Source: Candidatus Latescibacterota bacterium (GTDB lineage: Bacteria > Latescibacterota > UBA2968 > UBA8231). Taken from it: a stretch of DNA of 64,000 nucleotides. Under the pieces are notes generated by a model, which saw only the letters and a program-made list of their open reading frames with translations, searched no databases and was not told the DNA's origin. The stretch spans positions 736,001 to 800,000 of the forward strand of contig CBDETY010000003.1 of assembly GCA_965243025.1 (NCBI GenBank), read 5' to 3'. Positions 1 to 64,000 of this stretch are shown here, one piece after another. How positions within the stretch are numbered: the first letter of the stretch is position 1; each line of letters starts with the position of its first letter. Made by a program: the position numbers and the translations under genes.

Positions 1-458
1 AGCTGCGGCCCGAGGTGATGATCACCTTCGACCCCCACGGGCTCTACCCCCACGCCGACCACGTCGCCATCCACCGGGCGGCTGAGGCGGCGTTCTGGTC
101 GGCAGGCAGCGCCGCCCGGCCGCCGCCCAGGCGGCTGTACTACCCGGTATATCCCCTGGAGTCGCTGCGCGAGACGCAGGAGAAGCATTCCGGGGCCGCC
201 ATGGCCGACGTCGACGCCGACCTGTACGGGGTGTCCGCCGACTCGGTCGCGGCCGCGATCGACATCCGCGGCCAGGAGGAGAAGAAGCTGGCGGCGGTCT
301 GCGCCCATGCCTCGCAGTTCGGCCCCGAAGAGAGCGCGCGCGCCCAGATCGGGAAGAGGCCGCAGATGATGGCGGTGGAGCATTTCGCTCTCGGGGGCCT
401 GAGGGGAAGCTTCCCCCCGATGCCGGTCGACTGCCTGTTCGCGGGGGTCGGCGACTGA
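1..458 (+). CDS. PIG-L/LmbE family deacetylase (MshB-like), 5'-truncated by window edge
   Basis: ITFDPHGLYPHADH and 'KLAAVCAHASQ' motifs typical of the PIG-L C-terminal half; frame open to window start. Confidence 0.85.
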   Translation, partial: LRPEVMITFDPHGLYPHADHVAIHRAAEAAFWSAGSAARPPPRRLYYPVYPLESLRETQEKHSGAAMADVDADLYGVSADSVAAAIDIRGQEEKKLAAVCAHASQFGPEESARAQIGKRPQMMAVEHFALGGLRGSFPPMPVDCLFAGVGD

Positions 459-655
459 GGCAACACTAACCGCGCAGCAACTACTCGAAAGGCTGCTTCC
501 CCCCGATCAACGGGAACGTCTTGGGGGGGGACTCCGGAAACCGGTAGAACCCTGGCTCAACTCCGTCCGAAAGCCATTCCCGGAGGGCTGTCAATCCGGC
601 CTGGGTCGTGTCCGAGCCGGGGCCGCGGTAAAGGGAAAGGGTGCCGCTGTCCCGA

Positions 656-1588
656 CTACAGCGGGTTGGTGGTGGCCGCCGCACCGGCCTGCTCCTCGGC
701 CCACGCCTTGAGCGGAACGTCGTCCCAGTTCCTGGTGATCCAGTACTGGGAGGCGGGGTGGAACTCCGGGGTTTCCCCGAGGGGAGGAGACCCGGTGGCC
801 ATCGCTCCCAGCAGCTGCCGGCGGATGGGAGAGCTGCGCGCGATCAGCCCGGGGTCCTGCTCGATGTAGTCGGTGGGCCGCAGCCAGCGGTAGTGGTAGC
901 CGACGTGCATGATCTTGCGCGTCCTCGCCGACAGGTTGGGGCCGACGCAGTGCCAGGTCGCGGTGCGCCACAGCACCGCGGTGCCGGGCGGAACCCTCAG
1001 CTCGACCGCGCCGTCGAGGTCGAGCTCGGACCCGTCCCGCAGCTCCTGCGGCCGCCGCAGGTGGCTGCCGGGCACCATCCAGAGGTTGCCGGAGTTCGAC
1101 TCGGTCAGGTCGGAGAGGGCGTAGAAGATCTTGACCTCCATGAACGGCAGCCGCCCGTCAAGGGAGGGGGCCTCGAACAAATAGCTGCCGGCGAGATCCG
1201 GGTGCCAGTTGACGTTGCGGTACCCGGCCTCGTGGTCCTCCCCGTCGCCGCGGCCGACCCCGCCGGCACGCATCCGGTCGGGATACGGCGGGCGGTAATC
1301 GAGGTGGGAGGTGCGGATCTGGATGTTCCAGCCGATGGCGTCGACGACGAGGGGCAGGGCCTTGGGGTGGTCGATCAGATCGAGGAAGGCGTCGTGTTGG
1401 GAGAGGGCGTTGCGGACCGCGAAAGGCTCTTCCGGACCGAGGCCGGTCGATTCCCGGAGGCGGGCGGCCACCTCTTCGACCGCTTCGAGCAGGCGTCCGA
1501 CCTCGAGCGGCTCGAGGAAATCGTCGAGGATGACGTACCCCTTCTCCTCGAAGTCGCGCTGCTGCTGCCCGGTCATGGCGAGGGCCAT
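656..1588 (-). CDS. Phytanoyl-CoA dioxygenase (PhyH) family protein
   Basis: 'FEEKGYVILDDFL' N-terminus, WHPD HxD motif, 'MVPGSH', distal His (TWH); AGGAG RBS. Confidence 0.9.
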   Translation of the reverse strand: MALAMTGQQQRDFEEKGYVILDDFLEPLEVGRLLEAVEEVAARLRESTGLGPEEPFAVRNALSQHDAFLDLIDHPKALPLVVDAIGWNIQIRTSHLDYRPPYPDRMRAGGVGRGDGEDHEAGYRNVNWHPDLAGSYLFEAPSLDGRLPFMEVKIFYALSDLTESNSGNLWMVPGSHLRRPQELRDGSELDLDGAVELRVPPGTAVLWRTATWHCVGPNLSARTRKIMHVGYHYRWLRPTDYIEQDPGLIARSSPIRRQLLGAMATGSPPLGETPEFHPASQYWITRNWDDVPLKAWAEEQAGAAATTNPL

Positions 1589-1616
1589 GGTTCAGCTCCT
1601 TTCGCCCGAATCACGC

Positions 1617-2261
1617 TCAGTTCGATCCGGCCCAGCGCACCCCCTGGGTCATCAGCGCCTGCATGGCCGGGCGCCGGAAGGTGCGGGCGGTGTGCCCGAG
1701 GGCGGTGTAGAAGACCCGCCCCTCCCCGTACGGCTTGACCCATGCCACCGGGTGCGGCTTGTCGCTCCACTCGGCGGTGGCGAGGATGCGGATCGACGGA
1801 TCCCAGGCCGACATGTAGATCTCGTCCTCGACCTCGAAGTCGGAGATGCCGCGGGTCACCGGGTGGTCGCTGTCCTCGATGTTCACGGTGAAGGTCAGCC
1901 CTGGAGGGTGCCAGTTGGCGTGCCCCCCGAGAAGGTCGACGGCGCGCGCCCCGACCCACCAGGCGGTGCCGTGGACTCCGGCCAGGCCCCCGCCTCCGGC
2001 GACGAATTCGAACAGCCCGTCCTCCTGCTCCCGGGTGAGGTCGGGCTCCCGCCTGATGTCGCCCTCCGGCCCTTGGAAGGAGCGCGTGAACCCGGTGCCG
2101 AAGACGCAGACGTCGAACTCGCCCAGCGACGACGAGGCGAGTATGTCCTTGTCGCCGTCCAGTTGCGCTTGGAGGTCGCCGGCCGTATTTAGGAATCCGC
2201 AGATCACCTCGGCGCTCTTCTCGAAGCCGTGATTCTCGCCCGACAGAACCAGAACCTTCAT
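1617..2261 (-). CDS. ThuA-like domain protein (class I glutamine amidotransferase-like fold)
   Basis: MKVLVLSGENH, 'FVAGGGGLAGVH', 'HPVTRG', 'DEIY', 'YGEGRVFYTALGH'; GGAGG RBS 8 nt before ATG 2261. Confidence 0.9.
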   Translation of the reverse strand: MKVLVLSGENHGFEKSAEVICGFLNTAGDLQAQLDGDKDILASSSLGEFDVCVFGTGFTRSFQGPEGDIRREPDLTREQEDGLFEFVAGGGGLAGVHGTAWWVGARAVDLLGGHANWHPPGLTFTVNIEDSDHPVTRGISDFEVEDEIYMSAWDPSIRILATAEWSDKPHPVAWVKPYGEGRVFYTALGHTARTFRRPAMQALMTQGVRWAGSN

Positions 2262-2305
2262 TCGCATTTCCTCCGTTGGGGTGGTGCAGCCCAGGGAAAA
2301 TAGAC

Positions 2306-3247
2306 ATGGAGATCGTGAGATATCCAGACAGCCGCATCGAAGTGCTCGACGACCGCTTCGCCCGCTGCAAGCTCGCCAACGCCGCCCTCGAGCTGCTGTG
2401 GACCGGGGGCCGCTGGCTCGAGGGGCCGGCATGGTTCGGCGACGGCCGCTACCTGCTGTTCAGCGACATCCCCAACGACCGCATCCTCAAGTGGGAGGAG
2501 GAGACCGGGGAGGTTTCCGTCTTCCGCAAGCCCTCGAACAACAGCAACGGCAACACCCGGGACCGCCAGGGCCGCCTGGTCACCTGCGAGCACCGCACCC
2601 GCCGGGTAACCCGCACCGAACCCGACGGCTCGATCACCGTGCTCATCGACCGCTTCGAGGGGGGGCGGCTGAACGCCCCGAACGACGTCGTCGTCAAGTC
2701 GGACGGGTCGATATGGTTCACCGACCCGGGATACGGCATCCTGATGGATTACGAGGGGGGAAGGGCGGACTTCGAGAACGCCGCCAACGTCTTCCGCCTC
2801 GACCCGGATACCGGGGAGGCGGCCGTGGCCGCCGGGGACTTCCGGCGCCCGAACGGGATCTGCTTCAGCCCGGACGAGTCGCTGCTCTACGTCGTCGACA
2901 CCGGGCGCTCCGACGGCCCCGGGCACCCGACCCACATCCGCGTCTTCGACGTCGAGGGAGAGCGCCTCGCCAACGGCCGCGTCTTCGCCGACATGGAGCC
3001 GGGAGCCTCCGACGGCATCCGCACCGACCTCGACGGCAACCTGTGGTCGGGGGCCTGCTGGGGGGGTGAGGGGTACGACGGCGTCCACTGCTTCGCCCCG
3101 GACGGGGCCCTGATCGGCAAGGTCCACCTGCCGGCCCCCTGCTCCAACCTCTGCTTCGGCGGCCGCATGAAGAACCGGCTGTTCATGACCTGCTCGCAGT
3201 CGCTTTTCTCGGTCTATCTCGAGACCAACGGGGCGCAGACCCCGTAG
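2306..3247 (+). CDS. SMP-30/gluconolactonase/LRE family protein
   Basis: WLEGPAW, FSDIPNDRI, NAPNDVVVKSDGSIWFTDP, RPNGICFSPDE, DGIRTD motifs. Confidence 0.92.
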   Translation: MEIVRYPDSRIEVLDDRFARCKLANAALELLWTGGRWLEGPAWFGDGRYLLFSDIPNDRILKWEEETGEVSVFRKPSNNSNGNTRDRQGRLVTCEHRTRRVTRTEPDGSITVLIDRFEGGRLNAPNDVVVKSDGSIWFTDPGYGILMDYEGGRADFENAANVFRLDPDTGEAAVAAGDFRRPNGICFSPDESLLYVVDTGRSDGPGHPTHIRVFDVEGERLANGRVFADMEPGASDGIRTDLDGNLWSGACWGGEGYDGVHCFAPDGALIGKVHLPAPCSNLCFGGRMKNRLFMTCSQSLFSVYLETNGAQTP

Positions 3248-3334
3248 AGACCCCGCAGCTGTCCGGTGAATCCCCGGACCGGGGGGCCCGACTCGGAAAC
3301 CTCCGGTGTTCCGTGTTGAGGACCGGACGGCGGC

Positions 3335-4768
3335 TCACTCGATCCAGAAGGAGAACAGGCTGGCCCGGTGCAGGTAGAACTTCAGCTGCACCGGCTTGTC
3401 GAACACGAGGTCGTGGGAAGTCTTCCAGGCGACCCGGGCGCGGGTCGAGTCGCCGGTGAACGGGGGCGGAGGCTCGGCAGGCACCCAGAAACCGGGGATC
3501 GGCCGCCCCGACTCGGCGTCGAGGATCTCGGTGTAGATCTCCCCCCAGCGGGCATCGGCGTTGATGAAGACCTCTTCCCCCTTCAGCTCGAACGGTCTGG
3601 TGGTGACGACGCCGTTGTCGCTCCCCTCGATCGACACGAAGCCGTCCGGCCGCAGCCTGGCCAGCGACAGGGCTCCGGTGTCCTCGAAGTGGCGGGGGTC
3701 GACCCCCATGCGGTGCAGCTCGTCCAGCTTGCCGCGGCGCTCGTAGTTCTCCCTGGAGGTGCCCCACCTGAGGCCGTTGTAGTAGCACCAGATCTCGCCG
3801 TCGTCGCGGACCACCGGCTGCCCGGCCATCAGCAGCTGCCCGGTATCGTAGGTCTCGCCGTCGTAGGGCTCGACTCCGAGGAAGACGGCGCGGTCGGCGA
3901 CCCGCTCCCAGTTGTAGAGATCGCGGGAGACGCTGAGCTCCACCTGGTTGATGCGGTCGAAGTTGGTCTCCGGCGGGGGGTTGGCGCCGAACGGGTTGAA
4001 CAGCACCGGGAAGCCGACGTAGAGCCCCTGGTAGGGGAACACGGCCATGTTGTAGACCTCGGCGATGTAGTCTTCGCCGTCGACCGCGGCCGGGGTCAGG
4101 AAGGCGGGGTCCTCGATGATCCTGCGCACCCGCTGGCGGCAGTTCTCGTGGTCGGTCTCGTCGGAGTGGAAGATCAGCTTCGGCTCGCTGAACTCCCGGA
4201 AATCGGCGTCGCCCGTCGACAGGAAGACCGAGCGCCCCCATTCGGTCCCCTGCTTGACCATCGCCAGGTACTGGCGGCTGTAGGGATCCCAGGTGAACTG
4301 CGACTCGTCGCTGCTGGGGATCGCCGGGGCGCCGGTCGGGGTCCACTGGAAGCCGTCCGGGGACAGCGCCGGCTGCCGGCCCCAGGTCGCCAGCAGACCC
4401 TTGTAGCGCCGCTTGGGGTCCGGGTCGGCGTCGTCCCGCAGGAGGTGGTAGGCCCGTTCCCCGCGGTCGCCGTCCGGGTCGGCGGCGAGGTTGTTCCGCT
4501 TCGATCCCTCCCACTCGTACAGGCCGAGGTCTGGCAGGTCCCAGTGTTGCCCGTCCGCGGAGGTCGCGTAGCGGAGGGGTCCGCCGAAGTACCACCACTC
4601 CCATACCTGTTTGTCGGGATTCCACTGCGGGGAGTTGCGGCTCTGCACTCCGCCCGGGATCAGGGGGCCGCACTTCCTGGGCTGATGCAGGCGCCGGGTA
4701 ATGCGCTCGCTCGAATGGATGGCCCCGTCGTCGAGAAAGAGCTGGTGGAACCGCTTGGGCTCGAGCAT
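3335..4768 (-). CDS. Hypothetical protein, probable five-bladed beta-propeller glycoside hydrolase-like (GH32/GH43-like)
   Basis: 'QLFLDD' start, repeated 'SxDGxxW' Asp-box-like motifs, 'LARLRPDGFVS', C-terminal beta-sandwich 'LFSFW'; GAGGAG RBS. Confidence 0.7.
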   Translation of the reverse strand: MLEPKRFHQLFLDDGAIHSSERITRRLHQPRKCGPLIPGGVQSRNSPQWNPDKQVWEWWYFGGPLRYATSADGQHWDLPDLGLYEWEGSKRNNLAADPDGDRGERAYHLLRDDADPDPKRRYKGLLATWGRQPALSPDGFQWTPTGAPAIPSSDESQFTWDPYSRQYLAMVKQGTEWGRSVFLSTGDADFREFSEPKLIFHSDETDHENCRQRVRRIIEDPAFLTPAAVDGEDYIAEVYNMAVFPYQGLYVGFPVLFNPFGANPPPETNFDRINQVELSVSRDLYNWERVADRAVFLGVEPYDGETYDTGQLLMAGQPVVRDDGEIWCYYNGLRWGTSRENYERRGKLDELHRMGVDPRHFEDTGALSLARLRPDGFVSIEGSDNGVVTTRPFELKGEEVFINADARWGEIYTEILDAESGRPIPGFWVPAEPPPPFTGDSTRARVAWKTSHDLVFDKPVQLKFYLHRASLFSFWIE

Positions 4769-4998
4769 GTGATTCTCCTCAATGGATGCGGCGGCGGTCC
4801 GGTTTACGGGCGGTCTGCAGGGAGCGCCAGAATATGTGGGTCGGCTGGCAGGAGGTCATCTCGAAGCGATACCGAAAATTCTGGTACCGAGGGAACGAGC
4901 GGGGGTCAGGATGGTCGGGCTTTCTCCGACGATTGTTCGCGCGACGGGAGCTCGTCGGAGATACAAGGGAACCCCCGGGCCCTCGCGGGGGCGGCCTC

Positions 4999-5436
4999 TC
5001 AAGGCGGCTTCGAACCCGTGCCTCCCTCCGGCGATACGCAGCCCTCCGCCCTGGCAAGGGCTTCGAGCCGTTCGGCGATGCCGGCGGCCAGACCTCCCGG
5101 TTTGACCCCGACGACCGACAGGTCGCCGCGGCCCGCGGCCGCGGTCAGGCGGGGGAGGTCCGCCACCCGGAAGAGCCGCGTCCCCGAGCGCCGCCGGCGC
5201 CCCAGCTCCTTCCAGGTTCCGGCCGCAAGGTCCGGAGAGGCGAACAGGTAGGCGAGCTTGGGGACCCGGCGCACCGCGGACAGACCCATGACCGTGTCCC
5301 CGGACTGGCAGCCGATCCCAATGAGATTGGAAACAGCCGCGGCAGCCGCCTGGTCGAGAAATTCGGCCCCACCGCTGGAGGAACCACTTGCTTCCGCGGG
5401 CTTATCGGCCTCCTGATTTCGCTTTGACGACCCCAC
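4999..5436 (-). CDS. L7Ae/YlxQ-like RNA-binding protein (orphan)
   Basis: 'NLIGIGCQSGDTVMGLSAV...YLFASPDLA...LTAAAGRGDLSVVGVKPGGLAAGI' aligns by eye with the YlxQ/L7Ae pattern; CATAAT -10 box 11 nt upstream of GTG. Confidence 0.6.
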   Translation of the reverse strand: MGSSKRNQEADKPAEASGSSSGGAEFLDQAAAAAVSNLIGIGCQSGDTVMGLSAVRRVPKLAYLFASPDLAAGTWKELGRRRRSGTRLFRVADLPRLTAAAGRGDLSVVGVKPGGLAAGIAERLEALARAEGCVSPEGGTGSKPP

Positions 5437-5639
5437 GGCCCGAACCTATTATGCCGGCAGGCGGACCGCCAGGGGTCGCCGGGAGGGATCCGGGTACTCG
5501 TTTCCGGATGGCGAGGCCGCATGAAACGCTGCCTTCCACCCCCGGGGGGATTACCTGGTTCCCGGGGGTCAACAGGCGTGAGAGCCGTGGGTGCGAGCAC
5601 GCGGTGGGTGCGATTGCAACGCATCCAAGGGGATGGCGG

Positions 5640-5775
5640 TCCCCACTCCGAACTGCAGGCAGATCCCGCCCCCCACTGAAGGGGGACCCCTCCTGAAGGC
5701 TGTTGCCCCGCAACCCGTTCACCCGGGATAACCTTTCGCCACTTACAGCACCTCCGCTATCAAAAGGTGTCTTTC
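5640..5775 (+). promoter_or_regulatory. Putative structured 5' leader of ankyrin gene with RBS-sequestering hairpin
   Basis: Hairpins CCCCC-ACTGAA-GGGGG (5670-5685) and GTTGC-CCC-GCAAC (5702-5714); GCACCT (5748-5753) pairs with AGGTGT (5765-5770), the likely SD. Confidence 0.45.
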
Positions 5776-7464
5776 ATGTCCGCTGATCTTCCCAGCCGTC
5801 CCAGTCTGTCGAGCCTGCGAAGGGAGGCGAAATCCCTTCTCGAAGAGGTCCGCCGAAACCAGCCCGGGGCGCTGGCCCTGGTCCGGGAACACCATCCGGA
5901 CCCGGAGGATTTCGCCAGCGACCGGGACGCCCTGCTGGTGGTCGCCGGGAAGTACGGGTATCCAGGCTGGAGGGAGTTGCAGCGGACCTTCGAGGAGGAG
6001 GCAGGGGCCGGTGGGACCCTCGAGGAACGGGCAGACCTGTTCGCCGAGCTCGCCTGCCTGTCCTACCGCGGCGACGACCACGTCAGCCGCCGCGAGCGCG
6101 CCGCCCGAATGCTGGCCGAAACTCCCGGAATCTCCACGGCGAGCCCCTGGGCCGCCGCGGCTTCCTTCGATGTCGAGGCCCTGGGGCAGCTGACACGGGA
6201 TGCCGAAAGCGCCGCGGCCCCCGGCGGGCCCCGCGACTGGCCGCCGCTCCTCTACCTCTGCTACAGCCGGGTGCCGGAGGAAAAGCCCCGGCGCGACGCC
6301 GTGGCCGCCGCGGAGCTGCTGCTGGCAGCCGGCGCCACCGGCGACACCAGCGTCGGGCCGGAGGAGCGGGGCGGCTGGGGCTGGTCGGCCCTGACCGGGG
6401 TCCTGGGGGAAGGGGAGCACGGCCTGCTGCAGCAGCCGCCCCACCCGCGGGCCCGGGAACTCGCGGGGATCCTGCTCGACGCCGGGGCCGACCCGAACGA
6501 CTCCCAGGGGCTCTACAACACGATGTTCACCCCGGACAATAACTGGCTGGAGCTGCTCCTGGCGCGCGGGCTGGACGCCGGCGCGGTGGTCTATCCCGGA
6601 CACGAGCCGCCCCTGAGGACCCTCGACTACCAGCTGTCCCAGGCGGTCAGGAGGGGACTCTCCGAACGGGTGGCCCTGCTGCTGGAGCGCGGCGCCGACG
6701 CGGCCGCCCCCGACCTCTACAACGGCCGCTCGAACTACGAGAACGCCGTTCTCGGGGGCTTTCCGGAGATCGCCGAAATGCTGGCCGGTCACGGCGTCGA
6801 GGTCGTCGAGCTGTCCCTGGAGGACCGCTTCACCGCGGCGGCGATGAGCGGCGACGAAAGCAGGGCGAGGCAGCTGTTCGCAGAAGCTCCCGCCATGATC
6901 GAGAACCCGGAGCTGCTCCTGGAAGCGGCGGCCAATGCCGCGGCGACGCGCCTGCTCCTCGACCTCGGCGCCGACCCCGACGCCCCCAACGAGAACGGCC
7001 GCGTCCCCCTGCACTGGGCGGCATGGGAGAACTGCGGCGAGGTCGTCCGCCTGCTGCTGGCCCGCGGAGCGAGCTGCGAGATCCGGGAAAGGGACCACGA
7101 CGCCACCCCGGTCGGTTTCGCCAACCACGCCGGCCACTTCGAGCTTCGCGACCTGCTGCTCGATCACAGCAGGGACGTGTTCGACCTCGCTGCCTGGGGC
7201 AGGGTGGAGCAGCTGCGCGAGGTGCTGAAATCGGACCCGGCCCTGGCGAATGCCCGCCTGGCCGGGGGGCACACCCCGGTTCACGGGGTGGCGGCAGGTC
7301 CTGAAGGGGAACAGGTCCTCGACCTGCTGCTCGCCCACGGGGCCGACATCGACGCCCCCGCAGCCGACGGGGCGACCCCGCTCTCCGCGGCAGTCGAACG
7401 CGGCGACGAGGAGCTGGCGGCCCTTCTGAAAGCGCGCGGAGCCCGGGAAACCGGGGGCGGCTAG
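5776..7464 (+). CDS. Ankyrin-repeat protein with N-terminal 'LPxRPSL..L...AK.LL...YG..W' helical domain
   Basis: Many ankyrin repeats (LLDAGADPN, LLDLGADPDAPNENGRVPLHWAA, GADIDAPAADGATPLSAAV). Confidence 0.9.
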   Translation: MSADLPSRPSLSSLRREAKSLLEEVRRNQPGALALVREHHPDPEDFASDRDALLVVAGKYGYPGWRELQRTFEEEAGAGGTLEERADLFAELACLSYRGDDHVSRRERAARMLAETPGISTASPWAAAASFDVEALGQLTRDAESAAAPGGPRDWPPLLYLCYSRVPEEKPRRDAVAAAELLLAAGATGDTSVGPEERGGWGWSALTGVLGEGEHGLLQQPPHPRARELAGILLDAGADPNDSQGLYNTMFTPDNNWLELLLARGLDAGAVVYPGHEPPLRTLDYQLSQAVRRGLSERVALLLERGADAAAPDLYNGRSNYENAVLGGFPEIAEMLAGHGVEVVELSLEDRFTAAAMSGDESRARQLFAEAPAMIENPELLLEAAANAAATRLLLDLGADPDAPNENGRVPLHWAAWENCGEVVRLLLARGASCEIRERDHDATPVGFANHAGHFELRDLLLDHSRDVFDLAAWGRVEQLREVLKSDPALANARLAGGHTPVHGVAAGPEGEQVLDLLLAHGADIDAPAADGATPLSAAVERGDEELAALLKARGARETGGG

Positions 7465-7760
7465 GAAATCCCGGGGCCCCGGATTCGTACTGGAAGATCA
7501 CCGGCTGGCCCCCGCGCCGGGGATTCAAGCCGATTGCCAAGCCCCCGGGAGCGGACCCGGGCGGCACCGCTGCCCCGGTGTCGCTGGCGCCCCTGAAGCC
7601 CCGGAGATCGGCTGAGGCCCCCGGCCATCCGGGTGGTCCCGCCTTCCTGAAACAGACTGTCCGCGCCTTGTTCCAGCTGTCCGGTTTGCCTATTTCCTTT
7701 TCCGGAACGGCCGCCGCCCGCGGCAGGCCGGCCTACCAAGGCGACACGCGGAGAACGACC

Positions 7761-8636
7761 ATGGCAAAACGCGACCTGAACTTCGATCCCGAAGAGGGGA
7801 TCGACTTCATGAACATCGACGAGACCGACTACGGCGCGATGACCCTGGGGGAGAAGATGCGCCGCCTCGAAGTCGAGGGGTACGTCGTCCTTCCCGGCGT
7901 CCTCGACCCCGACCACATGGACCGCATCAAGGAGGAGATGGCGGACGCGCCGATGGGGACCAAGGACTACAGCGACTGCCAGACCTACCACCGCGAGCCG
8001 CAGTGGTACAGCCCGGCGCTGGCCGAGGTGATCGCCAACCCGCCGGTGGTCGAGTTCCTCGAGGCCCTGTGCGGCGAGGAGATCGTCTTCACCCGCGGGC
8101 TGTTCACGCGCACCCTGTCCGGGTCTCCCCCGATCTCGCTGCACACCGACGGGCAGCCGTTCGGCTCCTCGATCTTCGGGTACGAGGGCAGCTCGCCGAA
8201 GCTGCTGCGGGTGCTCTTCTACCTCGACGACCTCACCCCGGAGCGCGCCCCCCTGCGGGTGCTGCCGCGCTCCCACCTCTCCTTTCACGCCGACGCCAAC
8301 CCGTACGTGCGCTACAAGTCGCACCCGGGGGAGGTGACCATCTGCGCGAAGGCGGGGACCGCGGTCGTTTTCCCGGTCAACATCTTTCACGGCACCCACC
8401 CCAACATGTCCGACTCCTTGCGCACCCTGGTGCAGCTCGGGTACCGCCCGGCATGGGCAGGCCCGATTCAGCCGATGGAGGAGTGGGACCCCGAGCTCGT
8501 CGCCGCGGCCCCGGCGGTTGCCCGGCGCTTCCTGCAGAGCCCCAACACCTCGGGGGTCGACTGGGAGCAGCCGCACAAGCCGGTGGGGATGAAGTCCGAC
8601 GCGCCGGCGATCGCCCCGGAGCGGTGGGAACAGTGA
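7761..8636 (+). CDS. PhyH family dioxygenase
   Basis: 'LEVEGYVVLPGVL', LHTD HxD, 'VLPRSH', distal FHG; GGAGA RBS before ATG 7761. Confidence 0.88.
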   Translation: MAKRDLNFDPEEGIDFMNIDETDYGAMTLGEKMRRLEVEGYVVLPGVLDPDHMDRIKEEMADAPMGTKDYSDCQTYHREPQWYSPALAEVIANPPVVEFLEALCGEEIVFTRGLFTRTLSGSPPISLHTDGQPFGSSIFGYEGSSPKLLRVLFYLDDLTPERAPLRVLPRSHLSFHADANPYVRYKSHPGEVTICAKAGTAVVFPVNIFHGTHPNMSDSLRTLVQLGYRPAWAGPIQPMEEWDPELVAAAPAVARRFLQSPNTSGVDWEQPHKPVGMKSDAPAIAPERWEQ

Positions 8637-9685
8637 GCCGCCCCAACCTCCTGGTCGCCTGCAACCGGGGGGTGCGGGAGGGATGCCTAACCACCGCCGA
8701 CGTCGAGCGGCTCGAACGCTTCGCCGACTGGTCCTGGTTCGAGTGCGAGGGGGGAGGCATCGAGACCACCAACGAGGACCCTGCCGCCGCGGACGAGCTG
8801 ATAGCCCGGGTCGGGGACAAGGACGGCCTGATCGTCTGCCACGGCTCCCCGACCGTCGACGACCGCGTCCTCGACGCCGCACCGAAGCTGCGCATCGTCG
8901 GCGAGCTCGAGGGGGACCGCTTCGCCAGCCGCCTCGACCTCGAGGCCCTGTGGCGGCGCGGGGTGCGCACCGTCGACACCAACAACGCCTCTTCCTACCC
9001 GGTGGCGGACTGGGCCCTGGCGCTGATGCTGATCGCGGTCCGCAACGGCAGCTGCCATTACCGCCGCATGATGGCCGGGGAAACCCTGGTCGACGCCGCC
9101 GCCCTCGAGACCGGGGCCGGCACCCTGATCGGCAGGGAGATCGGCCTGATTGGGTGCGGCCACATGGGACGCCGGCTGATCCGGCTGCTGCAGCCGTTCG
9201 AGCCGGCGCGGATCTGGGTGCACGACCCCTACCTGCCGCCCGAGATGGCCGAGGTGGTCGGCTTCGTGCAGACGTCGCTCGAGCACGTCCTCGGCCACTG
9301 CGACGTCATCGTCTGCCTGGCGCCGCTCACCCCGGGGACCCGCCGCATGATCGGGAAAGCGGAGCTCGACCTGATCCGGCCGGGGTGCACCTTCGTCAAC
9401 GTGTCGCGGGGGCCGATCGTCGATCCCCAGGCCCTGATCGAGCGGCTGAAGAGAGGGGACATCACCGCGGGGCTCGACGTCTTCGATCCGGAGCCGGTCC
9501 CGCCCGACAGCGAGATCCTCGAGCTGCCGAACGTGTTCCTGAGCCCGCACATCGGCTGGTACAGCCCCGCGGTAAAGGAGCAGTATTTCACCCTCATGGT
9601 CGACGAGCTCGAGCGCTTCTTCGGCGGCCACGAGACCTGGTTCGACCTGACCCCGCGCTCCCGCGACAACCGCCGGGGAGCCTGA
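8633..9685 (+). CDS. D-isomer-specific 2-hydroxyacid dehydrogenase
   Basis: GLIGCGHMG Rossmann motif, FVNVSRG, GLDVFDPEP, LSPHIG; GTGA overlap with upstream gene. Confidence 0.92.
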   Translation: MSRPNLLVACNRGVREGCLTTADVERLERFADWSWFECEGGGIETTNEDPAAADELIARVGDKDGLIVCHGSPTVDDRVLDAAPKLRIVGELEGDRFASRLDLEALWRRGVRTVDTNNASSYPVADWALALMLIAVRNGSCHYRRMMAGETLVDAAALETGAGTLIGREIGLIGCGHMGRRLIRLLQPFEPARIWVHDPYLPPEMAEVVGFVQTSLEHVLGHCDVIVCLAPLTPGTRRMIGKAELDLIRPGCTFVNVSRGPIVDPQALIERLKRGDITAGLDVFDPEPVPPDSEILELPNVFLSPHIGWYSPAVKEQYFTLMVDELERFFGGHETWFDLTPRSRDNRRGA

Positions 9686-9846
9686 GGAAGTGGAAGTTCC
9701 GTTGAAGGCACGCACGGCATCCCTGAGGCTCGGCCATCGGCTGCGGAGGCAAACCGCTGGTGGAACGGTTGCTGAAGGAGGGCGGCCGTGAAGCCCGGCG
9801 GTCGGGGCCGCCAGTTTTACCCCACCGCGGTCCTTGGAGGCCGGAC

Positions 9847-10644
9847 GTGAGGGGCCCGCGGCTTCCGTACCGGTACGACCATTTCACCTGGCCGGAGCTG
9901 CGCGGCCTGGTGCCGCGGCAGCCGGCGGTGGTGCTGCCGGTCGGCTCGACCGAGGACCACGGCCATCACCTGCCGCTCGACGTCGACACCTTCGTCGTCA
10001 GCGAGGTCTGCGAGGCCGCGGCCCGACGCATACCCGACGAAGTTCTGCTTCTGCCGGCCCTGCCCTACGGCTTCGAGGACCACCACATGGACTTCCCCGG
10101 CACCATCACCGTCGGGGACGAGCACCTGCTGCATTTTGTCCTCGACATCACCCGCAGCGTCGCCCACCACGGCTTCCGCAAGATCCTGATCGTCAACGGC
10201 CACGGCTCCAACAGCCCGATCCTCGAGCTGGCGGCGCGGCGCACGGTGATCGAGACCGAGGCGCACTGCGCGCTGCTGATGGGGGGCGCCGCCGAGGTCG
10301 AGAAGGTGCGCGAGTCCGAGGTGCTGTCCCACGCCGACGAGATCGAGACCTCGGTGTACCTGCATCTCAACGCGGAGGCGGTGCAGATGGACAAGGCCGC
10401 CCGCGACGAGAAGATGCCGGTGGGGCGCTACTACTGGCGCGGTTCCCTGAAGGGGAAGGGGGCATCGCCCCTGAAGATGATGGACCACTGGTCGCGGGTC
10501 TCGGACACCGGGGTGATCGGGGACGCGACCCTGGCGACCAGGGAGAAGGGGGAGCTGGTGTTCGAGGCGGCCGCCGCGCAGCTGGCCGAGATCATCCGGG
10601 AGTTCCGCGGCATCCCGATCGCCGACCGCGTCGACCACCACTGA
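9847..10644 (+). CDS. Creatininase/creatinine amidohydrolase family protein
   Basis: LPVGSTEDHGHHLPLDVD, HHMDFPGT, NGHGSN, HADEIETS; GGAGG before GTG 9847. Confidence 0.9.
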   Translation: MRGPRLPYRYDHFTWPELRGLVPRQPAVVLPVGSTEDHGHHLPLDVDTFVVSEVCEAAARRIPDEVLLLPALPYGFEDHHMDFPGTITVGDEHLLHFVLDITRSVAHHGFRKILIVNGHGSNSPILELAARRTVIETEAHCALLMGGAAEVEKVRESEVLSHADEIETSVYLHLNAEAVQMDKAARDEKMPVGRYYWRGSLKGKGASPLKMMDHWSRVSDTGVIGDATLATREKGELVFEAAAAQLAEIIREFRGIPIADRVDHH

Positions 10645-10649
10645 GACGG

Positions 10650-11474
10650 ATGACGGTTGCTTCACACTGGGAGCCGCTGGAAGCCGGCCTCTCGGAGATT
10701 CTCCAGGCGCACGAGCGCCCCCTGGAGCTGCTTGCCAGCGGCGAGGCTCCCGCCCTGGTGATGCGCCGGGCCTACGATCCGGCGCACTGCGCCGCCCTCG
10801 TCGAGCGCTTCTACGAACGCGGCCTTCTCTTCGACCCCCGTGTGGAAGGGGAAACCGTCCCCCGCGTCGACATCGGGACCAGCCTCGGGCGCCACCGCAA
10901 CGACCGCGAGGGGTTCTTCGCCCATGCCCGGCAGACCCGCGACCTGTTCGCGGCCCTTTTCGAGGGGTACGGCGACCCGGTCGCCCTCATCTACGGCACC
11001 CTGTCGGCGCTCGCTCCCGGCAAGCGGGTCATGGTAGCCCGCGAGCCGGACGGCAGCCTCTACGGCCCGGCGATCTTCCGCACCTACTACGAGGGGGTCG
11101 GCCACACCCCCCACTTCGACTCGGCCCGCAAGCGGTCGAAGCTTTTCGACCTGCAGGTGTCCCGGTTCGAGAAGCAGTTCGCCGCCGTGCTCTGCTTCCA
11201 GAACGCCCTCGAGGACTCAGAGGGCGGCCACGCCTTCCTCTACCGGCGCCAGTGGTCGGAGGAGCTCACCGAAGACCTGTCCCGGTTCCGGGAGTACGCC
11301 GCCGGGCGCGGCATCGAGCGGGTGCGGATCGACCTGCAGCCGGGGGACTTCTACGTCTTCTGCTCCGAGACGATCCACGAGGTGCCGCCGCCGAAAGGGG
11401 ACCGGCCCCGCATCGTCCTGGCAAGCTTCTTCGCGATGTCCCCGGAAGACGACGAGATCTACGTCTGGTCCTGA
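10650..11474 (+). CDS. 2OG-Fe(II) oxygenase-like protein
   Basis: PHFD HxD motif, 'LQPGDFYVF..ETIHEV...RIVL' distal His/Arg pattern. Confidence 0.75.
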   Translation: MTVASHWEPLEAGLSEILQAHERPLELLASGEAPALVMRRAYDPAHCAALVERFYERGLLFDPRVEGETVPRVDIGTSLGRHRNDREGFFAHARQTRDLFAALFEGYGDPVALIYGTLSALAPGKRVMVAREPDGSLYGPAIFRTYYEGVGHTPHFDSARKRSKLFDLQVSRFEKQFAAVLCFQNALEDSEGGHAFLYRRQWSEELTEDLSRFREYAAGRGIERVRIDLQPGDFYVFCSETIHEVPPPKGDRPRIVLASFFAMSPEDDEIYVWS

Positions 11475-11641
11475 ATTTCGGCAACGGCCAGGGCCTGCCG
11501 CGGCGGCTCCCGGACTCCGCAGGCAGGATCCGGGCGGAGGCGAGGCATACCCTCACAGGAACGTGCGTTGACCGCCAGATCGCAGGGAAGGCGATTGCGT
11601 TCGGGCGCCGGATTCGGAGAAGAGCCGCCGAACCCCGAGAC

Positions 11642-12574
11642 TCAGTTTCCTTCGGGAAGGGAGGTTCCCCCGGGAGGCATTACCTCCAGGGCGGTCTTGA
11701 TGCGCCCCCAGGAGGCGGGTTCCACCGCGGAGCCGCCCGAGTCGAAAATGCCTGGGCTCCCCCCGGGTCCGAGCAGCACTCCATCCCCGAATTCACCTCC
11801 GAACAGCGCGTACACCGCATTGGCCAGGGTGTCCTCCTCGTCCTTGTCCCAGATGTAGATGTCGAACCCGATGACGCCTTCCTCGGCAAGCCGGGATACG
11901 GTGCTCTCTTCGGGTCCCGAGGCATCGAGCCGGTCGAAGCAGGTGGCGTGGAACTCGACCACCCAGAAAGTGGGGTTCTCGCCGAACACCCCGCCTCCGC
12001 CGGAGGCGAACGGCGGCTTTATCATCCAGTCGCCAGCGGGCTCGTCGACCCCGGTAGTAACCCAGATCATGCCGACCGTCCGCCCGGCAGGCACGCGGGA
12101 AACAGCATCGTAGCGCTGGTAGAAGGTGAACCACGTCCTCAGGTCCCCGGTGTCCTGGATCCCGGCATGATCCCCGTCGACCGCCAGCGAAATGCTGTCG
12201 GATTCGATGAACAGGTCGCTGGGGAGCTGGTATTCGTTGACGTAGGAATCGTCGGCAAACTCCCCGGCGACGTGGATTCTTCCGTCTTCGCTCCACCCGA
12301 GCCAGAGGCGAAAGTCGAGGTTGGAGGGATCGAGCTGATCGTAGGAGGCACCTTCCCGCGGCACCAGGCTGAAATCGAGCAGGGTCAGCGCCGGTTCGCC
12401 CACCTCCACTTCCCAGTCTTCGACGCTGCCGTCGCTCAGGTCGATTCGGGAAAGGCTCTCCTGGGAGAGATGGCTGATCGGAACCAGGCGGTCTCCGGTG
12501 TGCGCGGAGAGGGAGCCTGCCGCGGACGCGAACGCGGCCAGCGTCAGGAGAAGAATCGAAGGTGGATTTCTCAT
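11642..12574 (-). CDS. Secreted protein, CBM9/DOMON-like sugar-binding fold, C-terminal AVEPASWGRIK motif
   Basis: Signal peptide (MRNPPSILLLTLAAFASAAGSLSA), 'DGSVEDW', 'LDFRLWLGW', 'IGFDIYIWDKD'; paralog at window end. Confidence 0.7.
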   Translation of the reverse strand: MRNPPSILLLTLAAFASAAGSLSAHTGDRLVPISHLSQESLSRIDLSDGSVEDWEVEVGEPALTLLDFSLVPREGASYDQLDPSNLDFRLWLGWSEDGRIHVAGEFADDSYVNEYQLPSDLFIESDSISLAVDGDHAGIQDTGDLRTWFTFYQRYDAVSRVPAGRTVGMIWVTTGVDEPAGDWMIKPPFASGGGGVFGENPTFWVVEFHATCFDRLDASGPEESTVSRLAEEGVIGFDIYIWDKDEEDTLANAVYALFGGEFGDGVLLGPGGSPGIFDSGGSAVEPASWGRIKTALEVMPPGGTSLPEGN

Positions 12575-12635
12575 GGCCCTTCCTCTTGAGAACGGGAATC
12601 CGTTGGGGGACGGTAGCGGCTTTTCGCCGCCGGGC

Positions 12636-13544
12636 TCAGCTGGCGGCGGCGAGTTTTTCCGCCTCGGCGCGGACGTCGACTCCGACCAGTTCGGTCCAGG
12701 CATCGAGCAGCCGGCCGGTGACCTCCCCCGGCCTGCCGTCGCCGATCGCCTGCCTGTCGACGCGGGTGACCGGCAGGATCGACCACGGGGTGCTGGCGAA
12801 GAAGGCCTCGTCCGCGGTGTGGATGTCGTAGGGCTGCAGGTCTTCCTCGCTCGCGGGGATTCCGACCTGCGCGGCGAGGTCGAGCACCGTCTGCCTGGAA
12901 ACCCCGGCGAGGATGGCGCGGTCGTCCGGGGTGCGGAGGACGCCCCCGGAGACGATGAAGACGTTGTACCCCGACCCCTCGGTGAGGTTCCCCGCGTCAT
13001 CGGTCATGACAGGCCAGGCGCCGGGGTCGAGGTCGTTGGCCTCGATTTCCGCCATCGCCATGTTCATGCGGCTCAGGTGTTTGATCTTGGGGTCGAGGGC
13101 GAGGGGATGGTAGCTGCGGGTTTTCGTGACCACCGCGTGCAGGCCCTCCCTGAAGTAGCGGGCGACCCATTCGTTGGCAACCGGCGAATATTTGATATAG
13201 ACGTTCGGCGGCCCGGCCATCCACGCCCGCGTTCCCCCGGATCCCCGGGTCACCAGCTGCGTTATGATGAGATCGGTTCCGGGGGCCCGCTCGAGATTGC
13301 GCCGGACCCCCTCCTCGGTCAGGGCGAGCATGTCCGCCTGCGAAAGCTCGAGGTCGATGCGCACGTACTTGAGCGACTTGTAGAGCCTCTCGACATGCTC
13401 ATCCAGCCGGAACCCCTTGCCGCCGAAGGTCCGCTCGACGTCGAGCACCTGGTCCCCCAGCAGGGTGCCGCGGTCGTTCGGGTCGGGGAGAATCTGGTCC
13501 ATCGGCAGCCATTCCCCGTTCTTGTAGCCCACCAGCTCGGGCAT
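12636..13544 (-). CDS. PLP-dependent aminotransferase class IV (IlvE/D-amino acid aminotransferase family)
   Basis: DRGTLLGD, HVERL, DPKIKHLSR (PLP Lys), EGSGYNVF, ILAGVSR, ADEAF. Confidence 0.92.
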   Translation of the reverse strand: MPELVGYKNGEWLPMDQILPDPNDRGTLLGDQVLDVERTFGGKGFRLDEHVERLYKSLKYVRIDLELSQADMLALTEEGVRRNLERAPGTDLIITQLVTRGSGGTRAWMAGPPNVYIKYSPVANEWVARYFREGLHAVVTKTRSYHPLALDPKIKHLSRMNMAMAEIEANDLDPGAWPVMTDDAGNLTEGSGYNVFIVSGGVLRTPDDRAILAGVSRQTVLDLAAQVGIPASEEDLQPYDIHTADEAFFASTPWSILPVTRVDRQAIGDGRPGEVTGRLLDAWTELVGVDVRAEAEKLAAAS

Positions 13545-13610
13545 TGCTGATCATCTCCTTGAAAGCGGAAGCTCTTCCTGCGTTCGCGTCCTGAGGTAAA
13601 GGGAAAACCG

Positions 13611-14492
13611 ATGGCACACAAGTACTCCGTAATCCTCTGCACCCTCGCGTCCGGAGGCGGCGACGTCTGGGAGGATCCGCGCGGCGTGCTCGAAGCGGTC
13701 GCCGGGGCCGGCTTCGACGGCGTCGACCTCGATGCGGAGCCGGACCGCATCCCGGCGGCCCGCTTCGACGAGGTCAGGGATATCGCCGCTTCGCTCGGGC
13801 TCGAGGTGCCGGCGTTGATAGGTGCCTGGGCCCTGTGGCACGCCGGCGAGGAGCGGGACCTGGCCTCCCCGGAGGCGGGCGTGCGCCAGCACGGCATCGA
13901 CTACGCCCGCAAGTGCATCGACCTGGCGGCGACCTTCGCGAATCCCCCGACCTTCGAGATCGTCGCCTGTCCCGCGGAGAACGACTACCCGCAGACGAAG
14001 ACCCCGCGCGGGGAGCTGCGGGCCCGATTCGCCGAGTCGGCGCGCGCCATCGCCGGGCACGGGGCCCAAGCCGGGGTTTCCGTCGCCATCGAGCCGATCA
14101 ACCGCTTCGAGGGGTACGCCGGCTTCCTGAACAGCTTGGCGGAGGCAGTCGCCATCGCCGACGACCTGGCCATGGACAACCTCGGAGTGCTCGCGGACTT
14201 CTTTCACGTCAACATCGAGGACAGGGCCCTGACCGACGCCCTGCGGCTCGCCGGCCATCGCCTGATGCACGTTCACCTCGCCGACAGCAACCGGCAGCTT
14301 CCCGGCACCGGCCACATCGACTTCCTGCAGGTGATCCGCACCTTGAACGACATCTCCTTTTCGGGCTACCTCTCCCTCGACTGCGTCCCGGCGCTGCCGG
14401 ACTGGCGGACCCAGGTCCGCGAGGCCCTGCCGTTCATGAAGAGGCTCGAGGAGATGGCGGCGATTCAGGAGAGCATCGAGAACGCGGCCTGA
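13611..14492 (+). CDS. Sugar phosphate isomerase/epimerase (xylose isomerase-like TIM barrel)
   Basis: IEPINRFE, DFFHVNIED, HVHLADSNR..PGTGHIDF. Confidence 0.92.
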   Translation: MAHKYSVILCTLASGGGDVWEDPRGVLEAVAGAGFDGVDLDAEPDRIPAARFDEVRDIAASLGLEVPALIGAWALWHAGEERDLASPEAGVRQHGIDYARKCIDLAATFANPPTFEIVACPAENDYPQTKTPRGELRARFAESARAIAGHGAQAGVSVAIEPINRFEGYAGFLNSLAEAVAIADDLAMDNLGVLADFFHVNIEDRALTDALRLAGHRLMHVHLADSNRQLPGTGHIDFLQVIRTLNDISFSGYLSLDCVPALPDWRTQVREALPFMKRLEEMAAIQESIENAA

Positions 14493-14635
14493 GGCCGCGT
14501 TCCACTGATTACTTGAAACCCCGGCGCCGAGGCGCCCGCTCGTGTGGGCGGGGACAGGACACCATCACCCGGCGTCCGTGAAAAGCCGGATCCACGGGTA
14601 TTTCGCGCGGGCCCGGTTCCCGGATACCCCGCTGA

Positions 14636-15511
14636 TCAGCGGTCCGCGGCGACCACCATCGGGCGGTTCAGCTGGGTCTGGCTCTCGTAGATCGAACCGC
14701 TGCGTCCCGGGCGGATGACTTCCGGCTCGGGCACCGCGGGAACGTCGGTGTGCCGCGGCGCGGCGACCGGCTTTCCCCGGATGATGCAGGCGTCGAAGGC
14801 GGCCATGTCCTGCGGCGGGTTCTTGATGGGCCAGGCGTCGGCGGCGCAGTACTGCAGCAGGTAGAGGCGGCGCGACCGGGTCGCCGAGGAATTGGGGGCC
14901 GAGGCGTGCAGCATGGTGCCGTGGTGGATGGTGATCCCGCCCGCCTTCACCTCCACCGGGACCGCGTTCTCCGCGCCGAAGCCGCTGTCGGTGACCGCCC
15001 CGACGAAGTACTCCTCCTGGTAGTGGTTGTAGATCGGCCCCCGGTGCGATCCGGGGACGACCAGCAGGCAGCCGTTCTCCAGGCTCATGTCGTCGATGGC
15101 CACCCCCACGGCGAGGATGTCCTCGTTGGTGCGCGCGCAGAAGGCGTAGTCCTGGTGCCACTCGACCGGGCTGCCGAACCCGGCCGACTTCATGTTGAGC
15201 TTGCCGCTGAAGTGGCGGATGTCCTGACCGACCAGCTGCGCGACCTTGTCGAGGATGCGGCTGTCGCGGAAGATGCGGTCGTACGCCGGGTGCAGCTGCT
15301 CGGGATGCTTGAGCCGCCGCAGGCGCGGGGCCGCGGCGCTGTGCCCGGGCTCGAGGTCGAAGTCCTCGTCGTTCTCCGTCACCTGCCGGGAGCGCTCGAC
15401 GAACTCGTCGGTCAACCGCCTGAGCTCCTCGATCTCGGTGTCGGAGAAAACCCCTTCCACGCTGATGTAGCCGCGGGCGTGGTAGGCTTCGACCTGTTCC
15501 TGTGTCAGCAT
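14636..15511 (-). CDS. PhyH family dioxygenase
   Basis: MLTQEQVEAYHARGY, WHQD, ENGCLLVVPGSH, LHASAPN; AAGGAG RBS. Confidence 0.92.
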   Translation of the reverse strand: MLTQEQVEAYHARGYISVEGVFSDTEIEELRRLTDEFVERSRQVTENDEDFDLEPGHSAAAPRLRRLKHPEQLHPAYDRIFRDSRILDKVAQLVGQDIRHFSGKLNMKSAGFGSPVEWHQDYAFCARTNEDILAVGVAIDDMSLENGCLLVVPGSHRGPIYNHYQEEYFVGAVTDSGFGAENAVPVEVKAGGITIHHGTMLHASAPNSSATRSRRLYLLQYCAADAWPIKNPPQDMAAFDACIIRGKPVAAPRHTDVPAVPEPEVIRPGRSGSIYESQTQLNRPMVVAADR

Positions 15512-15608
15512 GGGTGCTCCTTTTTCCGAAGGGCTGGAGGGTTGGCGCAATCCCAACAATACGGCGCCTCGCGGTGGAAAAACAGCCGGCGCCAAATGCG
15601 CGGAGGAA

Positions 15609-16691
15609 TCACTCCAGGGGCGGTATCCCCTGTCCCGCGGCGGCGCGCCGGTTCCAGGAGACCCTGCCGGCGGCGACGTCCTCGAGGCTCAGCAGCTCGC
15701 CTCCCCGCTCGGCCGAGCAGTTCGCCCCCAGCACCGCGACGAGGCTGTTGACGCTGGCCGGGTAGGGCGACCGCGTGGCCGCCGGGTCTTCGGCCCGGAC
15801 CGCGGCGACGAAGGCGCTCGCCTGCAGCGCCTGGCAGTTCCGGCCGCCCCCGGCCGCCTCTTCGTCCTCGAAGACCGCGGTTCCGTTCTCGACCACCCGG
15901 TCGCTGCTCCACTCGACGATCGAGTCGTCGCCGACGACGGTCAGGGCGCGGCGGCCGGGGCCGGCGTCGTCGTTGTACAGGACCCTCGCGGTCGAGGCGT
16001 TGGCGAGCAGGCCGGAAACGAAGCGGAAGTTGACGGTGTACACGTGCGGCAGGTTCATCGGCTCTGGCCCCTCGCCGGGCCGGCGCCACTGGTAGAAGGC
16101 GGACACGCCGGCGATGTCGCCGAGCAGGTAGCGCAGCAGGTCGACCATGTGGATGGTGTTCTCGACGAAGGAGCCGCCGCACTCCTCGTAGCGGCTGGTC
16201 CACCAGCGCAGCGGCTTGCCGGAGTAGAACATCTGGAGCGAGGCGTGCCGGGGAGTCCGCTGCTTCAGGAGCTTCCGGGCCGCCTCCGCCGAGGGGTAGT
16301 AGCGGAACTGGAAGCCGACCTGGCTGACGATGCCGGCGCGCTCGATGACAGCGGCGGTCCCGACCGCCTCGGCGGCGTCGAAGCTGACCGGCTTCTCGAC
16401 GAACAGGTGGATCCCCCTTTCGGCGGCCTCCCTCACCTCGCCGGTGTGCCGTGTGGGGGGCAGGCAGACGTAGACGGCGTCGAGCTCCTCGCTGTCGAGC
16501 ATTTGCCGGAAATCTCCGTAGGTGGCGGCGGGGCGGTACTCGGCGGCGCGTTCATTCAGGGCTTCGGGGTCGACGTCGCACAACGCCTGCAGGACGACCT
16601 CCCCGCTCTCGACCAGCCGCGCCAGCGCCGGGAGGTGCGCATACGTGGCGATGTGCCCGGTGCCGATGACTCCCACCCTGACAGCTCTCAT
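15609..16691 (-). CDS. Gfo/Idh/MocA family oxidoreductase
   Basis: VGVIGTGHIA, FVEKP, VGFQFRY, GGSFVENTIHMVD. Confidence 0.92.
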   Translation of the reverse strand: MRAVRVGVIGTGHIATYAHLPALARLVESGEVVLQALCDVDPEALNERAAEYRPAATYGDFRQMLDSEELDAVYVCLPPTRHTGEVREAAERGIHLFVEKPVSFDAAEAVGTAAVIERAGIVSQVGFQFRYYPSAEAARKLLKQRTPRHASLQMFYSGKPLRWWTSRYEECGGSFVENTIHMVDLLRYLLGDIAGVSAFYQWRRPGEGPEPMNLPHVYTVNFRFVSGLLANASTARVLYNDDAGPGRRALTVVGDDSIVEWSSDRVVENGTAVFEDEEAAGGGRNCQALQASAFVAAVRAEDPAATRSPYPASVNSLVAVLGANCSAERGGELLSLEDVAAGRVSWNRRAAAGQGIPPLE

Positions 16692-16851
16692 GCTTTTCAG
16701 TCTCCTGGCCATGGAAAGGCAACTTCCCCCGGCAGGGTAAGGGGGGTGCCCCCTGTTTCAGGGCCGCCGCACCGGGGTTGATCGCAGCCGCCGGCGCCGT
16801 ACAATGCAGCGGCGAGAATAAGCAGTCGGACCCGAGACGGGAAGCAGGGAC

Positions 16852-17961
16852 ATGGAAGCGAAGAAGTACCGCGTCGCCGTGGTCGGCGGCGCCGGCACCT
16901 GGGGCCGCTACTACACGCGGGCCTGCGCCGAGCATCCGCGGTGCGAACTCGTCGCCCTCGTCGACAGGGCCCGGGAGAGGCGGGAGCGGTTCGCCGGGCA
17001 TTACGGAATTCCCCGTACATGCGACTCGATAGAGGAGCTGCTGGCCGACGAGGTGCCCGACATCGTCACCGCCAGCATCCCGGTCGCCTGGATACACGAC
17101 ACCGTGATCGCCTGCGCCGAGGCCGGGGTCAGGGCGGTGTCGTGCGAGAAGCCGATCGACTACCAGCTGTCCCGCGCCGACGAGACCGTGAGGATCTGCC
17201 GCGAGCGCGGCACCGCCTTCGGCTGCGGCACCGCCCACTGGGGGGAGCCGTTCCTGCCCGAGACCGCCGCCTGGCTGCGCGAGGGCCACCTCGGAAGGGT
17301 GACCGCCGCGGCCGTCCCGGGGGGGCTTCCCACCGAGGTCTCCGGCGGCGGCTGCCACACCCTGACCGCGATCCGCTTCGTCACCGGCCTCGAGGTGGAG
17401 TGGGTCGAGGGGGTCACCCTTCCCCCGGAGCCGACCTATGCGGCCCCGGAGGCGGAAAGCGGCACCGAGATCGACAGGCCCGCGTACGGCAGGCTGGGAC
17501 TATCCGGCGGCGCCGTCTGCGAGGTGCTCGATCCCAAGCTCGGGCGCGGCGCCTGCAACCTCTCGGTCAGCGGCGGGAACGGCCGCGTCTGGATCTCGCG
17601 GCCGCGGCCGGTGATCGTGCTGGGAACCGGGGCCGCTGCGAGCCCGGTCTTCCCGGCGTTTCTCGAAGGGCCGCCGCAATCTCCCGGGGCGATGCACATG
17701 ATCCGCCGCGCCGTCGACCGCCTCGTGGCCGCCTGCGAGGCCTGGAGCAGCGAGGTCCCCTGCAGCGGCGCCGACTACCTGCGCGCCCTCGAGATCGCCA
17801 TCGCCCTGACCCGCTCGGCCGCCCGCGGCGGGGAGCGCATCGAGCTGCCCCTCGAGGACCGCTCGCTCAAGCTCTACCCGCATCCCTACAGGCTGTACGG
17901 CGGCGACCGGGCCGGCTGGGAGAGCATCGGTTACAGCGGCCCTCCGGACATCGCCGGGTAG
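16852..17961 (+). CDS. Gfo/Idh/MocA family oxidoreductase
   Basis: VAVVGGAGTWG, CEKP, GCH, C-terminal 'ALEIAIAL..S' helix. Confidence 0.88.
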   Translation: MEAKKYRVAVVGGAGTWGRYYTRACAEHPRCELVALVDRARERRERFAGHYGIPRTCDSIEELLADEVPDIVTASIPVAWIHDTVIACAEAGVRAVSCEKPIDYQLSRADETVRICRERGTAFGCGTAHWGEPFLPETAAWLREGHLGRVTAAAVPGGLPTEVSGGGCHTLTAIRFVTGLEVEWVEGVTLPPEPTYAAPEAESGTEIDRPAYGRLGLSGGAVCEVLDPKLGRGACNLSVSGGNGRVWISRPRPVIVLGTGAAASPVFPAFLEGPPQSPGAMHMIRRAVDRLVAACEAWSSEVPCSGADYLRALEIAIALTRSAARGGERIELPLEDRSLKLYPHPYRLYGGDRAGWESIGYSGPPDIAG

Positions 17962-17976
17962 CACGGGAGAATCTCC

Positions 17977-19026
17977 GTGGATTCGCTGACCCAGGCGGCC
18001 CTCGGCGCCGCGGTCGGGTACGGCGTCCTGGGGCGGCATGCCGGCCGCAAGGCCCTGGTATGGGGGGCCGTGCTCGGCACCCTCCCGGACCTCGACGTGT
18101 TCGTTCCCCTCGGGGACGACGTCGCCGACTTCACCCACCATCGCGGCCCCACCCACTCGCTGCTCCTGCACGCCGCGGCGGCCCCGGTGATCGCCTGGGC
18201 AATGGGGCGGGTGCAGCCGTCGATCCTGCCGTTCCGCCTGCGCCGCTGGCTGCTGGCTTTCCTCTGCCTTACGACCCACGCCCTCCTCGACGCCTTCACC
18301 GCGTACAGCACGCAACTGCTCTGGCCGCTGCCGGTGGCGCCGACCGCCTGGTCGACCCTGTTCATCATCGATCCCTTCTACAGCCTGCCGCTGCTCGCCT
18401 GCGTGATCGCGGCGGTTGCTTCGGGAGGAGAAAGGGGGGTGCGCTGGAACCGTATGGGGCTTCTGCTGAGCACCGGCTACCTCCTCCTCAGCATAGCGGC
18501 CAAGCTTCACGTTCAGGGGGTTGTGCGCGATACCCTGCGAGGCGATCCCGAAGCGGGATCCTTCACCTCGGGGGCCACACCGTTCAACATCCTGCTGTGG
18601 CGGGTCGTGGCGATGGACAGCGGCGGTTATCGCATCGGTTACTACTCCCTCTTCGACGACTCGGAGCGCGTCCGCTTCACCCGCTACCCGGACGACCGGA
18701 GACTGCTCCAGGCGATCTCGGAGGAAGAGGCGGTTGTCGACTTGAAGAGGGTAACGAAAGGATTTTACGGGGTGCGCCTGATCGGCAGCGAAATCCAGAT
18801 GGCCGACCTGCGCATGGGATTCGAGCCGGCGTACGCGTTCCGCTTCGTGGTGGGAGAGCTGCGGGACGGGCAGATCAGGCCGGTGCCGAACCGCCGCGTC
18901 GGGGGCGGCCCCGACGAACTTGCTCTGGGCTGGTTCTGGGGGCGGATATGGGACGAATCCCTGCCGCCGCCGCATCCGGGGCAGGAGCGGTCATCCGGCC
19001 TTTCGGCTCCGGGACCCAAAGGGTAA
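17977..19026 (+). CDS. Metal-dependent membrane hydrolase (YdjM-like)
   Basis: MDSLTQAALGA, LPDLD, HRGPTHSL, THALLDAFTAYST, FIIDP. Confidence 0.9.
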   Translation: MDSLTQAALGAAVGYGVLGRHAGRKALVWGAVLGTLPDLDVFVPLGDDVADFTHHRGPTHSLLLHAAAAPVIAWAMGRVQPSILPFRLRRWLLAFLCLTTHALLDAFTAYSTQLLWPLPVAPTAWSTLFIIDPFYSLPLLACVIAAVASGGERGVRWNRMGLLLSTGYLLLSIAAKLHVQGVVRDTLRGDPEAGSFTSGATPFNILLWRVVAMDSGGYRIGYYSLFDDSERVRFTRYPDDRRLLQAISEEEAVVDLKRVTKGFYGVRLIGSEIQMADLRMGFEPAYAFRFVVGELRDGQIRPVPNRRVGGGPDELALGWFWGRIWDESLPPPHPGQERSSGLSAPGPKG

Positions 19027-19050
19027 GGATCCGCGCCTTGACCTCGACTC

Positions 19051-19080
19051 CCAAAAAAGGTGCCTCATTCCCCCTATACT
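19051..19080 (+). repeat. oriIS-like motif copy 1 (CCAAAAAAGGTGCCTCATTCCCCCTATACT)
   Basis: Shares CCAAAA..GGTGCCTCATT....CT(A/G)TAC with 25613-25641; resembles IS91/ISCR oriIS ends (..TTCCTATAC). Confidence 0.4.
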
Positions 19081-19097
19081 TTTGTTTGGTGCCAAAA

Positions 19098-20267
19098 CTA
19101 AAACGGCTGAAAACCGCCGTCGCGTGCAATCAAAATGATGGGATCGTACACCGCATCCCCGACGGCGTCGAATGAGAAGCTGCCGAGAATGCAGTCAAAT
19201 CCGCTTGTGGCAGCCAGCGCATCCCGTATCGCACTCGAATCGGTTGACTGCGCCTCTGAGATGGCGTTCACCAGAAGCTGCACCGATGTGTACGCCACCG
19301 CGCTGAAAACCGACGGCTCCGCACCGTATGCCGCGATGTAGTTCCGTACGAACGCCTGATTGCCAGGCGTTTCCGCCGCACTCGTCCATGCGGTAAACGT
19401 AATCGTCCCCTCCGCGTCTTCGCCCGCCTGCTGCACCTCACCCAAACTCATCAACGGAACGATGAAGGGCACATCGTCCGGAATCCCCACTTCGCGTCCT
19501 TGGACGAGTATCGTCGGCTGGTCAAACGTATTCGCGGCGACAAGAACGGCTTCCGGCTGCAGATCCCGGATCCGCGCCAATTGGGGCCGGAGATCCGCGT
19601 CGCGTGTGGAGAAGGTTTCGGTAGTCAGGAGCTCGACGTCGACCGCCGGGAGGGTTTCGGAATACACGTCCCTGGCGCTGAGGGAGAACCGATCGAGGCT
19701 GTCTACAAGTATGGCGACCTTTTGATAACCAAGTTTTTCCTGGGTTAACCGAACCCCGCGGGGGATCAGTTTTTCCACGGTCAGGTTCACGCGAAACACG
19801 AAGTCACCGAGCGCGCTCAGTCCCTGCGACGCCGATGACGGCGCAATAGCCACAATCCGGTTTTCTTCCGCCACCGGAAAGGCAATCTCCGTCAGGGTCG
19901 ATGTCGCGGGTCCCAGAAGTGCGGCTACCCCGTCTTCGTGAATCAGCTTGCTGTATGCAGCAAGCACTCCCTCCGGCGTACTCTGATTATTTTCAAGGAT
20001 GAAGCGGATGTGCGGGGGCGCAATCTGTGCGCTGTTAATCTCGTCGCGCGCCATATAAAAACCGTTCAGATACCTGAGTATGTCCGGGTCGTCGGGACCG
20101 TCGACGAAGGCGCCGGACAGCGGCATGACCACGCCGATGAGGATTTGGTCCGGAAACGGCGCAGGCGCCTCGTTGCCAGCAATCGGTGTTTGTTCTTTGC
20201 AGCCGCATAGTCCCACTATGAGCCCGGCGCTGACGATCAATAAACAGAATTTTATTATGGGATTCAC
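19098..20267 (-). CDS. Branched-chain amino acid ABC transporter substrate-binding lipoprotein (LivJ/K-like), orphan
   Basis: Lipobox LCGC, 'IGVVMPLSG', 'LLGPATS', 'FVFRV', 'GSFSFDAVGD'; GGAGG before GTG 20267; lower GC than flanks. Confidence 0.88.
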   Translation of the reverse strand: MNPIIKFCLLIVSAGLIVGLCGCKEQTPIAGNEAPAPFPDQILIGVVMPLSGAFVDGPDDPDILRYLNGFYMARDEINSAQIAPPHIRFILENNQSTPEGVLAAYSKLIHEDGVAALLGPATSTLTEIAFPVAEENRIVAIAPSSASQGLSALGDFVFRVNLTVEKLIPRGVRLTQEKLGYQKVAILVDSLDRFSLSARDVYSETLPAVDVELLTTETFSTRDADLRPQLARIRDLQPEAVLVAANTFDQPTILVQGREVGIPDDVPFIVPLMSLGEVQQAGEDAEGTITFTAWTSAAETPGNQAFVRNYIAAYGAEPSVFSAVAYTSVQLLVNAISEAQSTDSSAIRDALAATSGFDCILGSFSFDAVGDAVYDPIILIARDGGFQPF

Positions 20268-20387
20268 TATAGTTGCACCTCCCTGGATCCGTGAAATCGA
20301 GAGCCTGATTTTCGGTTGTTTTCCGAGGGGAATCTGCTCGTGCATCGGTTCCTCGAGGGTGATGAGTTTGATGTCAGTGATTTTCAT
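20268..20387 (-). pseudogene. N-terminal remnant of a mandelate racemase/enolase-superfamily gene
   Basis: MKITDIKLITLEEP is a typical MR/MLE N-terminus; runs in frame into the unrelated SBP gene. Confidence 0.45.
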
Positions 20388-20473
20388 CCCGCTATGTTGT
20401 TCTTTCCGTCTTCTGGTGAAAAAGAAGGAGGACGCTCTCATTATCGTGAGGTGGGCAACAGCAATAGCGGCAG

Positions 20474-21556
20474 CTACCCGTAGCGTTCACGGAGCCGGCG
20501 GGAGGCTTCGGCTTCGTTCTTGAGTTTCAGGTAGGGTTCTTCGAGGGGCATGCCGGTGGCGAGGCCGGGGGAAAAGCCGCAGTCGGGGTTGAGGCTGAGA
20601 CGGGCGGGGTCGACGTGCCTGATGGCCTCTTCGACGCGGGCGACGATCTCGTCGGTTGTGTCGATCTTCTCGAAGCGGCACTCGACGGCGCCGAGGCCGA
20701 TCAGCTTTTCTTCGGGGAGCTCCCTGAGGATGGCGACGTCGCCGGCGACGGGGATGCTGAACTCCATGACGTACTGGTCGACGTCGATCTTCTTCATGGT
20801 CTCGATGATGGGCTCGTACCCGCCCTCGGCTCCCCAGCCCTGCCTGCCCCAGTTGCGGCGGCAGAGGTGGAGGGCGGTCTGGACGCCGTCGATGCCGTCG
20901 AGTATCTCGTTGATCTTGTCGGCGGCGAGGTCCATCTCGTAGCGCGGGTCGTCGAAGGAGTCGCGGTAGGCGGGGTCGACGAGGACGCACAGGTGGGGCT
21001 CGTCGATCTGGACGACGGTGACGCCGGTGTCCTGGAGGGCGGCGAGTTCCTCGTGGAGGATGGGGACGAGTGCGTCGATGAACCCGTCGCGGGTCGGGTA
21101 GGCCTTCGCCGAGACGGCCTCCTCCCACAGGCGGACTCCGAGCAGGTAGGGAGAGGGTACGCAGACCTTGGTGAAGCGGTCGGTGGCGTCGACGAGAAAC
21201 CGGGCCTCCCGGGCGATGAGGCCGGGGTTGACGACCTCCATGGGCTCGGTGATGGAGATGCCCCAGCGATGGGGCTCCTCGCGGAGGTCGGCGGAGAAGC
21301 CGGTTGCGATGTCGGCGACGATGTGGGTGTAGGCGTGTCTGCGCCACTCGCCGTCGCTGACGAGGTCGAGCCCGGCCTGCTCCTGGATGGCGATGGCGTA
21401 GCGGACGGCGGCGTCCATGCGCGGTGACGCGGCGGCCTTCGCGGACTCGACGCCGGGGAGGTCGGGAAGCATGTCCCGCACCATGAGGGGGCGGGGGAGG
21501 CTTCCGACGACGCCCGAGGGGAAGGGGACGGAGGTGTACTGTCGGGAGATGGTCAT
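20474..21556 (-). CDS. Cobalamin-independent methionine synthase II (Meth_synt_2) family protein
   Basis: VVGSLPRP, GLDLVSDGEWRR, QIDEP, HLC Zn motif, LNPDCGF. Confidence 0.92.
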   Translation of the reverse strand: MTISRQYTSVPFPSGVVGSLPRPLMVRDMLPDLPGVESAKAAASPRMDAAVRYAIAIQEQAGLDLVSDGEWRRHAYTHIVADIATGFSADLREEPHRWGISITEPMEVVNPGLIAREARFLVDATDRFTKVCVPSPYLLGVRLWEEAVSAKAYPTRDGFIDALVPILHEELAALQDTGVTVVQIDEPHLCVLVDPAYRDSFDDPRYEMDLAADKINEILDGIDGVQTALHLCRRNWGRQGWGAEGGYEPIIETMKKIDVDQYVMEFSIPVAGDVAILRELPEEKLIGLGAVECRFEKIDTTDEIVARVEEAIRHVDPARLSLNPDCGFSPGLATGMPLEEPYLKLKNEAEASRRLRERYG

Positions 21557-21663
21557 GGGGTCGCCTTGGATGTTGGTGCATCGAGGGTCAAAAAGGTGCC
21601 TCCAGGAAATGAAGTGTCAACGAAATCGGGTCAACTCCCCCCGAGCCACGAGAGCCCGGTCCC

Positions 21664-22854
21664 TCACTGCAGGCGGGGCCTCAGCACCCCGCACATGGGA
21701 AGCACGGCCAGCACGTACCCGGCGATCACCGCCAGGGCCGTGGCCACCCCCCACTGGTCGCTGACCACGCCGAAGGCCCAGGAGGACATGGCGCCGGCAC
21801 CGATCCCCAGGGTGTAGAACAGCCCGTAGGCCCGCGCCTGGCGGTCGCCGTCGACGAAGTCTCCGATCGTCCCGTAGAGGACGGAGGAAGTGCCGTTGAG
21901 CGCCACCCCGAGCAGGGGCAGAACCGCCAGCGTCAGGTCCAGGGGCAGGAGGATTGCGGACACGATGAGGGCCGTGGTGGCGGCCTCCGTGAGGACCACG
22001 GTGCGCAGGATCCCAAGCCGCTCGGCGACATGGCCGCAGGCCAGCTTGCCGGCGGCCCCCCCGGCGAAGACGAGGGCAAGGGCCAGGCCGATCATCGAAA
22101 CCGAGGCTCCCTTCTCCCCCAGCAGGAAGGGCAGAAAGGTGAGGAAGGAAAGGCGGGCCCCGGTGTCGATCATGCCGATGGCGGCAAGGATGGCAAAGCC
22201 GCCACGGTCGGCGATACTCCAGCCCCTTCCTTCCTCCTTCCGTGCATTGGGCACCGACGCCTCCGGTGCGGCGGGCGGCGCCCCCGGCAGCAGCGCCCCC
22301 ACGGCGGCTGCGGCACAGATGGTGAAGACCCCGTACGCCGCGGCGCTCGCCTGCCAGCCGTACGCAGCCGCCCCCGCCGCCACCGCCGCCGGAGCCACCA
22401 CCTTGCCCAGATCCCCGGTGAAGTTGTAGGTGCCCAGGGCCGCCCGCCGCCCCGCCGCCGGATAGGCCCGGGAGATGATGGAGGAGACCAGGGGGTGCTG
22501 GGTGCCGCAGCCCGTGCCTGACACGAACAGGAAGGCGGCGAGACTCAGGAAGCCCCCCGCCCATCCCAGCAGCATGAAGGCGAGCCCAGCCAGGGCCGTG
22601 CCCGCGGCCAGCACCCCCCGCTCTCCGTAGCGCTCCGCAAGGAAGCCCGCCGGCACCTGGGTCAAGGCCAGGGTGCCCGCCATGACCATCTTCAGGGCCC
22701 CTACCTCGGCGTGGGTCAGGGCGAAGGCGGCCGCCCAGAGAGGCAGCAGCACATAGATGCAGTCGGTGAAGCCGTCGTGAACGGCGTGGGCGAATCCGCC
22801 CGTGACCAGGACCCTGCGCCTGGATCGGGCATGATCCTGATGACTTGGCTTCAT
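21664..22854 (-). CDS. MFS transporter (FSR-like)
   Basis: About 12 hydrophobic segments; HAVHDG, GFLAERYG, QHP, ALGTYNFTGDLGK. Confidence 0.9.
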   Translation of the reverse strand: MKPSHQDHARSRRRVLVTGGFAHAVHDGFTDCIYVLLPLWAAAFALTHAEVGALKMVMAGTLALTQVPAGFLAERYGERGVLAAGTALAGLAFMLLGWAGGFLSLAAFLFVSGTGCGTQHPLVSSIISRAYPAAGRRAALGTYNFTGDLGKVVAPAAVAAGAAAYGWQASAAAYGVFTICAAAAVGALLPGAPPAAPEASVPNARKEEGRGWSIADRGGFAILAAIGMIDTGARLSFLTFLPFLLGEKGASVSMIGLALALVFAGGAAGKLACGHVAERLGILRTVVLTEAATTALIVSAILLPLDLTLAVLPLLGVALNGTSSVLYGTIGDFVDGDRQARAYGLFYTLGIGAGAMSSWAFGVVSDQWGVATALAVIAGYVLAVLPMCGVLRPRLQ

Positions 22855-22967
22855 GGCGCCGCCCCTGTCCGGTCTCGGTCCGAACAAGGCCACCATGATC
22901 AGACCGCTCGCCGCCCGGAAGCGCCGGCCAGGGCGAAGACGAGGGAACAGCCGTACTCGAGGATCAG

Positions 22968-23175
22968 GACCTGGCCGGCGACGTTCTGCTCCGGGTGTCG
23001 GTGCGCCATTGGGTGCTCAGCTTTCCGTACGAGATTCGCCACCGCTCGCCCACGACTGCGAGTGGCCTCGGCCGTACTGGCGGTGTTTCTGCGCGTGGTG
23101 GGCGGCTGGTATCGGCCGCCCTCGCTGCGCCATCCGAGCGCCTGACCGCGGTGATCGACCGGGTCCTGGCCGCCG
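22968..23175 (+). mobile_element. Degenerate IS91/ISCR-family transposase fragment
   Basis: Across frameshifts: DVLLRVSVRHWVLSFPYEIRHR / LAHD / SAVLAVFLRVVGGWYR, matching the IS91 'P.RQWVLS.P..R' region; then AVIDRVLAA (C-terminal-like). Confidence 0.7.
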
Positions 23176-23376
23176 ACAGGAGCGGCAACGTTCCAGGACT
23201 CATTCCAGGCTGCTGAAGCTCATGCTGAAGACCTCCTCGAGGATCGGTTGCCCGGGTCCACCTTGGCCGGCGGCCCCGGCCGCCGTTCGGGTGCGGCCTG
23301 ACTTGCCTTCTCCACCCCCTTGACCGAGAGTCCGGGCAGACAGGAATCTTTACCAGAGAACAGGGGGGATACGGAA

Positions 23377-23560
23377 ATGAATGTACGGAATGAGGTGTTG
23401 CGCACGGACGAGATAAACAACCCCTTCTCGGTCGGGAGATCGAGGGTCCGGTCGCGATGGTGCACCTGTTGAAATTCAAGGCCAGTGCGAATACGCGGAT
23501 GGCCGCGCAGGGCCGGCCTGGCGGGCAAGCTGCTTATCGCGACCACCGCGCAGGGGTAGC
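23377..23560 (+). pseudogene. DUF1330-family gene remnant (frameshifted, truncated)
   Basis: MNVRNEV... / EGPVAMVHLLKFKASAEYADGR / GQAAY pieces in shifting frames. Confidence 0.6.
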
Positions 23561-23587
23561 GTCCCCATTCCGGATAGAAGGCCACCC

Positions 23588-25534
23588 CTGACCGAATCGA
23601 ACTGGCTCCGCTACCTGTTGCCCTTGCCCCGGCAGGTGTCGATCCCGGGCTCGGTGACCTGCTCTCGAAAAGCGGTCCGGGTGGCCGCGGCCGGACCCGC
23701 CGACGAGGTCCTGGAGGAGGCTGCGGCTCTCCTTGCCGAGGCCGTGGGCAACCGCTGCGAGGAGCGGCCGCAGCTGACCGTCACCCTCGCCCGGATCGGC
23801 GACCTCGAGGCCGTTCCCGAGGATACTCTGGCGGACGCCCGGAACCCCGATCAGGCCTACGTGATCACCTCCCCTTCGGCGGAGGAGATCGTCGTCGCCG
23901 GGGGATCGAGCGTGGGCGCCCTCTACGGCGCCGTTACCCTGGCGCAGCTGTTCGACGCGTCGGCCGGGGCCGACTCCCTCGAGGTGCCCCTCCCGGAGAT
24001 CGCTGACTGGCCTGAAATCGAGGAACGGGGCGTCTGGAACTTCCCCGACGAGCACAGGTGGGTCCCGTGGATGGCCGGACTCAAGCTCAACTTCGGGAAG
24101 ATGGCCGCCACCTCCCTGGGCAAGGTGGAGCGCGGCCGGCCGGTTGCCGCCCGGATCGACGCCGACCTCATGATTCGGGCGCGGCGCAGGGGATTCACCT
24201 GCGTCCCGCTGATCCTGCACCTGAACTTCCTCCACGACACCGGGATCTTCCGGGCATACCCCGAGCTGGCGGGCAAGGGTGACGCCGCCCTGGCGGGGCG
24301 CTACTTCGCCCACAAACTCGGCAATCAGCACCGGGCGCCCTGCGCCTCTCAGCCGGTCCTGGTCGAACTGTTGACCGGGTGGATGCTCTCCATCCGTGAG
24401 CAAGGGGCCGGCGAGATCAGCTGCTGGCTCAGCGAGCGCCCCTGCCAGTGCGATTGCGAGCGCTGCACTCCCGTGGGCCAGTTCGTGCTCGAGACCCGCG
24501 CCTTCGTCGCCGCGTGGGAGCGCGCCCGCCGGGAGTATCCGGGTCTGGTGATCCGCATCTTCTCCTCCACCACCACTCCGGAGCAGGACGACCGCGTCCT
24601 GGCGGAGCTGCCGCAGGAGGTTCGCTTCGAGCGCGCCTGCGCCACGGCCATGGAGCGCTGGCGCAACCAGCCGCGGGACCGCTTCGCCAACCCCTGCCTC
24701 GACGCCGCCGCCGCCGGCGGCCGCTGGATCGCCAGCTACGACGTGCCCCTCCAGGCCTACGGCAACGTCGACACGCCGGAGTTCAAGGTGCCCCAGTTCT
24801 CCGCTCAGAGGGTGCGGGACTTCGCAGTCCAGTTGGCCCGGCGTGGGTACGCCGGCGCCTACGGAATGATGGCCTGGGGCAACATGACCCGCGAGACCAG
24901 CGGCTTCTCCGTCTCCGCCCTGGGCGAGTACGCCTGGAACCCCGGAGGCCGAAGCGTCCGGGAGTTCGCCGAGGCCTGGGCAACGCGCGAGGGCCTGTCG
25001 GACCCGGCCGCCGTCGGCGCCTGGGCGGAGCTGCTCGGGGAGGTCGAGTTCGACGTGTACGACTCCGACTTCCCCATGTGCTGGTCCCGGGGGCGGGCGG
25101 CGGCGATGGTGGAGGAGGGGCGGGCGCCGCGCTTCGGCGACGGCATGTTCCGCCACTTCTCCGGCGAAGAAGACTTCGAGGCGAAGCTGGAGACCTGCCG
25201 GCGGGCGGCGGAGCTGGTGGAAGGGCTGGAGCGGGGTGACCTGGTGCTGGCCACCGAGGTGGTGCGCTCGTACGTGGCCCTGATCCGGTCCGTCTGGAGG
25301 ATCGCCCACGAAATGGCCCACGCCGACCGGACCTCGGAGGCCGGTCAGCGCGGGCTCATGAACCGCGTGGAGGAGCTGGAGGAGGCCGGAGGGGCCAACG
25401 TCGAGGCGATTCGGGCCTGGCGTTCACACCTGGGGCCGGAGCCGTGGAACCAGCGCGTCCACGACGCCATCGCCGGCACCCGCGACACGGTGGAGCGCAT
25501 CGCCGGCCACGTGCGCGACCGCTACATCTACTGA
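23588..25534 (+). CDS. Hypothetical protein with GH20-type N-terminal domain (glycoside hydrolase-like)
   Basis: 'LLPLPRQV', 'QAYVI', 'GALYGAVTLAQL', 'EIADWPEIEERGVW'; start probably CTG 23588 (ORF track gives TTG 23618). Confidence 0.72.
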   Translation: MTESNWLRYLLPLPRQVSIPGSVTCSRKAVRVAAAGPADEVLEEAAALLAEAVGNRCEERPQLTVTLARIGDLEAVPEDTLADARNPDQAYVITSPSAEEIVVAGGSSVGALYGAVTLAQLFDASAGADSLEVPLPEIADWPEIEERGVWNFPDEHRWVPWMAGLKLNFGKMAATSLGKVERGRPVAARIDADLMIRARRRGFTCVPLILHLNFLHDTGIFRAYPELAGKGDAALAGRYFAHKLGNQHRAPCASQPVLVELLTGWMLSIREQGAGEISCWLSERPCQCDCERCTPVGQFVLETRAFVAAWERARREYPGLVIRIFSSTTTPEQDDRVLAELPQEVRFERACATAMERWRNQPRDRFANPCLDAAAAGGRWIASYDVPLQAYGNVDTPEFKVPQFSAQRVRDFAVQLARRGYAGAYGMMAWGNMTRETSGFSVSALGEYAWNPGGRSVREFAEAWATREGLSDPAAVGAWAELLGEVEFDVYDSDFPMCWSRGRAAAMVEEGRAPRFGDGMFRHFSGEEDFEAKLETCRRAAELVEGLERGDLVLATEVVRSYVALIRSVWRIAHEMAHADRTSEAGQRGLMNRVEELEEAGGANVEAIRAWRSHLGPEPWNQRVHDAIAGTRDTVERIAGHVRDRYIY

Positions 25535-25612
25535 ACCGGCGGCGGCCGCCGGAAAGGACGGCAAACCATCCTCAGGGAACTGTCTGATCCTGGCGGGCGC
25601 TCAACCGAAAGT

Positions 25613-25641
25613 CCAAAATGGTGCCTCATTTTAACTGTACC
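25613..25641 (+). repeat. oriIS-like motif copy 2 (CCAAAATGGTGCCTCATTTTAACTGTACC)
   Basis: Similar to 19051-19080; AT-rich in a GC-rich context. Confidence 0.35.
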
Positions 25642-25740
25642 AGGCGTGCCTCCGGTCAGCTGGTGGTGGCACATGGACCTGAGGGCGGCGTAGACTTCGG
25701 GTAACCACTTCACTTCGTATCGTTTCGGGGGGGACAACCT

Positions 25741-25965
25741 GTGGCTTGGCGAGACCCGACCTCACTGTCGACGACCGAACTGGAGGAAGGCAGCGACATC
25801 GCGCTGGACTTCGGGCGCTTCTTCTCCGCCAGCGGGGACGGGGTGGTACCCGTGGTCGCGCAGGATGTCGAGTCGCGCGATGTGCTGGTGCTCGCGCACG
25901 CCAACCGGGTGGCGATGGGCTTCGCGGCTCTTCTTGTTCAGGCGTCGTCGGAAAGTGCCTTGTAG
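25741..25965 (+). pseudogene. hisI: Truncated phosphoribosyl-AMP cyclohydrolase (N-terminal half)
   Basis: LEEG...LDF...GVVPVVAQDVESRDVLVLAHAN matches the HisI N-terminus; lacks SRSR/WxKGETSG/DCD/CH motifs; collides with convergent gene. Confidence 0.7.
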
Positions 25966-28088
25966 ATGGCGTAGTTTCTGAGGACCAGCTTGACGTAGAG
26001 GCGGGTCTCCTTGAAGGGGATGCGCTCGACGAAAGCGTCCGGGTCCTCGGAGGGAAAGGTCTCGAGCCACCGGCGGGCGTTGTGCGGGCCGGCGTTGTAC
26101 GCGGCCAGGCCCAGTTCAAAGCCGAGGTCCGCGCCGGCATCGGTCGTGAATCGGCGCATCTGGTCGCCGAGGAAGTAACTGCCAAAGCGGATGGAGACGG
26201 CCGGGTCGAAGAGCGCCCGCAGTTCAAAGGGGTTCACCTCCAACCTCCGCGCGAGGTGGCGGCCGGTTTTGGGCATGATCTGCATCAGGCCCCTGGCGCC
26301 CGCCCGCGACACCGCTTTCTCGTTGAATGTGCTCTCCTGGCGAATTACCGACAGGACCAGGTACGGGTCGATTTCAGCCTCGGCCGCCGCTGCTGCAATC
26401 TCCTCCCAATAGTAAGTCGGGTAGATGCGCGGCAGTTCCTCCGGGTCCTGCCCGTCGAACATGCGCAGCGACAGCCTCATGGCCTGGTCGCGATGACCGA
26501 GGGCTTCGTAGTAGTCGCGGACGGCCTTCAGCGCCGTCTTGTGGCCCTCGTAGTCGCGGACTGCCTGTTCCATCTCGGCTGCCGACCATTCCCTCAGCCC
26601 CAATTGGTTCAACAGGCCGGCGCGCTCGAGGTGTACCCTGTGTGCCAGCGCCGGGACATCGTCCTGGCGGGGGTCGTCCGTGGGCCGCTTCTCGAGCTGG
26701 ACCTGATCCTTGTGGCCCGACAGGACGGCGCGGGCGGAGTAGTAAGAGCGGGGAAACCCGGCGGCAGCGCGGCGGTAGAACGCGGTGGCGTCCTTTGTCC
26801 GGCCCAGCCGCTCCGCGCTCTTTCCGGCCCAGTACAGGGACTGGTCGACGATGTGGGGCTGGCGCGCCTGCTGACCCGCGCGCTCAAAAGCGGCGAGGGC
26901 TTGTGAGTATTGCTCCTGGCAGTAGAGCGCGAATCCGGCGCTCCAACGCGCTTCGTCGCCGTAATCGGTCTGCGGGTAGTGCTCGGCCAGGCGGCCGTAG
27001 AGCGTTGCGGCGCGGTCGAACCGGCTTTTGCGCTCGGCGGCTTTGGCGGCCTGCCACAGGGCGTCGTCGGCCAGGTCGTGCCGGGGGTAGCGCCTGGCAA
27101 AATCCGCATAGGCCGCAATGGCCTTGGCTTCGCGGTCTTTGCGGACCGAGAGACTGGCGATGCGATAAAGAGCTGCCGGGCTGCCGTAGCGCTCGTGCAC
27201 CGTGCGGAAAACCTGCTCCGCCCTGGTGTAATGCCCCGCAGACTGGTGGGCCCGGCCGACCATGTAGTGCGCCCGGGCAACGCGCTGGTCGCCGCTGTGT
27301 TCGCGGATGAAGTTCCCAAAGCTCCTGATGGCCTGGTTGTACCGCTTGTGGCTGTAGTAGGTGTGCGCCTGGGCAAAAGCCGTGCGAGCGTCGGGCTTCT
27401 TCGGCAGGTGCGAAAGGCTGTTGCGGGCGTGCCTGGAACCGGGGTGGTTTTCCAACAGGTCCAAAATCCACTTTCGCGCCTCCACCGGGTTGTGCTTCTG
27501 GCTGGTGGTTGCGAGCAGGTAGAGCACCCGCGCCGGATCGGAATCCTGCGGCAGCTGCTCCTCGTACAGGGCGAGGGCCCTGGCGGGTTGGCCGGCGCTC
27601 CGGTAGAGAGAGGCCAGGCGCAGGCGGGCGGGGTTGCGGAGGACGGGGTTGGCCGAGGCAGCCAGGAAGTTTTCGTACTCGGCGATGGCTTCGTGCGTCC
27701 GGTCCATGTCCTCCAGGGAGCGGGCAATCCAGAAGCGGCGGTAGCCATCGAGGGCCGGCAGGTCGAGGTCGCGCAAACGATCGTACGCGCGGCCTGGTTT
27801 TTTGAGCATGCGCTCGCAGAACGCCCGCTGGAACTCGAGGTGCGCTCGAGCGGCCGGCTCGTGCTGGATCGTGTCCAGCGCCGTGAGTCGGGGATAGGCG
27901 AGGTCGCAGCGGTTTTCGCCTATCAGCACCGCGATCGGGCCAGGCGGCTCCGGCGTGGGAACCTCGGGAGGGGGAGGAGGCTCGGGGGGAGGCTCAGTGG
28001 GGGCCGGAAAGTAGAAATAGCCAGCTGGCAGCAGGGCCAGCAGGATCAGGGCGGGAATCGTCCAGGCCCACCTGGCTTTGTCGGTCAT
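25938..28088 (-). CDS. Soluble lytic murein transglycosylase with TPR repeats
   Basis: N-terminal TM anchor, TPR/BamD-like repeats, IRQES, GARGLMQIMP, LAAYNAGP, IPFKETRLYV. Confidence 0.93.
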   Translation of the reverse strand: MTDKARWAWTIPALILLALLPAGYFYFPAPTEPPPEPPPPPEVPTPEPPGPIAVLIGENRCDLAYPRLTALDTIQHEPAARAHLEFQRAFCERMLKKPGRAYDRLRDLDLPALDGYRRFWIARSLEDMDRTHEAIAEYENFLAASANPVLRNPARLRLASLYRSAGQPARALALYEEQLPQDSDPARVLYLLATTSQKHNPVEARKWILDLLENHPGSRHARNSLSHLPKKPDARTAFAQAHTYYSHKRYNQAIRSFGNFIREHSGDQRVARAHYMVGRAHQSAGHYTRAEQVFRTVHERYGSPAALYRIASLSVRKDREAKAIAAYADFARRYPRHDLADDALWQAAKAAERKSRFDRAATLYGRLAEHYPQTDYGDEARWSAGFALYCQEQYSQALAAFERAGQQARQPHIVDQSLYWAGKSAERLGRTKDATAFYRRAAAGFPRSYYSARAVLSGHKDQVQLEKRPTDDPRQDDVPALAHRVHLERAGLLNQLGLREWSAAEMEQAVRDYEGHKTALKAVRDYYEALGHRDQAMRLSLRMFDGQDPEELPRIYPTYYWEEIAAAAAEAEIDPYLVLSVIRQESTFNEKAVSRAGARGLMQIMPKTGRHLARRLEVNPFELRALFDPAVSIRFGSYFLGDQMRRFTTDAGADLGFELGLAAYNAGPHNARRWLETFPSEDPDAFVERIPFKETRLYVKLVLRNYAIYKALSDDA

Positions 28089-28861
28089 GGCATTTTTTCG
28101 CGCTCGACACGCCGTGGTCGGATGGGTCCAGCCACCTGCTGCGCAGGATGCCCCTCCGCCAGAAGCCTGCCGTACCCCTCGACGGGATCGCGGTGTCCCA
28201 GGGCCTGCAGACAGCCCCAGAACGTCGCCAGGTTGCTGGAAACCACCGGCACACCGAGTTCGGCTTCCAGCCGTGCCAGCACATCGATGGTGCGCAGGTT
28301 GGTACAGCTGATGAACATTCCGTCGGCATCGTCCCGCCAGACGCGCCTGGCGAACTCGTACGTCTCCTGCGGCGTCACCTTGCCGATGCTGAACGCATCG
28401 ACGATGCCCATGCCGGCGACAGTCAGGACCCGGATACCTTCATCTTCCAGAAACTGCCTCTCCAGCACATTCAGCTCGTCCGGGTAAGGCGTGGCGACTG
28501 CGGCGCGCCGAACGCCGAGCGTGCGCAGGGATCCTGCAACCGCACCGGATGTCGTCACCGCATCTGCCTTACCCGCCCGTTCGATCCGGGCGCGCAACTC
28601 GGCCTCCCCTTCAACGCCGGCAACGAAACTGCTCGCAGTGCAGGCAAAGGCAATGACGTCCGCCTTTGCGCTCCCGAGCTCATCGGCGGCGCGCTCCACG
28701 TGTCGAAGCATCGCCCTGGAGTCGTCGACGTCGGCGCGGCTGTTCCGCATCCGCGCGGCAAAAACGCCGATACCGTCCGGAACCATCCGGTTGAATTCCG
28801 GTTCTGCGACTGTATTGGCCGACGGCACCAGCAAGCCGATTCGCCCGTTCTGTCCGTACAT
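28085..28861 (-). CDS. Maleate cis-trans isomerase / Asp-Glu racemase family protein
   Basis: RIGLLVPSANTVAEPE, FACTA and ISCTN catalytic Cys, ATPY, PVVSSN. Confidence 0.9.
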   Translation of the reverse strand: MYGQNGRIGLLVPSANTVAEPEFNRMVPDGIGVFAARMRNSRADVDDSRAMLRHVERAADELGSAKADVIAFACTASSFVAGVEGEAELRARIERAGKADAVTTSGAVAGSLRTLGVRRAAVATPYPDELNVLERQFLEDEGIRVLTVAGMGIVDAFSIGKVTPQETYEFARRVWRDDADGMFISCTNLRTIDVLARLEAELGVPVVSSNLATFWGCLQALGHRDPVEGYGRLLAEGHPAQQVAGPIRPRRVEREKMP

Positions 28862-28919
28862 TCGACCACCTTTTGTTCACGCTTGATTTCCTGCCTCCGG
28901 CCTTTCCAAAATAACGCTT

Positions 28920-29951
28920 ATGTCCTCGATGAAACGCACATTCCTTTCGCTCGTGCCGCTCGTCCTGGTCCTGGCGGCCGCCGGCGCGGCGCTGGCCGAC
29001 GGTGAGGTCAACCTCTACTCGCACCGTCACTACGACGCCGATCGGGTGCTCTACGACCGGTTCGAGAAGCAGACCGGGATCGAGGTCAACGTCATCCAGG
29101 GCAAGGCGGACGAGCTGATCGCCCGGCTGTCGCGTGAAGGGGCGGCATCCCCGGCCGACATCCTGCTGACCGTCGACGCCGGCCGCCTGGTGCGGGCGCA
29201 GTCGATGGGCCTGCTCGAACCGGCGACCTCGGCGCTTCTGCAGGCCAACGTGCCGGCTCACCTGCGCGATCCGGCCGGCCACTGGGTCGGCCTCACGCAG
29301 CGCGCCCGCGTCTTCGTCTACCACCCGGACCGGGTGTCGCCCGGCGAGCTTTCCACCTATGCCGACCTCGCGCACCCCAGGTGGAAGGGGCGCGTCCTGA
29401 TCCGGTCATCGTCGAACATCTACAACCAGTCCCTGCTCGCTTCCGTCATCGCCAACGAGGGGGAGGCCGCCGCCGCGGCGTGGGCGGCCGGCGTCGTCGC
29501 CAACATGGCGCGCACGCCGCAGGGCAACGACCGCGACCAGATGAAGGCGGTGGCCGCCGGCGAGGGCGACCTCGCGGTCGTCAACACCTACTACGTCGGC
29601 CGTCTGATCGACTCGGAGGACGAGTACGAACGCGAGGTCGGAGAGCAGGTGCGGGTGTTCTTCCCGAACCAGGAGGATCGGGGCGCTCACGTCAACGTCA
29701 GCGGCGCCGGGATCACGATGAGCGCCGGGAATCGCGACAACGCCATCAAGCTGCTGGAGTTCCTGACCGCGGCCGAGGCGCAGGAACTGTTCTCCGCGGC
29801 CAACTACGAGTACCCGGTCAATCCGGCGGTGAGCCCGTCGGCTCTCCTCCAGTCGTGGGGCGGCTTCACCGCCGACGACCTGCCGCTGAACCGTCTGGGC
29901 GAGCTCAACGCAGACGCGGTGCGGGTCTTCGACCGCGCCGGGTGGCGGTAG
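28920..29951 (+). CDS. Fe(3+) ABC transporter substrate-binding protein (FutA/IdiA-like)
   Basis: Signal peptide, VNLYSHRHY, TVDAGRL, RSSSNIYNQSL, NTYY, NYEYP. Confidence 0.93.
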   Translation: MSSMKRTFLSLVPLVLVLAAAGAALADGEVNLYSHRHYDADRVLYDRFEKQTGIEVNVIQGKADELIARLSREGAASPADILLTVDAGRLVRAQSMGLLEPATSALLQANVPAHLRDPAGHWVGLTQRARVFVYHPDRVSPGELSTYADLAHPRWKGRVLIRSSSNIYNQSLLASVIANEGEAAAAAWAAGVVANMARTPQGNDRDQMKAVAAGEGDLAVVNTYYVGRLIDSEDEYEREVGEQVRVFFPNQEDRGAHVNVSGAGITMSAGNRDNAIKLLEFLTAAEAQELFSAANYEYPVNPAVSPSALLQSWGGFTADDLPLNRLGELNADAVRVFDRAGWR

Positions 29952-29959
29952 CGCACGAG

Positions 29960-31675
29960 ATGCGGTTGGTGCGGCTGCGGCGGATCCTGCGCTCCGGAGT
30001 CGACGTGCGGCCGGCGCCGCCCGCCCCGGGACCGGGATTCCGGGCTTCGGGGGCCTGGCTGGCTGCCCCGACAGCGGTCGCCGTCCTGATCGGCGCGCCC
30101 CTCCTGGTGGTGATCGCCAACCTGGACGGGTTCCTCTCCGCGGATATGGGCCACCTGGTGCGGACCGTCCTGCCGGGCTACATCGTCACCACCGTCTTCC
30201 TGGTCGTACTGGTGACGGCGCTGTGCGCCCTCGTCGGCGTGGCCTCGGCCTGGCTGGTGACGGTGTACGACTTCCCCGGCCGGCGGGCGCTGGGGTGGCT
30301 GCTGGTGCTGCCGCTGGCCCTCCCGACCTACATCGGCGCCCTGGCGTACGCGGGCATCTTCGACTACACGGGGCCGGCCCAGTTGCTGTTCCGTGAGGTG
30401 CTTCAGATTCCGGCGGGCGCCTACCCGATCCTGCGGGTGCGCGGCTTCTGGGGGCTGACATTCGTGCTCGCCGCGCTGCTGTACCCCTATGTCTATCTCA
30501 CCGCCCGCGCCGCCTTCGCCCGCCAGGGAGCGACCCTGCTCGAGGTGTCCCGCAGCCTGGGCTGCTCCGGCGTCGAGGCATTCGCCCGCGCCGTCCTGCC
30601 GGCAACCCGGCCGGCCCTGGCCGCCGGGGTGATGCTGGTGGGGATGGAGACGCTGGGCGAGTTCGGGGCCTCGCACTACCTCGGCGTCGACACCCTCACT
30701 ATCGGCATCTTCCGCAGCTGGTTCGGCCTCGGCAGCGTGCGCGCGGCGCTGGCCCTGGGAGCGTTGCTGCTCCTCATCGTCGCGCTGCTGCAGGCGGCCG
30801 AGCACCGCCAGCGCGGCGCCGCGCGGTTCCATGACGCGACCCTGCGCGACCGGCCCCTGGTCCGCCGGCGCCTCCACGGCGAGGCGGCGCTGGCAGCCTG
30901 CGCGGTCTGCTCCGTTCCCGTGATCACCGGATTCGCGCTGCCGGTCGCCCAACTCATGTGGTGGTCGGCCCGCCGGCTGCCGGGCTTCGACCTGGAGCTC
31001 GTCCGCTTGACGGCGGCCAGCATCGGCCTGGCGGCCGTGGCGACCGCCGCCACGGTGACGCTCGCCGTGCTGGTCGCGTACGCGGCGCGGGTGCGCAGGG
31101 ACCGCCTGGTCGCCGCGCTTGCCCGGTGGTCGTCCGCCGGCTATGCGGTCCCGGCGGCGGTGCTGGCGGTCGGTATCGCCACCGCCAGCACCTGGGTCGA
31201 CCACCGGCTGAACAACGCGGTCGACGCCCTCTTCGGCTTCGCGCCGGGCCTGCTGCTCACCGCCTCCGGCCTGGCGCTGATGGCCGGATACGTGGTGCGC
31301 TTCTTCGCGCTGGGGTACCACTCGATCGATGCCGGTTTCGCCCGCATCCCGGCGCGGTTCGACGAAGTGGGCCGGGTGCTCGGCCTGCGGCCGGGAGGGG
31401 GCCTGCTGCACGTCGCCCTGCCGAACCTGCGGCCCGCCCTGATGACGGCATCGATCCTGATGGTCGTCGAGATGCTGAAAGAGCTGCCCCTGACGCTGAT
31501 CCTGCGGCCGTTCCGCCTGGAAACCCTGGCCACCAACGTGTTCCGGCTGGCGGGCAACGAGCAGCTCATCGCCGCGGCCCCGTACGCCTTGGTGCTCATC
31601 GCCGCCGGGCTCGGCCCGGTCCTGATCCTCAACCGCGTGGGTGCGGCCGGCCCCGGTCTTCCGCGGCCCCGCTGA
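29960..31675 (+). CDS. Fe(3+) ABC transporter permease
   Basis: FPGRR, LPLALPTY, LYPYVYL, METLGEFG, KELPLTLILRPF. Confidence 0.92.
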   Translation: MRLVRLRRILRSGVDVRPAPPAPGPGFRASGAWLAAPTAVAVLIGAPLLVVIANLDGFLSADMGHLVRTVLPGYIVTTVFLVVLVTALCALVGVASAWLVTVYDFPGRRALGWLLVLPLALPTYIGALAYAGIFDYTGPAQLLFREVLQIPAGAYPILRVRGFWGLTFVLAALLYPYVYLTARAAFARQGATLLEVSRSLGCSGVEAFARAVLPATRPALAAGVMLVGMETLGEFGASHYLGVDTLTIGIFRSWFGLGSVRAALALGALLLLIVALLQAAEHRQRGAARFHDATLRDRPLVRRRLHGEAALAACAVCSVPVITGFALPVAQLMWWSARRLPGFDLELVRLTAASIGLAAVATAATVTLAVLVAYAARVRRDRLVAALARWSSAGYAVPAAVLAVGIATASTWVDHRLNNAVDALFGFAPGLLLTASGLALMAGYVVRFFALGYHSIDAGFARIPARFDEVGRVLGLRPGGGLLHVALPNLRPALMTASILMVVEMLKELPLTLILRPFRLETLATNVFRLAGNEQLIAAAPYALVLIAAGLGPVLILNRVGAAGPGLPRPR

Positions 31676-31685
31676 CCGCTTGTCC

Positions 31686-32762
31686 ATGCTCCGCCACCGG
31701 CCTCCGCACAACCCTCAGGCACCCTCCGGGGGCGGCCTGACGCTCAGTTCCGTATGCAAGCGGTTCGAGGGGAGCCCGGCGCCGGCGGTGGACGGGGTTT
31801 CCCTCGCCGTGGAGGAGGGCGGGACCACCGCGGTCCTGGGCGAAAGCGGCAGCGGCAAGACCACGCTGCTGCGGCTGGTGGCCGGGTTCGAGGAGCCCGA
31901 CTCCGGCACCATCGAGGTGGGCGGTCTGCCGGTCGCCGACAGCAGGGGCTCCCTGCCGCCGGAGGAGCGCAACGTCGGCGTCGTCTTCCAGGACACGGCG
32001 CTGCTGCCCCACCTGACGCTGCGGCAGAACATCGCCTTCGGACTGCGCCGCATGCCGGAAGGGGAGCGCCGGCGGCGGGTCGACGAGGTGGTCGACCTGG
32101 TGCAGGTGGGTGACGCCCAGGAGCGGTTTCCTCACCAGGTCTCGGGCGGCCAGGCGCAACGCGCAGCGATCGCCCGCGCCCTGGCCCCGCGGCCCGGGGT
32201 GCTGCTGCTGGACGAACCGCTCAACAACCTCGACGGGCCGCTGCGGGCGCAGCTCATCGAAGAGTTGCGGGGGATCCTCGCCCTGCGGACCACCACGGCC
32301 CTGTTCGTCACCCACGACCGGGACGAGGCGTTCAACATCGCCGACCGGGTGGCCGTGCTCCGAGGCGGCCGGCTGCAACAGGCCGGATCGCCCGAGGAGC
32401 TCTACTGGTCGCCGGCCAACGGCTTCGTCGCGTCTCTTCTTGGAAAGACCAACCTGATTCCGGTTCGCCGCATCGGCGGCGACTGGGTCACCGACCTGGG
32501 GCCGGCCGGCAGGGCGCAGCCCATCGACGCCGACGGGCAGCCCGTGGTATCGATCCGGCCCGGCCAGGTGTGCGTAGGGACGGAGGAAGCCGGCGGCGCC
32601 AACCGCCCCGGCAGGGTGGTGACGGCGCGGTTCCTGGGGGAGACGCGGGAGCTGACGATCGAGCTGCAGGGCGAGGGCGGCCGGCTGCGGGTCACCGCTC
32701 ATGTCGACGCGGCGGCGCGCTTCAGCGCCGGGGACCGCGTGTTCGTGTCCGTCGTGCCGTAA
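31686..32762 (+). CDS. Fe(3+) ABC transporter ATP-binding protein with TOBE domain
   Basis: GESGSGKTT, VFQD, SGGQAQR, LLLDEP, VTHD. Confidence 0.93.
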   Translation: MLRHRPPHNPQAPSGGGLTLSSVCKRFEGSPAPAVDGVSLAVEEGGTTAVLGESGSGKTTLLRLVAGFEEPDSGTIEVGGLPVADSRGSLPPEERNVGVVFQDTALLPHLTLRQNIAFGLRRMPEGERRRRVDEVVDLVQVGDAQERFPHQVSGGQAQRAAIARALAPRPGVLLLDEPLNNLDGPLRAQLIEELRGILALRTTTALFVTHDRDEAFNIADRVAVLRGGRLQQAGSPEELYWSPANGFVASLLGKTNLIPVRRIGGDWVTDLGPAGRAQPIDADGQPVVSIRPGQVCVGTEEAGGANRPGRVVTARFLGETRELTIELQGEGGRLRVTAHVDAAARFSAGDRVFVSVVP

Positions 32763-32927
32763 ACCCCGCGCCGATGCGCAGGGCAATCCCTGGACCATCC
32801 CTCAACCAGGGCGACGGTGCGGGACGAGTCGGCGGAGCGCCCGTTGCATCGTTCCCCGGTTCAATGCGGGGTGCCCTGCCACCGACGCTGAAGGCCAATA
32901 TTCAACCAACAGCCGAAGGATTTCCCC

Positions 32928-33875
32928 ATGGCAAGTCAGTTTCTCGTGGATGGCGACCTGTTCGTCGAAGTGGTGGACAACGACGACGGAGGAGGTTTTT
33001 CCCCGAAACGGGTCGAGGAGCTCTCCCGGGCGAACAAGGAAGGCCGTTATGACGAGGTCGCTTTCCCGTTTGAACGGGCGAACGGTTACAACGGGGTGCG
33101 CCAGCTCTACAGCCGGCGCGGCCCGCAGGAGAACATCTTCCGGACGGCATGGGGGAGCAGCCTGAACTTCGAGTTCATCTACGACCGGTCCGGCCGGTCG
33201 ATGATTCCCCGTTGGCTCGGGGGGAAGCTCGGAACCCCGCCAACGCCGAGCCGACTCACCCGGCTCGACGACAACTCGGTCCAACTGACCACCTCGATCC
33301 CCGAACCCCGGCGCATCGAGGTCAGCACGACCTTCACCCTCGTCCCGCCCCATTACATCGATCTGGAAACCGCGTGCGTTGCCCACCCCGGCGCATTCGA
33401 CGGGGAGTGGCTGGGGCTGTTCTGGGCGAGCTACATCCACAGCCCCGAGAACAAGACCACCTGGTTCCTCGGCCGTCCGGACGAAAACGGCCCCGAACAG
33501 TGGATTGAATCGCTGGGGGAACAACCGGGGGGCGGGCGTGTCTTCGCGGGCGAAGCCGATTCGCTTGTCGAGGGTGAACCCGATCCCGGCGGCGGCCTGT
33601 TCCACAACATCCGGCCGGCGCGGTATGCGCATCCGTTCTTTTTCGGGTGCTGGCGCGGCATGATGCTCGAACTGATGATCAAAAGCTCCGAGTCCCTTCG
33701 GTTCGCGATTCAGCCGACAGGGGGCGGACTGACGAACCCGGCGTGGGACTTTGCCATCCTCATCGAGGATTGCCAACCGTTGACCCGGTACGGTTTCAGT
33801 GCCCGCGCGGTCTTCAAGCCGTTCGTGAGCCGCGAAGACGCGTTGGAAGAGTACCGGAACTGGGTGGGCGGTTAG
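32928..33875 (+). CDS. Hypothetical protein (possible galactose-mutarotase-like beta-sandwich)
   Basis: Clean ORF with good codon bias; YNGV..L, LNFE, FWASYI, NPAWDF motifs. Confidence 0.65.
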   Translation: MASQFLVDGDLFVEVVDNDDGGGFSPKRVEELSRANKEGRYDEVAFPFERANGYNGVRQLYSRRGPQENIFRTAWGSSLNFEFIYDRSGRSMIPRWLGGKLGTPPTPSRLTRLDDNSVQLTTSIPEPRRIEVSTTFTLVPPHYIDLETACVAHPGAFDGEWLGLFWASYIHSPENKTTWFLGRPDENGPEQWIESLGEQPGGGRVFAGEADSLVEGEPDPGGGLFHNIRPARYAHPFFFGCWRGMMLELMIKSSESLRFAIQPTGGGLTNPAWDFAILIEDCQPLTRYGFSARAVFKPFVSREDALEEYRNWVGG

Positions 33876-33968
33876 TCTGCTGCAGCGCGGAACCGCGCCG
33901 GCGGTCACTCCGATGTCTCCACCTCGATGGGTGTGCACCGTCCTAGCGCGCCCACGGGCGCTGACCTA

Positions 33969-34976
33969 TTACCGCATTTCCGCCAGCGAGACCGTCCTGC
34001 GTTCCCTGGCCGAAACCGAGACGGCTGCGGCAATCTCGACATCGAGAAGGGCATCTTCCGGAGGATTGCGGGCCTGGCGGCGGCTTTCGATTGCATCGAG
34101 AAAGGTGGCTGCCTGCCGGACTTGTGGGGACGGGCGGTTCTCAAAAGCGCGAACCTCGGAGCGGCCCGCTTGATAAACGGTAATTGAATCCTTCCCGGGC
34201 GGGCTGTCGGCACTGGGCAGGATTCCGCCCTCCGCGCAGATGAATCGCGGCTGCGGGTCGGCCATGCCCTCCGGGCCTATGTAACTGGCCGTTGCCGAAG
34301 CGAAGGCCCCGTTTTCAAATCCGATCAGGGCCCCGCAGGTCTCCTCCGCAACGCCCCCGGGAGCGGTATTCCGCATCCGGTTGGCCATCGCGGACACCGT
34401 TGTCGGCCTGCCGAGAATCCAGCGGACGGCATTGAGATAGCAGTAACTCATGTGGGTAAGCGGCATCCCCCCGCTCGCCTCCTGGTCGCAGTACCACCCG
34501 TCCGGGTCCGGGTTCCAAAGAGCCATGGTCACGGCCATCACCGGCGCCCCCAGCTCACCTCCGGCCACGAGGCGCCGGATCTCCTCCCAGGCAGGGTCGT
34601 ACCGGCGCTGGAACCCGGCCTCCACGATCCGGCTGTTCCTGGCCGCCATTTCCACGATCTCGCGCCCGGTTTCCCTGCTTGAAGACAGGCACCCGCCCAC
34701 GAGGAGGTCGTAACCGGCCTTCAACGCCCAAAGGGAGACCTCGTCCTGAACGCGGTGCGGAACCTCGATCAGGACCGCGTCCGGCCGGGTTTCCTCCAGG
34801 CGGCGGAAGTCATCGAAGAAAGCGCCGCACACCAGCTCGGCCGCGCAGATTTCGGCGCGCAGTGCGCGCCGGGCGGCGACGCCGCAGATCTCCGCGCGGC
34901 CCGTCTCCAGAAACGCCCGGCCCCGGGTCCGGGCCATGTTCCCGGCTCCCACAATCGCTATCCGCTGTTTCGACAT
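33969..34976 (-). CDS. Gfo/Idh/MocA family oxidoreductase
   Basis: IAIVGAGNMA, GFQRRYDP, SGG; the usual EKP is replaced by GGC. Confidence 0.85.
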   Translation of the reverse strand: MSKQRIAIVGAGNMARTRGRAFLETGRAEICGVAARRALRAEICAAELVCGAFFDDFRRLEETRPDAVLIEVPHRVQDEVSLWALKAGYDLLVGGCLSSSRETGREIVEMAARNSRIVEAGFQRRYDPAWEEIRRLVAGGELGAPVMAVTMALWNPDPDGWYCDQEASGGMPLTHMSYCYLNAVRWILGRPTTVSAMANRMRNTAPGGVAEETCGALIGFENGAFASATASYIGPEGMADPQPRFICAEGGILPSADSPPGKDSITVYQAGRSEVRAFENRPSPQVRQAATFLDAIESRRQARNPPEDALLDVEIAAAVSVSARERRTVSLAEMR

Positions 34977-35159
34977 ATCGCTACCGCTACCGCTTCCGCT
35001 TCCTGGGTGAAAGTCATCGAGCCGTTCGCGGGCTTGGTGCCCGGCTCAACTTCAGCAACCCGTGGGGCTTCTCCCGGCGCGACCACTGCAAGGAGCGGCG
35101 GACCATCCGCAGCCGGAACTGGAACTACCTCATGGACCTGCCGGCCTGAACACTTTCTG

Positions 35160-35885
35160 TTACCCGGTTTCTGCGAGAACCGCGTTCAGTCGTTCCGGGA
35201 AATTCGTCAGGATCCCGTCGACGCCGATGTCGATGAAACCCCGCATGTCTTCGGGGGTGTCGGCATAGAAGACGTGGACGATCCGGCCTGCCGCGTGGGC
35301 CTTGCGGACATAACCCGCAGTCGTGATGTCCCGGCCCGGCTGCATCGTCCGGAGCCCCATCTCCACCGATTTCCGGAGGTACTCCTCCGGCGTGCGCCCG
35401 GCGCGGAAGATCCGGCACTCGATCCGGGGGTCGATTCCGGCAAAAATCCCAACGCTGTCATCGCTGCATGCCAGAATGGAATCGTCCACCATCCGGAAGT
35501 CCTGCAACGCCTTTGCAACCTTGCGTTCAAAATTCCCGTCAGGAACGCCTCCCTCTTTCAGGTGGACATTCAGCCCGACCTTTCCCTGCACGAGGTCCAA
35601 CGCTTCCTCCCAGGTCGGCACACGTTCGTTCCGGAACTGATCACCGAACGCGCTTCCCGCGTCGAGGGCCTTGATTTCGGCCAGCGTGAGCTCCGCGATC
35701 GCGCCTGTTCCGTCGGTTGTTCGATCCACGGCAGCATCGTGCATGACCACGAGGTGCCCATCCCTTGTGGAGTGAAGGTCGAGCTCGATCTCGTCGACAC
35801 CGATTTCCAACGCCTTCTGAAAGGCGATCAACGTGTTTTCGGGGCAGCTTCCCGAGGCGCCCCTGTGGGCGACATTAGCAACCAT
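35160..35885 (-). CDS. Glycerophosphodiester phosphodiesterase
   Basis: VAHRGAS..PENT, IELD, VVMHD..VDRTT, GVDGILTNFP. Confidence 0.93.
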   Translation of the reverse strand: MVANVAHRGASGSCPENTLIAFQKALEIGVDEIELDLHSTRDGHLVVMHDAAVDRTTDGTGAIAELTLAEIKALDAGSAFGDQFRNERVPTWEEALDLVQGKVGLNVHLKEGGVPDGNFERKVAKALQDFRMVDDSILACSDDSVGIFAGIDPRIECRIFRAGRTPEEYLRKSVEMGLRTMQPGRDITTAGYVRKAHAAGRIVHVFYADTPEDMRGFIDIGVDGILTNFPERLNAVLAETG

Positions 35886-35987
35886 CGTTGGTTTCCTTTT
35901 TGTTGAATCCGGTTTCCAGCCTGACCAGCCCTTTGAAAAAACCCACCCGGATCAACGAACTGCAATAGCCAATGGATGATAACGCCC

Positions 35988-36845
35988 ATGCCTTGTGAGC
36001 CGATGCTCTACGAAATGCACATGCACACCCCGCTCTGCAAACACGCGCGCGGCGAGCCTGAGGAGTATGCCGAAGCGGCCCTGCGGCGGGGCCTGAAGGG
36101 CATCGTTGTCACCGACCACAACCCCACGGACGACGGCTGGTCCCCCGGGGCGCGGATGGGCGTGGAGGAACTGGGGGACTACGCGGCCATGGTCGAGCGC
36201 GCCCGCAAGACGTGGGCGGGCCGGGTCGACGTCCGCCTCGGCCTCGAGAGCGATTACGTGCCCGGCATGGAGCCGTGGCTGGAGAAGCTGCACGGAATGG
36301 CTGAATTCCACCACGTTCTCGGTTCGGTCCACCCAAATCTTCCCCAGTACATCGACCGCTTCTACCGGGGTGACGTGGAGGCCTATTCCGGCACCTACTT
36401 CGAGCATCTGGCCATGGCCGCGGAGACCGGCCTGTTCGACACCATCGCCCATCCCGACCTGGTCAAGAACTTCTCGCCTACGGACTGGCATCCGGAGCGG
36501 GCCATGGACCATATCCTCCCCTGTCTCGACCGCATCGCCGCCGCCGGGACGGCCATGGAACTGAACACGTCGGGACGCAACAAGGCATATGCCGAGATGA
36601 ACCCGGGACCGGCCGTGCTGGCGGAAATGGCCAACCGCGGAATTCCTGCGGTCATCGGCGCGGACGCCCATGTTCCCGACCGGGTCGCCGACGGGTTTGT
36701 CGACGCCCTCGATATGCTCGAAGAGGCCGGGTACAGCGAGGTGAGCCTGTTTCTCCATCGACGGCGGCAGGACCTGCCCATCGACCGGGTGCGGGCCAGC
36801 CTGATGGCGGCCGGGCAGACCGAGGCCGCGGAGCGCACCCCATGA
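35988..36845 (+). CDS. Histidinol-phosphatase HisJ family (PHP domain)
   Basis: HMHTPLCKHA, TDH, GLESD, LGSVH, AHPD, ELNTSG, GADAH. Confidence 0.9.
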   Translation: MPCEPMLYEMHMHTPLCKHARGEPEEYAEAALRRGLKGIVVTDHNPTDDGWSPGARMGVEELGDYAAMVERARKTWAGRVDVRLGLESDYVPGMEPWLEKLHGMAEFHHVLGSVHPNLPQYIDRFYRGDVEAYSGTYFEHLAMAAETGLFDTIAHPDLVKNFSPTDWHPERAMDHILPCLDRIAAAGTAMELNTSGRNKAYAEMNPGPAVLAEMANRGIPAVIGADAHVPDRVADGFVDALDMLEEAGYSEVSLFLHRRRQDLPIDRVRASLMAAGQTEAAERTP

Positions 36846-36885
36846 CGCGGTTGGTCTGCGGTGTGGTGAACCCATACCCGGACAC

Positions 36886-38088
36886 CTAAACCCCCCACCG
36901 CTCCATCTTCTCCTCGTCCAGGTCGATGCCGAGACCGGGACCCTCGAAAGGGACGAGTTCGCCCCCGGAGAGGGAAAAGGGCGTTGTGCACACGTCCCCC
37001 TGAAGCAGGCCCGGGCCCACGAGGTCCGAGGGTATGCGGACGCTTGCCGACGCCACCGCGAGGTGCACCGAGGCAGCGGTACCCGGGCCCAGTTCGATGG
37101 TGCTTCCCAGCAGGGCGGGAATCCCCGCGGTTTCGGCGGCGTGGATCAGCCGCTGGGCGCGGCGCAGTCCGCCGGCCTGGCAGGGCACGACATTGACGAT
37201 ATCCACGGCCCGGTGCCGGATCACCGCCGCCAGGAAAACATCTCCCAGGTCGGCGACGTGCTCGATGATCGGAATGGGGGAGCGGGCCCTGACTCTGGCC
37301 AGGGCCGCGGCGATACCGTCGGCGTCCGCTTCGATGCGGGCCGGATCTTCCCGGGACATGGGCCGCGACAGGGCGCGGATCGGCGTCTCGCAGGTGTCGG
37401 CGCCGGCCTCTGCCATATCCTCGAGCCTGGACAAGGCCTCGTCTTCTTCCCAGAAACCGCTGGCGTCCACCTTGATATAAGCCGCGGCCCCTGCGATCCT
37501 GCGCGTCAGCCTCACTCTTTCCAGGTCCCGTTCCTGGTCTTCCCCCACCTTGAGCTTGAATGCCTTCATTCCCGAAGCCGTCTGGTCGGTCACTTCCCGT
37601 TCGAGGGCCTGAAGCTCCTCGGTAAGGGAGGCGTCGCCGCGCAGGAAGGCTACCCAGGAAACGGAGGCGGCCTGCCGGCAGCGGCCGCCCAGCAGTTCAT
37701 GGACCGGGAGTCCATGAATCCGGCCGGTCAGATCGAGGAAGGCGGTCTCGACCCCGAAGCGGATCAACTGCCTGAGCTCGGGATACCAGTCTCCGGGAAG
37801 CGCCTCCTCGACGCGGTCGCAGAGGGTGCGCCACGCACGGACGTCGCCGTCGAGCAGCAGGCCGGACAGCAGGGTCTGAAGGGCGGCGGCCGAAGGGGCG
37901 TTCATGCGGGGGGCGATATCGGAAACTTCGCCGATACCGGACGGGCCGCCGCGGGTTTTCAGCTCGATGACCTGGTAGGTGGACCGCCCGTGGTCGATGG
38001 TGTCCTTCAGGTTCTTGGGATCCGCGCAGTAGGTGTCGTAGATGCGGGGGACGGCAACCTGCCGTACGCGGACTTCGGCGATGCGCAT
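36886..38088 (-). CDS. Mandelate racemase/muconate lactonizing enzyme family protein
   Basis: GIGE, LDLTGR..GLPVHELLGG, FKLKVG, DAS, ETP, GPGLGIDLDE. Confidence 0.9.
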   Translation of the reverse strand: MRIAEVRVRQVAVPRIYDTYCADPKNLKDTIDHGRSTYQVIELKTRGGPSGIGEVSDIAPRMNAPSAAALQTLLSGLLLDGDVRAWRTLCDRVEEALPGDWYPELRQLIRFGVETAFLDLTGRIHGLPVHELLGGRCRQAASVSWVAFLRGDASLTEELQALEREVTDQTASGMKAFKLKVGEDQERDLERVRLTRRIAGAAAYIKVDASGFWEEDEALSRLEDMAEAGADTCETPIRALSRPMSREDPARIEADADGIAAALARVRARSPIPIIEHVADLGDVFLAAVIRHRAVDIVNVVPCQAGGLRRAQRLIHAAETAGIPALLGSTIELGPGTAASVHLAVASASVRIPSDLVGPGLLQGDVCTTPFSLSGGELVPFEGPGLGIDLDEEKMERWGV

Positions 38089-38327
38089 GTCGCTCCTTTC
38101 GCAATAGTGCCGATTGTTCCTGTATTTTCCGGTGCCCGGTCGAAATCAGAGACGAGGATGCGGCCAGATTTACCGGGAGGTGTGCCTCCGGCGCCAGCCG
38201 TTCAATTGACACGGTCGATACGGCCAGAACTCTGATCGACCGCGCAGTGGTGGAATCATCGGGATCGCGGCCTCCGGCCAGTTCCCGTTCCGGGCATGCC
38301 TGACAGGGCTGATTGAGACTGCTGCCG

Positions 38328-39065
38328 TCATCTGGCCCGCCCGCAGAACCCGGCCACCTCCTCCAGCTCCAGGTCGACGCCCGTGTTGCTCCGCAGCTTG
38401 TCCTCCATCTTCCGGAAGACCCCTGGCAGGTCACGCTTCAGCACTTCACGCACCCCGTTGCTCCCCCGCACTCTGAAGCCTTGCAGACTGAGCAGTTCGG
38501 GCCGGATCGCGCAGCAGATCAAAAGCTCGTGGTACCCCTGCATTGGAAAGAGATGGTCCAGGCGGATCTCGAGATTGTCCTCGAAGGAGAGGCTGGTCCT
38601 CCAGTACGCTTCGGACGCAACCGGCTCCATCCGCTCCCGGAAGAAGGCCTCCCGTTCCTTCGAGTCCAGGTATCCCGCCTCCTCCGGGCAGTAGACCAGG
38701 TCCGAGAACCGCACGCAGGCGGCCCACGTCCGGCTGCGGACCTGGTCGTCCGCGTGGATGCCGATGGTAACGCCATTGACCTTGCCATCCACAATGCCCT
38801 CCGAGCATCCCTGTCTGGCCCTGTTCATGTAGCCGTAGGTGCACGTCCTGGGATCAACCCATCCTGGAATGAACTCCGGCCGGTGCCGATAGTGCGCATC
38901 GTAGATGGTCTCATGTCCATCCGCCGGGCCGTCATATCCGTGAGCCAGCCCGTTCCGGAAGATGCTCACGAGGTTCCCGGGCTCGCTCCCATGGTAGATC
39001 AACCTCGTCTCCTCGAAGTCGGGAAGAAGCCAGTTCATCTCTTCCCGGGACATTACGCCGGGCAT
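38328..39065 (-). CDS. Hypothetical protein with ADP-ribosyltransferase-fold signature
   Basis: LIYHGSEPGNLVSIFRNGL (HG[ST]...I...GL) and YHELLI...IRPELL; GGGAGG RBS before ATG 39065. Confidence 0.55.
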   Translation of the reverse strand: MPGVMSREEMNWLLPDFEETRLIYHGSEPGNLVSIFRNGLAHGYDGPADGHETIYDAHYRHRPEFIPGWVDPRTCTYGYMNRARQGCSEGIVDGKVNGVTIGIHADDQVRSRTWAACVRFSDLVYCPEEAGYLDSKEREAFFRERMEPVASEAYWRTSLSFEDNLEIRLDHLFPMQGYHELLICCAIRPELLSLQGFRVRGSNGVREVLKRDLPGVFRKMEDKLRSNTGVDLELEEVAGFCGRAR

Positions 39066-39230
39066 GTGGAAAGCCTCCCTTCTGTTGCTTGGTACTGAGG
39101 TTTCTGAGACAGGAGTATAGCCAGCCGTGAACTGAGCACGAAAGGTGCGCTGCCCAAAGGTTCGCCCCGGTCCGGGGTCGTATCCTATACTTCGCGCTGA
39201 ACCATGAGAGCCCCGATGGCAGGAGGGTCC

Positions 39231-39917
39231 ATGTCCGTCAGTTTCGAACAGAGTCGCCCGGCCGACCGGATCAGCACGGAAGTCTGGGACATGGTCGGGG
39301 AGCTGGAACCAGCGGCCGTGTCCGATGTGCTGCACGCGCGCGGCTTCCACGACCAGGTCATGCGCCACGGCATCGGTCCCATCGACACTGCGACCCGGCT
39401 GGCCGGCATTGCCCGCACCATGCAGTCCCAGCCCCTGGTCGGCCCCCCGCAGGCCGGCAGGGAATACGAACTGCTCTTCGCCGCGATCGACGGGCTCCAG
39501 CCCGGGGAAGTCCTGGTCACCGACCGCACCGATTGCTGCGTGTGGGGGGAACTGTGCTCCGAAGCGGCGATCTGCCGCGGCGGAAACGGCGCCGTGATCG
39601 ACGGGTTCTCCCGGGATATGGAGCTGGTTCGGAAACTGGGCTTCCCGCTGTTCTGCCGCGGTTCCCACATGAGCGACCTGCTCTATCACCGCACGATTAC
39701 CGGCGTCAACGAAGCCGTTTACTGCGGCGATGTCGCCGTCCGGCCCGGCGACCTCCTGCTGGGATCGGAGGACGGCATCGTGGTTATTCCCGGCAACTCG
39801 ATCCAGGAGGTGGTTCGGGAAGCCTGGGAGAAGGTGAAGACCGAATCGAAGGTCCGGATCGCCCTGCGCAACGGCATGACTGCCGGCGAGGCTTACAGGA
39901 AATTCGGCGTCATGTAG
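39231..39917 (+). CDS. RraA family / HMG-CHA aldolase-like protein
   Basis: AVSDVL, VWGEL, GAVIDGFSRD, VRPGDLLLGSEDGIVVIP. Confidence 0.9.
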   Translation: MSVSFEQSRPADRISTEVWDMVGELEPAAVSDVLHARGFHDQVMRHGIGPIDTATRLAGIARTMQSQPLVGPPQAGREYELLFAAIDGLQPGEVLVTDRTDCCVWGELCSEAAICRGGNGAVIDGFSRDMELVRKLGFPLFCRGSHMSDLLYHRTITGVNEAVYCGDVAVRPGDLLLGSEDGIVVIPGNSIQEVVREAWEKVKTESKVRIALRNGMTAGEAYRKFGVM

Positions 39918-40036
39918 GCCGGGAGTCCCAGCCCTTCTCGAACCGACCGCCGCTTCCGGGGCAGTACTTTGATCCCGGCACCCTGAACACTGCGACCCCG
40001 CCCCTGGCTTCACAGTGGGCACGTCCGAGGCTCGGC

Positions 40037-40849
40037 ATGTCATTCTCCTTTACCGACCGCCACATCCACGAGTACCGCACTCAGGGGTACACCGTCTTCC
40101 GCCAGATCCTGCCGCCCTCGCTGATCGCCGATCTGCGGCGCGTCTGCGACGAGGCGCGGGACCTTGCCCGGCAGCAGCGCGGCCTCCAGGCCCAGCGCCT
40201 GCAGCCGATTGCAGACTTCCCGCTCGAACAGCAGCCCTTTCTCGACTACGCGGAGCTCCCGGCGCTCAACGACGCCATCCACCGCCTGCTCTCGCCGGAT
40301 TTCCGCTTGGGCGGTGCCCCGGTCATGGGGGTGCTCTTCGAACCGGCCGAGTGGCCGTGGTGTACCCACTGGCACCGGGACTGGCGCGACAACATGCCCG
40401 GCCTGGAGCTGGCGCGCTGGGACGAGCACTTCGCCGACGACCGCTACTTCAACCAGGTCAACTGCGCCCTGTACGCCGACTCCTGCACCTGGGTCGTCCC
40501 GGGCAGCCACCTGCGCCGCGACCTGCCGTGCGAAGCAGCGCGTTTCCCGGAGCGCCCCATTGCCAGGCCCGACCTCGAAGGACAGTCCGCTGCCGAGCGC
40601 GAGTCGAGCTGCCGCGAATACGCACGGAGCATGCCCGGCGCCCGGCAGCTCTTCCTCGACGCCGGCGACTTCTGCCTCTACCGCAACACGCTGTGGCACC
40701 TTGGCAGCTACGTGCCCTGGGCAAAAAGGGCGACCCTGCACGACGCAGCGGATACCGACGAGTTCGCCGCCTGGCGAGACGAGACCCTGCGCCTGGTCAA
40801 GGAGCGGCAGGCACAGGGGCACGGGATGGAGAACCCCCATCGTGGCTGA
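40037..40849 (+). CDS. PhyH family dioxygenase
   Basis: EYRTQGYTVFR, WHRD, VVPGSH, LWH. Confidence 0.85.
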   Translation: MSFSFTDRHIHEYRTQGYTVFRQILPPSLIADLRRVCDEARDLARQQRGLQAQRLQPIADFPLEQQPFLDYAELPALNDAIHRLLSPDFRLGGAPVMGVLFEPAEWPWCTHWHRDWRDNMPGLELARWDEHFADDRYFNQVNCALYADSCTWVVPGSHLRRDLPCEAARFPERPIARPDLEGQSAAERESSCREYARSMPGARQLFLDAGDFCLYRNTLWHLGSYVPWAKRATLHDAADTDEFAAWRDETLRLVKERQAQGHGMENPHRG

Positions 40850-40983
40850 ACACAGCGGCTTCGTGAATTTCTGTCGGTATCGGCCTGCGGTGGAGATGCT
40901 CTCAACCGCACCATGCGAACCAGTTCCTGTCTCATGAGCAACCACATCCGGAATCCCGGGCAATCCCGACCTGACCTGCTGCC

Positions 40984-43908
40984 ATGCCCGGGCTGACGCT
41001 GCTGACCGGCGGTCCCGGCAGCGGCAAGACGGACCGGATCGTCTCGCGGCTGGCGGCGCGGTACGAGGACGACCCGTTCTGCGAAGCGGTCGTGCTGGTA
41101 CCGACCGTGCGCCACGGAGACCAGTTCCGCCGCCGTCTGGTCGGTCGATGCGGCGTGGCTCTGCGCCTGCGGGTCGAGACTATCGCTCAGTTCAGCCGGA
41201 CATTGGCCTCAGATGCGAGGATACCGTCCCACTCGGTGGCCGAGGAACTTCTGCATCGAACCATACGCCACGGGATCGTGAGCGGGTCTGCCGCATACTT
41301 CGAGCCTGTTGCCTCAACCAGGGGACTGGGGAATCTCCTCGGCGGCGCCATCGCTGACCTGCTGGCGGAAGGGGTGGATCCCGAAGCCCTGTCGCAAGCC
41401 GCAGAGAGATCCGGATCACCGAGCCTGGAGGCCCTGGGTGCCATCTACAGGGAGTACAGCATAGGTCTCGAACAGGAGAACTGGACTCATCCGGCGCAGG
41501 TCGGCGCGGCTGCGGCGGGTGTCGTCAGGGCAGGTGCGGATCTGCCGGGCACGATCATGCTGGACGGCTTCCATCTCTTTCGCGGGACGGAGATGGACCT
41601 TCTCGAAGCCCTCGCCGGGAAGGCCGCTGTCGTCGTCGCGCTGGACCCGGATGCAGGAGACCGTCCCAGGTACGACTGCGAACGGCTGCGTCATCGATTC
41701 CCGAATGCGGAGGTCACGAAGGTCGAGGGCGATGGTGCATCGTCCGCCAACGTTGTGACAGGCGATGCCTCCGACAGGGAAGGCCAGCTGCGCGCGATAG
41801 CGCGCCAGATCAAGCAGCGCCTGACCGATGAGCCGTCGCTCCGCCCGTCCGACTTCGCCGTGGCATTCCGGCAGGTATCGCCGCACCTGGGCCTTGCCCG
41901 GCAGGTGTTCTCCGAGTACGACCTGCCCCTCGACCCGGCCGCCGGGGAGCCGCTGAGCGCCCGGCCCCTTGGGGCCTGGCTGCGCCGCCTGATGCACCTT
42001 TCCCGGGACGGCTGGCACCTGCGTGACGTCGTCGCCGTGCTGTCCAGCGGGTTCGTCGATCGCCGCCGCTGGCGGCTCTCCCGCGGAGGCGTGGCCGCCT
42101 TTGCCCGGCGGGCCCGGGAGAACAACCTCTGGGCGGGGCTCGACGCGCTCGGCCGCGCCGTGGACGGGCTGCGCAGTGACGCCGACGACCCGGAGAAGAG
42201 CGACCGGGACCGCGAGTGGCTGGGGGAAGCTGCGTCGGGCATGTCGGCCGCCCTGGAGGATCTGCGTTCGCTCCTGGAACGGTCACCCGGGACGATGGCA
42301 GAGCATGCGCGCCATTTCGACGAGACGCTGTTCGGCAGTCAGGCCCTGGTGGATCCCCGGTCCGGGGCGCAGCCGGGCGTGGAGGTGGAGCTCGATGCCC
42401 TGCGAGGCCAGCTTCAGGACCTGATCCATACACACGAGGTCCTGGGAGGAGGGCAGGAGTCCTTCGAGTCGTTCCTGGCGCGGCTCGAAGCGAGGTTCGA
42501 CGCTGCGACAGTGCTGCTGCGCGAGCCCGGAGGCGTGCTCCTCGCGCCGATGCACACCCTGCACGGCCTGCGTTTCGACTTCGTTGCGATAGGGGGTCTG
42601 GTCGAGGGAGAGTTCCCCGCGCCGCGCAGCTACCACTCGCTTCTCGACAGGGACGCCATTGATCTGCTGAATCGCTGCGGGCTTGGGGTCCCCCCGCTTG
42701 CCCGGCTCTCGGAAGACGAGCTGTGGGTATCGGTGTCCTCCCGTGCCGACCGGGTGCTGTCCCTGTGGAGGACCCGGCTCAACGAACGCGGCCGGTCGGT
42801 GGCGGCTTCCTACTACTACGGCAGCCTGCAGCCCGACGCGTGCATCGAGGCGGGGATGTCCATCGATCCCGAAGAAGCCGGCTCGGCGCGCGAGCTGGCG
42901 ATCGCCTGCGCCTTGCAGTGGCCGGACCAGGGCCGGCGGCGGCCGCGCGGGGAGTTGGCCTGGTCCACTGTGCGCTCCGCGGTCGCCGTCGAGCAGCTCC
43001 GCCGCTCATCCAGGAATGCAGGTGAGTACGAGGGCCGCTTGACCGATGGATTGGTGCCCAAGCTCACGGGTGCCTGCGCAACCTGGAGCGCCAGCCGGAT
43101 CGAGTCCTACCAGACCTGCGCCTTCCAGTTCTTCGGCCACTACGCCCTGGGGCTTCGCGAGATCGAGGAGGAGCTCGAGAGCGCTGACGCCGCCATCCGG
43201 GGAAGCGTCGTGCACGAGATCCTGCAGGACGCCGTTGCTCCCCTTGTGAAACAGGGACGCCCACTGCTGCCCGAAACCCTGCCCGAGGTGCTGGCGCGTC
43301 TCGGGGCCAACGGCCGGGATAAGTGGAACAGCGCTCCCAGGGAGAAGGGCTTCGGCCGGGCCGCTCTCTGGCGGCTGGATGGGGAGGACACATTCCGGAA
43401 AATGGAGCTGCTCCTGCAGCGGGAGGCTGAACGGAGCGAGCAGTCGGGAGTGACCCGGATCATCGGCGCCGAGGAGGAGATCGAGGCCACGCTCCCGCTG
43501 GATCCGCCCTTGCGTCTGCAGGCGAAGATAGACCGACTGGAGGAGGGGGAAGGCAGGGTGGTGATCGTCGACTACAAGTCCGGGCGCGAGATACCACGTT
43601 CTCACGTGGAGGAGGGACGCCGCGTTCAGCTCCAGCTGTACGGATACGCCGGACGCCACAGGACCGGGGCGGAGAGGGTCATCGCCCGCTACGCCTGGCT
43701 CGATCCCCAGGCCAGGGAGTGGGAGATCGACTCCTCGCTCGCCGATGATGCACTCCTGCTGGACCATGTCGCGGAGATCGCCCGGGAAGTCCGGGATTCC
43801 GTCGACTCGGGCGATTTCAGAGTCAATCCCCAGGTGCCCTGTCCGACCTACTGCTCGTTCCGCCACGTCTGCCGGGTCAACGAGTTCAGTCGATGGAAAT
43901 GGGACTGA
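40984..43908 (+). CDS. addB: ATP-dependent helicase/nuclease subunit B-like (PD-(D/E)XK, Fe-S staple)
   Basis: GGPGSGKT, DGF, WSASRIESYQTCAFQFF, KIDRL, IVDYKSG, QLQLY, CPTYCSFRHVC. Confidence 0.85.
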   Translation: MPGLTLLTGGPGSGKTDRIVSRLAARYEDDPFCEAVVLVPTVRHGDQFRRRLVGRCGVALRLRVETIAQFSRTLASDARIPSHSVAEELLHRTIRHGIVSGSAAYFEPVASTRGLGNLLGGAIADLLAEGVDPEALSQAAERSGSPSLEALGAIYREYSIGLEQENWTHPAQVGAAAAGVVRAGADLPGTIMLDGFHLFRGTEMDLLEALAGKAAVVVALDPDAGDRPRYDCERLRHRFPNAEVTKVEGDGASSANVVTGDASDREGQLRAIARQIKQRLTDEPSLRPSDFAVAFRQVSPHLGLARQVFSEYDLPLDPAAGEPLSARPLGAWLRRLMHLSRDGWHLRDVVAVLSSGFVDRRRWRLSRGGVAAFARRARENNLWAGLDALGRAVDGLRSDADDPEKSDRDREWLGEAASGMSAALEDLRSLLERSPGTMAEHARHFDETLFGSQALVDPRSGAQPGVEVELDALRGQLQDLIHTHEVLGGGQESFESFLARLEARFDAATVLLREPGGVLLAPMHTLHGLRFDFVAIGGLVEGEFPAPRSYHSLLDRDAIDLLNRCGLGVPPLARLSEDELWVSVSSRADRVLSLWRTRLNERGRSVAASYYYGSLQPDACIEAGMSIDPEEAGSARELAIACALQWPDQGRRRPRGELAWSTVRSAVAVEQLRRSSRNAGEYEGRLTDGLVPKLTGACATWSASRIESYQTCAFQFFGHYALGLREIEEELESADAAIRGSVVHEILQDAVAPLVKQGRPLLPETLPEVLARLGANGRDKWNSAPREKGFGRAALWRLDGEDTFRKMELLLQREAERSEQSGVTRIIGAEEEIEATLPLDPPLRLQAKIDRLEEGEGRVVIVDYKSGREIPRSHVEEGRRVQLQLYGYAGRHRTGAERVIARYAWLDPQAREWEIDSSLADDALLLDHVAEIAREVRDSVDSGDFRVNPQVPCPTYCSFRHVCRVNEFSRWKWD

Positions 43909-46900
43909 CAGCGGAGCAGACAGGGATCCTGGCCGAGCGCGGCCGTGACGTGCTGGTCACCGCCGGCGCCGGCAGCGGCAAGACCAGCGTCCTCGTCGAT
44001 CGCTACGTCTCCCTGCTCGGGGACCACCGCATCTCCGAGATGGCGGCCGTCACCTTCACCGACGCCGCCGCCACCGAGATGCGCGAGCGCGTGCGCAGGG
44101 AGGTGCTCACGAGGGAGGAGCTGCGGCATCACCGGGCGGAGATCGACGAGGCCATCATCGGCACCATCCACTCCCTCTGCCTCCGGATTCTGCGGGAGCA
44201 TCCCGTCGAGGCGGCCATCGATCCCGCCACGAGGGTCCTCTCCGATGACGAGGCCGAGTTCGAGCTGACCGGGGCCTGCATCGATGCCCTGGAGGCTGCC
44301 GCCGACGCCGACGATCAGCGGGCCCTGGCGCTGCGGGAACTAGGTCTGTACGCGGCGACCATCCAGCTTCCCCGGATGGTCGAGAGGCGCGACGAGGTCG
44401 AGTACGCGTACAAGGCGCTTCCGGGGGAAACCGTGGAGGGCTGGGCGGAGTATGTCAGGAATCTGCTGGATGAGAAGCTCCGGGCGGCGGTGGAAGAGGC
44501 GCGGCCGATGCTGGCGGAGCGGGCGGCGTGGCTGCGTGCTGCCCTCGAGGGATCCGGAGACGATGCCCTGTCCTCGCGCCTCCGTGACTGTCTGGCGGCC
44601 TTGGGCGACCCCGATGCAGGGGACGCGTCAGACCTGCTGGCCCGCGTCGAGGAGGCGGGGGGCAGAGTCAACCTGAGAGGCGGTAGTGCGCGGAACTGGG
44701 CGGCGGACATCAAGGAGGTCAAAGAGGCCATGGGCTCGATCCGGGACATGGCCAAGGAGTTCAACGCCTTCCCTCGCTGGAACGAGCACGACCAGGTCGC
44801 CCTGGAGGCCCTCGCATCGCTGCGGAGACTCTTCAGGGACGCCTGCAATCGCTACTCCGCCCGCAAGCGGGAGCTGGTCGCCCTCGACTATCTCGACCTC
44901 GAGATCATGGCCACACACCTCCTCCGCTCCCATCCGGAGATCGCCGCTTCCTACGGGTCGCGCCTGCGGCACCTGATGGTGGACGAGCTTCAGGATACCA
45001 ACCCCACCCAGATCGCATTCCTCGACCTCCTGAAAGGACCCGAGCGTTTCTTCGTCGGCGACGTGAAGCAGGCGATCTACCGCTTCCGCGGAAGCGACGT
45101 CCGCAACTTCACACGGCTCCACAAACAGATCGAGGCCGAGGGGGCCATCCATTCCCTGAGCCAGTCCTTCCGCGCCCACGACCCCCTCGTCGGGTCGCTC
45201 AACGCCCTCTTCGAGCACGTCTTCGCGGACCCGCTGGAGGAGTTCGAGGCGCCGATGCAGGCGATGACCGGACGAGGATCGGAGGCGCCCGAGTCGCCGT
45301 ACCTCGTGCTGCTGCCGGTCTCCAATCGAACGCCTGAGGGCGAAAGGACCGGCGACCATGACCGCAGAAGGGTCGAGGCGGATGCCGTGGCCGCGGAAGT
45401 GGCCTCCCTCCTGCGCCGTCCCGCCATCGTGTGGGACAGGGACGAGCGGGGGGAGCGCCCCGCGCGGGCCTCCGACGTGGCCGTCCTGCTTCGCCGGCTG
45501 ACGAACGTCCACCTCTTCGAGCAGGCGCTGGAGAGCCGCGGAGTCCCCTGCCGCACCGTAGCCGGCGCCGGGTTCTTCACCAGGCAGGAGGTCCTCGACC
45601 TCACCAACCTCCTGGGGTGGCTGGCCGAGCCGGACGATTCCATCGCCCTGGCAGGCGCTCTCCGGTCGCCGCTGTTCACGATCGACGACCAGTCCCTCCT
45701 GGCGCTCCGGTCCCATCACCCGAATCTCCTCAGAGCGCTCGGCGATCCACCCGAGTCCCTGCCCCCGGAGGTCCGCCAGCTCTGCGGGCATGCCGCCGAG
45801 GTGCTCGGAGAACTGCGAGACGGTGTCGCATTCCTGCCGGCCGACGCGCTCCTCGAGAGAGCCCTGGCCCTCACCGGTTTCGAGGCCGCGTGGGCGCCTC
45901 TGCAGGGAGGCGATCAGGCGCTGGCCAACATACGCAAGTTCGTGGACCTGGCCCGGCAGTTGGCCGGCACCTCGCTCGACGAGTTCGTGACCTACGTTCG
46001 CCGCCGGCGGGACGAGCTGCAGGCCCGGGAAGGCCAGGCGGTTCTCGACCAGTCCAACGCCGTGCGGCTGCTGACCGTGCACGGAGCCAAGGGCCTGCAG
46101 TTCCCCATCGTCTTCGTGCCCGAGGCGCATCTGCCATCGCGTGTGGGCTTCGATGCCGTCCGGTGGCGCACCGGGGAGGGGATCTCCGTCACGCTCGAGA
46201 AAGAGATCGGCTCTGATGAGGGCCGCCGCAGACGCCCGGGGTTCTACTCCTACCTGTTGAGCCGGGACCAGGCGGAGGAGACGGCCGAGCACAAGCGTCT
46301 CTTCTACGTCGCAGCCACCCGGGCGGCCGACGTGCTGTACATCACCGGCGATCATGCGGAATCCGGCGACACATGGCTCGCCGCCGCTCAAGTTGCCCTC
46401 GGCGAGGCCGCGGGGGGAGTGGAGATACGCTCAGCCATCCCCGTTGATCTCAAGGCCATCGCCGACAGGGTGCCGCCCAGGTCGGTGCAGGTACCGCCCG
46501 AGGACGAGGAAGAGGACTTCGTGGCTCCGCTGGCGGCCCGGCCGCCCGTGATCCCCCTGCGCTCCAGCACCCCCGTGACATCCCTGAGATTGGAGGAGCC
46601 TTCTCGCAGCGACTTCCACCACGGCGACGGTCTCGGCCTCGTCCGCGGCAGCCTCGCGCACGATGCCATCGAGGAGTGGTTCAAGACCGGACAGCGGCCC
46701 CGGTTGGACGAGTTGATGCGCAGCGTGGATGAGGGTCTGGGAGAGCAGGCCGTGCGGGGGGTTGTCGCCGAAGTCGAGGGTATGCTCGACATCTTCGACG
46801 ACAGCCCGCTGGCGGACACCCTTCGGGACGGGGGAACTCGCTCCTGGTTCGAGCTGCCCTTTTCGTGGGACTGGGAGGGCGTGCCGGTGCACGGCACCAT

Positions 46901-47219
46901 CGACCTGGCCTATGAGGCCGGGGGCGCCTGGCATGTTCTCGACTTCAAGACCGACGACCTGCGCGGCAGGTCGTTGGCCGGCGCTTCCGAAGCCTACCTT
47001 CCTCAGCTCGCCCTGTACTCCTCCGCCCTGGAGAGGGCAGTCGGCAGATCTCCTGCCGTCGGGCTGCTGTTCCTGCGAACCGGCGAAGTGTACGTCCCGC
47101 CTTCCGCAGACCTGGCCAGAGCCCTGGCAGTCACTCGCGGCCGGATAGACAACGGGGATCTGCTCGATACACCGCTATCCATGTTCGAGGGTGTCCAGGC
47201 ACTCGATCCCGACGCGTGA
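43893..47219 (+). CDS. addA: ATP-dependent helicase/nuclease subunit A-like (UvrD + RecB nuclease)
   Basis: AGAGSGKT, TIHS, VDELQDT, VGDVKQAIYRFRG, TVHGAKGLQFP, FYVAATRA, GTIDL, DFKTD, QLALY. Confidence 0.9.
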   Translation: MEMGLTAEQTGILAERGRDVLVTAGAGSGKTSVLVDRYVSLLGDHRISEMAAVTFTDAAATEMRERVRREVLTREELRHHRAEIDEAIIGTIHSLCLRILREHPVEAAIDPATRVLSDDEAEFELTGACIDALEAAADADDQRALALRELGLYAATIQLPRMVERRDEVEYAYKALPGETVEGWAEYVRNLLDEKLRAAVEEARPMLAERAAWLRAALEGSGDDALSSRLRDCLAALGDPDAGDASDLLARVEEAGGRVNLRGGSARNWAADIKEVKEAMGSIRDMAKEFNAFPRWNEHDQVALEALASLRRLFRDACNRYSARKRELVALDYLDLEIMATHLLRSHPEIAASYGSRLRHLMVDELQDTNPTQIAFLDLLKGPERFFVGDVKQAIYRFRGSDVRNFTRLHKQIEAEGAIHSLSQSFRAHDPLVGSLNALFEHVFADPLEEFEAPMQAMTGRGSEAPESPYLVLLPVSNRTPEGERTGDHDRRRVEADAVAAEVASLLRRPAIVWDRDERGERPARASDVAVLLRRLTNVHLFEQALESRGVPCRTVAGAGFFTRQEVLDLTNLLGWLAEPDDSIALAGALRSPLFTIDDQSLLALRSHHPNLLRALGDPPESLPPEVRQLCGHAAEVLGELRDGVAFLPADALLERALALTGFEAAWAPLQGGDQALANIRKFVDLARQLAGTSLDEFVTYVRRRRDELQAREGQAVLDQSNAVRLLTVHGAKGLQFPIVFVPEAHLPSRVGFDAVRWRTGEGISVTLEKEIGSDEGRRRRPGFYSYLLSRDQAEETAEHKRLFYVAATRAADVLYITGDHAESGDTWLAAAQVALGEAAGGVEIRSAIPVDLKAIADRVPPRSVQVPPEDEEEDFVAPLAARPPVIPLRSSTPVTSLRLEEPSRSDFHHGDGLGLVRGSLAHDAIEEWFKTGQRPRLDELMRSVDEGLGEQAVRGVVAEVEGMLDIFDDSPLADTLRDGGTRSWFELPFSWDWEGVPVHGTIDLAYEAGGAWHVLDFKTDDLRGRSLAGASEAYLPQLALYSSALERAVGRSPAVGLLFLRTGEVYVPPSADLARALAVTRGRIDNGDLLDTPLSMFEGVQALDPDA

Positions 47220-47262
47220 CGGAAGCGGGAACCTGCCGGGAAGTCTTACACAGGGAAAGCAA

Positions 47263-47741
47263 TCAGCGCCGGAACGCCTGGGGAACAGACGTCTCGTACG
47301 GTACCGCTCCCGATTCGTCCACTTCGTAGCCGTACCGATCCAGGTAGTGACGTGCCGGAAGCAGTGCGTCGCCCCGGCGGGACATCTCCCTTTCCAGGAG
47401 AGCGTCCATCCGGCGCTGCAGACCGGCATGTTCCGTCTTGCCCGCGAGGTTCCGCATCTGGAAGGGGTCTTCCTGGTTGTCGTACAGCACTCCGCCGGCA
47501 GGCGCACGTCGTTCATGAACATGCCGGTCGTCAACGGGTACTGACCGGTCAGAAAGGCCGCCCGCCATGGCGTGCAGACCGGTATGTTGGCGACCGCCAG
47601 GTCGAAAACGACACCCTCACCGGCCATCCGGTCCATGTAAGGGGTGCGTACCCGACCGCTTCCGGCGAATCCCGTACTGCACCATCGGTGCTGATCGCCG
47701 AAAACGAAAACGATGTTGGGGGGGGATTGATGTTCGGCCAA
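47263..47741 (-). pseudogene. Sulfatase with large internal deletion
   Basis: N-terminus PNIVFVFGDQHR...CTPWR joined out of frame near 47495 to C-terminus LYDNQEDPFQMRNL. Confidence 0.85.
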
Positions 47742-48019
47742 GTTTGCCCTCAAGGGCACCGTCGAATCCTGGATTGATCCCGATATCGGGCGGACAGGAA
47801 CAGAACCTGCAAGGAGTTCGGATGTCAAACGAAACTGCGCAAGCATTGCCTGGAGCTACACCCTGACGTTGGAAGGCGATCCTGCCGCGCAGGTGGTCGA
47901 GGCTCTCGACAGGTACGTTACCGATCTTCCATCGTCACCTGAGCTTGCCCGAACCATCTCAGCAGCAGACCTCGGGTGCGGGTTAGGATGAGTCCGGGGC
48001 AGGGAGTATCCTTACCCGC

Positions 48020-48781
48020 ATGCGAGCGCTGATCCTGGGCGCGGGCCGGGGCCGCCGGCTCAATGCCCTCACCGACGAACAGCCGAAGCCGTACGCCCCG
48101 ATCGGCGGCCGGCGGATCCTCGACTGGCTGCTGCAGGCCCTGGGCGAGGCCGGGGTGAGCGACTTCGTCTTCATCGGCGGCTACCGCATCGACCAGGTCC
48201 GCGGCGACTACCCTGAAATGACCTTCTGCCGCAACCCCGACTGGGAGAGCACCAACATTCTCGCTTCCCTCATGTGCGCCGAGGATCACATGGACGGCGG
48301 CTTCCTCGTCACCTACGCCGACATCCTCTACCGGTCCGCCGTCGTGCGTCTGGCCCTCGAACATCCCGGGGACGCGGTCCTCTGCGTCGACACCCGCTGG
48401 CGGGATCGCTACGCCGACCGCAGCCAGCACCCGGAGGAGGACGCCGAGAAGGTCATCACCGGGGGGGACCGGGTGCTGCAGATCAGCCGCGGGCTACCCT
48501 CCTCCGAGGCCGCCGGGGAGTACATCGGCGTGGCCCGGTTCTCGGCCGCCGGCGCGGGCGCCCTGCGCCGCTGCTACCACCGGTTGAAAACGCGGTTCGA
48601 CGGGCAGGTCTGGCAGGACGGAGCCCCCTTCCGCCAGGCCTACCTAATCCATCTTTATCAGCACATGCTCGAACAGGGAGAAAGGTTTCACATGGTGACC
48701 ACGGAAGGGGAGTACGCCGAGGTCGACACCGAGGAGGACTACGCCCTGGCAAACGAGAGCTGGCCCCGGAGGTACGCCTGA
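48020..48781 (+). CDS. Phosphocholine/phosphonate cytidylyltransferase-family nucleotidyltransferase
   Basis: ILGAGRGRRL...PK, GGY, N..W.STN...SL, YADI, EK, GEYIG, EVDTEED. Confidence 0.88.
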   Translation: MRALILGAGRGRRLNALTDEQPKPYAPIGGRRILDWLLQALGEAGVSDFVFIGGYRIDQVRGDYPEMTFCRNPDWESTNILASLMCAEDHMDGGFLVTYADILYRSAVVRLALEHPGDAVLCVDTRWRDRYADRSQHPEEDAEKVITGGDRVLQISRGLPSSEAAGEYIGVARFSAAGAGALRRCYHRLKTRFDGQVWQDGAPFRQAYLIHLYQHMLEQGERFHMVTTEGEYAEVDTEEDYALANESWPRRYA

Positions 48782-49869
48782 TGCCCACCCTCGTCGAGCG
48801 CTGCGGAACCCTGTTTCCCACCTCGGTGGTCGGCTCTCTGCCGCGGCCCGAGTACGTGCGCGAGATCGTCGCCGACGGCCGCCGGGAAGAGGGCTGGCAG
48901 CGGCGCCTCGACGCCGCCGTGGCCCACGCCGTCTCCCTGCAGGAGGCGGCAGGCCTCGACGTGATCTCCGACGGGGAGTGGCGGCGGGCCTCCTACATCG
49001 GCGTCATCGCCGAGCTCGCCGACGGGTTCGAGGTGAGCCGGACCGAGGACGGCCGTCCCTGGACGGTGGTCACCGGCGAGGTGTCGGTCCGGGACCAGGG
49101 CGTGGTGGCCGCCGAGGTCGAGCACCTGCGCTCGCTGACGGAGCGGCTGATCAAGGTGGCGCTGCCGTCGCCGGCCCTGCTGGCCGAGCGCATGTGGGAC
49201 GCCGACCTCTCGCTCGAAGCCTACGGGACGCCGCGCGCCTTCGCCGAGGCGGTGGCGCCGATCCTGCAGCGGGAGGCGGAGCTGGTGGTCGAAGCCGGGG
49301 CCGACATCGTTCAGGTGGACGACCCGCACCTGTGCCTTCTCGTCGATCAGGAGGTCCGCGCCCATTACGACAAGGACGATTGGGGCGCCGACGAGGAGGC
49401 TGCTTTCTCAGTCGAAATGGACAACGAGGTCCTCGTGGGCATCGCCGGCGAAGCCGTGCGCGCCGTGCACCTGTGCCGCAGAGCCGGCGCCAGAGTTCGG
49501 GGGGAGGCATACCACAGCGGCGGCTACGGCCCCATCGTGCCCGCCCTCGAGCAGCTCGACACCGACCACCTGACCCTGGAGTTCTCCAACCCCGGCGCCG
49601 GCGACGTGGAGGTGTTCGAGCAGCTCCCCGAACACCTCGAGATCGGCCTCGGATGCGTCAGCGTGCATCCGGGGGAGATCGACGACGCCGGGCAGATCGT
49701 GGAGCGCGTCGAGCAGGCCGCGGAGGTGATCGGCGCCGAGCGCATCGTCCTCAACCCGGACTGCGGCTTCGCCCCCGGGTCGGCGGCGCGGGTCGACCTC
49801 GACGAGGTCTACCGCAAGCTGCAGTACCAGGCCGAGGCCGCGGAGCGGCTCAGGCAGATCTACGGTTGA
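48781..49869 (+). CDS. Cobalamin-independent methionine synthase II (Meth_synt_2) family protein
   Basis: TSVVGSLPRP, SDGEWRR, QVDDPHLC, HLCRR, LNPDCGF; TGATG overlap with upstream gene. Confidence 0.9.
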   Translation: MPTLVERCGTLFPTSVVGSLPRPEYVREIVADGRREEGWQRRLDAAVAHAVSLQEAAGLDVISDGEWRRASYIGVIAELADGFEVSRTEDGRPWTVVTGEVSVRDQGVVAAEVEHLRSLTERLIKVALPSPALLAERMWDADLSLEAYGTPRAFAEAVAPILQREAELVVEAGADIVQVDDPHLCLLVDQEVRAHYDKDDWGADEEAAFSVEMDNEVLVGIAGEAVRAVHLCRRAGARVRGEAYHSGGYGPIVPALEQLDTDHLTLEFSNPGAGDVEVFEQLPEHLEIGLGCVSVHPGEIDDAGQIVERVEQAAEVIGAERIVLNPDCGFAPGSAARVDLDEVYRKLQYQAEAAERLRQIYG

Positions 49870-49905
49870 GCGGCGACCGGGGACGCATTTTGACAGGAGG
49901 AGATC

Positions 49906-50490
49906 ATGCAGATTTCTGAAGAGCTGCGGCAGTCGGTAATCCGCTCGTTGCCCGAGGCGAACGAAATCGGCGACGAAACCCTGCGGAACCAGGTGATCGA
50001 CGCGTGGGCGTACGCCCTCGGCAAGAGCTCGTTCAAATCGATTGACGAAATCCGCGCCTCGGGCAATCCCGACACGCCGCCGCTCAAGCGGGGAACACAG
50101 ACCCACCACATCCGCGGGGTAACCCTTCTTGCCATGCGCATCGGCGACGAACTGAAAGCGATGTTTCCCGAACTCCAGGTGAACCGCGACCTCCTGGTCG
50201 CCTGCGCCCTGTGCCACGACGTGGGCAAGCCGTGGGAGTTCGACCCGGAGAACCAGGCGCGCTGGCGGGAATCGCCCGGCGCCTCGGGGTTCCCCTCGAT
50301 CCGGCATCCCGGGTTCGGCGTGCATGTCTGCCTCACCGTCGGGCTTCCCGAAGCGGTCGCGCACGCCGCAGGCGCCCATTCGGGCGAGGGGGAGCTGGTC
50401 GTCCGCAGCCTGGAGAACACCATAGTGCACCATGCCGACTACGCCTTCTGGCGGGTGCTCGACGCCGGCGGTCTCCTGGAAGAGGCCTAG
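49906..50490 (+). CDS. HD domain phosphohydrolase
   Basis: H...LCHDVGK...RH...HS...HHAD; AGGAG RBS. Confidence 0.88.
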   Translation: MQISEELRQSVIRSLPEANEIGDETLRNQVIDAWAYALGKSSFKSIDEIRASGNPDTPPLKRGTQTHHIRGVTLLAMRIGDELKAMFPELQVNRDLLVACALCHDVGKPWEFDPENQARWRESPGASGFPSIRHPGFGVHVCLTVGLPEAVAHAAGAHSGEGELVVRSLENTIVHHADYAFWRVLDAGGLLEEA

Positions 50491-50535
50491 TCGCCGGTGG
50501 GTGGCGGCACCGGGAATGCGTGAGCCCGCCCTGAG

Positions 50536-52461
50536 TCACTCCGGGCCGGCGCCGACGTGCCGCTCGAGCCAGTCGAGGACGAGCCGGTAGTACTGGACGA
50601 CCATGCCCGGGTGCCCGGACCTCCAGAAAGAGTGGTTGCAGTCCGGCAACCTGACGAACTCGACGGTCTTGCCGAGGCGCTTCAGCGCGACGAAGTACTG
50701 CTCGCTCTGCTCGATGGGACAGCGCAGATCCTCCTCTCCGTGCAGCAGGAGCACGGGAGTGCGCACGTCGGGGGCGCAGGTGATGGGGGAACGGCGGAGG
50801 AACTCGTCCCGCGCTTCGGTGTACACGCCTCCCCAGTTGAGCTCTCCGAAACTCGTGCCGATGTCGGAGGTGCCGTACATGCTGTGCAGGTTGGCGCACA
50901 TCGAGCCGACGACGGCGGCCTTGAAGCGGTGATCGCGGCCGACTATCGAGGCGCCCATGAAGCCGCCGTAGCTGAACCCGTGCACGGCCATGCGGTCCTC
51001 GTCCACGCAGGGCCGCGCCGCCAGCTCGTCCACTGAGGCGAGGATGTCGAGGAAGTCCTCGCCGCCCCAGTCGCCGAGAACCGCCCTGGTGAACTCCGGG
51101 CCGTAGGTCGAGGAGCCGCGCGGGTTCACGGCCAGCACGATGTACCCGTTGCTCGCAAGGACCTGGTGCACGGGGTCGAAGTTGTCGGAGTAACGGCCGT
51201 TCGGCCCGCCGTGGATGTCCAGCACCACCGGGTATCTTTTCGCCCCGTCGAAGTCGGGAGGGAGCCGGACGCGCGACTCGATGTCGAAGCCGCGGCGGTG
51301 AATCGCGAACTTCGCCATGCGGGCAGGTGGTCGGCGGACGAGGTAGGGCTCGGAGTACGAAGTGATCGCCTGCAAAGCTCCGCTGTCGAGATCGACATGC
51401 ATCAGCTCTCCCGGCGAACTGGGGGACTGGGCGACGATGAGGGCATGCGAGGCGCTCGCGTCCGGGGAGAGGCTATCCAGGTGCATGCCGCCGCCGGTGA
51501 TGAGTCTGAAACCGCTGCCGTCGGGGTGGATGGAGCACACGAAATACTCTCCGCGGTGGGCGCCGACGAAAACGATGCCGCGTTCGGCGGTCCACCACAG
51601 CCCGCACTCCGGGACAGGCGTGTAGAGGCCGTCGGTGATCCTGCGAACCCTCCCTCCCGCATCGAGGACGTAGAGCCACGCCGAACGCGGGTCCCACATC
51701 TCCGGGTCGTGGCAGCCGATGGCCGCCAGCGACCCGCCGTCCGGAGACCACGCCGCCGCCCACACGTAGGGGAGACTCTGCGACCAGGAGACGGGCTCGC
51801 CGTCCGGCAGGGTCACCACCTTGACCTGCGTGTGGGAGGTGAAGTCGCGCCCCTCGATGTCATCAGATATGAAGGCGAGGGACCTTCCGTCCGGCGACCA
51901 CCCGGGCGACCAGTTATCCCCCTCGCCGTCCGTTACCCGGCGGGCGCCCCTCGACTCGACATCCACCAGGAACAGGTGCCGGAAGGCGTCGCCGGTATAC
52001 CCGCGGGCGTCGTGGCGGTAGCGGACGCGGCGGACGACGCGCACCCGGGGCAGGCCGGGCTCCTCGCCGTCCCCGGCGTCGGGGTCGACGGTCGAAACCG
52101 CGGCGATGCTGCCGCAGTCCGGGGAAAGGGCGAACCCTTCCACGCCGCCGGCCAGGTCGGTGATGCGCCGCGCTTCTCCGCCGTTCAGGGGAATCGTCCA
52201 GACCTGCTTTGCGCCGTTCTCCTCACGGAGGAAAAAGACCCGTTCGTTCTCGACGACAGGCGCGGTATCTTCGGGCCCTTCGGTCAGGGCGGAAGCTTCG
52301 TCGAATGGACGGCGTGAAACCATGACCCGCGCCTTGCGCTCCAGTTTATCCCGGTCGACCGTGGTTTCGACGAAAGCCAGCGCGGAGCCGTCGCCGGAAA
52401 GGTGGGGCTGGGAGACCGACGGGATTTCGAAGGTGTGATCCGCAGTGATGGGGAGAGGCAT
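50536..52461 (-). CDS. S9 family peptidase (dipeptidyl aminopeptidase/acylaminoacyl peptidase)
   Basis: WSPDG propeller repeats, IHGGP, NPRGS, GFSYGG, HGEEDLRC, His in NHS. Confidence 0.93.
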   Translation of the reverse strand: MPLPITADHTFEIPSVSQPHLSGDGSALAFVETTVDRDKLERKARVMVSRRPFDEASALTEGPEDTAPVVENERVFFLREENGAKQVWTIPLNGGEARRITDLAGGVEGFALSPDCGSIAAVSTVDPDAGDGEEPGLPRVRVVRRVRYRHDARGYTGDAFRHLFLVDVESRGARRVTDGEGDNWSPGWSPDGRSLAFISDDIEGRDFTSHTQVKVVTLPDGEPVSWSQSLPYVWAAAWSPDGGSLAAIGCHDPEMWDPRSAWLYVLDAGGRVRRITDGLYTPVPECGLWWTAERGIVFVGAHRGEYFVCSIHPDGSGFRLITGGGMHLDSLSPDASASHALIVAQSPSSPGELMHVDLDSGALQAITSYSEPYLVRRPPARMAKFAIHRRGFDIESRVRLPPDFDGAKRYPVVLDIHGGPNGRYSDNFDPVHQVLASNGYIVLAVNPRGSSTYGPEFTRAVLGDWGGEDFLDILASVDELAARPCVDEDRMAVHGFSYGGFMGASIVGRDHRFKAAVVGSMCANLHSMYGTSDIGTSFGELNWGGVYTEARDEFLRRSPITCAPDVRTPVLLLHGEEDLRCPIEQSEQYFVALKRLGKTVEFVRLPDCNHSFWRSGHPGMVVQYYRLVLDWLERHVGAGPE

Positions 52462-52568
52462 TTTCCTCCTTCGAATCAGGTGCGATTTCGAGTGTTCTGC
52501 CCCGTCAATATCTTGCAATTCTTCCGCTGCGTGCGACCGATGTGAAGAATTGACAGCAGGAGGGTGAG

Positions 52569-54320
52569 ATGAGTCGGCTCTTCATCTGGAGTCTGGTGGC
52601 GCTGCTTGCCGCCTGTGAGGGCAAACCGGGGCCGGTGGGCCCCCAGGGAGAGAAAGGGGAGCCGGGCCCGACCGGCTCCCAGGGCGAACAGGGCGAGCGG
52701 GGACCGGCCGGTGCTCAAGGTGACAAGGGTGACCAGGGTCCTGCGGGTCCTCAGGGGGAGCAAGGGGAACCGGGTCCGGAGGGTCCTCAGGGAGAGCGAG
52801 GGGAACAGGGTCCGGCGGGTCCTCAAGGTGAGGGAGGTGACCAGGGGCCTGCGGGGTCTCAAGGTGAGCGAGGGGAGCAGGGTCCTGCGGGTCCTCAAGG
52901 TGAGCGAGGGGAGCAGGGTCCTGCGGGTCCTCAGGGTGAGCAAGGGGACCAGGGGCCTGCAGGTCCTCAGGGGGACAAGGGTGACCAGGGTCCCCCCGGT
53001 GCTCAGGGTGAGAGGGGCGATCAGGGACCCGAGGGTCCTCAGGGCGAGCGAGGGGATCAGGGCCCGGCAGGTATTCAGGGTGAAAAAGGAGATCCGGGCC
53101 CCCCCGGTGCTCAGGGGGAAAAGGGCGATCCAGGGCCCGAGGGTCCCCAGGGAGAGACAGGGGAACAGGGTCCGGCGGGTCCCCAAGGTGAGACAGGGGA
53201 ACAAGGTCCTGCGGGTCCCCAAGGCGAGCAAGGGGACCAGGGTCCGGCAGGTATTCAGGGTGAAAAAGGAGATCCGGGCCCCCCCGGTGCTCAGGGGGAG
53301 AAGGGCGATCCAGGGCCCGAGGGTCCCCGGGGTGAGACAGGGGAACCGGGTCCGGCGGGTCCTCGAGGTGAAACAGGGGAACAGGGTCCCCGCGGCCCTC
53401 AGGGGGAGCAAGGGGAGCCGGGGCCTCAGGGGCCGCCCGGGGTCGCCGGCGAGCTCGGAGGGTTCCTGAACTGGGCGGACGTAATCGAACAGTCCGGACT
53501 GGATCAGGCCATCTACGCCATCGGCTTCGAGGTCTTCGACACGAACTACCTGATCGGTACCGGATTCAGTGCCCACTATACGAACGCGATCTGGACCAAC
53601 GCCCACGTCGTTCAGGGGCTTATCGACCTCCTCGATGAATTACAGGAACACGATCCGCATCCCTTTGCGGTGAAGTCGGGAACGAGAATCGGCGGGACGG
53701 AGACCCATGAGTTGCGGTCCTACCTGGAACACCCCGCCTACGACGGCTCGACCCAGTCCCCCGATATCGGAGTGCTCATCGTGGAAAAGGAATTCACCGG
53801 CGGGCCGTCCTTTCTCCCGCGCGAGATGACCTACGGGCTCCGCGTGGGCCAGCCTGTTGCCACCATGGGTTTCCCCGGGGAAATCGCGGCGCTCAACACG
53901 ATGGTACCGCTTGCCACCTTCAAGGACGGAACGATCAGCGCCCTGCGGCCGTTTCGCCCGGAAGCCGAGGCCGTCACTCCTGAGAACAGCCGCTTCGTGC
54001 AGCACAATCTCGACTTGTCGGGCGGCACGAGCGGAAGCCCCATCTTCGACCACCAGGGGTGGATCGTGGCGGTCAACAACGCCGGAACGGAGGCTCTGGT
54101 CATCGACCAGAGATCGGGCGAACCAAGGCGGGTGCCGTCCGGCAACATCGGGTTCGGCATCAGGGTAGACGAGGCGTGGGATTTCATAGAGTGGGAACGG
54201 GACGCCGGCTCGGCGAAAGCAATCGCCGGACACAGGCCCGTTGCCTTGAAGGAAGCTTCCCCGAGGCCCTATCCGTATCCCGCCTACCGCCCCTTTCCTC
54301 CCGACTGGGAGGGAAGGTAG
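52569..54320 (+). CDS. Lipoprotein with collagen triple-helix stalk and C-terminal trypsin-like serine protease
   Basis: Lipobox LAAC; 93 uninterrupted GXY triplets; TNAH / PDIG / GGTSGSP catalytic triad. Confidence 0.92.
52620..53456 (+). repeat. Collagen-coding tandem repeat (9/36-nt period, 180-nt higher-order duplication)
   Basis: (GPx GxQ GEx G[DE][QP])n; 53064-53148 and 53244-53328 differ at one base. Confidence 0.92.
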
Positions 54321-54380
54321 TTACCGGGGAGCTCGCTGTACGGGCTCCGGGACATTCAGACACAATACGAGGAGGAGAGC

Positions 54381-55355
54381 ATGGAATACGTCAATTTCGG
54401 CCGTTCCGGCCTGAAGGTGTCGCGCCTGGCCTACGGCCTGGGCCTGCGCGGGCAGGACGACGCCGGCGAGGCGGAACGCGCCATCGAGAGGGGCATCGAG
54501 CTCGGGATCAACTTCATCGACTGTGCCAACATCTACGGCCTCGGGGACGGCTACGAGACCCGCGGAACGTCGGAGCAGCTGCTCGCCCGCGTCCTCAAGC
54601 GGCACCGCGACGACCTCGTGGTCACCTCGAAGGTCGCCAGCCGCATCGGCGAGGGGCCGAACGACGCCGGCCTGTCCCGCTATCACATCATGCGCGAGAT
54701 CGACCGCACCCTTGCCCGCCTCGAGACCGATCACATCGACGTCTACATCCTGCACGTGTACGACGAGGAGACGCCCCTCGAGGAGACCCTGCGCGCCCTC
54801 GACGACGTCGTGCGCGCCGGCAAGACCCGCTACGTCGGCGTCTCCAACTTCCAGGCCTGGCAGGTGCTCAAGGCGCTGTGGACGCAGGACCGCCTCAGGC
54901 TCGATCCCCTGATCTGCATCCAGAACCCCTACAACCTCCTCAACCGCGAGCTGGAGGGGGAGATGTGGCCGGCGCAGCGCGACCAGGGGTTCGGGGTGAT
55001 GACCTACAGCCCCCTCGGGGTGGGCCTGCTCTCCGGTGTGTACACCCCGGGGCAGCCTCCGCCTGAAGGCACCCTCTACGCCAGGGGCCGCGCCGGCAAC
55101 CTGGAGAAGGATCTCAACGAGGGGCGCCGGACCCTGGAGATCCTGCGGGAGATCGCCGGCGCCCACGGCCGCACCGTGGCGCAGACGGCGATCAACTGGG
55201 TGCTGTCCCACCCGGAGGTGACGGCGGCCATAACCGGGGGCGACACGGTGGCCCACATGGAGGAGAACGCCGGGGCCGCGGGCTGGTCGATCACGCCGGA
55301 GGACCGGGCGCGACTCGACGAGGCCTCGTCAGGACAGGACCGGGTGTTGGACTGA
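54381..55355 (+). CDS. Aldo/keto reductase
   Basis: GRSGLKVSRL, GINFIDCANIYG, SK, LETDHID, GVSNF, QNPYNLL, YSPLG. Confidence 0.93.
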   Translation: MEYVNFGRSGLKVSRLAYGLGLRGQDDAGEAERAIERGIELGINFIDCANIYGLGDGYETRGTSEQLLARVLKRHRDDLVVTSKVASRIGEGPNDAGLSRYHIMREIDRTLARLETDHIDVYILHVYDEETPLEETLRALDDVVRAGKTRYVGVSNFQAWQVLKALWTQDRLRLDPLICIQNPYNLLNRELEGEMWPAQRDQGFGVMTYSPLGVGLLSGVYTPGQPPPEGTLYARGRAGNLEKDLNEGRRTLEILREIAGAHGRTVAQTAINWVLSHPEVTAAITGGDTVAHMEENAGAAGWSITPEDRARLDEASSGQDRVLD

Positions 55356-55539
55356 CTGCGGCCCTCGGCAGGGGGCATCGACTCACAGGCTGCGCATCCC
55401 GCGGCCTCCGAGGTTTGGGTATACGGCGCGCGCCGGCCTGGCGGCGTCGGCGGGAGACAGGCAGCGATTTACCATACAGATCGGACACGTCGCTGTCTTC
55501 CGGAACCCCCGTCGGTTCAAAGCGGTCAAACGGCGTCTC

Positions 55540-55773
55540 ATGGAATTCCGTCACGGAGAAGATGGGGGATCCGCCAACCACGGCGCCGCCTCCGTGCGCG
55601 CCCCCATCGACGAGGCGTACGTCACGGCCGGGGGCCGCACGGTGCTGATCCGGGACTACGCCCACGACTGCTTTGACGATATCGACCTGGACCGCGCAAA
55701 TGCCCTGATGATCGACGGGCAGACGCGGTACCACTGGACGGACCGGGTGACAGGGGCGGGACTCGGGCTTTAG
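55540..55773 (+). CDS. Small hypothetical ORF or gene fragment
   Basis: 77 aa with coding-like codon usage in the second half; no clear RBS. Confidence 0.3.
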   Translation: MEFRHGEDGGSANHGAASVRAPIDEAYVTAGGRTVLIRDYAHDCFDDIDLDRANALMIDGQTRYHWTDRVTGAGLGL

Positions 55774-55861
55774 GGTTACAGGCGCTCACCCCGAACCCCC
55801 GCCGGCAGTTTTTCCTCCCTCACATCTCCCCGACAGGCTCGCCAGGACCACCGCGGAACCC

Positions 55862-55899
55862 TTGACTTCAACACACATAATGTGTAATGTATACGACAC
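55862..55899 (+). promoter_or_regulatory. sigma70-like promoter with palindromic operator; leaderless start
   Basis: TTGACT (55862-67), 17-nt spacer, TAATGT (55885-90); ACACAT-A-ATGTGT palindrome 55873-55885; no SD before ATG 55900. Confidence 0.65.
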
Positions 55900-56253
55900 A
55901 TGACACATTTCGGCGAAACCATCCGCAGGATGCGTGAGGGTCTGCGCAGGGAGGACGCCCGTTTCTCGCTGCGTCAGGTGGCCGGTCGGGTGGGTATCGA
56001 ACCGGCCTATCTGAGCAAGATCGAGCGCGGCGACGTGGCCCCGCCCTCGGAAGCCACGACGGTGCAGCTGGCGCGGGAACTTGGCGCGGACCCGGACCTG
56101 CTGCTTGCGCTTGCGGGGAAGGTCTCCGCCGACCTGCAGGAGATCATCCGCAAACGGCCCGTTCTGTTCGCCGAATTGATCAGACAGCTCAAGGAGGCGC
56201 CGGACGACGCCATCCTCCGGGTGGTGCGCGAGGTGCGGGACGGCGACTGGTGA
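55900..56253 (+). CDS. XRE-family HTH transcriptional regulator
   Basis: FGETIRRMR..SLRQVAGRVGIEPAYLSKIERG..PPSE. Confidence 0.92.
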   Translation: MTHFGETIRRMREGLRREDARFSLRQVAGRVGIEPAYLSKIERGDVAPPSEATTVQLARELGADPDLLLALAGKVSADLQEIIRKRPVLFAELIRQLKEAPDDAILRVVREVRDGDW

Positions 56254-56279
56254 TGGAACAGCGAGGAGAAAGCGAACAG

Positions 56280-57278
56280 ATGATCACGCTTGAGAACGAT
56301 CGGTTGCACTTCCGATTTCCCGATGTCCACGAGCAGGCCCACTGCACGATTTCGTTCCAGCGCACGCTGCGCATCCCGGATGACGGGGAGTCCTATCCGC
56401 TGCCGCCGGGCTTCGGCGACTTCCCACTGCGGCACGTTGACGACTACGCACGGCGCCTGCGGGGGGAATGGCTTCGTCGCGGCGGAGTCCTCATGCCCAT
56501 GCATCAGGCCGAGGCCATGTGGGTAAGTTTCCACTCCCGGTCAGATGGACTGACTTATCCCTTTGCGGTCAAGATCGCCACCGGCAAGGTGTGCGCGGTC
56601 AGCGGCGACGCATGGGCGAACCACCTGAACCAGGATCCACAGGACTACGTCGTCCTGCCCAAGCAGCCCTGGCTCGACGGGTACTGCGTCGAGAAGGGCA
56701 TGATACGGCAGTTCGTCGCCATGCCCCTGGGAGGGGACTACACCGTGGAGGAACAATTGACGGGAACCAGCGAGCATGGAGGGGTACAGATCATCGCCTG
56801 TCCGATGAAACGTGACCGTTACGAAGCGCTTATCGCGCCTCAAGTTCTCTCCCGGGAAAGGGTTTTTCATATGAGTTACATGGAGCACGAGGCAGCGATG
56901 GGGTTGGCGCCGGGAGGAAAAATGAGACAGGAGATCTATGAGGATCCATATGGCCTGGACGCCTGGGACCAGCGGCACGCGAGCCGGTGCTTCATCACGA
57001 TCGCGAATTCCACTCAGTGGATGGCGATGACGGGCGAACGCCCGCCCACCGAGCCCCCGACTGCGGGGGACTACGCCGAGGCGGATCTGCCGTGGTTCGA
57101 ATACTACGGTGGCGACACCGAAGCCTTGGATGGCGCGGAGAAGTTAATGGCCCTGGAGAGCGTTTCCGAAGTCGCCGGGAAAAAGGGAGAGAAGCCGCTG
57201 CCGGAGAATGAATCCCTTGCCGAGATCCGCGTGGTTCGGATTCGGGAGAAGGGCGCGGGCCCGGTGCGCGAACCGTAG
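56280..57278 (+). CDS. Conserved uncharacterised protein (FQRTLRIPDD / QPWLDG / QFVAMPLG family)
   Basis: Clean ORF, GAGGAG RBS before ATG 56280 (alternative coupled start 56250/56253). Confidence 0.8.
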   Translation: MITLENDRLHFRFPDVHEQAHCTISFQRTLRIPDDGESYPLPPGFGDFPLRHVDDYARRLRGEWLRRGGVLMPMHQAEAMWVSFHSRSDGLTYPFAVKIATGKVCAVSGDAWANHLNQDPQDYVVLPKQPWLDGYCVEKGMIRQFVAMPLGGDYTVEEQLTGTSEHGGVQIIACPMKRDRYEALIAPQVLSRERVFHMSYMEHEAAMGLAPGGKMRQEIYEDPYGLDAWDQRHASRCFITIANSTQWMAMTGERPPTEPPTAGDYAEADLPWFEYYGGDTEALDGAEKLMALESVSEVAGKKGEKPLPENESLAEIRVVRIREKGAGPVREP

Positions 57279-57332
57279 GCGCCCCGGACCGTCCCGGAAC
57301 CCGCGATTCCGGTCAGCTCCACTACCACCAGC

Positions 57333-58444
57333 TCACCCCCCCGCCTGCAGCCGCCGAACCCGCGCCGGCAGGTCGTCCTCCAGCGCTTCCGCCGATACGA
57401 TGCCGAGGGAGCGGTCCTCCAGCGGCAGGTCGACCCGGACGAACCCGCGGCGGTGCGACTCCCGCAGCGCCAGGGCGACCTCGAGGGCGTCGCGCGCGTC
57501 CGCCCCTGAGCAGCGGGGCTTGCTCCCGGCCTCGGACGACCGGACGATGTCGTCGATGATGGTCGGCCCCATCCCCTCGATCCGCGTCGGGTAAGGGAAG
57601 GGCAGCTGCGCCGCCTGCGTGCCTCCCGGGGGCCGCCCGGGACCGGCTTCCACAGCTCGAACTGCAGGTTGCTCTCGACCACGCGGATCCTCCCCCCGGT
57701 CCCGAGGACGTCGAACTCCCGCCCGGTGACCGGCCCGCATTCGATCGAGCGCAGGAACCCGCGCACGCCGTTGTCGAACGCCAGGTACCCGTTCCCCTGC
57801 GGGTCCTCCTCCCCGAAGGCCGCCTCGTCGGACTCGATCTCCCCGAACACCCAGCGCACGTTGCCGTCGGCGGCGAGAAAGCGCATGGCGTCGATGCCGT
57901 GGCTGCCGTTGTGGGACAGGCCGCACAGGTAGTAGGCCGTCACCTGCAGCACCTCCCCGATCTCCCCGGCCATGATCAGCTCGCGGGCGCTGGCGTAGTG
58001 GGGGTTCCAGCGCCGCGCGCAGTTGACGGCCAGGGTGACGCCGTTGGCGGCGCAGACTTCGACCATGCGGTCCGCCTGGGCAAGGGTCAGGGCGACCGGC
58101 TTCTCCGCCCAGATCGCGGTCACTCCCGAGTTCGCCGCGGTCTCGACGATCTCCGCCCGCGGCCTGGCGCTGGTGCAGACGCTGACGATGTCGGGCTTCT
58201 CCTTGTCGAGCAGCTCCCGGTAGTCGGCGTACACGTGCCCCTCGAGGCCCCAGCGCTCCGCGTATATCGAGCGCTGTTCGTCGTGCGGGTCGGCGCCTGC
58301 GACCAGCTCGGTGTGCGGCGAGGCGAGGTAGGCCGGGGTGTGGCAGTACGGCAGGTACACGGCCCCGCCGCTGGTGCGCTCGTCGTCGAAGGTGCTGCCC
58401 ATGCGCCCTAGGCCGATAACCGCGGCGCGGAGCGGTGCGCTCAT
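57333..58444 (-). pseudogene. Gfo/Idh/MocA oxidoreductase interrupted by a single-base frameshift (or sequencing error)
   Basis: IGLGRMG, WAEKP, HNGSH in one frame; C-terminal 'ALEVALALRESH..LPLEDRSL' in another; shift at C/G runs near 57625-57633. Confidence 0.8.
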
Positions 58445-58534
58445 TTCAGAATCTCCTGAGAATCTCGATGTGGTTGATGCCCGGTCCTTCCGGATTGACG
58501 GATCGAGCTCGTTTCCGGTCCCGGTTTCCTCCGT

Positions 58535-61459
58535 TCAATGCAGCTCGGCCAGCCCCCAGACCGCGTGGTCGCAGGAGATGCCGTCCCCGGCATCGGTGGT
58601 GATCAGCTTGAGCCTCCGGGCCCCGGCGACGTCGACGCTGATCCGCTGCGGCGGCTCTCCGACCGCGAGCCTGCCGCTCTCGAACACCCGCTCCCAGCCG
58701 CGGCCGCGGTCGATCTCGACGATGAAGATGCTCGAGCCGAGGCCCCAGCTCTCCATCTCGTCGTCGATGCCGATGAAGGCGGTGAAGGCCGCCGCCTTTT
58801 CCAGGGCCCCCTCCAGGTCGTAGACGACCCAGGCCCGGCCGCCCCCCTCGGCCTCCCGCGGATGCACGAGCAGCCCCTTGGGGTATGCCTTGCCCCCCAG
58901 GCGGATCGGCCGGCCGAGGTAGTTGCGGTCCCGCGCCCAGCAGCCGGGGTACGCCTCCACCTCCCGCTCCGCGAGGTCGCTCAAGTACACCGCCCCGTCC
59001 GCGAGGTCGATGCGCTCGTAGGTCTCGGCCACCACCTCCGACTGCACGCCGCCGCGGAACGAGGCGGCCTTGACAGTGGCGTCCCCGTCGATGCGGAACG
59101 GCCCGGAATAGACCGGCGAGTCCCCGGTCGGGTCGCTGCCGTCGAGGGTGTAGCGCAGCACGCTCTCGGGACCGCCGGGCAGGGGGGAGGGCGTCAGGCG
59201 GACGGTCACCTCGTCGGGGAAGACCTGGGACACCGGGGTGATCAGCGGCGCCGCGGCCCGCCGCGGCAGGGACTGCCGGTACTCGTCGACGCGCAGGCCG
59301 ATCTCGTCGAAGGGGATCGGCTCCCACCCGAGGTCCCACGCCGGCGAATCGGGGGCGAGCCGGAAGTCCTGGGTCTCGAGGCCGCCGAAGCCGGGGTCGC
59401 CGTCGAGGATGACGTTCCCCCGCGCCCCCAACCAAGCCGCCGCCTCCGCGTCCCCGTTACTGTAGAGAACCCGCTCGCCGCTGCCTTCGAAGGAGCCGTC
59501 GAAGACCTCGGCGTCGGCGATCAGGTTCTCCTCCACCCGCACGTGGTCGAGGCTCGCCTCGGCTCCGAGCCGCAGGAACATGCCGGTGCGGCTGACGTTG
59601 CGCCGGATCAGGTTGTCCTTGGGGAGCTGCCGCTGCAGGAGCTGTTCCGGGCCGAGGCTGAAGTCGGCGGCGAGCTGCCGCAGGGTCGGGTAGCGGGTGA
59701 TGTAGGGCGGCTGGTCGTAGCGGGCCGCCTCGAGATTCTCCACCATCCTCCAGGGGCCCCCCTCGAGGAACATCGACGAGTCCTTCCAGACGCCGAAGCT
59801 CAGGGCGCGGTCGGCGCGCAGGAAAATGTTGTTCTCGATCACCATGGCGCGGCCGCTGTTGGTGTGGAAGACCTGGTCGACGTCGTAGAAGATGTTGTGG
59901 TGCAGGTGGATGCCGCCGCAGGGCAGGTCGGGGTAGATCGTGAAGCAGCCGAGCCTGCCGGGCCCGTGGATGTCGTGGAAGTAGTTGTAGCGGAACTCGT
60001 GCCCCATGAAGGTCCAGTCGGCCCCGGTGTAGGTGACCCCGACGTCCCCGGTCTCCAGGGCGATGCGCTCGAACTCGCAGTACTCGATGAGGTGGTCGTT
60101 CCCCTTGTACCCGATCCCCTGGTGAGGCAGGTCGTGGATCCAGCAGTGGGCGATGCGGTTGCCGACCCCCTCGAGCCGGAAGGCGCCGTGATAGGTGCGG
60201 TACACGCGGCCGGTGCGGTGGATGTCGTTGTTGACCGCCCAATTGCGGCCGGGAGTGAGATTTGTGCGGTCTCCGCCCCCCAGCTGGATGCCGGCCCCGG
60301 CTACCTCGTAGAGGTCGCTGCTGCGGATGCCGTTGCGGGTGCCGCCGATGACGACGGTGATGCGGGCGCCGAAGTTGCGGATCGTGCAGCCGGCGATCTC
60401 GTTGTCGCTGCCGCCCTGGATGACCACCGCCTGGTCGCGGGCCGCCTCGAAGGTGATTCGCCGCACCAGCACGCGGCGCGTCTCCTGCAGGACGAGCATC
60501 GGTTCGGCCAGCTGCGGAAAGAAGATCTCGGCCCCGGCGGGGTCGGCCGGCGGCCAGAAGTAGAGGATGCCGCTGCCGCGGTCGAGGTACCACTCCCCGG
60601 GCTCGTCGAGCTCTTCGAGGACGTTGAGGAAGTAGAACCGCTGCCCCTTGCGGTACCCGTACCCGTGGTAGGGCTCCTGCGGCCGGATCTCCCGCTTCCC
60701 GAGGTCGAGCTCCTCGACGCGGTGGTACTGGTCGCTCCAGTCGTGGACCCAGTACCCGTGCACCCAGAGGTTGCCGGTGTCCGCCCAGCCTTCGGGGCGC
60801 TCGTCGTCGTACGCCAGGCGGCCGTAGTGGCTGTCGCGCTCGGTTTCGACGAGGGTCCCGCCCTCGGGGATGGCGCTGACCTTCAACCACTCCCGGTTCG
60901 GGTAGCGGGCCAGCGGCATGTAGCGGGCGTTGCAGATCAACTCGGCGCGGGGGCCGCCGACGGGAGCCGGCATGCCGAGGTCGGTTTCGCCGCCGGCCTT
61001 CAGGTCGGTCTGCAGGACGTGCGGGCGGGCTTCCGGCCGCAGGCGGTCGAGGACGTTGCGGTCGGCCACGGGCCGCCAGTCGGAAAGCCGCACCCCTCCG
61101 ACGAAGCGGACCTCCCCGGTGCCCGGCTCGGCCTGCCAGATGACGGGGGCCTGGTCTGTTCCGGAGTCTTGCTCCCCCTCCAGCAGCAGGGTCCCGGTGA
61201 TGCGGTAGGCGCCCCCTCTCAGGTTGACGACCGCCGGCCCGGGGACCGTTCCTGCCGCGCGGCGTTCCCGCAGGGCGTCGCGGGCCGCGGCCGGGGTGGC
61301 CAGCGGGGCCTCGCGGGTGCCGGGGTTGGAGTCGCTGCCGTCCGGCGCGACGAACAGCTCGGTCGCCTGCACGCTGCAGATCTCCAGGATCAGGAAGGGG
61401 ATGACGGCGGCGAAAGGGGGGCGCCCACCCCGCCAGGGAGGAAGGTGGAATTCCGGCAT
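58535..61459 (-). CDS. Secreted right-handed beta-helix protein with CHB_HEX_C/Fn3-like and NPCBM domains
   Basis: FVAPDGSDSNPGT..P.AT, LRGGAY, LARYPN, ELDEPGEWYLD, beta-helix repeats, RYTLDGSDPT, YLSDL..KGL..H..DHAVW. Confidence 0.85.
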   Translation of the reverse strand: MPEFHLPPWRGGRPPFAAVIPFLILEICSVQATELFVAPDGSDSNPGTREAPLATPAAARDALRERRAAGTVPGPAVVNLRGGAYRITGTLLLEGEQDSGTDQAPVIWQAEPGTGEVRFVGGVRLSDWRPVADRNVLDRLRPEARPHVLQTDLKAGGETDLGMPAPVGGPRAELICNARYMPLARYPNREWLKVSAIPEGGTLVETERDSHYGRLAYDDERPEGWADTGNLWVHGYWVHDWSDQYHRVEELDLGKREIRPQEPYHGYGYRKGQRFYFLNVLEELDEPGEWYLDRGSGILYFWPPADPAGAEIFFPQLAEPMLVLQETRRVLVRRITFEAARDQAVVIQGGSDNEIAGCTIRNFGARITVVIGGTRNGIRSSDLYEVAGAGIQLGGGDRTNLTPGRNWAVNNDIHRTGRVYRTYHGAFRLEGVGNRIAHCWIHDLPHQGIGYKGNDHLIEYCEFERIALETGDVGVTYTGADWTFMGHEFRYNYFHDIHGPGRLGCFTIYPDLPCGGIHLHHNIFYDVDQVFHTNSGRAMVIENNIFLRADRALSFGVWKDSSMFLEGGPWRMVENLEAARYDQPPYITRYPTLRQLAADFSLGPEQLLQRQLPKDNLIRRNVSRTGMFLRLGAEASLDHVRVEENLIADAEVFDGSFEGSGERVLYSNGDAEAAAWLGARGNVILDGDPGFGGLETQDFRLAPDSPAWDLGWEPIPFDEIGLRVDEYRQSLPRRAAAPLITPVSQVFPDEVTVRLTPSPLPGGPESVLRYTLDGSDPTGDSPVYSGPFRIDGDATVKAASFRGGVQSEVVAETYERIDLADGAVYLSDLAEREVEAYPGCWARDRNYLGRPIRLGGKAYPKGLLVHPREAEGGGRAWVVYDLEGALEKAAAFTAFIGIDDEMESWGLGSSIFIVEIDRGRGWERVFESGRLAVGEPPQRISVDVAGARRLKLITTDAGDGISCDHAVWGLAELH

Positions 61460-61595
61460 GGCCGCTCTCCAGTCTCGGCGGGCTCGCCTGAAAAGGCCGC
61501 CGGGAATCCCGGCAGGCCAGGCCTCCACCCCGGGCGGCGGCCGGCCCGGGGGGGTGCGGCCGCAGATGGGCGGGGAGGATGGGGTGGACGGGACA

Positions 61596-62345
61596 CTACA
61601 GCCGCAGCAGCCGGAGGGCGTTGCCGCCGAGGATCAGGCGCTTGGCCGCCGCGTCGATGTCGGCGGTGACGATCTTGCCCAACTGCGGCCGCGGGTCCAT
61701 CAACGGGGTGTCGGAGCCGAAGAGCACCCGGTCCGCCCCGGCCTCGGCGACGATCCTTTCGACGACCCCCGGCTGCCGGTAGGTCGAGCAGGTCTCGAGG
61801 TAGTAGTTGGCGTTGGCCCGCGCCGCGGCGATCGCCTGGGTCCGGTACGGCTCGATGTTGCCGGTGTGCGCGGCGACGAAGAAGGCGTTGGGAAAGCGCG
61901 CCGCGGCGCGGCCGAACAGCTCCGGGGATGCGGTCGGCTCGCCGCCGGTGTGGGCGATGACGGCGAGGCCGCGCTCGTCGGCGAAGCCGTACACCGGGTC
62001 CCAGGCGGAGTCGTCGAGAGGGTACGGGGTGTAGGGGGGGTAGATCTTGATCGCCGGCATCCCCAGCTCGTCGACGGCCCGCTCGAGCTCCGGCCTGATG
62101 GTTTGCGGCATGGTCGGCGAGACGTAGGCGAAGCCGATGAAGCGGTCGGGGTGGCGGGCGGCGAAGGCGGCGGTGGCGTCGTTGCCGGGGCGGCCGTCGG
62201 GATGGAAGATGTTGAAGACGCAGCTCCTGTCGATCCCGGCCGCGTCCATGGCGCGCAGCATCTTCTCCGGGTCGTCGACCGCATCCAGCGCATCCCAGCG
62301 CCCGACGTGCCCGTGGAAGTCGATGACGAGGTGGCCGTCGATCAC
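61596..62345 (-). CDS. Amidohydrolase_2 family protein
   Basis: IDFHGH, IKIYP, AHTG x2, RVLFGSD; GTG start overlapping the upstream stop. Confidence 0.9.
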   Translation of the reverse strand: MIDGHLVIDFHGHVGRWDALDAVDDPEKMLRAMDAAGIDRSCVFNIFHPDGRPGNDATAAFAARHPDRFIGFAYVSPTMPQTIRPELERAVDELGMPAIKIYPPYTPYPLDDSAWDPVYGFADERGLAVIAHTGGEPTASPELFGRAAARFPNAFFVAAHTGNIEPYRTQAIAAARANANYYLETCSTYRQPGVVERIVAEAGADRVLFGSDTPLMDPRPQLGKIVTADIDAAAKRLILGGNALRLLRL

Positions 62346-63091
62346 GGCGCTTCTCCCAGAAGGCGCTCGAGGTTGCCCGCGCAGACCGCCGCCAGGGCCT
62401 CGTCGCCGATGTCGGTGTGGTGCAGGTAGAAGAGCATCGGGCCCATGGCGTAGCGGGGGAAGAAGGATCCGTAGAGGAAGCGGCCGGCCCCGAACCCGGC
62501 GACCAGCGCCTCGACGCCGCCGAGATTCTCGAAGCGGCTCAGCTCGAGGGAGGCGTTCGGCAGCCGTTCCAGCATCGGGGCCACCACCGCGCTGTGGGTG
62601 TAGTGGGCCCCAAGGAGCACGGTGCGCAGTCCGGGGTAGCGGCGCAGGGTCTCCATGATCTCGACCGGAGGGGTGTCGGCCAGCGACACCCAGAGCGGGA
62701 TGCCCTCGGCGTCGAGCCAGGCGAGCAGCTCGCCGTAGATCCAGTCGACGAACGGGACGCGGCATTCTTCGGTGTTGTGCAGGCGGACGCTGCGCACCCT
62801 GCCGCCGCCGTGCAGGGACTGCAACTGGCGCAGGGAGTCGTTTCCGGGCCCGGCGACCCACTGGGGGACGAGGGCCTCGTGCTCCCATTCGGCCAGGGCC
62901 TCGTTTCCGGCGATGTGACTGATCCGCTCACCCTGCAGGTGGTAGACGAGGCCGCGGCCGACGCCGTGGCGGTCCATTTCCTCAAGGAGGCTGTCGGGGT
63001 CCGGGCAGGGGAAGGGCCGGTCGTGCCGGTGGCCGACGCCGATGTTGGCGTCGAACACGGGAACCCGGGGGCGGAAGTCGAGGGTGCTCAT
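62342..63091 (-). CDS. Amidohydrolase-fold protein lacking metal ligands
   Basis: VFDANIGVG (no HxH), RFLYGSFFP (no Asp), GNLERLL. Confidence 0.8.
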   Translation of the reverse strand: MSTLDFRPRVPVFDANIGVGHRHDRPFPCPDPDSLLEEMDRHGVGRGLVYHLQGERISHIAGNEALAEWEHEALVPQWVAGPGNDSLRQLQSLHGGGRVRSVRLHNTEECRVPFVDWIYGELLAWLDAEGIPLWVSLADTPPVEIMETLRRYPGLRTVLLGAHYTHSAVVAPMLERLPNASLELSRFENLGGVEALVAGFGAGRFLYGSFFPRYAMGPMLFYLHHTDIGDEALAAVCAGNLERLLGEAP

Positions 63092-63270
63092 CGGCTGCGG
63101 TGAGTCGTGGCGGAAGGGGGAAACAAACTGGTCAAATCAGGGCCGGTGCGCCATGAGGGCATTCCCGCCTGCAGGTCGCTGACAACACTCTCCTCCGGGC
63201 TGTCCCGGGCCCAAGGCCAGCTGCGCTGGTAACGACGGTAGCCGGTGAAGAGGCAGGGCAGGTAGGCCTG

Positions 63271-64000
63271 TCAGTCCATTTCCAGGGAGGCCTTGATCCG
63301 GCCCCAGGAAACCGGTTCCACGGCGGAGCCGTTTTCCGGCCCGGCCGGGTCGGAAGCGAGCAGGATGCCGTCGATGAAGCCGTCCGCTCGAAGTTGGGTC
63401 ACTTGAAAACTGGGAGGAAAATCGTCGAGGGGCTCCAAAGCCTCGGGTGTCCAGGCGCTCGGGAAATCAGGGGGATCCATGTCATTCACGAGAATCCCGA
63501 AGCCGATGACCTTTTCCGCCTTCAGGTCGCTGACCAGGCTCCCCTCGGGGCCCTCCCAGTCCCCGAACCGGTCGAACGGGGTGACGTACAGCTCGATCAC
63601 GCTGAAAGCCGGGTTTTCCCCGCCTGCGTCACCACCCCCCTCGCCGTAGGGGGGGAGGGCTGTCCAGGCGAAATTCCCCGTTCGAAGTCGGACTACTTCG
63701 TCATCAAGAGTCGGACCGCTGCCTGTAAATGCAATGGCGGTGTAAAACTGGGTCTGCCCGTAAAACCCGAGAAGGTCCGGTTCCTCTTCGTCCGCAAACA
63801 GCTGGGTAAGCCCCGGGCCGCCGCTGTGGTCTCCGTCGATTGCCAGGAAGATGCCGTCCTGGAAATACATGGAATCATCGAATTCTTCGGAGCCGTAGTC
63901 ATGGGTGTTCTTGTACAGGTCGTCACTGGCCGCAAACGCCACGTACAGGCGGGGGGGGTTGTCGTGCCAGCCAAGCCAGATGCGGAAGTCGAGGTCGGAT
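63271..64000 (-). CDS. Secreted CBM9/DOMON-like protein with C-terminal AVEPVSWGRIK motif, 5' part beyond window
   Basis: LDFRIWLGW, AIDGDH, GENP, VIGFG; paralog of 11642-12574. Confidence 0.75.
   Translation of the reverse strand, partial: SDLDFRIWLGWHDNPPRLYVAFAASDDLYKNTHDYGSEEFDDSMYFQDGIFLAIDGDHSGGPGLTQLFADEEEPDLLGFYGQTQFYTAIAFTGSGPTLDDEVVRLRTGNFAWTALPPYGEGGGDAGGENPAFSVIELYVTPFDRFGDWEGPEGSLVSDLKAEKVIGFGILVNDMDPPDFPSAWTPEALEPLDDFPPSFQVTQLRADGFIDGILLASDPAGPENGSAVEPVSWGRIKASLEMD

Follow-up and report, generated by a model that had tools for sequence, protein, structure and literature searches.

The window, which is the whole 64,000-nt stretch of DNA that was analyzed, contains a gene for an ankyrin repeat protein preceded by a promoter-like sequence and a long leader (Table 1). 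From the promoter sequence, transcription is predicted to start near position 5459, which corresponds to a leader of roughly 316 nt. The ankyrin portion of the protein matches three Pfam models above their gathering scores, namely Ank_2 (78.1 bits, cut-off 27.3), Ank (65.7 bits), and Ank_4 (62.5 bits).

Table 1. Features of the ankyrin gene and its leader, in positions of the window
Feature	Positions	Strand	Remarks
Sigma-70-like promoter, TTGACG-17-TATTAT	5424..5452	+	sole promoter-like site in 4700-6100; shuffles expect 0.1
Hairpin GACC/GGTC, loop GCCAGG, 11 nt past the -10 box	5464..5477	+	possible P0 vestige, conjectural
Non-conserved part of leader	5491..5775	+	blastn against same-genus ortholog; no Rfam match
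Hairpin CCCCC-ACTGAA-GGGGG	5670..5685	+	from the letters; within MFE fold; region no better than shuffles
Hairpin GTTGC-CCC-GCAAC	5702..5714	+	from the letters; within MFE fold; region no better than shuffles
SD-covering hairpin GCACCT/AGGTGT, 6 bp	5748..5770	+	-6.0 kcal/mol, z +0.29
N-terminal domain, predicted four-helix (residues 1-78), coding part	5776..6009	+	131 bits, E 3e-37, against 55-sequence family profile
Remainder of 562-aa protein	6010..7464	+	ORF listing; stop codon 7462-7464
Ankyrin repeats (residues 354-560)	6835-7455	+	Pfam Ank_2, E 7.5e-22

The sequence-only reading of this DNA had held that the protein begins with a non-ankyrin domain, and this is confirmed. With residues 1 to 78 as the query, HMMER retrieves 681 cluster representatives from the whole library at E ≤ 0.001, and among the 150 of these that were listed, most matches begin within the first 25 residues. 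The fusions named in the same reading also exist: among 146 proteins carrying this segment, hereafter the N-domain, the partner is an ankyrin region in 28 and Glyoxalase_8 in three, along with a ClpX zinc finger in two, a beta-lactamase in one, and FliM in one. Among the partners are flagellar switch paralogs (FliG and FliM) and sigma-54 activators.

An AlphaFold2 model of the window's N-domain (pLDDT 84.8) has four helices. The Pfam and NCBIfam models and the sequences of the PDB give no match to the domain, Foldseek returns nothing for its model at E ≤ 0.001, the best VIA-align Z is 4.1, and the ESM Atlas yields only unnamed clusters. Thus, these structure and sequence collections offer no fold-based hint of RNA binding. 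The N-domain is best described as a portable, predicted four-helix domain that is widespread in bacteria. The window's copy, which lies at the protein N-terminus, keeps 12 of the 14 near-invariant residues of the family (L5, P6, P9, L14, A18, L21, A32, P41, A52, A57, G61, and W65). The two changes are Q53 to L and R58 to G; of 55 sequences, 54 have the Q and 50 have the R. Q53 and R58 are among the most conserved polar residues of the family.

A conserved leader RNA upstream of N-domain genes

A common RNA was first recognized in the leaders of 16 N-domain genes from different genera, and the covariance model of this RNA is here called R1. Counted from the first hairpin up to the start codon, the RNA measures about 126 nt; it comprises four helices and two pseudoknots. 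The 5′-most hairpin, P0, has a loop that ends in AGG. It is followed by the strand GUCCGCG, the 5′ half of pseudoknot P1, and then by the hairpin P2, which is preceded by AAGG. A CCUnn strand on the 3′ side of P2 pairs with the P0 loop to form the second pseudoknot, PK2, and a linker of 12 to 39 nt leads from there to the pyrimidine anti-SD strand CCUUCUUUC. Next comes the hairpin P3, and the pairing of its loop, GCGGAC, with GUCCGCG completes P1. Finally, the SD GAAAGGAG pairs with the anti-SD strand to form P4, which ends 5 to 7 nt upstream of the start codon in 99 of 99 aligned copies. Because the SD lies inside this conserved pairing, the ribosome-binding site is hidden by the fold. The junction letters GUCCGCGGnAAGG and GCGGAC are near-invariant across many phyla. 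In the 99 upstream regions, 87 sites have a −10-like TANNNT that ends 6 to 11 nt upstream of P0 and, from these positions, the leader RNA is predicted to begin at the 5′ end of the transcript.

R1 matches 61 of 151 genomes of the phylum, with 198 matches in total and up to 16 copies per genome, as well as 79 of 80 loci collected from other phyla with an RNA-only pattern. The 99 aligned copies score 24 to 128 bits, 95 of them at least 46 bits. Hosts include Latescibacterota, Acidobacteriota, Planctomycetota, Gemmatimonadota, and Actinomycetota (the cultured Amycolatopsis and Actinomadura among the last), and others. A search of 32 leader RNA loci (12 + 20) with Rfam 15 at E ≤ 1 gave no match at the element, and no description of it was found in full-text literature or in main-text passages of two Breaker-lab surveys. 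If real, the leader RNA would be a widespread structured 5′ UTR element without an Rfam 15 model.

The sequence-only reading had suggested looking for covarying structure upstream of homologs of residues 1 to 75, with its absence to count as a refutation; upstream of homologs of residues 1 to 78, such structure is present at the family level. In the 99-sequence alignment, 90.6% of cells are paired, compared with 36 to 54% when the 3′ partners are slid, and 24 of 36 pairs have changed on both sides, compared with 15.0 ± 1.5 in shuffles, none of 500 of which reaches 24. Per helix, both-side changes occur in four of four pairs of P0, four of five of PK2, two of four of P2, four of six of P3, and nine of ten of P4. 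The alignment was fitted to P0, P2, P3, and P4, so these counts lean toward those helices. PK2, which is outside the model, is on its own 79.6% paired versus 69.1% in shuffles, a value that 0 of 500 reach. Support for P1 is conservation rather than covariation because its pairs are nearly invariant: four of seven never vary, compensatory change is seen in one sequence only, and 80 of the 99 rows were chosen by a pattern that fixes the P1 letters. One position of P4 is most often a U-G pair (56 of 99 sequences). Single-sequence folds of true members, in which pseudoknots are not scored, are modestly better than those of shuffles (z from +0.10 to −2.39).

Could the conserved block instead act as DNA, for example as a mobile cassette, an operator, or a site of recombination? 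There is a palindrome, CCGCGG, in P1, and the block travels with one protein segment. This idea can hardly be credited, however, given that pairing is kept by compensatory changes in five helices, two of them long-range, that the block is situated on the coding strand past the −10 box, with the SD as one of its parts, and that its copies have diverged, unlike near-identical mobile repeats.

The RNA is closely associated with the N-domain, whatever the C-terminal partner of the protein. An N-domain lies downstream of 141 of the 150 listed R1 matches in the phylum (94%; 198 matches in total): 85 of the 150 have a listed N-domain match no more than 40 nt away, 11 have one 78 to 1843 nt downstream, and 45 of the other 54 encode an N-domain within 600 nt, 38 of these in frame with the start codon of the motif. 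The domain is likewise encoded at 76 of the 80 RNA-only-pattern loci from other phyla, next to six of six R1 matches in five genomes from other phyla, and next to 17 of 18 in 61 genomes from one acidobacterial family. Conversely, 132 of the best 150 N-domain matches have a solid R1 match upstream; 96 have a listed one, and 36 of the other 54 score at least 38 bits.

Two RNA copies, scoring 93 and 90 bits, are intact in the genome G065, which is 88% complete and has no N-domain at E ≤ 1; one of these copies heads a FliG-like gene that retains only the first few N-domain residues. In genus g12, the leader RNA lies ahead of a gene without the N-domain that heads an operon. Seven N-domain genes outside the window's clade lack the motif and are not otherwise explained, and Q53 is kept in seven of seven and R58 in six of seven, which indicates no joint decay of RNA and domain. 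A general rule tying RNA loss to loss of Q53 and R58, which holds in the window's clade, fails in these other genes and was discarded. One genus has lost RNA and domain together, in a manner resembling an in-frame deletion that retains the first residues (MSxDxP). Even decayed N-domain copies retain the first residues, MSxxLPxxP.

The leader in the window

Two further genera have orthologs of this ankyrin gene that are headed by the leader RNA (80 and 96 bits with R1), as is a different N-domain gene of the window's own genome (99 bits). When window positions 5660 to 5778 are aligned to R1 with filters off, the score is 6.3 bits, compared with 24 to 128 bits for the aligned copies, and the window's leader is therefore a non-member. 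The leader of the same-genus ortholog likewise scores 6.3 bits. R1 with default filters at E ≤ 10 finds no match in the whole window, and nhmmer with a profile of the family RNA gives no match up to E 100. Positions 5453 to 5775 lack the P1 strands GUCCGCG and GCGGAC as well as the AAGG-preceded hairpin P2, which are present in 98 or 99 of 99 members. Rfam gives no match at gathering score in the window and, at E ≤ 1 in 5000 to 6500, a single asR3 match within coding sequence that is attributable to chance; a scan of the window for tRNA and tmRNA finds none. No sequence similarity is left between this leader and the family RNA.

In the promoter region, TTTGAC, GAACCTA, and a downstream CGCCAG are invariant in an alignment with four orthologs from two genera. 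By blastn against the same-genus ortholog, which is 84% identical, positions 5045 to 5490 align at 78% identity, and nothing significant is found in 5491 to 5775. As relatives for the window's leader, the genome search supplied one ortholog, and the metagenomes only distant ankyrin proteins of 28 to 30% identity; nearer relatives, at 85 to 91% identity, are represented by protein sequences. The match of the hairpin at 5464 to 5477 to R1 positions 14 to 27 is insignificant (−0.5 bits, E 1.2). The location of this hairpin agrees with the spacing in the family, where 6 to 11 nt separate the end of the −10 box from P0. That the leader might be the family RNA with an insertion in its linker was considered and set aside, with this insignificant P0-like match in its favor and nhmmer blank; it would be a weak conjecture at most.

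The hairpins that the sequence-only reading had described in 5640 to 5775 are all present, as are the letters of a competing pairing. GCACCT (5748–5753) pairs with AGGTGT (5765–5770) around a loop of 11 nt, one of the six pairs being G-U; the hairpin covers the SD AAGGTG (5764–5769) and ends 5 nt upstream of the ATG (5776). The competing partners are GCTGT (5699–5703) and ACAGC (5745–5749). The MFE fold of 5640 to 5800 includes the three hairpins; the competing pairing is in neither the MFE nor the centroid fold. That fold, at −39.9 kcal/mol, is matched by shuffles (mean −39.3 kcal/mol; z −0.18; 82 of 200 equally stable). The SD hairpin alone (5736–5795, −6.0 kcal/mol) has a z of +0.29, with 112 of 200 shuffles equally stable, the whole putative 5′ UTR (5459–5800) has a z of −0.14, and a further fold test of the leader gives −0.28. 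The hairpins of the window, including the 6-bp one over the SD, are at the level expected by chance for GC-rich sequence.

The sequence-only reading took 5640 to 5775 to be a structured switch, built from the SD hairpin and the competing pairing and bound by the gene's own N-terminal domain. This is very improbable. The pairings do exist, R1 aligns 5748 to 5770 with P4, the anti-SD:SD helix, and the family does carry an SD-occluding leader. However, the full alignment reaches only 6.3 bits and the strand differs from the family CCUUCUUUC, the folds are at shuffle level, conservation of the leader does not extend to the congeneric ortholog, GCTGT/ACAGC is missing from the predicted folds, and the window's domain copy lacks Q53 and R58. 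A leader ending given in the same reading, CCTCCGCT.CAA.AAGGTGT, occurs in 0 of 257 fetched loci and, as written, does not match the window either. Of the portable leader-and-domain module it envisaged, the family-level part stands, with a conserved SD-occluding RNA, but the window's copy is without that RNA.

To judge from the orthologs, the window's gene appears to have retained its promoter and N-domain and to have lost the leader RNA within its lineage. In practical terms, annotation of this leader as a regulatory RNA is not warranted.

Proposed function and likeness to known systems

We consider it probable that the N-domain family has a conserved, knotted, SD-hiding leader RNA that the window's gene has lost. 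In most genomes, N-domain genes are headed by a 5′ UTR RNA that is predicted to start at the 5′ end of the transcript and folds over the ribosome-binding site. It would be a cis-acting translational off-switch whose folded state may be set by an effector. One difficulty is that the P3/P4 hairpin is stable by itself, which leaves the freeing of the SD unexplained.

The near-exclusive link between RNA and N-domain suggests feedback by N-domain proteins on their own leaders. As judged from sequence, this putative effector is a tentative choice with rather less than an even chance of being right. The intact RNA copies of G065 weigh somewhat against the N-domain as an obligate effector, as do the preservation of Q53 and R58 in no-motif genes and the much stronger conservation across phyla of the RNA core than of the domain, which is about 40% identical.

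A small-molecule or ion riboswitch, with the N-domain tied to the same signal (e.g., as a sensor or target at the protein level) rather than binding RNA, is about as probable. A compact pseudoknotted fold with near-invariant junctions and the SD inside is typical of translational riboswitches (SAM-II, preQ1-II, and NAD+-II), and the family RNA has a compact doubly pseudoknotted fold, junctions that are near-invariant in many phyla, and the SD within the fold. Its persistence in G065 and its place ahead of the g12 operon gene fit this reading as well. Set against these are the N-domain downstream of 94% of the listed phylum matches and the occurrence of one small domain on ankyrin, FliG, FliM, sigma-54 activator, glyoxalase, and beta-lactamase partners, which has no metabolic logic; nor do the gene contexts seen give a ligand candidate.

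It is improbable that the 5′ UTR RNA and the N-terminal peptide form a targeting, localization, or stability signal (co-translational delivery or mRNA localization) with no feedback switch. The RNA occupies the very 5′ end and runs up to the first codons of the domain, decayed copies retain MSxxLPxxP, and the partners include flagellar switch paralogs. On the other hand, the covarying P4 pairs the SD itself, which points to initiation control, the prediction for the domain is a folded unit of four helices rather than a signal peptide, and no datum here bears on localization.

Returning to the SD-hiding leader with N-domain feedback, its most far-reaching form is a self-recognizing portable cassette, in which a 70-residue domain able to bind the knotted 5′ UTR would be carried, together with this UTR and the promoter, on dozens of unrelated proteins in at least ten phyla. 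We regard this as doubtful on balance. If true, all tagged proteins would be under one shared translational feedback loop or in one small RNP. The leader RNA, if real, would be an orphan regulatory RNA accessible in cultivable actinomycetes and acidobacteria, and the first functional handle on an uncharacterized domain that hundreds of protein clusters contain. Unusually, the genes that the RNA accompanies share a small protein domain and not a pathway. RNA and protein would form a module that is gained and lost together, with the domain kept and the RNA apparently lost in the window's lineage.

Three classes of known systems resemble the leader RNA. RNA thermometers of the fourU and ROSE types share a U-rich strand on the SD with several G-U pairs. 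These thermometers are simple hairpins, whereas the leader RNA has a conserved 5′ domain, two pseudoknots, and near-invariant letters, which a plain melting device would not need.

The SAM-II, preQ1-II, NAD+-II/pnuC, and guanidine-III riboswitches share with it a 5′ UTR location, a pseudoknot, near-invariant junctions, and a ribosome-binding site inside the conserved fold. The nadA and pnuC motifs are also reported to have a near-exclusive link to one gene type. The leader RNA differs from those riboswitches in its larger size (about 126 nt, with two pseudoknots), in having no Rfam 15 match (32 loci, E ≤ 1), and in following an N-terminal domain on unrelated partners rather than a pathway.

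Autogenous translational operators include the L10 and S15 leaders, the thrS operator, and the phage T4 gene 32 leader pseudoknot. They too have a structured leader directly before one type of protein, an SD that is occluded or abutted, and a near one-to-one link between RNA and protein. The proteins of these operators are known to bind RNA, and each leader imitates the target that its protein normally recognizes, whereas the N-domain has no known fold relative (best Z 4.1; none with Foldseek at E ≤ 0.001) and its RNA binding is putative. The N-domain also differs from the proteins of those operators in being a module on many proteins, and as many as 16 copies of the RNA occur in a single genome.

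The ankyrin gene of the window and its leader

The ankyrin protein was predicted from sequence alone to open with a non-ankyrin domain, and homology bears this out. Its residues 1-78 (the N-domain) find 681 matches at E<=0.001 among 1.84 billion cluster representatives, in proteins of 63-813 aa, with the alignment starting at residue 25 or earlier in most of the 150 (of 681) matches listed. The sole Pfam matches in the 562-aa protein are ankyrin repeats (residues 354-560); no Pfam or NCBIfam model covers residues 1-78, and no known family spans the N-domain in the 146 homologous proteins scanned. The fusions to ankyrin and glyoxalase domains named in the sequence-only reading were found in this set (Pfam: ankyrin in 28, Glyoxalase_8 in three), together with the ClpX zinc finger (two), beta-lactamase (one) and FliM (one), and most of the 146 lack any partner family. 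An AlphaFold2 model based on a 55-sequence alignment predicts four helices (pLDDT 84.8), for which sequence, Foldseek and VIA-align searches (best VIA-align Z 4.1) identified no PDB relative. The family has a mean net charge of +3.1, and its positions 15, 16, 19, 23 and 58 are each K or R in at least 84% of sequences. In the window's copy the net charge is -1, and the near-invariant positions Q53 and R58 are occupied by L and G, respectively. In the phylum, 77 of 168 genomes encode the N-domain, in up to 18 copies per genome.

The sequence-only reading also described a structured leader that buries the Shine-Dalgarno sequence (SD). The strings it named are all in place, namely two small hairpins, a GCACCT/AGGTGT pairing covering the SD, and a GCTGT/ACAGC pair. 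A structured leader before this gene is nonetheless not upheld, as folding is no better than chance and conservation among orthologs is slight. Positions 5640-5800 (161 nt) fold at -39.9 kcal/mol, where dinucleotide shuffles average -39.3 +/- 3.5 (z -0.18). For the region of the SD hairpin the energy is -6.0 kcal/mol (z +0.29), with equally good folds in 112 of 200 shuffles, and the whole putative 5′ UTR gives z -0.14. With the same-genus ortholog (84% identical), blastn aligns positions 5045-5490 at 78% identity plus the coding sequence, and finds no significant alignment for 5491-5775. A seven-way alignment of ortholog leaders has little in common beyond the SD and start codon, and Rfam and ARAGORN scans of the window returned no match.

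The promoter-site strings TTTGAC and GAACCTA, plus CGCCAG downstream, are invariant when aligned with orthologs from two genera. Given this lone, conserved sigma-70-like site, the transcript likely starts near 5459, giving a leader of ~316 nt. No tie between the ankyrin gene and its upstream or downstream neighbor was seen.

Features of the window and of related loci
Feature	Position	Strand	Remarks
477-aa protein, upstream neighbor	3335-4768	-	no family match
Divergent ORF, 145 aa	4999-5436	-	5′ end overlaps promoter-like site; no Pfam/NCBIfam match
Sigma-70-like site	5424-5452	+	TTGACG-17-TATTAT; single such site; 0.1 in shuffles
Ankyrin-repeat gene	5776-7464	+	encodes 562 aa
PhyH-family dioxygenase, downstream neighbor	7761-8636	+	E 3e-17
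R1 match in the window's genome, outside the window	G000:C3:4097157-4097290		99 bits; precedes another N-domain gene
RNA-led locus of genus g12	L041:342-1806		seven further orthologous loci
RNA, upstream ORF and N-domain gene	L039:1277-1510		genome G164
DDE_3 transposase ORF	L009:732-1514		genome G103; E 2e-24

A leader RNA family upstream of N-domain genes

Among the 130-nt regions upstream of 30 N-domain genes, one per genome, 16, spread over many genera, have a long conserved block in common, which starts directly 3′ of a -10 box when the upstream stretch is extended by a few bases. A covariance model with four nested helices (R1), built from the alignment of those 16 leaders, has 198 matches in the phylum, spread over 61 of 151 genomes. 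With filters off, the window leader scores 6.3 bits (5660-5778), as does that of the same-genus ortholog, and nhmmer with the family profile gives no match in the window leader. An RNA-only sequence pattern run over 185,579 species genomes yielded at least 115 loci. Among the matches listed, and by our own reading of record titles, these fall in Acidobacteriota (most), Actinomycetota (Amycolatopsis, Actinomadura, Nocardiopsis, Mycobacterium, Solirubrobacterales, Acidimicrobiia), Planctomycetota, Gemmatimonadota, Chloroflexota, Armatimonadota, Myxococcota, Eremiobacterota, Eiseniibacteriota and one alphaproteobacterium. R1 confirms 79 of the 80 fetched loci, the exception being a chance match in Lachnospiraceae. 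Rfam 15 has no match at E<=1 on 12 + 20 loci bearing the RNA, and no earlier description was found by full-text literature search or by term look-ups in the surveys PMC11109978 and PMC8632094.

The RNA comprises hairpins P0, P2 and P3, a helix P4 in which an anti-SD strand pairs with the SD, and pseudoknots P1 and PK2. Covarying structure upstream of N-domain homologs is present at the family level. In a 99-sequence alignment with a structure of 36 pairs, 90.6% of cells hold standard pairs (36-54% with 3′ partners slid 1-3 columns), 24 pairs and 276 cells show changes in both partners (15.0 +/- 1.5 and 88 +/- 13 in shuffles), and none of five measures is reached by shuffles (0/500); these values come from an alignment fitted to the four nested helices of R1, in which 80 of 99 rows were selected by a pattern fixing the P1 letters, and kinship among the sequences inflates shuffle tests. 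Both-side changes occur in 4/4 pairs of P0, 4/5 of PK2, 2/4 of P2, 4/6 of P3 and 9/10 of P4. PK2, which lies outside the R1 model, is by itself 79.6% paired versus 69.1 +/- 1.3% in shuffles (0/500 reach this value). P1 (GUCCGCG with GCGGAC of the P3 loop) is nearly invariant, with one compensatory change from U-A to C-G. Its near-invariant 5′ strand, GUCCGCGG, contains the palindrome CCGCGG, which could allow two RNA molecules to pair or an alternative fold to form, and this might be why P1 lacks covariation.

Across the 99 copies, P0 lies a median of 126 nt from the start codon (ATG 74, GTG 16, TTG 6), the linker spans 12-39 nt, the P1 strand in the P3 loop is preceded by 2-6 nt and mostly followed by 2 nt, and 5-7 nt separate the end of P4 from the start codon. 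Because a -10-like TANNNT ends 6-11 nt 5′ of P0 (87 sites among 99 upstream regions), the RNA appears to begin at the 5′ end of its transcript. Single-sequence folds of members yield P0, P2 and an SD-burying P3/P4 hairpin. Comparative analysis shows that pairing of the SD is part of the conserved fold of the family RNA.

Linkage between RNA and domain, and its probable loss

Of 198 R1 matches in the phylum, 150 were listed and examined for a downstream N-domain. In 85 cases a listed N-domain match is no more than 40 nt away, and 11 further RNA matches precede one by 78-1843 nt; for the remaining 54, the domain is encoded within 600 nt in 45, of which 38 share the reading frame of the start codon in the motif, and six of the nine misses still open with an LPxxP-type domain-like start (MSxxLP; LL in one). 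Eight of the 11 distant cases come from genus g12; the RNA there stands before a 336-aa gene that lacks the N-domain and has a weak SnoaL_2 match just under the Pfam cut-off, and a 98-aa stand-alone N-domain protein is encoded ~1 kb downstream, apparently in the same operon. Two others and one case with an upstream ORF complete the 11. In the latter (G164), the SD of the RNA is followed by a TTG-started ORF of ~28 codons whose TGA overlaps the N-domain ATG (TGATG), which suggests translational coupling.

The association extends to other phyla, where the domain is encoded within 450 nt at 76 of 80 pattern loci, and all six R1 matches in five whole genomes adjoin N-domain genes. Among 61 genomes from one acidobacterial family, 15 encode the domain, and the RNA is confined to 14 of these 15; 17 of 18 RNA matches adjoin an N-domain gene, and the six domain-like genes without RNA are all of a single subtype without the N-terminal segment. 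Proteins of this subtype (219-260 aa; genomes G170, G177, G178, G188, G199 and G224) match the profile only from position 29 on, without the LPxRPSL start, and none has the RNA upstream.

Viewed from the domain, 96 of the best 150 N-domain matches have a listed RNA match within 3 kb upstream. When 260 nt upstream of the other 54 were fetched, 36 scored at least 38 bits, four scored 11-28 bits and 14 had none; these 14 include three g12 genes (RNA ~1 kb upstream) and one at a contig end. The partners vary: of 83 motif-led ORFs, the 51 that reach 150 aa were scanned, nine being close orthologs from one genus, and Pfam identifies ankyrin (16), FliG_C (eight), FliM (six) and Sigma54_activat (four), as well as MgtE_N, a methyltransferase, a bifunctional nuclease domain and Clp_N.

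In two other genera, orthologs of the window's ankyrin protein (51-52% identical) have the RNA, with scores of 80 and 96 bits. Five g18 orthologs and one other have neither N-domain nor RNA; the g18 proteins open with MSxDPP and resume at the window's residue 76-84. In G103, which carries a congeneric ortholog, the transposase ORF ends exactly where that ortholog's match starts (residue 6), replacing its start and leader. One of three N-domain genes in the window's genome retains the RNA. From this distribution, we infer an ancestor with promoter, RNA, N-domain and ankyrin part; the RNA would have been lost in the window's genus, and RNA and N-domain together in g18.

Possible modes of control

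An effector that stabilizes or opens the fold would control translation initiation. Two observations argue somewhat against the N-domain as an obligate effector. Genome G065 (88% complete) holds two intact RNA copies (L086 and L319; 93 and 90 bits) but no N-domain at E<=1; one copy stands before a FliG-like gene in which only MSKQLPSNANL remains of the domain, and downstream of the other the sequence is AT-rich and lacks a long ORF. Moreover, otherwise unexplained no-motif N-domain genes outside the window's clade keep Q53 (7/7) and R58 (6/7).

The family RNA shares features with two known systems. Its near-exclusive link to one small domain, whatever the partner, resembles that of autogenous operators, and feedback by N-domain proteins on their own leader, as the sequence-only reading proposed, therefore stays alive at the family level as a tentative idea. 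Its invariant core and pseudoknots resemble those of riboswitches, an identity that we consider about as likely as feedback and equally tentative.
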